In this document: positions 1-25,569 of the stretch, piece by piece
Layout: each line of letters starts with the position of its first letter
How positions within the stretch are numbered: the stretch's first letter is position 1
IMG/VR virus record: IMGVR_UViG_3300025838_000121
Coordinates: 1-25,569 of that record
Direction: 5' to 3' (one strand)
DNA length: 25,569 bases
Origin: a virus
Taxonomy: Duplodnaviria; Caudoviricetes
Notes under the pieces: generated by a model
Told to the model about the DNA's origin: nothing
Database searches by the model: none
What the model saw: only the letters and a program-made list of their open reading frames with translations
Translations under genes and position numbers: made by a program

Positions 1-1
1 G

Positions 2-1192
2 AACAACCAAGGCTCATGGGTTGTACCAAGCGGTTCAGGTACTGGTTTGACCTCAGTTGGTCTATCAATGCCAACAGGATTCTCGGTTTCTGGTAGCCCT
101 TTAACGTCTAATGGCACGCTTTCTGTTAGTTGGTCAGGCCAAGTGCCCACAGCTAACCTAGGAACTGGCACAGCGTCTTCTAGCACCTATTTAAGGGGTG
201 ATGGTACTTGGGCTACTGTGACGGCAGCGACACCTACTTTGCAACAAGTAGCGACTGCTGGTAGCACTTATTCAGGTGGTATCACAACTACGACTAACTC
301 TACATTCGGTGGAGTGGGTGTTGGGGTTTCATCTAGTGGCCCTGCTGGTACTACTTACGGGATCGGAGCGTCAGCAAGCACTATCGGTATTGGAAACAAT
401 ACGACTCAAGTTTACTTGTATAACTCCTCATTTATTCCTGCTAGTAACAATTCCTTGACTTTAGGCGCTTCAGGTTATGCTTGGTCTAATTTGTACCTGT
501 CTAGCACGTTTAATTGGAATGGTTATGGTATTTCTGCCCCTGCTGGCAATACATCGACTTTCTTAAACAACAATGGGCAATGGACAACGCCTACAGGAAC
601 TGTGCCTAGCCTAGCATCGGTTTGTGCGGTCGGTAACAGTTATTCAGGCGGTTTAGCAATCACAGGCGCATCTTACTTTGGTTCGGCTAGTACATTTGCC
701 AATACTGTAGAGTTGTACACACAATCCACGGCGTCTTCAAGTAATGCTTTTGGTGCGTATGTAAGCAGTTCTTCAAGTAACGCTATCGCTGCGGTGGTAG
801 CCAATACTGGTAGCAACCTTGCATTCTTTGGTTATGGTTCACCTAGCTCGCTAACGGCTGTGGGTTCAATTTCTACCAATGGAACGCTAACAGTCTATGG
901 AACAACCTCTGATCGTAGGCTAAAGACTGACATTGAAACACTATCGTCTGGCGTAGGTATCTCTAAAATTAAGGCTTTGACACCACGTTCATTTAAGTGG
1001 ATTTCTAGCAATGAAGCAGACGTTGGCTTTATTGCTGACGAACTCCAAGCGGTAGTTCCCACAGCGGTCAATGGTAGTGCAACAGCGGTAGATGAAAACG
1101 GCAAACCTGTTTATCAGACTGTTGATAATAGTTTTGTCATGGTATATTTGATCCAAGCAGTACAAGAACTCATTGCAAAGGCAGGCCTATAA
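2..1192 (+). CDS. Tail fibre protein, 5'-truncated, with C-terminal intramolecular chaperone (peptidase S74-like)
   Basis: Frame is open from base 2 (NNQGSWVVPS...), so the true start is upstream of the window. G/S/T-rich with YLRGDGTW/FLNNNGQW fibre motifs. SDRRLKTDI autocleavage motif at nt 908, then GFIADEL and LIQAVQEL helix. TAA overlaps the next ATG. Confidence 0.88.
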   Translation, partial: NNQGSWVVPSGSGTGLTSVGLSMPTGFSVSGSPLTSNGTLSVSWSGQVPTANLGTGTASSSTYLRGDGTWATVTAATPTLQQVATAGSTYSGGITTTTNSTFGGVGVGVSSSGPAGTTYGIGASASTIGIGNNTTQVYLYNSSFIPASNNSLTLGASGYAWSNLYLSSTFNWNGYGISAPAGNTSTFLNNNGQWTTPTGTVPSLASVCAVGNSYSGGLAITGASYFGSASTFANTVELYTQSTASSSNAFGAYVSSSSSNAIAAVVANTGSNLAFFGYGSPSSLTAVGSISTNGTLTVYGTTSDRRLKTDIETLSSGVGISKIKALTPRSFKWISSNEADVGFIADELQAVVPTAVNGSATAVDENGKPVYQTVDNSFVMVYLIQAVQELIAKAGL

Positions 1193-4100
1193 TGGACTTT
1201 GGGTTTGTTGGCCCATCGTACACTTCTCCATCAATCTACCAAGATGATCAGGAGTGTATTAACTTTCGGCCTGAAGTTGACCCACTTAAGCAACCAGGCC
1301 AAAGAGGTGTTGTTGCTCTTTACCCTACACCTGGTCTAACTTTATTTACTAATCTAGGCAACGCTGAGATTCGAGGACTACGCACCATATCTGGTGGTAA
1401 GTACCTGATAGCGATATGTGGCGCTAACGTGTACGCAATTGACACTTCTGGTAACACGTTCAGTCTAGGTAGCCTAACAACTACAACAGGTCGAGTCGGT
1501 ATTGCTGACAATGGCCTGTATGTAATGATCACAGACGGGGTGAATAGATATAGTATTTATATCAGCACCTTTATTACCACATCGTTTATTGGTAACGTCT
1601 CAGGGTATCAAATCAACGTCACGGGCATCATTTCAGGGCCTTTGGTGGTTGGTCAAGCAGTCACAGGCACAAATATACCCCCCAACACGATCATTACATC
1701 AGTACCTACCTCTGCTAATGGTTTGGGTTTGTATTCCATTAATAACTATGTTTCTAATGGTAGCGTCACAGCAATTAACCTATTAAGCGCTGGATCAGGT
1801 TATACAACACCCCCTACAGTTACAGTCGCTAACCCTGGCTATGGTGGCACGATAGCATCGGTGACATGGAACTCTATTGGGGTTGTGAGTACAAGCATCA
1901 CCTCAGGTGGCACGGGTTACACAGTCGGTGACATCATTACGGCTTTTGGTGGCACTTATACGACAGCTTGCCAGCTCAAAGTGACAACAGTATCTAGCGG
2001 TGTCATTACTGGGGTTTCAATTGTTAATGTTGGAACGTACACACAAGCGCCTACAGGTGCAGCGTCATTTAGCGGTGGAACAGGTAAAAACGCTACCATT
2101 ACGCTCACTTTTGGATTGAATAACGATTATTCAATAGCCAATGGTGGCTCTTTTTACACTTCTAACCCAGCGTTGAGTTTCAGCGGTACGGGTGGGGCAT
2201 CAGCTTTAGCCAACATTTCTCCTTTGGGTAATTCGTCAACCATGACGGCTTATGCGTTTTCAGTATTGCCAAGCACAGATGGGGCATTTACTGGCGCTGA
2301 TGTGGTGGACATCGTAGACAACATATTTGTTTACAACAGGCCTAATACGCAACAATTTGGCTCTAGTAACCTTTTAAGCCCCTTATCTGCACCTTTACAG
2401 TTCTCTAGTAAAGATGGCGCACCTGATAATTTGGTGTCTTTGATTGTTGACCATCGTGAGATTTACCTACTCGGTGAGGTGTCTAGCGAGGTTTGGGTAG
2501 ATGTGGGTTCATTCCCTTTCCCATTCCAAAGAATACCTGGCACATCAACTCAACACGGCATTATTGCCAAATTCTCGGTCTCTAGGGTTGGTAACTCATT
2601 TGCTTACCTCTCTAGAAATCAGCGTGGTCAAGGCCAAATCGTCATGATGAATGGCTATGTGCCGACTCGGATATCTACCCACGCAGTTGAGCAAACTTTG
2701 GTTAACCAAAATATCTCAGACGCAATTGCTTGGACTTATCAGCTAGAAGGTCACGAGTGTTATGTTATTACATTCCCAAGTTTAGATTTGACTTGGGTGT
2801 GGGATAACACGACTGGAATGTGGCACAAAATGCTGTCGGTAGACAATAACAATGTCTACCATCGGCATCGAGGTAATTGTTCTGCGGTATTTAATGGATT
2901 TGTGTATGTCGGGGACTATCAGAATGGAAATATCTATTTATTAGACCCTAGTAACTACACAGAAAACGGCCAAGAAATTAGAAGATTAAGAAGAGCACCG
3001 CACCTAGTTTCTGATTTGCAACGTCAATATTTTGAAGAATTGCAGATTCAGTTTCAACCAGGCGTGGGATTATCAACCCCCAATGCTAGTTATACCTCTT
3101 CAGGTATAGCAGGTATTGCCATTTCAGGATATGCAATAAGTGGAAATACTCAAACAGGTCAAGGCACTACTCTGGTCTCCAGTTCTCCATATTCTTTTTC
3201 AGGAGTTTCTTTAGGTGCTCCAGCTCTAGGCGCAACAATATCAGATATCCCTTATGGGACTGATTCACTCCAAAAAGTAGACATTATTAGTCCTGCTTCA
3301 TGGGATGTGGTCAACAAGAATGGCCAAATGCCCAATGGTGTAGTCTTATGGATTCATGGTGGTGGATGGTCGGGCGGTGACAAAGCGAGCGACACGGCTA
3401 TCTACAATCCGATAGTTTTGGCCAATTACGTTGTTATTTCTGCTAATTACAGACTAACGCCATCAGGTGACTATCCGAATGACGTTAACGACATTGCACA
3501 GGTGATTAACTTCTTGTTAAACCCTGGCGCATCTTCAGCAGCGCCTAGCCAAAACGCATTGTGGACTAGCCTACAACAGCAAGTAGCCCAGTTCGGTTTG
3601 ATGGTGGCAGGTAATAGCGCAGGCGGTTATTTGGCCTTGCAAGGCACAATAGCCCAAGCCCAATCCAATGGAACATGGCCAACTGCTTGCATGAATCTTT
3701 ATGGCCCAATGAACTTTGTAACAGTCGGTGCTGGTGACGCTACAAATCCTATTGGATCATTCGGGGTTGGTCTAATCAACACCTACACGGCTAACTCAAC
3801 GCCATTGGCTGCTAGTCCATATTATTCGCTAACAAGTTGGGAATCTATTCCTACTTTTTACACGAATAAATGCCACTTCTACATTTGGTACAACACCAAC
3901 GACACATTAGCGCCCCCAACGTCAATTCAGCCCTTTGCAGCCAATTTAACGACTGCTTTGACCAATCGGGTTACGACTACGCAAGTCACGCTAGGAACGC
4001 CAACAAACGGCTCTGGCGGATATCCTACGCAGTACACAGCTAATCACAATGTGACTAGCGCACAAACTGCTACGGCTTTGCTCAATGCGTTAACACTTCA

Positions 4101-4368
4101 GTTTCCAAAGTACAACATTCCTAGCCCTGCGTTTGAAGGATCACAAGGCGTTGATCCTAAAGCCATGCTCAGGTGGTCTAACGATGGTGGCTCTACATGG
4201 TCTAAAGAACATTGGGTCAGCATTGGTAAGATTGGCAAATACAAGAATCGCGCCATTTGGAGGCGTTTGGGATGGTCTAGAGATAAGATTTTTGAGGTGG
4301 TGGTAACCGATCCAGTCAACGCAACGATTGTGTCGGCTAACCTTAAAGCGACCCAAGGGGAGAACTAA
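1192..4368 (+). CDS. P22 gp10-like tail hub / DNA stabilisation protein with two large inserted regions (beta-rich repeats; alpha/beta hydrolase)
   Basis: gp10-like motifs (LYPTPGL, DGAPDNLV, ISTHAVE, YQLEGHECY, AMLRWSNDGGSTWS, WRRLG). At 1058 aa it is about twice the usual size. Sits just before the ejection genes. Confidence 0.85.
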   Translation: MDFGFVGPSYTSPSIYQDDQECINFRPEVDPLKQPGQRGVVALYPTPGLTLFTNLGNAEIRGLRTISGGKYLIAICGANVYAIDTSGNTFSLGSLTTTTGRVGIADNGLYVMITDGVNRYSIYISTFITTSFIGNVSGYQINVTGIISGPLVVGQAVTGTNIPPNTIITSVPTSANGLGLYSINNYVSNGSVTAINLLSAGSGYTTPPTVTVANPGYGGTIASVTWNSIGVVSTSITSGGTGYTVGDIITAFGGTYTTACQLKVTTVSSGVITGVSIVNVGTYTQAPTGAASFSGGTGKNATITLTFGLNNDYSIANGGSFYTSNPALSFSGTGGASALANISPLGNSSTMTAYAFSVLPSTDGAFTGADVVDIVDNIFVYNRPNTQQFGSSNLLSPLSAPLQFSSKDGAPDNLVSLIVDHREIYLLGEVSSEVWVDVGSFPFPFQRIPGTSTQHGIIAKFSVSRVGNSFAYLSRNQRGQGQIVMMNGYVPTRISTHAVEQTLVNQNISDAIAWTYQLEGHECYVITFPSLDLTWVWDNTTGMWHKMLSVDNNNVYHRHRGNCSAVFNGFVYVGDYQNGNIYLLDPSNYTENGQEIRRLRRAPHLVSDLQRQYFEELQIQFQPGVGLSTPNASYTSSGIAGIAISGYAISGNTQTGQGTTLVSSSPYSFSGVSLGAPALGATISDIPYGTDSLQKVDIISPASWDVVNKNGQMPNGVVLWIHGGGWSGGDKASDTAIYNPIVLANYVVISANYRLTPSGDYPNDVNDIAQVINFLLNPGASSAAPSQNALWTSLQQQVAQFGLMVAGNSAGGYLALQGTIAQAQSNGTWPTACMNLYGPMNFVTVGAGDATNPIGSFGVGLINTYTANSTPLAASPYYSLTSWESIPTFYTNKCHFYIWYNTNDTLAPPTSIQPFAANLTTALTNRVTTTQVTLGTPTNGSGGYPTQYTANHNVTSAQTATALLNALTLQFPKYNIPSPAFEGSQGVDPKAMLRWSNDGGSTWSKEHWVSIGKIGKYKNRAIWRRLGWSRDKIFEVVVTDPVNATIVSANLKATQGEN

Positions 4369-4589
4369 TGGCTAATACCTATGGTTCACCCCAGACCAAT
4401 CCTTATCCACAGGCTGAATTCTTAGATGCTAGTTCTAAAAGACCGACACGCCCTTGGCAGCAGTTCTTTTTGAATATGGTGAACTTTAGTTCGACTACAA
4501 CAACCCCAGCGCTTCCATCTAGCCCAGTCGGTTATATGCAAGTCACAGTCAATGGTAAACAGTACAAAGTACCTTATTACAACCTATGA
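4368..4589 (+). CDS. Small virion-associated protein (syntenic slot of P22 gp26)
   Basis: Stop/start-coupled on both sides. TRPWQQFF N-terminal motif and C-terminal GYMQVTVNGKQYKVPYY beta-hairpin. Function inferred from position only. Confidence 0.55.
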   Translation: MANTYGSPQTNPYPQAEFLDASSKRPTRPWQQFFLNMVNFSSTTTTPALPSSPVGYMQVTVNGKQYKVPYYNL

Positions 4590-4921
4590 ATTACAACAAA
4601 GAATTAGAAGGTGTTTTTGAGATCAATCCAGAAGTCGGCCACACTTTTGCCGATGGGTTGTACTCTAAGCAAATGATTATTCCCAAGGGATTTGTCGCTG
4701 GGATGCACAAACACCACTATTCACACCTGTCAATTCTGGCAAAAGGTAGGGTCAAAATTACTACAGAAGACTATAATAAAGAAGTAACTGCGCCATTTTG
4801 TATTACTATTGAAGCAGAAAAAAATCATTCAATAGAAGCATTAGAAGATTCTGTATGGTTTTGTATTCATGCGACAGATGAAACTGAAAATGTCGATGAT
4901 TTTTTGATTTATAGGAGTTAA
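4586..4921 (+). CDS. Cupin-fold protein
   Basis: Cupin motifs HKHHYSHLSILAKG and IEAEKNHSIEALEDSVWFCIH; ATGA overlap with the upstream gene. Confidence 0.8.
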   Translation: MNYNKELEGVFEINPEVGHTFADGLYSKQMIIPKGFVAGMHKHHYSHLSILAKGRVKITTEDYNKEVTAPFCITIEAEKNHSIEALEDSVWFCIHATDETENVDDFLIYRS

Positions 4922-4923
4922 TT

Positions 4924-5712
4924 ATGCCATTTGCATATCTAGCAGCAGCAACAATTGGAAGTGCCTTAATTGGCTCTCAGGCATCAAAGTCTGCTGCCAA
5001 TACGCAAGCACAAGCGGCTTCTAATGCTCAACAGCAATTACAAACCAATTACGAAAACCTAGCGCCCAATTATGCTCCTTATCAGCAAACTGGGGCACAA
5101 GGCTTGGCAGGATTAAGTGCTCAAAATCAATATCTAACAACACCACAGGCCACTTATCAGCCATTCACGGCTCAAGACCTCAACGCTAATCTAGCGCCTA
5201 ATTACCAGTTTCAATTGCAACAAGGTCAGGCAGCAACCAATTTGGCTAACAATGCAACTGGCGGTTTGATCGGTGGTAATGCGTTAAAAGGTTTACAAGA
5301 CTACACACAAAATACTGCTAGTGGAGCATATCAAAATGCTTTGAACAATTACATGACGCAACAAGGACAAGCGTTTAACCAAGGTCAAACACAACAAACC
5401 AACATTTATAACCGACTTGCTGGCATAGCAGGGATTGGTCAAAACGCTGTTACAGGGTTGTCTAACCTTGCTACAGGCAACGCAACTAACATAGCCCAGT
5501 TGGGTGTAGGCGCTGCTAACGCACAAGCAGCAGGTACTGTGGGCGCTGCCAACGCAATTGGTCAAGGTATAACAGGGGCAACATCAAACTTAACAGCACC
5601 TAGTCAACTTAATTATTTGGCTACATTGTTAAACCCTAACACCTATACTGGTAGTCAACAGCCTGGCTATGGCACTCAAGTGCCACAAGGCACAATGTCA
5701 ACTGTGGGGTAA
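4924..5712 (+). CDS. DNA ejection (pilot) protein, P22 gp7-like
   Basis: Hydrophobic A/G N-terminus, A/Q/N/G-rich helical body, PY and PNYQFQL motifs; SD AGGAG upstream; first of three ejection-type genes. Confidence 0.72.
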   Translation: MPFAYLAAATIGSALIGSQASKSAANTQAQAASNAQQQLQTNYENLAPNYAPYQQTGAQGLAGLSAQNQYLTTPQATYQPFTAQDLNANLAPNYQFQLQQGQAATNLANNATGGLIGGNALKGLQDYTQNTASGAYQNALNNYMTQQGQAFNQGQTQQTNIYNRLAGIAGIGQNAVTGLSNLATGNATNIAQLGVGAANAQAAGTVGAANAIGQGITGATSNLTAPSQLNYLATLLNPNTYTGSQQPGYGTQVPQGTMSTVG

Positions 5713-5714
5713 AC

Positions 5715-7268
5715 ATGGCAGACTTCAACTTTTCTGACGTAGCATCTAAGATACAACCACCCAAAGAGGGTATGTCCCTTGCTGACATGGTTAACATGGC
5801 TAGGGGTGTGCAAGCATACCAACAGGCCGGTCAATTAAACCCTTTGCAAACACAAAAAGCTCAACTTGAGTTGGAGCAATTGCAAAAGATTAACCCCTTG
5901 GCTGCTAGAGAGCAAGAGGCTAAAACCAAATTAGCAGAAGGCACATTAGCACCAAGCATTGCTAGATCAGAAGCTGAATCTAAAACTGCTGAGTTGGGCA
6001 CAAAATCTGCACAATTGAAATTGTCAGGAGAGAAGTTACAAAAGGTTTTAGAGATTTCAGGTGCTAGAGCAACCGATCCTGAAGTAATTAAATTGTCTGA
6101 ATTGGCAAAATCACAAGACCCTAAAGTCGCATCACAAGCCAAGAAACGTCTTCATCAATTGAATTATGAAGATATGCAAACAGCGATCAAAGGCGGTTTA
6201 GATGGTGCTGAGGCTATGGAAAGTTTTGGCCACATTACATCAAAGATTGATACAAACCCAGAGCAGTTACCAAGTCTTTACCAAAATGCTGTAAGAATTG
6301 GATCGGGCGCTGCTGGTCAATTAGGATTGCAAACACCCAAAACTGGCGTTAATGCTGCGGGTCAAACTACGGCAATTAATCCTGTTACTGGTCAATATGA
6401 GGTTATGGGCACTCCTCAAACTAACCCCATGAGTTCTAGGACACAAACATTTACTGATCCTATTACTGGCAACATAATTCAAGCACCATTGACACCACAA
6501 GGAACATTGGGAGCACCTAGCAATTTAGCTGGTTCTAGCTCTGGCCCGTTGCCTCCGGGTATGTTGCAAGGTTTGTCTGGTAATGTGGGCATGGGTAATC
6601 CAAACGCACCACAAGCCATCCCAGCATTTGAAAATAAAGATACATTGGCAGCGGCTAGGGCTATTCAACTTGATTCAAATCAAAGAGCAAGCAAAGTCGC
6701 TGAAACACAATTCAATAACAATCAAATTATTAAATTAGCCGATGAAGCAATAACTGGCCGAGGTGCTGCTAATCTTGGTAATTTGACTGGTGGTTATGCC
6801 GTATTGAATGGTTTGGGTATTGGCGGTGGAAACGCTACAAATTTACAACAATTAGGCCATTTCATGTCTTTAGAGACTGCTAATTTGGCTCAGTCTGCTG
6901 GCTTGGGTACTGATTCAGCAAGAGGTTTGGCTAATGAAGTAGTTGGTAAGACTGATTGGACACCAGAAGCTATTAAAAACACAGCCAAAACAAACAGGGC
7001 ATTATCTACTGGTATTGATTTGTTTAATCGTGGTGTCAATAATGCGGTTCAAGCGCAAGGCAATAACCCATTGGCAGCAAAAGATTTTAGAAACAAATGG
7101 TCACAAGTGGCTGATGTTGAAGCATTAAAATTAATGGATGCTGTGAAAAACAAAGACCAAGAAGAAATTAAAAAGATTGTCAAAGACTTGGGCGGTGTTG
7201 ATTCAGAAAAGTACAAGAAATTATTGGCAAAAACTGGTTTTATCAATAATCTAATCAAAGGTCAATGA
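5715..7268 (+). CDS. Putative DNA ejection / internal virion protein (gp20 slot)
   Basis: 517 aa, A/Q/G-rich helical; synteny after the gp7-like gene. Confidence 0.6.
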   Translation: MADFNFSDVASKIQPPKEGMSLADMVNMARGVQAYQQAGQLNPLQTQKAQLELEQLQKINPLAAREQEAKTKLAEGTLAPSIARSEAESKTAELGTKSAQLKLSGEKLQKVLEISGARATDPEVIKLSELAKSQDPKVASQAKKRLHQLNYEDMQTAIKGGLDGAEAMESFGHITSKIDTNPEQLPSLYQNAVRIGSGAAGQLGLQTPKTGVNAAGQTTAINPVTGQYEVMGTPQTNPMSSRTQTFTDPITGNIIQAPLTPQGTLGAPSNLAGSSSGPLPPGMLQGLSGNVGMGNPNAPQAIPAFENKDTLAAARAIQLDSNQRASKVAETQFNNNQIIKLADEAITGRGAANLGNLTGGYAVLNGLGIGGGNATNLQQLGHFMSLETANLAQSAGLGTDSARGLANEVVGKTDWTPEAIKNTAKTNRALSTGIDLFNRGVNNAVQAQGNNPLAAKDFRNKWSQVADVEALKLMDAVKNKDQEEIKKIVKDLGGVDSEKYKKLLAKTGFINNLIKGQ

Positions 7269-9448
7269 TGGATGACGAGTTTTCACCAGAAGCGATTAAC
7301 AACGCAGTCTCACAAACTTTAGGTGTAAAAGCGCCTAAGTTAGAGTCTGTGCAAACAAATACTTCAGATTTAAATTCTGAAGATATCAATAGGGCTGTTT
7401 TAGAAGCAGTAAAGCCATCAACAACAATTACTGCCAAACCCCAAGCGCAACACGATAAAACCATTACTGATTACTTTAAAGGAGTTGGTCGAGGTTTAGC
7501 GTCTTTAGGTGACGTTACTGTTGGAGGTGTATTGCCTATTGCTGGTCAAGTAGTCCAAGCTGCTGCTAGACCCTTTACAACACCTCAACGTGCTCAAGAA
7601 ATTGGTGGAGCAGTATCTAGCGCTATTGACCAACCATTTGGCAAAGCATTTGGTGTTACAGAAACACCAGAATACAAACAAGAAACATCAAGATCATTAA
7701 TGGATTTTGTTGGCAAATATGCTAATTTAGGTGCTGAAAAGATTAGTGAATTAACTGGCGGTCGCTTGCCTGTTGAAGACGTACAAAATATGTTGGGTTC
7801 GTTAACTATTCCTGCTGGCAAAGCATTAGGAATAGGCGGTAAAGCAATAGGCTCTGAAGCCAAGATGGTTAGTGATGCTTTAAAAAGCAAATTTGCTGGT
7901 GGCAAAACACCTCAATCAATAATGCAAGATTTGCATGGGGCAGAAGTTAGTGATTTGGCTGGCGTTGGTGCTGCCAAGTCCGATATGAATCCTTACTCAA
8001 GTTTGACAGGGGAAGAAAAGTCTAGAGGGCAATATCCTATTGTCAAATTGTCTAAGATAGCTGCCGATGTGCCTGTATCTGAACAAAAGACTAGGTCACA
8101 AATTGCAAACAAAGTCTTAGGTGAAAACAATCTAGTTCGTACTGGCGTTCTTACTGGAAATGAAGATACTTTAAGAAACGAATACACAGAAGCCAAAAAA
8201 GCAAATCCAACACCCAAGGGTGAATTGCTTAAGGAACAAATTGCTAATGAACAAAATGCTTTATCTGATTTTTCTCAAAAACTAGTCAATGACACAGGTG
8301 CAAGTCAAACATTGACAAGCCCTTATGAGCGTGGCCAGCGTATAGCCGATGCTTTAATTGGAGACGAAGGTCTTAAAGGTTTCTTTAAAGCAGAGAAAAA
8401 CAAAATATACGAGGAAGCCAAAAAACAAGTTGGTGACAATCCGATTGGTTCACAAACTGTAGAAAACTTAATAAACTCACCTCAATTTAAAGCCGAATTA
8501 AAAATTAAAGGCATTCCTGAGTTTACCAATGGCGTTAAAGAACTATTGGATTTACATAAGACTGAAGGCTTACAAGACACAACACCTAACAGTTTGGCGG
8601 GTTTGGAAAAGATTAGGCAGTCTTTGAATGCTCAATGGTCTCCAGCCAACAGTTATGGAATAGGCCAAGTTATCAATGCTATTGACGCTGATATTGCCAA
8701 AGCGGGTGGGCCTGGTCTTTATGAGCGTGGTCGTAAAGTACACCAAGCAGAAAAGGTACTTTTTGGCTCTAAAGGTATCAAATCTATGTTTGGTGAGGTT
8801 GATCCTAATGGAGTGCAAACTGGCACACCATACGAAAAGATACCTGACAAACTCAACCAAATGCCTGTAGATGAATGGAAACACATACACGACACATTGG
8901 AATTAATATCTAAAGGCAAAATCAGAGGTAAAGATTTTGAACTTGATATTCCAGAAGAGTTAAAGACTGCTGCGATTGCTGCTAAGAATGAAATGCTAGG
9001 CAATATTGCTAGAGAAGTATACGAGCAAGGCGCTAATAAGGTTGGTGTTTGGAATCAAAACTCTGCAAACAAAGTATTGAATGCAAGAGCAGAAAAGATC
9101 AAACATGGCTTTAGCCCAGAAGCCCAACAAGACTTCCATACATTGAACTATGCAGGTCACATCATGCCAGGCGTTCATCATTATGAAGGCGCTGCTTTGC
9201 AAGCCAGAAGGCTAGGTTTGATTGAAGGTCACATAGAAAAAGCGGCCACAGGTGCTGGAGCAGCAGCCGGTGGTGCAATTGCTGGGCCATTAGGTGCTGG
9301 TGTTGGTGGCTACTTAACAGGAAAAGCAGGGGCTAAAGTTGCACAATCTTTAGAGAGTAAAGCTCTTGCCAAAGAAGCTGAAAATTTAAGGAATGAAATG
9401 AAAGCCAACGCTAAACTTGGTACAAAAATTAAGGACTTAAACAAATGA
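7265..9448 (+). CDS. Putative DNA ejection / internal virion protein (gp16 slot)
   Basis: 727 aa, helical, with C-terminal glycine-zipper (GAGAAAGGAIAGPLGAGVGG); ATGA-coupled on both sides. Confidence 0.6.
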   Translation: MMDDEFSPEAINNAVSQTLGVKAPKLESVQTNTSDLNSEDINRAVLEAVKPSTTITAKPQAQHDKTITDYFKGVGRGLASLGDVTVGGVLPIAGQVVQAAARPFTTPQRAQEIGGAVSSAIDQPFGKAFGVTETPEYKQETSRSLMDFVGKYANLGAEKISELTGGRLPVEDVQNMLGSLTIPAGKALGIGGKAIGSEAKMVSDALKSKFAGGKTPQSIMQDLHGAEVSDLAGVGAAKSDMNPYSSLTGEEKSRGQYPIVKLSKIAADVPVSEQKTRSQIANKVLGENNLVRTGVLTGNEDTLRNEYTEAKKANPTPKGELLKEQIANEQNALSDFSQKLVNDTGASQTLTSPYERGQRIADALIGDEGLKGFFKAEKNKIYEEAKKQVGDNPIGSQTVENLINSPQFKAELKIKGIPEFTNGVKELLDLHKTEGLQDTTPNSLAGLEKIRQSLNAQWSPANSYGIGQVINAIDADIAKAGGPGLYERGRKVHQAEKVLFGSKGIKSMFGEVDPNGVQTGTPYEKIPDKLNQMPVDEWKHIHDTLELISKGKIRGKDFELDIPEELKTAAIAAKNEMLGNIAREVYEQGANKVGVWNQNSANKVLNARAEKIKHGFSPEAQQDFHTLNYAGHIMPGVHHYEGAALQARRLGLIEGHIEKAATGAGAAAGGAIAGPLGAGVGGYLTGKAGAKVAQSLESKALAKEAENLRNEMKANAKLGTKIKDLNK

Positions 9449-10290
9449 GCGTCAATCTCTCCCCCATTTTTAACGCAGTAGCCCAAACAAACAGCACAGG
9501 ACTTCCCCTAAATGGTGGGTTCTTGTATACTTATTTGGCTGGGTCTAGCACCCCACTAGCCACTTATACAGACTCTGCTGGTTCAGTTCCTAATACAAAC
9601 CCAATCATTCTAGGAACTGACGGCCGACCCCCTTATGAGATTTGGCTAAATAACGCCTATGGTTATAAATTTGTATTGACCGACAGCGCATCTAACCTAA
9701 TCGGCACATACGACAATGTGTTTGGTTCGTCTAGTTACTATGGCCCATCGACTGCGGTGACGGCGGTAACAGGAACTTCACCTATTAGCGTATCTTCTGG
9801 TAACACCCCTAATGTATCGTTTTCGGGTGTATTAGGGCGTACAAATGGTGGTACAGGGGTTTCTAGCCCTCCCGTGGCTTATGTTCACCAAATCACGGCT
9901 CAGAGTATTGCATCGGCTACTGTGACTGTAATCCAGTATGAAACTGTAAATTACGACACCAATAGCATTTGGTTGCAAAGTAATTATGCTTTTGTTCCTA
10001 ATGTGCCTGGATACTATCAAGTCAACGTCAGTTGTACTATTTCTAGCACTAGCGCTGGTTACCAAGTGGGTTGCGGTGTATTGCAAAATGGTAGCACTTT
10101 GGTGGATTACAACGTGGCAGCATCGAGCGCCCTTGGTAGTACCCCAGTTTGTTCGACTATTGTAAAATGCAATGGATCAACTGATTACATTCAAGGTGTC
10201 GTAGCACAATCTTCAGGTGGGTCACTCAGCACTACACCTAGCACAGTCGCTGATACTACGTTCTCCATAGCATTTTTACGAGGTTTGTAA
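9445..10290 (+). CDS. Tailspike/fibre-like protein: P22 head-binding-like N-terminal domain plus C1q/TNF-like C-terminal beta domain
   Basis: N-terminus GLPLNGGFLYTYLAGSSTPLATYTD...NPIILGTDGRP...YKFVL; C-terminus YDTNSIW...FVPNVPGYYQVN...CNGSTDYI. Same slot as P22 gene 9. Confidence 0.7.
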   Translation: MSVNLSPIFNAVAQTNSTGLPLNGGFLYTYLAGSSTPLATYTDSAGSVPNTNPIILGTDGRPPYEIWLNNAYGYKFVLTDSASNLIGTYDNVFGSSSYYGPSTAVTAVTGTSPISVSSGNTPNVSFSGVLGRTNGGTGVSSPPVAYVHQITAQSIASATVTVIQYETVNYDTNSIWLQSNYAFVPNVPGYYQVNVSCTISSTSAGYQVGCGVLQNGSTLVDYNVAASSALGSTPVCSTIVKCNGSTDYIQGVVAQSSGGSLSTTPSTVADTTFSIAFLRGL

Positions 10291-10490
10291 TGAACATCGA
10301 CCCAATCCAATATGGACAAATCATTTCTAAAGTTGAATTTTTAGAAAATGAAGTGGCTAATATGCGTAGTGACGTTAAAAAGCTCTTAGAGCTTGCTAAT
10401 CAGTCTAAGGGTGGCCTATGGATGGGTATGGCGTTTGCGAGTCTTATAGGGGCTATGCTTCACTTCTTGGGTGAGAAGTTCTTGAAATGA
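10290..10490 (+). CDS. Small membrane protein (coiled coil + C-terminal TM), lysis-cassette associated
   Basis: Heptad segment, then GGLWMGMAFASLIGAMLHFLG hydrophobic helix; coupled overlaps on both sides. Confidence 0.65.
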   Translation: MNIDPIQYGQIISKVEFLENEVANMRSDVKKLLELANQSKGGLWMGMAFASLIGAMLHFLGEKFLK

Positions 10491-11034
10491 TTGACCCGGT
10501 TACCATCTTTGCTGCTTGTAAGGCTGCTCACGCTGGTATCAAAGAGTGTGTAGAACTTTACCAAAACTTTAAACAAGACGGCAAAGACGTTGGTGAAATA
10601 TTAAATGACGTTGGTTTACATTTAGGTAACTTTTTTACGCATCAGGAATCGTTTAAGGAAGCTGAAAAACAGGCAAAACTTCAGCCACTTAAGAATGTAT
10701 CCATTAATGAAGAAGCGATGAATAGGATTCTGCGCCAACAGCAAATCGAGCAAATGGAGACCGAGTTACGAGAAATGATCATATATCAGGTCGGAATGCC
10801 TGGTCTATGGCAAAAATTCACAGAAATGCGTGAAATTGTTAAAAAAGAGCGAGAAAAGATCGAGCGTGAGCAAAAAAAGCCTTGGAACTCGCTGCTCTCA
10901 AACGTAGGCAGTTTATTGACAAGTGGCAAGTTCGGTTGGCGTTGGCAACAGGTTTGTTTACATGGTTATTTATATTTGCCCTACTCATGTATGGCATTCA
11001 CTTAGACTATCAAAAAAGTAAGGGGATATTATGA
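10487..11034 (+). CDS. Lysis-region protein; 172 aa in frame 0 (stop 11005) or 182 aa with C-terminal TM via -1 shift at 10873-10879 (stop 11034)
   Basis: In-frame CAA AAA AAG. The -1 frame reads ALELAALKRRQFIDKWQVRLALATGLFTWLFIFALLMYGIHLDYQKSKGIL* and ends in an ATGA overlap with the holin start. Confidence 0.7.
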
Positions 11035-11528
11035 GTTGGTTAGGACAAATCGCACCTACGATTGCTACTGCTTTGGGTGGGCCACTAGCAGGTATGGCTA
11101 CTGAATTGATTGGAAAAACCCTAGGTATTTCATCTGAGGAAGTAACTACGGCAATTAATTCAAACAAATTGACCGCAGATCAGATTGCTGGGCTACAACA
11201 AGCTGAGTTGGCTTTAAAGGCCAAAGCTCAAGAAATGGGTCTAGACTTTGAATCTTTAGCCACACAAGACAGAAAGTCGGCTAGGGATATGCAAATGACT
11301 GTTAAGTCTTTGATCCCCCCCATCTTAGCTATTGGTATCACAATCGGGTTCTTTGGGATTATGGCCGGCATGATGTCAGGCAAAGTCCAGTCTAGCGAAG
11401 CATTAATGATACTCTTAGGTTCACTTGGGACAGCGTGGACAGGAGTTATAAGTTTCTATTTTGGTTCTTCAGCTTCTAGCCAAGCCAAAGATTCAATGAT
11501 TCACAACTCAACACCGATAGCAAAATGA
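11031..11528 (+). CDS. Holin-like membrane protein (3TM/GTA-holin-like)
   Basis: APTIATALGGPLAG N-terminus, DRKSARDM, two C-terminal TM helices ending ISFYFGSS; directly before the endolysin. Confidence 0.72.
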   Translation: MSWLGQIAPTIATALGGPLAGMATELIGKTLGISSEEVTTAINSNKLTADQIAGLQQAELALKAKAQEMGLDFESLATQDRKSARDMQMTVKSLIPPILAIGITIGFFGIMAGMMSGKVQSSEALMILLGSLGTAWTGVISFYFGSSASSQAKDSMIHNSTPIAK

Positions 11529-11956
11529 CACAACTAACCAACCATTTCACCCTAGAAGAACTGACTCATACCGACCATCGTGAATTCGACAATACGCCTA
11601 ATGAAGTTGAAAAGGCTAATCTCATGCGATTGGCTGAGTTTCTTGAGCAAGTTAAGGACTTACTTGGCGGTGTGCCAATTATGGTTAACTCGGCTTTTAG
11701 GTCTAAACAGGTTAATGACGCTGTGGGAAGTAAAGATACTTCTCAGCATCGTGTTGGCTGTGCTGCTGATCTGCGTGTACCAAATCTCACTCCTGATCAG
11801 GTAGTCAAGAAAATCATGGCTTCCAACCTAGAGTACGACCAAGTGATTAGGGAGTTTGATAGGTGGACTCATGTATCAATTCCAAATAATCCATACGATA
11901 AACCCAGAAAAATGGCTTTAATTATCGACAAAAATGGAACTAGGAAGTATAGTTAA
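11525..11956 (+). CDS. Endolysin, peptidase M15 family (zinc)
   Basis: LTNHFTLEEL, SAFRS, SQH-x6-D (SQHRVGCAAD) and WTHVS zinc-ligand pattern. Confidence 0.88.
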   Translation: MTQLTNHFTLEELTHTDHREFDNTPNEVEKANLMRLAEFLEQVKDLLGGVPIMVNSAFRSKQVNDAVGSKDTSQHRVGCAADLRVPNLTPDQVVKKIMASNLEYDQVIREFDRWTHVSIPNNPYDKPRKMALIIDKNGTRKYS

Positions 11957-11977
11957 AGCGCAGTTGCAAAGAAGTTT

Positions 11978-12003
11978 AGGGGGATTATTCCCCCTTTTTT
12001 TTT
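11978..12003 (+). terminator. Rho-independent terminator ending the virion/lysis transcript
   Basis: AGGGGGA-TTAT-TCCCCCT 7-bp stem followed by 8 T. Confidence 0.9.
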
Positions 12004-12041
12004 GTCGAATTAGTGTAATAATTGATAACGACAATAAACCT

Positions 12042-12461
12042 ATGCAAATCAAACTCATAGACACAAGTGTTCAAGAGAATTTTGAACTTGTAAATAGGTT
12101 ACAAAAAGAGACCTTACCTTACGATACTTTGTACAACTGTCGAGAAGGATGGTGGTGGGTAGCCTATGAAAATAATAGACCTTGTGGATTTGCTGGGTTG
12201 GTTTGCTCTAGCCGCTGGACTGATTGCGGTTATTTGTGTCGTAGTGGTGTTGTACGAGAGTTTCGTGGTCGAGGACTGCAAAAGCGTCTTATACGAGCAA
12301 GAGAGAAAATGGCCAGGCGAGTAGGGTTTAACTGGCTAATTACTGACACCACAGACAATCCCCCATCTTCTAATTCCCTAATTGCGTTGCAATATCGTTT
12401 GTTTAATCCCTCTCAACCTTGGGCGGGTAGACACTCGCTATATTGGAGAAAGAAGCTATGA
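12042..12461 (+). CDS. GNAT-family acetyltransferase
   Basis: Motif A GVVREFRGRGLQKRL and motif B NPPSSNSL. Start reassigned to ATG 12042 because the longer ORF runs through the terminator. Confidence 0.85.
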   Translation: MQIKLIDTSVQENFELVNRLQKETLPYDTLYNCREGWWWVAYENNRPCGFAGLVCSSRWTDCGYLCRSGVVREFRGRGLQKRLIRAREKMARRVGFNWLITDTTDNPPSSNSLIALQYRLFNPSQPWAGRHSLYWRKKL

Positions 12462-13408
12462 GCTATTTATCTGACGAAGAGTTTTTAATGCTTTTTGGGT
12501 TGTACAAAAGTCCCACTCTAATGTCACAAGAAACAGGAATGTCAGCAAGAGGAATCATAGCTCGTAGAAACGCTTTAGAAGGTCGCTACGGCGTTCAATT
12601 AGAGACAGTAGCCGTTAAGAAAAGGATTGATCCAAAGCCCCCTAGACTCGATCTAGGCATCTTAAATGGGTCTGTAATTGTGTTTTCTGACGCTCACTTT
12701 TGGCCTGGTATCCGAACAACAGCCTACGATGGGTTAATTTGGGCGATCAGAAACATTGAAAATCTCAAGGCTGTGATCAATAATGGTGACGCATTTGACG
12801 GGGCAAGTATTAGTCGATTCCCTAGAATTGGTTGGGATAAGACCCCTAGTCTCATTGAAGAACTAAAAGCCTGTGATATGGCGTTGGCTGAGATAGAAGA
12901 AGAAGCCAAAGAGGTTAACAAAAATGTTAAGTTAATGTGGCCAATGGGCAATCACGATGCTCGGTTTGAGAATAGATTGGCAGCCAACGCTCCCCAATAC
13001 GAGCATATTAAGGGTTTTAGCCTAAAAGACCACTTCCCTGCTTGGCATCCCTGTTGGTCAGTTTGGTTAAATGAGAGCGTAATTGTCAAACACCGATACA
13101 AAGGTGGCATCCACGCTACCCACAATAATACAGTTACGGCTGGCGTTAGTATGGTCACAGGACATTTACATAGCCTAAAAGTGACCCCATATGACGATTA
13201 CACAGGGACTAGGTACGGGGTTGATACAGGAACTCTAGCCGAACCTACTGGCCCACAGTTTGAGAACTATTTAGAGCATTCACCGACCAATTGGCGGTCA
13301 GGTTTTGCTATTCTTACATTCCATAAAGGTGTATTATTATGGCCTGAAGTGGTAAAAGTGTTTGATAAAGACCACATAGAGTTCCGTGGACAAGTAATAA
13401 AAGTGTAA
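12458..13408 (+). CDS. Calcineurin-like metallophosphoesterase
   Basis: SDAH, NGDAFD, GNHD, KH and GHLH motifs; ATG 12458 makes an ATGA overlap with the GNAT stop. Confidence 0.88.
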   Translation: MSYLSDEEFLMLFGLYKSPTLMSQETGMSARGIIARRNALEGRYGVQLETVAVKKRIDPKPPRLDLGILNGSVIVFSDAHFWPGIRTTAYDGLIWAIRNIENLKAVINNGDAFDGASISRFPRIGWDKTPSLIEELKACDMALAEIEEEAKEVNKNVKLMWPMGNHDARFENRLAANAPQYEHIKGFSLKDHFPAWHPCWSVWLNESVIVKHRYKGGIHATHNNTVTAGVSMVTGHLHSLKVTPYDDYTGTRYGVDTGTLAEPTGPQFENYLEHSPTNWRSGFAILTFHKGVLLWPEVVKVFDKDHIEFRGQVIKV

Positions 13409-13416
13409 GGATTTAT

Positions 13417-13635
13417 ATGAAGATGACAATTACAAGAGAAAAAGCCAAAGTAACTGACCCCAAGGTTTACGAGATCGTTCGTGAGCATAAAAAGGAACGT
13501 GAGAAGGTTATGGCGTTGGAGAAAGAGCTAAAAGCGCATGAAAAGACTGATATGACTCACGCTCATCCAATGCACTCACCCAGCGCTACAGCTCACGGCC
13601 AAAGCCAAGCGCCCTTACCTAGCATGAGAAAGTAA
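13417..13635 (+). CDS. Hypothetical protein (charged helix, His-rich tail)
   Basis: SD TAAGGA upstream; overlaps the convergent gene by 21 nt. Confidence 0.6.
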   Translation: MKMTITREKAKVTDPKVYEIVREHKKEREKVMALEKELKAHEKTDMTHAHPMHSPSATAHGQSQAPLPSMRK

Positions 13636-13881
13636 GCGTTCTATTGTGACGTTTAGGGCATCCAGTTCTTCCATCTTCTGGATTGCCCACATTCTCTTTT
13701 GACCATGCCAGCCCATGATTGGGCCTTGGTGACAGTCTTTGCACAGAGCGATACAAGTGTACGTCAAGCCTTGTTTGACATGATGTGCGTCTGACGGCCC
13801 ACTAGCGTCACATACTGAGCAAGGTAATTCTTTAACCCTGCCTAACCACTCACGCTCACGTTTGGTAAGTTTGTTATTCAT
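13615..13881 (-). CDS. Zn-binding HNH-like nuclease (Ref/DUF968-like)
   Basis: LPCSVC...DAHH...IALCKDCH pattern. Confidence 0.7.
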   Translation of the reverse strand: MNNKLTKREREWLGRVKELPCSVCDASGPSDAHHVKQGLTYTCIALCKDCHQGPIMGWHGQKRMWAIQKMEELDALNVTIERLLSHAR

Positions 13882-14203
13882 GGGAACGTATCGCCAAGCG
13901 CTCAGAAGCCTCTCTGGTGCGAAATATGTCTATGGATAACCTACTGGCCTCAAGTTCGTATTTAAGCGTTTCCTCGACTGCTACAGCCTCTACAAGTTCA
14001 TCTATGGTCTTGGCGTACAACTCACTGGCATAAGCCTCACGTTCTTGTGCTGAAACTTGGGTGTAGCCATTTTCCAACGCATCACGCATGGCATGGGCTT
14101 TGATGGTTTTAAGTTTAAGTTCTGCCCCTATACGCTTAGATTTAGCTTGGGCATAAATACTAGCGTTTCTAGCAATAAATTCAGCGTGTTTTTCAGGATT
14201 CAT
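13874..14203 (-). CDS. Hypothetical helical phage protein
   Basis: Coupled overlaps with both neighbours; AQEREAYAS motif. Confidence 0.65.
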   Translation of the reverse strand: MNPEKHAEFIARNASIYAQAKSKRIGAELKLKTIKAHAMRDALENGYTQVSAQEREAYASELYAKTIDELVEAVAVEETLKYELEASRLSIDIFRTREASERLAIRSHE

Positions 14204-14478
14204 AGGTTCTCTACCAGTTTTAATACTCTGATGGCCGATTCAACATCACTAACCACAGACAAAACGCCCCCTGTCCATTTGCCGTGGAACACGATCTGGT
14301 CTTCAGTCAGTTTGTTATTGCCAAACTTAACCTCCATTAAGATTGTGTGGCGTTTGTATCCAACAAGCAGATCAGGAACGCCTTTACCCACTGTAGCGAG
14401 TGACACCACAAAAGCACCATAGTCCCTGAGTGCCTGGACAATTTCAGTCTGGTTACGATCCACTTTGGCAGCTCTCAT
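14200..14478 (-). CDS. VRR-NUC / PD-(D/E)XK nuclease (putative Holliday junction resolvase)
   Basis: RAAKVDRNQTEIV, GVPDLLVG, MEVK, LTEDQ. Confidence 0.82.
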   Translation of the reverse strand: MRAAKVDRNQTEIVQALRDYGAFVVSLATVGKGVPDLLVGYKRHTILMEVKFGNNKLTEDQIVFHGKWTGGVLSVVSDVESAIRVLKLVENL

Positions 14479-14644
14479 TGATTTCTTTCATGCGTTGTGC
14501 AACGGCCTTGCCAAGCCCTTTAAACATACCTGTAGGATGATTTTCCATTTCTTTGACCTGATGCCTGGCATGGTCAACAGAGCCGCTCTCCAAGGCCATA
14601 CGAGCATAATGATCAATGATGACCTGAATGTCAATGTATTTCAC
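14453..14644 (-). CDS. Hypothetical protein
   Basis: GTG start with GGAG 8 nt upstream, directly abutting the stop of the alternative-frame MTase ORF. Confidence 0.6.
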   Translation of the reverse strand: MKYIDIQVIIDHYARMALESGSVDHARHQVKEMENHPTGMFKGLGKAVAQRMKEINESCQSGS

Positions 14645-15611
14645 TCAAGATTCTCCAAGCGGTTGCTGCACAAAGGGGGACTTGTCCATTTCCGAGGGCT
14701 TTAATTCTGTCCACCCTTGAGGCCATCCCATTAACCACTCTACCCACATCGGGTTCAGTTGACCAGAAGTCTGACTCACGCACATTTGCAGATTGACTTG
14801 TTTCCCAATTTCCATACGTCTTTGAATTGATGGATTGCTCAAATTTCCTCTGTCCTTGGAGTCCGATACTTGTGGTGTTGGCCAATTCTTTTTCATTTCC
14901 AAGTTGACCGCATCCGATAGTTTTGCCCCAAATTTCGTTCCCGTAGTCAAACTGGTTCTGACAAATCTGTTGTTCGTTAATTCGATTCCATTTTGTTTTG
15001 GACTCATCCAATCCGATGATGTTGGTGTCGGCCATTTCTCTATGCGTTGTTTTAATGCTTTTCTGCTGTTGCTCCCACCATCTAATCCTGTCGTGTTGGG
15101 TGTGTGAAAGGTGTCCACTCCATTTGGCGACAATCCAAATCCTGTCCCTCTGATGTGGCGCTCCAACGTCAGCTGCTCCCAACACTCCCCATCTCGCATC
15201 AAACCCCATTGAGGCCAAGTCTCCGAGAACTCGTCCAAGTCCCCTAGAAGTGAGCATTGGTGAGTTTTCCACAAAGACGTATTTGGGTCGTACTTCACAA
15301 ATGATCCTTGCCATTTCTCGCCACATTCCAGAGGCTTTTCCATCAATTCCAGCGCCTTTTCCTGCTGCTGAAATGTCGGTGCAAGGAAATCCTCCAGATA
15401 CAACGTCAACAATTCCCTGCCAAGGTTTTCCGTCAAAGGTTTGTACGTCATCCCAAATCGGGAAAGGCGGGAGAAGGCCGTCATTTTGTCGGGCGCACAG
15501 TACGCTTGCTGGGTATTGCTCCCATTCAACTGCACAGACTGTTCTCCATCCAAGGAGATGTCCCCCAAGTATTCCTCCACCAGCACCTGCGAAAAGAGCC
15601 AACTCATTCAT
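14631..15611 (-). CDS. DNA (cytosine-5) methyltransferase, catalytic (alpha-like) chain lacking a recognisable motif IX
   Basis: Motif I LFAGAGG, IV GGFPC, VI VENS, VIII PHQRDRIWI, X RIKALGNGQVP. Confidence 0.92.
   Translation of the reverse strand: MNELALFAGAGGGILGGHLLGWRTVCAVEWEQYPASVLCARQNDGLLPPFPIWDDVQTFDGKPWQGIVDVVSGGFPCTDISAAGKGAGIDGKASGMWREMARIICEVRPKYVFVENSPMLTSRGLGRVLGDLASMGFDARWGVLGAADVGAPHQRDRIWIVAKWSGHLSHTQHDRIRWWEQQQKSIKTTHREMADTNIIGLDESKTKWNRINEQQICQNQFDYGNEIWGKTIGCGQLGNEKELANTTSIGLQGQRKFEQSINSKTYGNWETSQSANVRESDFWSTEPDVGRVVNGMASRVDRIKALGNGQVPLCAATAWRILSEIH
14645..15607 (-). CDS. Overprinted +1-frame ORF, putative beta chain of the methyltransferase (motif IX + WPTP repeats)
   Basis: 320 stop-free codons inside the MTase gene; GQLNPMWVEWLMGWPQGWT resembles motif IX; SD GAGGT 6 nt before its ATG; abuts neighbouring genes at both ends. 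Confidence 0.8.
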   Translation of the reverse strand: MSWLFSQVLVEEYLGDISLDGEQSVQLNGSNTQQAYCAPDKMTAFSRLSRFGMTYKPLTENLGRELLTLYLEDFLAPTFQQQEKALELMEKPLECGEKWQGSFVKYDPNTSLWKTHQCSLLGDLDEFSETWPQWGLMRDGECWEQLTLERHIRGTGFGLSPNGVDTFHTPNTTGLDGGSNSRKALKQRIEKWPTPTSSDWMSPKQNGIELTNNRFVRTSLTTGTKFGAKLSDAVNLEMKKNWPTPQVSDSKDRGNLSNPSIQRRMEIGKQVNLQMCVSQTSGQLNPMWVEWLMGWPQGWTELKPSEMDKSPFVQQPLGES

Positions 15612-15970
15612 ATACCTCGCCTTAGTTCTTGTAGTTTCTTTTTAATATCGTCTGGCATTGGCACAGCGTTCTTTTTATCTTCTTCAAACTTCTTCAGGAA
15701 AGGGTCTACAACCTCTTTAGGGGTGATTTCTGGCACTTCAGCACCATCCCATCGTTGCTGGTTCAAATAAACGCTTGGAGCTGGTATAAACGCCCCATTT
15801 GACTTACGCCATTGATCGGTCGTTTTCATCCATTCAACGTGTTTAATGATGGAATCACAACAGCTCTCAAGATAGTTCTTTTCCCATATCTTCATACATT
15901 GTGACTTACCCCCTTTTCGTGTAGATATTGGCCACGTTCTCCAAAATCTATCAAATCCTGATTCAAACAT
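15608..15970 (-). CDS. Short replication-initiator-like protein (C-terminal domain only)
   Basis: FDRFWRTWP...KGGK...W and FIPAPSVYLNQQRWD motifs typical of phage replication protein C-termini. ATG 15970 has GGGG upstream; alternative start at 15994. Confidence 0.7.
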   Translation of the reverse strand: MFESGFDRFWRTWPISTRKGGKSQCMKIWEKNYLESCCDSIIKHVEWMKTTDQWRKSNGAFIPAPSVYLNQQRWDGAEVPEITPKEVVDPFLKKFEEDKKNAVPMPDDIKKKLQELRRGI

Positions 15971-16074
15971 TTCAGCCCCTTTTTCTTTAGTCATAGGTTA
16001 TCCTAGGGTGGATAGTATCCACTCCTCTCCAACCCTGTTAATCTTAATGTGTCTTAAAGTATCTAAATAGCATC

Positions 16075-16395
16075 AACAAAAGCCCAAGTGCCCATGAGGG
16101 GTTAATTCGCTTATACACAAGGCCTAGTTGCCACCTGAGTTACCTTGTGCTTTACCAGTCGGTTAACCAACGCTGGTCACATTTTTCACCGGGGTGTGTC
16201 GGTGTGCGGTGTTTAACTCCTAGCCATCCATTCAAATGCTCTGCTATCGTGAGGAGTACGGAAGCCGAGTAGAAATGAAAAAAGCCGCTTAAAACTACAT
16301 TCTGGTAGGAACTTTAACCAATATGCACTACGAATATTGGATAAAGCAGAATGTAGTCTCAAACGGCTTCAAATCATTGCTTCCTACGGCAACAG
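16075..16395 (-). ncRNA. Candidate structured non-coding RNA / leader upstream of the replication gene
   Basis: No credible ORF; at least six stems found by eye; TATAAT on the minus strand at 16406-16401. Confidence 0.5.
16278..16369 (-). terminator. Long bulged hairpin followed by U6 (terminator/attenuator)
   Basis: Paired arms (+ coordinates): AAGCCG 16282-87/CGGCTT 16364-69, ACTACATTCTG 16294-304/CAGAATGTAGT 16347-57, CTTTA/TAAAG, CCAATAT/ATATTGG. A6 at 16278-83. Confidence 0.75.
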
Positions 16396-16400
16396 TTTGG

Positions 16401-16406
16401 ATTATA
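16401..16406 (-). promoter_or_regulatory. Perfect -10 hexamer (TATAAT) for the leftward leader
   Basis: ATTATA on the + strand just upstream of the structured region; no convincing -35 seen. Confidence 0.5.
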
Positions 16407-16411
16407 CACAT

Positions 16412-16606
16412 TTATTGCTGTTTTTTACGGCTTCCAATAATTATTGTTTTTACCCATTCTTTGTCGCATCTATCTAACGCTGACATTTTGGCAGCATACC
16501 TGGCATTGCAATCATCACAAGGCGATATCACCTCTCTAGCTAATTTGGCCAGCTCTACCCAGTCCCTGTAATGCTCAAAATCTCTGTAACATTTTGGATA
16601 ATTCAT
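16412..16606 (-). CDS. Small Cys-containing hypothetical protein (first leftward gene)
   Basis: YPKCY...PCDDC...RC pattern suggests metal binding. Confidence 0.6.
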   Translation of the reverse strand: MNYPKCYRDFEHYRDWVELAKLAREVISPCDDCNARYAAKMSALDRCDKEWVKTIIIGSRKKQQ

Positions 16607-16640
16607 AGATTCATCTTAAATGTTGTTTATTTATTAAATA

Positions 16641-16657
16641 CTAGGGAAAACCCCTAG
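16641..16657. promoter_or_regulatory. Palindromic operator-like site in the AT-rich divergent intergenic region
   Basis: CTAGGG-AAAAC-CCCTAG between divergent operons; TTGACA at 16667-72 nearby. Confidence 0.5.
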
Positions 16658-16712
16658 ATAATTATGTTGACAATGAATTATCATTCGTTTGCGTTAACAA
16701 AAGGAGAACGCA

Positions 16713-16817
16713 ATGACAAGATCAGAAGCCAATAAGATTCTGAGTAATTTAAAGCACGGGGCTATATATCCTTTGTATATAGTTAACCAGGCTTTGATGA
16801 CCACAGGTGACTTATGA
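16713..16817 (+). CDS. 34-aa hypothetical protein (not in ORF track)
   Basis: Strong SD AAGGAG; MTRSEANKILSNLKHGAIYPLYIVNQALMTTGDL*; ATGA overlap with the next gene. Confidence 0.72.
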   Translation: MTRSEANKILSNLKHGAIYPLYIVNQALMTTGDL

Positions 16818-17047
16818 ACGAGTTAGAGCATACAAAATCTGAACTCAAGCATCTGCAAGAGTTATTAATGGAGTATGATCTAGAACTCAAACGAAAGAAT
16901 GAGTTGCTCACTAGGTGTCACAAAGAGCCTTTATCTGATGAGCGCCTTTACCAACTGTTTAGGCACACAATGGATTGGAGACTGTTTGCTAGAGACATAG
17001 AACGTGAGCATGGAATTGGTGAGAGAGAGCAAGACTTTTTTGATTAA
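16814..17047 (+). CDS. Hypothetical protein
   Basis: Coupled start; coiled coil then PLSDE...FARDIEREHGI motif. Confidence 0.7.
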   Translation: MNELEHTKSELKHLQELLMEYDLELKRKNELLTRCHKEPLSDERLYQLFRHTMDWRLFARDIEREHGIGEREQDFFD

Positions 17048-17079
17048 CATTTTTGCCCGCAAGGGACTAAGGAGCTTCA

Positions 17080-17292
17080 ATGAGAACTGTATACAACACA
17101 GGCAAAGTCGAAATTGGCAAACAATACATCGACTATAAACAACACAAAATCACCCCTGAAGAAGAACTGATCCAGTCTTTACTGCTTGGGGACTTCAAAA
17201 CAATACAAGGTTTCTTTTACAACTTAATTCTTTGTATTTGTTACCTAGTCGCTATCGTCACGCTAATAGTCAACATGACCTATTGGTGCTGA
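17080..17292 (+). CDS. Hypothetical membrane protein
   Basis: SD TAAGGAG; YNTGKVEIG motif; C-terminal hydrophobic helix. Confidence 0.7.
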   Translation: MRTVYNTGKVEIGKQYIDYKQHKITPEEELIQSLLLGDFKTIQGFFYNLILCICYLVAIVTLIVNMTYWC

Positions 17293-17293
17293 G

Positions 17294-17491
17294 ATGAAAG
17301 CCTACCATCTAATTGAGCGAGTCCAAGAGACCGCTGAAGCCTACTATCCTCATGATTCTGGTATCTACAAGCTCAATTTTATGATTGGGCAATATCAAAG
17401 CATTATTCGCAATCTTTGTCAGACCATAGAGATTTACGAAGAACAGCTGGACAATTACAAACTTTTAGACAAATTAGGAAATGAAGAATGA
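17294..17491 (+). CDS. Hypothetical protein
   Basis: Fills the operon; ATGA overlap with the ERF gene. Confidence 0.65.
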   Translation: MKAYHLIERVQETAEAYYPHDSGIYKLNFMIGQYQSIIRNLCQTIEIYEEQLDNYKLLDKLGNEE

Positions 17492-18039
17492 AACAAATCG
17501 CAACTGCCTTGGTTAAAGCGCAAAAAGCCTTTGGCCCAGCTCTAAAGACTTCCACAAACCCACATTTCAAGTCACGCTATGCTGACCTGTCCAATTGCGT
17601 AGAAGCGGTTATAGACGCTCTAAACGACAATGGCATTTATCTGATGCAGAAGTGCTATGAAAACCAAAATGGCGTAACTGTAGAGACAATGTTTATACAT
17701 GAGTCAGGTGAGTTTGTAGAGTGTGGGATTCTTAGCGTACCGGCTACAAAGATGGACGCACAGGGTTATGGGTCAGCTCTGACTTATGCCAGGCGCTACA
17801 GTCTGATGGCTGCGTGTGGGATAGCCCCAGAAGATGACGATGGCAACAACGCATCAAGACCAAAACCATTGCTAGACGAAAAAATGATGTTAGATTACTT
17901 GGCTGCTTTGGATAGCGTAGCAAACACAGACGAGTTAATTTCTATTTACAAAACAGCATTCAACGCTGCCAAAGCCGATCCTAATTGGCAAAAGCGCATC
18001 ATTGCCAAAAAAGATGAGATGAAAGCGAGAATCAAATGA
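17488..18039 (+). CDS. erf: ERF-family single-strand annealing recombinase
   Basis: NPHFKSRYADL and QGYGSALTYARRYSL...EDDDGN signature. Confidence 0.92.
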   Translation: MKQIATALVKAQKAFGPALKTSTNPHFKSRYADLSNCVEAVIDALNDNGIYLMQKCYENQNGVTVETMFIHESGEFVECGILSVPATKMDAQGYGSALTYARRYSLMAACGIAPEDDDGNNASRPKPLLDEKMMLDYLAALDSVANTDELISIYKTAFNAAKADPNWQKRIIAKKDEMKARIK

Positions 18040-18197
18040 TTGACGATGACAACGAAGACGAAAGGCAATTTCTCAGGTTTTATGCCATGGCAGAAAATAA
18101 GTACAGGAAAAAGCTATCTAGTGCGCCTGACTGCCGAGACCCAGATCACCCTGGTTGTGAAAAATGTGATGAAGATTGGGAAGATTATGAATACTGA
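18036..18197 (+). CDS. 53-aa acidic Cys/His protein (not in ORF track)
   Basis: ATGA overlap with the erf stop; MIDDDNEDERQFLRFYAMAENKYRKKLSSAPDCRDPDHPGCEKCDEDWEDYEY*. Confidence 0.7.
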   Translation: MIDDDNEDERQFLRFYAMAENKYRKKLSSAPDCRDPDHPGCEKCDEDWEDYEY

Positions 18198-18420
18198 AGA
18201 CGAAGAATTTGCAAGATTAGACAAGAAACAAGCCGATTACTTATTGAAGTCGCTTGGATTTCCTGACCATAGAAGCCCTAAAAAGAAAGAATGGGTTAAC
18301 TTAAACAACGATGAGATTCAAGCCGTAGCTGACGAGGTACAGTTTGGTTACCACGCACATTACGACAAAGAGTTTATTGACGCTATCCAAGAAGCATTAA
18401 GGAAGAAAAATGAAACCTAA
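18187..18420 (+). CDS. Hypothetical protein
   Basis: Start reassigned to ATG 18187 (MNTEDEEF...); EWVNLNNDEI...AIQEALRKKN motif. Confidence 0.65.
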   Translation: MNTEDEEFARLDKKQADYLLKSLGFPDHRSPKKKEWVNLNNDEIQAVADEVQFGYHAHYDKEFIDAIQEALRKKNET

Positions 18421-18589
18421 AACGTACAAAGTTCTTGAAATGTGTATTGAGAACGGCATCAAGATGGGTATTGCTAGAGCATTAAAGCATGACGATAAAC
18501 CATCTACGGAGGTTATTGCGATTGCTATTAACGCAGCTATTGATTATGAAATCTGTGAATGGTTTGATTTGGACATTAAAAATGACTAA
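18410..18589 (+). CDS. 59-aa hypothetical protein (not in ORF track)
   Basis: SD TAAGGA; MKPKTYKVLEMCIENGIKMGIARALKHDDKPS...EICEWFDLDIKND*; overlaps both neighbours by 8-11 nt. Confidence 0.7.
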   Translation: MKPKTYKVLEMCIENGIKMGIARALKHDDKPSTEVIAIAINAAIDYEICEWFDLDIKND

Positions 18590-18803
18590 AGAAACATTAC
18601 AAATTGCATTAGAAGCTCTTACTGATTTTGATTACGACAAACGCATCAAGGCTATTGAAATTATCAAAAAAGCACTAGAAACAAAAGATGAGCCTGTGCA
18701 AGTATCGCCACTTGAATTTGTGACGATGGTAATGGAAAAAGAGCATTTAATTGGTAAACCAATATTCTGGTCACAATGGCCTAACAAGGAGAAAAACACA
18801 TGA
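18582..18803 (+). CDS. Hypothetical protein
   Basis: Start reassigned to ATG 18582 (MTKETLQIALEAL...); ATGA overlap with the exonuclease. Confidence 0.62.
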   Translation: MTKETLQIALEALTDFDYDKRIKAIEIIKKALETKDEPVQVSPLEFVTMVMEKEHLIGKPIFWSQWPNKEKNT

Positions 18804-19426
18804 ATGAACAACGAACAGAAGCGTGGTTTTTACAACGACTAGGCAAAGCAACTGGTTCACAAATTAGCAACATTATTGCTAAGACAAAAACAGGTTACTC
18901 TGCGAGCCGTGAAAACTACCAGGCACAATTAGTGGTTGAAAGACTTACAAACAAGCCTACAGAGGGTTTTACCAACGCAGCAATGCAATGGGGTACAGAG
19001 ACCGAACCATTGGCTAGAGCAGCCTATGAGATGGCTAGGAACGTCATGGTAGAAGAAGTCGGGTTTGTAGACCACCCAGTAGTCTATATGTCAGGGGCAA
19101 GTCCTGATGGGCTAGTGGGTGACGATGGATTGATTGAAATTAAGTGTCCCAATACAGCAACGCACATTGAGACGATCTTGACTCAGGCAGTTCCATCTAA
19201 ATACATTCCTCAAATCCAATGGCAATTAAGCTGTACTAACCGAAAGTGGTGCGACTTTGTGAGTTTTGACCCACGAATGCCTGAGAATCTGCAGCTCTAC
19301 ATACATAGGGTCGATTACAACCACGACTATGTCGAGATGCTGATAAAAGAAGTGAGTGTATTTTTAGATGAAGTTGAGAAAAAAGTTAACATTTTAAGGA
19401 ATATTGATGTCAAAAACAGTTTATGA
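18800..19426 (+). CDS. YqaJ / lambda-exonuclease-family recombination nuclease
   Basis: QRTEAWF..RLG, MQWGTETEP, GASPDGL, IEIKCP, YIPQIQWQ, CDFVSFDPR; SD AAGGAG. Confidence 0.92.
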   Translation: MNEQRTEAWFLQRLGKATGSQISNIIAKTKTGYSASRENYQAQLVVERLTNKPTEGFTNAAMQWGTETEPLARAAYEMARNVMVEEVGFVDHPVVYMSGASPDGLVGDDGLIEIKCPNTATHIETILTQAVPSKYIPQIQWQLSCTNRKWCDFVSFDPRMPENLQLYIHRVDYNHDYVEMLIKEVSVFLDEVEKKVNILRNIDVKNSL

Positions 19427-19628
19427 AATTACTACGATCACCGGCAGCTACACAAACGCCAAGGGTGAAAAGAAGAATCGTTACCAAAAACTAGGGTCAA
19501 TTATTGAGACTAAAAACGGGCTAATGATGAAATTGGATACATTGCCTATAACTGAGGAGCATTGGAACGGCTGGGCATATTTGAATGAACCTAAGCCTAG
19601 AGAAGAAAAAGACGATATCCCTTTTTAA
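19407..19628 (+). CDS. Small SSB-like protein with acidic DDIPF tail
   Basis: Beta-rich body and C-terminal DDIPF as in bacterial SSB; follows ERF/YqaJ; SD TAAGGA. Confidence 0.62.
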   Translation: MSKTVYEITTITGSYTNAKGEKKNRYQKLGSIIETKNGLMMKLDTLPITEEHWNGWAYLNEPKPREEKDDIPF

Positions 19629-19630
19629 TT

Positions 19631-19641
19631 TGTGGTATAGT
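19631..19641 (+). promoter_or_regulatory. Extended -10 promoter candidate for the packaging operon
   Basis: TGTG-G-TATAGT (TRTGn + 5/6 -10 match) in the intergenic gap. Confidence 0.5.
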
Positions 19642-19690
19642 AAAAGCGCTACAAGAGTAGTGTTTTTTGCAAAGAAACAAAGGATATATC

Positions 19691-19951
19691 ATGGGTAAAA
19701 TGGATTCTGAGAAATTTAAAACTGGTATGACAGGCGAAAAAGTGCCCGCAGGTGCTTTGAGTTCTGATACTACTGGCGAGCGTAAAATGGCTATCAAAGG
19801 CGGTGTAGGCATGGGCAAAGCTGACGGCTTGGGTCTAAGAATGGCTTCACACGCTGGTAAGATTGATGGTCGCTTGGGTGAAATGAAAGGTGGTTCTTCC
19901 GAAGCCACTTGTTATGAGCACAAGCGCTACGAGCACGCTCAAGATATGTAA
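19691..19951 (+). CDS. Hypothetical G/K/M-rich protein
   Basis: ATG 19691 with AAGGA upstream. Confidence 0.65.
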   Translation: MGKMDSEKFKTGMTGEKVPAGALSSDTTGERKMAIKGGVGMGKADGLGLRMASHAGKIDGRLGEMKGGSSEATCYEHKRYEHAQDM

Positions 19952-19956
19952 AAAGC

Positions 19957-19993
19957 GAAAACCCTAAAAGACCACGAATCTGATAGGGTTTTC
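19957..19993. promoter_or_regulatory. Intergenic 10-bp inverted repeat
   Basis: GAAAACCCTA-17 nt-TAGGGTTTTC. Confidence 0.5.
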
Positions 19994-20016
19994 TAGCCAA
20001 CACAAAGGAGGTTGTG

Positions 20017-20235
20017 ATGGATAGAGAGGATTGTAATTCATGCCACTATTTTATTGGTGGCGATGACTTAGGCCAATGCCGAAGATTCCCTACTTACCAA
20101 AATCGTCACAAAAACGAATGGTGTGGGGAATTTACTATGAAAAACGATTGTTTGGCGAGCATGGTTCAAGTTTTAACAAACCAAGTTAAGACAGAAGAAC
20201 CCAAGCGCAGAGGAAGGCCAAGACACAATGTTTAG
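20017..20235 (+). CDS. Small Cys4 protein with AT-hook-like tail
   Basis: SD AAGGAGG; CNSC...CRRFP...WCGEF; C-terminal KRRGRPR. GTG 20014 is an alternative start. Confidence 0.7.
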   Translation: MDREDCNSCHYFIGGDDLGQCRRFPTYQNRHKNEWCGEFTMKNDCLASMVQVLTNQVKTEEPKRRGRPRHNV

Positions 20236-20485
20236 ACCCTTAAGAGACCGGGTAGTTGTGAAGCCCCAAGTTCGCAATATCTCTGACATAATCTACATTA
20301 ACAATAAAGAGCCTTTCAATGAGGGCACTATTGTGGCTATCGGCCCATTGGTGGAAGATGTCCAGATCGGTGACTTCATTAAATACGGCAACGGCGATTA
20401 TCTTAACTGGCCTACTCAAAAAGTAGACGGGCAAGATTATCAAATCATTCAAGAAGCAGATATCTGCGCTGTTGTAGAGGACTAA
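20228..20485 (+). CDS. groES: GroES-like co-chaperonin
   Basis: FRPLRDRVVVK, GTIVAIGP, VQIGD, IIQEADICAVV. Confidence 0.9.
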   Translation: MFRPLRDRVVVKPQVRNISDIIYINNKEPFNEGTIVAIGPLVEDVQIGDFIKYGNGDYLNWPTQKVDGQDYQIIQEADICAVVED

Positions 20486-20487
20486 TC

Positions 20488-20658
20488 ATGTTTATGGATC
20501 AAGAAGACAAAGACTTTCGTTACCAAGTTGCCCAGTACGCTATTGAGCAAGTCGGAACTGATGACGCTGAATGGGTTGAATTGGCTGACCTGATCATGGC
20601 ATTTGTACAAGATGACATCGAGTGGGAAGATGACGAGGTCGAGGAAGATGGCGAGTAA
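20488..20658 (+). CDS. 56-aa very acidic protein (not in ORF track)
   Basis: SD GAGGA; MFMDQEDKDFRYQVAQYAIEQVGTDDAEWVELADLIMAFVQDDIEWEDDEVEEDGE*. Confidence 0.7.
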   Translation: MFMDQEDKDFRYQVAQYAIEQVGTDDAEWVELADLIMAFVQDDIEWEDDEVEEDGE

Positions 20659-20809
20659 AGGACTTTATGCCAATATTCATGCAAAGCAGCAACGCATTGC
20701 AGAAGAAAAGGCAAAAGGTGAGAAGGTAGAGCGCATGAGAAAGCCTGGAGAAAAGGGTGCGCCTACCGCTAAAGCCTTTGCTCAAAGTGCAAAAACGGCA
20801 AAAAAATGA
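20648..20809 (+). CDS. Small basic protein
   Basis: Start reassigned to ATG 20648; GLYANIHAK...MRKPGEKGAPT motif. Confidence 0.7.
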   Translation: MASKGLYANIHAKQQRIAEEKAKGEKVERMRKPGEKGAPTAKAFAQSAKTAKK

Positions 20810-21078
20810 AAAAGCACGATAAACCTATTGAACACAAAACCACAGGGTCAGGCAAAACCTACAACCCTACGGACAAAGGCGCTGGAATGACTGCCAAGGG
20901 CAGAGCTGAGTACAACGCCAAGAATGGTTCACATCTTAAAGCACCAGCCCCAAACCCCAAAACTGAGAAGGACAAGGGGCGTAAGGCTAGTTTTTGTGCA
21001 AGGATGGAGGGCGTGGTCAAAAACGCCAAAGGGCCAGCAGAACGAGCCAAAGCATCACTAAAGAACTGGAACTGTTAA
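20806..21078 (+). CDS. Small basic protein (RKASFCARM motif)
   Basis: GMTAKGRAEYN...LKAP...RKASFCARM...WNC; ATGA overlap. Confidence 0.72.
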   Translation: MKKHDKPIEHKTTGSGKTYNPTDKGAGMTAKGRAEYNAKNGSHLKAPAPNPKTEKDKGRKASFCARMEGVVKNAKGPAERAKASLKNWNC

Positions 21079-21222
21079 ATGCCACTAATCAAATCAACCA
21101 AGCCAGAAGCGTTCAAAAAGAACATCAAGACCGAAGTGGCTGCCGGTAAACCTATCAAACAAGCCGTGGCCATTGCCTACGCTGAAAAGAAAGCTGCAAC
21201 CAAAAAGAAGGAAAAGAAGTAA
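21079..21222 (+). CDS. 47-aa basic protein (not in ORF track)
   Basis: MPLIKSTKPEAFKKNIKTEVAAGKPIKQAVAIAYAEKKAATKKKEKK*; abuts both neighbours. Confidence 0.72.
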   Translation: MPLIKSTKPEAFKKNIKTEVAAGKPIKQAVAIAYAEKKAATKKKEKK

Positions 21223-21380
21223 TGTTTAAATTCGAGCACACAACCCAAGAACTAAACCTAATCATTGCAAGCCTTGAACATAAGATTAGGGATATGCAAG
21301 AGATGTTAAATAAGCTAGTCCTTGGCGCACAAGCACAAGTTCCCAAACCTGAAGATCAAGAACAAAAGCCAACAGAATGA
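21222..21380 (+). CDS. 52-aa helical protein (not in ORF track)
   Basis: TAATG overlap upstream and ATGA overlap with terS; MFKFEHTTQELNLIIASLEHKIRDMQEML... Confidence 0.68.
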   Translation: MFKFEHTTQELNLIIASLEHKIRDMQEMLNKLVLGAQAQVPKPEDQEQKPTE

Positions 21381-21772
21381 CACATCCAGGTGGCCGACCC
21401 ACACTCTATGACGAATCCTATTGCGACAAAGTCGTAGAGTTGGGTGCGCTTGGCAAATCCACAGAGCAAATAGCTAAAGAACTAGGTGTTGGGCTTAGAA
21501 CTATTTACTTATGGAGAGATACTTATCCACAGTTTCTGCAAGCCTTATCCACAGCTAAGGAATTAGAGCAAGCATGGTGGGAAGATCAATGCCAAGCGTA
21601 CATGGTTGAGACCAAAGACGGCCCTAAACTGAACGGCACATTGTGGTCTAGAAGCATGGCTGCAAGGTTTCCTAAGAAGTATCGAGACAACAGCAAGATC
21701 GAACTAACTGGGGAAGGCGGTGCGCCATTAATCCCACATATTCAGGTTAGTTTTGTAAAGCCTAATGAATGA
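21377..21772 (+). CDS. terS: Terminase small subunit
   Basis: GRPTLY, HTH (STEQIAKELGVGLRTIYLW), ELTGEGGAP tail; directly before terL. Confidence 0.85.
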   Translation: MTHPGGRPTLYDESYCDKVVELGALGKSTEQIAKELGVGLRTIYLWRDTYPQFLQALSTAKELEQAWWEDQCQAYMVETKDGPKLNGTLWSRSMAARFPKKYRDNSKIELTGEGGAPLIPHIQVSFVKPNE

Positions 21773-23045
21773 AGTCCAGCAAGCGATAAGCAAGGCAGAG
21801 TTTCCTGAGAAGCTCTCATGCCTATTCAACCCTGTCAAATCTAGATACAGAACGCTCTATGGCGGTCGTGGTGCAGGCAAATCACACGGGGTAGCCAAAG
21901 CCTTGTTGATCAAAGGTGCGATGGCCACGCTAAGGGTATTGTGTGCCAGGGAGTATCAGACATCCATTAGAGACTCAGTCCACAAGTTACTGTGCGACCA
22001 AATTGAGTTGTTGGGTTTGTCAACATTTTATGAAATAACCCAGAACTCTATACGAGGTAAGAATGGTACAGAATTCTTCTTTGTGGGTCTGAAAAATAAC
22101 ATTGCTAACGTAAAATCAGTCGAAGGAGTTGATATTTGTTGGTGCGAAGAAGCGCAGACAATTAGTCGATTCTCTTGGAACACATTGATACCTACGATTC
22201 GTAAAGAGGATTCTGAAATATGGATCACTTTTAACCCAGAATTGGAGACTGATGAGACGTATCAGAGATTCATTCTCAATCCCCCTGAAAATTCCGTAGT
22301 GGCTAAGGTCAACTGGTCTGACAATCCTTGGTTTCCAGAGACACTAAGATTAGAGAAAGATTCGCTAAGAGCTAGAGACCCAGAAGCCTACAACACAGTC
22401 TGGGAAGGTTTATGTAGGCAAACAGTAGATGGCGCTATCTTTGCCAAAGAGATGCAAATGGCCGAATTAGATGGGCGTATTACCAAAGTTCCATACGATG
22501 CCACAAAGCCCGTACACGCTATTTTTGACTTAGGATGGTCTGATGCTACGGCTGTATGGTTTTTACAGTTTGTGGGCATGGAAAACAGGCTTGTACGCTA
22601 TTTTGAGACTAACCAAGAGACAATGACTAGTATTCTTAATAAGATGCAAGGATTTGGTTATTTATACGATACTTTGTGGTTACCACACGATGCCGAGAAC
22701 AAAACATTGGCTGGAAACGGCAGAAGTATAGAAGAAATTGTTAGAAATTTAGGATATAAGACTAGAATAGTACCTAAAGTACCAATTGTTGACTCAATTA
22801 ACGCTGCTAGGACTATTTTTAGCAACTGTTACTTTGATCGAGAAAACTGCCATCAAGGGTTGGAAGCTCTCCGGCACTATCGCTATGAGGTTGATCCTGA
22901 GACTGGAATGTTTAGTAAAACACCACTTCACGACCAATATAGTCATGGTGCTGATGCTTTTAGGTACATTGGACTGATGATAAGCGAACCTAAGAAAAGT
23001 GTTAGAAAAGCACCTCAAATTGTTCAATCTTCTTGGATGGGTTAA
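21765..23045 (+). CDS. terL: Terminase large subunit (PBSX/Terminase_3-like)
   Basis: Walker A GGRGAGKS, Walker B WCEEA, TFNP, nuclease DLGWSD and HGADAFRY. Confidence 0.95.
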   Translation: MNEVQQAISKAEFPEKLSCLFNPVKSRYRTLYGGRGAGKSHGVAKALLIKGAMATLRVLCAREYQTSIRDSVHKLLCDQIELLGLSTFYEITQNSIRGKNGTEFFFVGLKNNIANVKSVEGVDICWCEEAQTISRFSWNTLIPTIRKEDSEIWITFNPELETDETYQRFILNPPENSVVAKVNWSDNPWFPETLRLEKDSLRARDPEAYNTVWEGLCRQTVDGAIFAKEMQMAELDGRITKVPYDATKPVHAIFDLGWSDATAVWFLQFVGMENRLVRYFETNQETMTSILNKMQGFGYLYDTLWLPHDAENKTLAGNGRSIEEIVRNLGYKTRIVPKVPIVDSINAARTIFSNCYFDRENCHQGLEALRHYRYEVDPETGMFSKTPLHDQYSHGADAFRYIGLMISEPKKSVRKAPQIVQSSWMG

Positions 23046-23047
23046 AT

Positions 23048-25126
23048 ATGGTAGACGATCTTGAATCTAGTGAACTGATAGCTGATGCCCAAGGGTTTTT
23101 ACATCTATGCGTAGAAGCCGACATGATGAATCGTACCGAAGCGCTAGAAGACTTACGCTTTAGTGCTGGCGATCAATGGCCTGTTGAGATTCAGAACTCA
23201 CGCACATTAGAGTCTAGACCATGCCTAACTATCAACAAGATAGACGCATATTGTCGACAGGTTACTAACAACATTAGACAGCAACGCCCCAGAATCAAGG
23301 TTCATGGGGTTAATAGCGAGTCTGATGAGAAGATGGCTGAAATTCTGACTGGCATTTGTAGGCACATCGAAGTCAACAGTGACGCTGACCAAGCCTACGA
23401 TAACGCAGCAGACTATACAGTTCGGATGGGTTGGGGGTTTATTAGGGTAAGCACAGACTATGTGCGTGAGGATTCCTTTGATCAGGAAATCTACATTAAG
23501 TCCATTATGAACCCTTTTACTGTTTACTTTGACCCCAACAGCATATTACCTGATGGGTCAGACGCTGAAAAGGTATTGATTACTGAGGTGATCAGCAAGA
23601 AGCAGTTTGCACTAATGTACCCAGACGCTGACGAGGGCGTTCAGTTTAATCAGCGTGGAGCAGGGGACACCAACGCAGAATGGGTAATGAAAGAGGACAT
23701 TCGCATTGCTGAATACTTCTATACTGTTAGAAAGCCCACCAAGCTCTTATTGTTGGTTGATGGTACTAAGGTATACAAAGACGAGTTTAAAGGCGATCCA
23801 GCCCTTGTAATCGACTCTAGGGACACAGTTAAGAAAGAAATACGTTGGGCAAAGCTCACAGGTATGCAAATCCTAGAAGAAGGTGTGTGGCCTGGTCGTT
23901 TTATCCCAATTATTCCTGTTTATGGACACCAACTGATCGTTGAGAACAAACGCAAGAAGTTCGGTCTAGTGCGTATGGCCAAAGACCCGCAGCGTATGTA
24001 CAACTTCTGGCAAACTTCAATGACCGAGTCGGTTGCCCTAGCGCCCAAGCCTAAGTGGTTGCTTGCTGAAGGTCAGGATGAGGGACACGAGAACGAGTGG
24101 GCACAAGCCAACGTCAAATCTGCTCCAGTCCTAAGATACAAGCAAAAGGACATCGAGGGCGTTCCTGCTCCAGTTCCTACACGCATTCAGCCTGAAGCAC
24201 CTCCTGCTGGGATTATGGCTGCTAGTGCTGCTATATCCCAAGACTTACAGGCGGTAATTGGGATTGTTGATCCTAATCAACTTCCAAGTGGCAACATCTC
24301 AGGCAAGGCGCTAAATGGACAACAACAGCAAGTAGACATCACAAATTTCCATTTTTACGACAATTTGACCCGTTCTATTAGACATATTGGAAAAATTATT
24401 CTTGATCTAGTACCCAAAATCTACGATACCGAACGTGTTATGCGGATCATTGGAGACGATGGCCAGCCTGATCTAGTCAAATTAAACACACCAGGCACAG
24501 ACGAATACGGCATTCAGAAAATCTTAAATGATGTGACAGTCGGTGAGTATGATGTGGTGATGGATACAGGCCCTGGCTACAACTCCAAGCGCCAAGAAGC
24601 CGTAACTGCAATGATGCCCTTGTTCGCTGCCGATCCAAACCTCATGGCAACGGCTGGTGATCTATTCATTCGCAATATGGACTTCCCAGGCGCAAGTACG
24701 ATTGCCGACCGACTGGCTGCAGCCAACCCAATGTCTCAGATTGACGAGAAATCTAAGATACCACCACAGGTTCAGATGCAGTTGGCAATGTCTAAACAGC
24801 AAAATCAGCAGTTACAACAACAGCTTCAACAGCTACAAATGGTCATTAAACAACGCCAAGACATTGAAGGCGTTAAACAACAGGCCGAAACTCAGCGTGA
24901 ACTCATGCGCCAGACGGCAAAAGCACACAATACTGAGTCAATGTTGGAAGCCAAGGTTCACGATGTGAATACAAGGGCTATAACTACTCAAAACAAGACC
25001 GAAATTGAGTCAATTATGGAGTTGTTGTTGCACCATATGGACACGGCTAGGCTTGAAAAAGAAATTCAGGCTAGAAACGCTGAACAATATAGTTATACAC
25101 AACAGGCCACACAATCAATTTCTTGA
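23048..25126 (+). CDS. Portal protein, P22-like
   Basis: GDQW, RPCLTINKI, KDPQRMYN, SGKAL, YDTERVMRI, GEYDV..DTGPGY.SKRQE; long C-terminal Q-rich coiled coil. Start probably ATG 23048. Confidence 0.93.
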   Translation: MVDDLESSELIADAQGFLHLCVEADMMNRTEALEDLRFSAGDQWPVEIQNSRTLESRPCLTINKIDAYCRQVTNNIRQQRPRIKVHGVNSESDEKMAEILTGICRHIEVNSDADQAYDNAADYTVRMGWGFIRVSTDYVREDSFDQEIYIKSIMNPFTVYFDPNSILPDGSDAEKVLITEVISKKQFALMYPDADEGVQFNQRGAGDTNAEWVMKEDIRIAEYFYTVRKPTKLLLLVDGTKVYKDEFKGDPALVIDSRDTVKKEIRWAKLTGMQILEEGVWPGRFIPIIPVYGHQLIVENKRKKFGLVRMAKDPQRMYNFWQTSMTESVALAPKPKWLLAEGQDEGHENEWAQANVKSAPVLRYKQKDIEGVPAPVPTRIQPEAPPAGIMAASAAISQDLQAVIGIVDPNQLPSGNISGKALNGQQQQVDITNFHFYDNLTRSIRHIGKIILDLVPKIYDTERVMRIIGDDGQPDLVKLNTPGTDEYGIQKILNDVTVGEYDVVMDTGPGYNSKRQEAVTAMMPLFAADPNLMATAGDLFIRNMDFPGASTIADRLAAANPMSQIDEKSKIPPQVQMQLAMSKQQNQQLQQQLQQLQMVIKQRQDIEGVKQQAETQRELMRQTAKAHNTESMLEAKVHDVNTRAITTQNKTEIESIMELLLHHMDTARLEKEIQARNAEQYSYTQQATQSIS

Positions 25127-25151
25127 CAAATTAACCATTTAGGGCTACATT
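25123..25151 (+). promoter_or_regulatory. Sigma70-type promoter for the scaffold/capsid genes
   Basis: TTGACA (25123-28, overlapping the portal stop) - 17 nt - TACATT (25146-51). Confidence 0.62.
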
Positions 25152-25202
25152 GCCTTACAAACGTACCTATACGTCTTATAGGGTAAATTCTTAGGGAAAC
25201 CT

Positions 25203-25569
25203 ATGTCGGACAAAGAAGCGGGCCAAGTGCTCACAAGTGAGAATTCAGGTGAATTTTACGCACAAAAACTAGGTTTAGCTAAAGAGGAGACTGTAGAAGC
25301 TGCAGAACCTACAGAACCTCAACAGAGTGAACCAGAAGCGCAAGAAGAGCCAAAAGTAACAGAAGAACCGAAGCCCAATAAGCTCGAAAAGAGGTTTTCT
25401 GAGATTACTAAGCAACGTGAAATGGCACGAGCCGAAGCGGAACGTGAGCGTCAAAGAGCTAGTGAACTAGAAAACAGGTTGAAAGAACTCGAAGCGAAGG
25501 TCGCACCCAAACCAAATTTGGATGAAGAACCCAAGCCTGACCAGTTCCAAGATGCGTTTGAGTACGCAA
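25203..25569 (+). CDS. Capsid scaffolding protein, 3'-truncated (not in ORF track)
   Basis: MSDKEAGQVLTSENSGEFYAQKLGL..., E/P-rich linker, LEKRFSEITKQRE coiled coil; follows the portal as in P22; open to the window end. Confidence 0.75.
   Translation, partial: MSDKEAGQVLTSENSGEFYAQKLGLAKEETVEAAEPTEPQQSEPEAQEEPKVTEEPKPNKLEKRFSEITKQREMARAEAERERQRASELENRLKELEAKVAPKPNLDEEPKPDQFQDAFEYA

Follow-up and report, generated by a model that had tools for sequence, protein, structure and literature searches.

Gene content of the window and its minus-strand operon

The window, that is the whole analysed stretch of 25,569 nt, contains genes for a P22-like portal, a terminase, ERF and YqaJ. A minus-strand operon (16606-13615) harbors a small ORF, a gene-free stretch, an ORF of 128 aa (15608-15994), a methylase locus and nucleases. 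The methylase locus is a two-frame C5 methylase with fully overlapping minus-strand open frames at 14631-15611 (326 aa) and 14645-15607 (320 aa), both of which match methyltransferase PHROGs. A divergent control region shows inverted repeats at 16641-16657 and 16588-16624, possible operators or a terminator, and a phage-encoded GroES-like co-chaperonin is located at 20228-20485. As stated in the initial annotation, no helicase, loader, primase or polymerase was detected among the 44 window ORFs scanned, the virus record that holds the window being 71% complete. Host-side searches returned genome matches that were short contigs in MAGs of mixed taxa. In many of 20 records the GC skew switches its sign near the RNA described below, yet the sign follows gene direction and the skew is therefore uninformative for the position of an origin.

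A stand-alone C-terminal domain of a replication initiator

The 128-aa ORF (15608-15994, minus strand) encodes a stand-alone C-terminal domain of a phage replication initiator with a C-terminal match to PHROG 9474, 270 and 9327. It aligns solely to the C-terminal part of initiator profiles (positions 178-251 of 288 in PHROG 9474), which agrees with the earlier description of a C-terminal-domain-like gene of about 120 aa. Its ATG is preceded by a stop two codons upstream, and the N-terminal DNA-binding domain is absent. The protein has 566 relatives in viral contigs; in the 80 best of these the open frames comprise about 120-175 aa, with one of them broken. The same domain is also found within 500 longer proteins, some of which are annotated as DUF1376 or HTH_36. 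A helical tail lies outside the region matched by the long homologues and is conserved among the short proteins. The predicted model of the 128-aa protein was poor (pLDDT 59) and gave no Foldseek match (best VIA Z 4.3), nor was there a PDB sequence match. A search for AAA_25, run without a phage positive control, left 0 of 40 above the cut-off. The absence of iterons had also been noted before, and indeed the region 15500-16720 contains two-copy repeats and no iteron array.

A conserved folded element in the gene-free stretch

The gene-free stretch is a conserved folded element of ~265 nt with pseudoknots (16261-15995), which is read on the minus strand like the initiator gene and is most likely a non-coding RNA. 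It is referred to as type A, since two further types occur at related loci. Four stems had been proposed here in the initial annotation, with covariation as the check; all four are present, and the fold was examined in an alignment of 53 distinct type-A copies from loci found by protein and by DNA pattern. Across these relatives, 97.5% of the cells of the named structure are paired, compared to 80.3% after shuffling and 27-40% in slid controls, and 22 of 34 pairs show changes on both sides, a value reached in 0 of 500 shuffles. The segment 16100-16275 alone folds like its shuffles (z = -0.02); as the four stems are not better than chance in the single sequence, the proof of the fold is comparative. 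The retrieval pattern fixed some alignment columns, so the invariance of the ACCAG/CTGGT stem is partly built in; this stem varies in distant homologues. G-U pairs (237) exceed A-C pairs (24), which fixes the strand of the element.

In detail, the 5′ domain (16261-16216) consists of a short 5′ stem, a pseudoknot (16257-16252 with 16221-16216) and a hairpin with a conserved loop (16238-16225), and its start is common to many type-C RNAs. The ACTCCT/AGGAGT pairing is apparently this 5′ pseudoknot, read by eye and outside the counted structure. The core (16215-16077) comprises the stems 16210-16178, 16177-16154 and 16149-16116, a small hairpin (16099-16091) and a pseudoknot of 6 bp between 16168-16163 and 16105-16100, which had been overlooked and is paired in 53 of 53 copies. 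The type-A model matches at 16077-16260 with 182 bits. Within the core, two segments (16135-16131 and 16127-16124) of an inner loop (16135-16124) pair with the 3′ boundary. Covariation between loop and boundary in 107 sequences includes exchanges of G:C (105) with A:T (2) and of A:T (86) with T:A (20), and in distant homologues, judged by eye, the pairing is kept with other letters.

The AT-rich tract that was said to follow the stems forms a variable arm (16083-16032) whose closing helix, 16083-16081 with 16034-16032, is among the top long-range covarying columns of the 107 sequences, so the tract is probably a variable loop within the RNA. This arm forms long perfect stems in some relatives. 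The 3′ domain (16031-15995) extends to the start codon and contains a local hairpin (16022-16008) and the conserved 3′ boundary (16011-16003). The boundary motif is present in the 105 type-A loci listed, including those where no start codon follows.

Two explanations that would have spoken against the proposal were named in the initial annotation. A decayed 5′ part of the gene is rejected in view of stops in all three frames and of core lengths that fall 16/20/17 across the classes modulo 3. Membership in a known RNA family is likewise rejected, since the Rfam scans gave no match at gathering threshold or at a meaningful E-value. The 3′ boundary was also compared with the DnaA-box consensus, and this candidate was dropped because distant homologues alter the sequence yet keep the pairing. 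One type-A copy (L076:2939-3055) has an internal deletion that fuses the 5′ domain to the 3′ boundary and is either an artefact or natural.

Putative promoter and hairpin leader

Upstream of the element lie a likely promoter and, at 16393-16278, a CI-like hairpin leader, which had been overlooked. The putative -10 hexamer (16406-16401, minus strand) suggests a transcription start near 16394, and a -10-like hexamer (loose pattern) lies upstream in 147 of 170 A/B loci. A consensus promoter scan requires a -35 match and does not list this hexamer; the same scan, which thus misses the sense promoter, shows no plus-strand promoter-like site over the RNA. The leader begins with a small 5′ hairpin (16393-16377). 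A 7-nt box in its loop (16387-16381) shows complementarity to a bulge of the long CI/c4-like hairpin that follows (16369-16278), and this long hairpin carries the anti-box (16311-16305), a U-tract and the inverted repeats I1 and I7. The folding z of 15990-16400 is -4.6. The complementarity of box and anti-box has a mean of 6.4 nt versus 4.3 nt after shuffling, and 60% of the 146 leaders reach 7 nt or more. The sequence of the box varies, box and anti-box change together, and leader types are interchangeable among relatives. The cassette of leader and folded element sits after a cro-like gene and at the heads of operons.

The long hairpin is a candidate attenuator gating transcription into the RNA. 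By analogy the leader resembles the CI control of P4, from which its function here may be deduced. The c4 RNA of P1/P7 is of the P4 CI RNA kind. For P4 it is described that the hairpin RNA acts with a complementary upstream box and gates the replication genes via premature termination (PMC4825925, in part). The likeness consists of a leader hairpin with a complementary upstream box and a covarying 7-nt pair of loop and bulge, and it is confined to the leader, which has no match to the Rfam C4 families.

Three interchangeable RNA types

The occurrence of the RNA was surveyed at the 80 best loci of the short protein out of its 566 relatives, without deduplication. Exactly one RNA type was found in 77 of the 78 assessable loci (A 47, B 27, C 3); the 78th has an internally deleted type A, and two of the 80 lack upstream sequence. 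In one of the 47 type-A loci the RNA lies downstream of the gene. No locus with two types was found, and 18 near-complete records, picked for having one, carry one copy of one type each. On a quick tree of 103 proteins (121 columns) the type changes ~29 times, the minimum being 2 and the shuffled value 43. The RNA is thus swapped often and hardly ever lost in this sample. Near-identical proteins (L072, L039, L062) carry A, C and B, respectively, and therefore the protein probably does not read one particular fold.

Three types (A, B, C) were modelled. Type B (e.g. L037:2175-2400; L214-L333) is about 225 nt long, has two competing pairings for one strand and shows no evident sequence in common with A or C. 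Type C (L039:2820-2980; L454-L573) often has the 5′ start of A and ends in a G-rich 3′ hairpin; its first hairpin has GNRA loops in 44 of 69 cases, and GNRA and UUCG loops are exchanged. In some loci (L455, L460, L464, L484) the type-C 5′ domain is replaced by a tRNA-like sequence. By single exact patterns, the families are estimated to comprise about 170 (A), 270 (B) and 180 (C) IMG/VR stretches; type B had no match in INPHARED. Some other stand-alone initiator C-terminal domains (L466, L471, L738, L720) differ in their tail and form a second subfamily, which occurs near type C or distant type B.

Association of the RNA with the type of initiator

To avoid circular sampling, relatives were picked by exonuclease and terminase, resulting in 159 distinct loci after short-gene duplicates were dropped. 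Type A or B is present in 17 of 19 short-initiator loci versus 0 of 31 loci with a full-length initiator or helicase; 103 loci have neither gene nor RNA, and one has the RNA only. Of the two exceptions among the 19, one is a contig that stops 398 nt upstream and the other has a distant type B. The Fisher value of this contrast is 1.7e-11, which overstates independence, as the loci are related and do not count as separate events. Of 28 whole records with a full-length initiator or helicase, 14 of which have a completeness of 90% or more, a single one contained B, and none contained A or the C pattern; one of these scans had no positive control of its own, and its model works in a separate scan. 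A search with one full-length initiator gave 73 loci, of which two, belonging to the query phage, carry A, another two a distant A and a single one B. In L363 and L364 the distant A is found immediately upstream of a full-length initiator gene.

The initial annotation had allowed for replication genes outside the window. Neither a helicase nor an initiator N-terminus was found in 17 near-complete short-initiator genomes by a Walker-A scan and seven phmmer queries, and the controls G004, G018 and G020 were positive in the same searches. A PHROG scan took in 150 proteins out of 432 clusters and excludes primases and polymerases non-exhaustively.

Starting from the RNA, a short gene lies nearby in 42 of 50 A loci, 38 of 49 B loci and 20 of 52 C loci (within 2 kb for C), and is missing nearby in 8, 11 and 32 of them, respectively. 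The RNAs also occur in phages with a full initiator and a helicase or primase-helicase (G001, G007, G004, G018, G020). In unrelated phages the cassette is further found before capsid-like genes, between or after terminase genes, at operon ends and before virion genes. The cassette is thus portable and does not require the short protein, which fits an accessory origin and fits an expression element, too. The suggestion that the RNA occurs only with N-truncated initiators therefore holds in part: sister phages with a full initiator are mostly without the RNA, but the RNA also exists without a short gene nearby. At four loci (L221, L222, L238, L290) a promoter-hairpin-type-B cassette follows a scaffold-like gene, and three of these loci have a capsid-like gene immediately after the cassette (by eye).

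A covarying repeat at the 3′ end of RNA types B and C

In type B, a 9-nt internal segment equals the sequence just past the RNA's own 3′ end and changes along with it. In 67 distinct pairs, 7.42 of 8 positions are identical, compared to 4.78 ± 0.13 after shuffling; for this sample, 8 insertion variants of 75 were set aside and one mis-parsed row was kept. The repeat is retained in a 24-bit type-B homologue outside the training set. Of the mismatches at positions 2-8, 14 have G in the internal and A in the 3′ copy and one has the opposite arrangement; the ratio at position 9 is 1 to 4. The polarity at positions 2-8 would be explained by G-T wobble, provided that the partner of the internal copy is the strand complementary to the 3′ copy. 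A same-strand partner (with at most one mismatch) is not matched in 42 of the 75 rows, and in many other rows the partners are A-rich copies that likely match U-tracts. An antisense RNA is a possible partner.

Type C has a covarying repeat as well (7.28 versus 6.73 ± 0.08 shuffled, 61 pairs), and none of 36 type-A windows contains one. In type A the inner loop captures the boundary in sense orientation, and its partner could thus be the 3′ end of the RNA itself or the non-template DNA strand that is displaced. For type A, and so for this window, an R-loop step is deduced from the interchangeability with B and C, type A being without a signature of its own. The initial idea of a pre-primer or R-loop RNA is consequently favored by the repeats in B and C and by the near-exclusive presence beside short initiators, but not by type A, which lacks the repeat.

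A proposed RNA-opened origin and alternative explanations

A cassette of a hairpin leader followed by A, B or C, with its fold and its strand, is established as near-obligate beside the short initiator and rare beside full-length ones. We propose that the folded element probably serves as a replication origin replacing the missing DNA-binding half of the initiator. Our main reading, to which we assign a probability of roughly 0.55, is an origin opened by RNA and an initiator that acts as a loader only. Host RNA polymerase would start near 16394, with the leader hairpin deciding on read-through. The nascent RNA would fold and hold the duplex open while the polymerase moves across the 3′ boundary. 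For types B and C this would be achieved by an internal boundary copy that pairs with the template strand; for type A the inner loop may capture the boundary sequence, either at the 3′ end of the RNA itself or on the non-template strand that is displaced. The 128-aa protein would recognise the opened DNA instead of the RNA fold and would recruit host helicase and primase, and the RNA-DNA hybrid may supply the primer as well. A wider version is more tentative, and we hold it with somewhat less than even confidence: interchangeable unrelated structured RNAs would have taken over origin recognition and melting from the DNA-binding domain, with a built-in guide programming an R-loop in cis and the leftover domain only loading the host replisome, in a widespread phage module. 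Against an RNA-opened origin stand type A without a covarying repeat and the RNAs in phages with complete replication modules.

Alternatively, the cassette could be a portable expression element at the operon head, such as a put-like anti-pausing or antitermination RNA or an mRNA-stabilising leader, acting outside replication. Its position after a cro-like gene, at the heads of operons and, in unrelated phages, before capsid-like, terminase and virion genes fits this. The put RNA of HK022 is a small two-hairpin element. As a protein-free RNA acting in cis on the nascent transcript of an early phage operon it is a precedent (PMC9378689, in part), which differs from our element in having no link to an initiator type, the latter being without an Rfam match. 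We nevertheless regard this explanation as unlikely, since sister phages with full-length initiators lack the cassette (0 of 31 loci; 1 of 28 records) and the covarying direct repeat would be left unexplained.

The repeat would also be conserved if the working molecule were the folded non-template DNA strand, as a transcription-activated single-strand origin or a slipped-strand structure, and covariation fixes the strand and not the chemistry. Many G-U pairs, the GNRA/UUCG exchange in type C and the pseudoknots are RNA traits, however, and a promoter-like site lies ahead of the cassette, so the chance of a DNA structure appears a little smaller still.

The RNA had further been proposed as a scaffold giving origin specificity, bound specifically by the 128-aa protein, which would thereby be tied to the nascent transcript and, through it, to the origin. 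The tight linkage of RNA and gene, on either side, would suit such a partnership, as would the conserved helical tail of the short proteins beyond the part matched by long homologues. Three different folds beside near-identical proteins, with B sharing no evident sequence with A or C, weaken the proposal to the point that it seems improbable.

In type A the captured 3′ boundary adjoins the start codon, as expected of a cis-acting leader that governs translation of the next gene by pairing over the ribosome-binding region; the next gene varies, however, the RNA is preceded by the initiator gene at some loci (A, 1 of 42; B, 6 of 38; C, 3 of 20), and the boundary motif is retained without a following start codon, all of which makes this reading very improbable. 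Equally little credence is given to a selfish mobile RNA or ribozyme riding in phage genomes, for which many insertion contexts and a compact pseudoknotted fold with invariant bases speak, against a single copy of a single type in each of the 18 near-complete records, no two-type locus, no consistently adjacent mobility enzyme and the strong enrichment beside short initiators.

Comparison with known origins

The RNA-opened origin proposed here can be compared with several systems. ColE1 RNA II extends over about 550 nt up to the origin, under the control of the antisense RNA I (PMC5043065, in part). For its R-loop, an rG stretch in the RNA must pair with a dC stretch in the template (PMC4412123, in part), and the trigger of the persistent hybrid is still called speculative in the review (PMC5043065, in part). 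A promoter-driven folded RNA with template-strand pairing near the origin, as suggested for B and C, is common to both (PMC4412123, PMC5043065, each in part), as is the reliance on host enzymes that is proposed here. In contrast, ColE1 has no initiator protein, whereas here a cut-down initiator is kept (beside the RNA in 42 of 50 A loci), and the RNAs are about 220-270 nt long, of three types, and located in phages behind a CI-like leader. The catalogued ColE1-type RNAs in Rfam do not match the element. By analogy, the element is like ColE1 RNA II in the presumed hybrid step and not a member of this family, because there is no catalogued match and the initiator domain is kept.

The T4 origins oriF and oriG likewise combine a promoter with a persistent RNA-DNA hybrid (PMC4412123, in part), which is presumed in our case. 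They differ by an unwinding element and a replisome of their own, whereas the phages studied here show no helicase; the available part of that source describes no folded RNA family for them (PMC4412123). Lambdoid O-type and DUF1376/YdaU initiators have the homologous C-terminal domain in the same genomic slot. Here, in contrast, the N-terminal DNA-binding domain and the iteron array are lacking and an RNA cassette is present instead. No published description of these RNAs was found in the literature searched, and six plus six short motifs were unmatched in the part of the supplements of PMC10690425 other than files 1 and 2, which may hold fragments of these RNAs.

If correct, our main reading would account for replication in a large group of freshwater phages that have an initiator fragment only and no helicase. 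In origin recognition a protein domain would be substituted by RNA, in at least three different folds. The hundreds of natural variants in which the guide covaries allow a ColE1-type hybrid trigger to be tested directly, and the cassette of less than 1 kb is a candidate minimal replicon. Whatever their function, A, B and C each constitute a large RNA family for which Rfam gave no match. Distant type-A-like RNAs (L451, L574, L579, L582, L583) share the 5′ domain and have other cores, and possibly represent further types.
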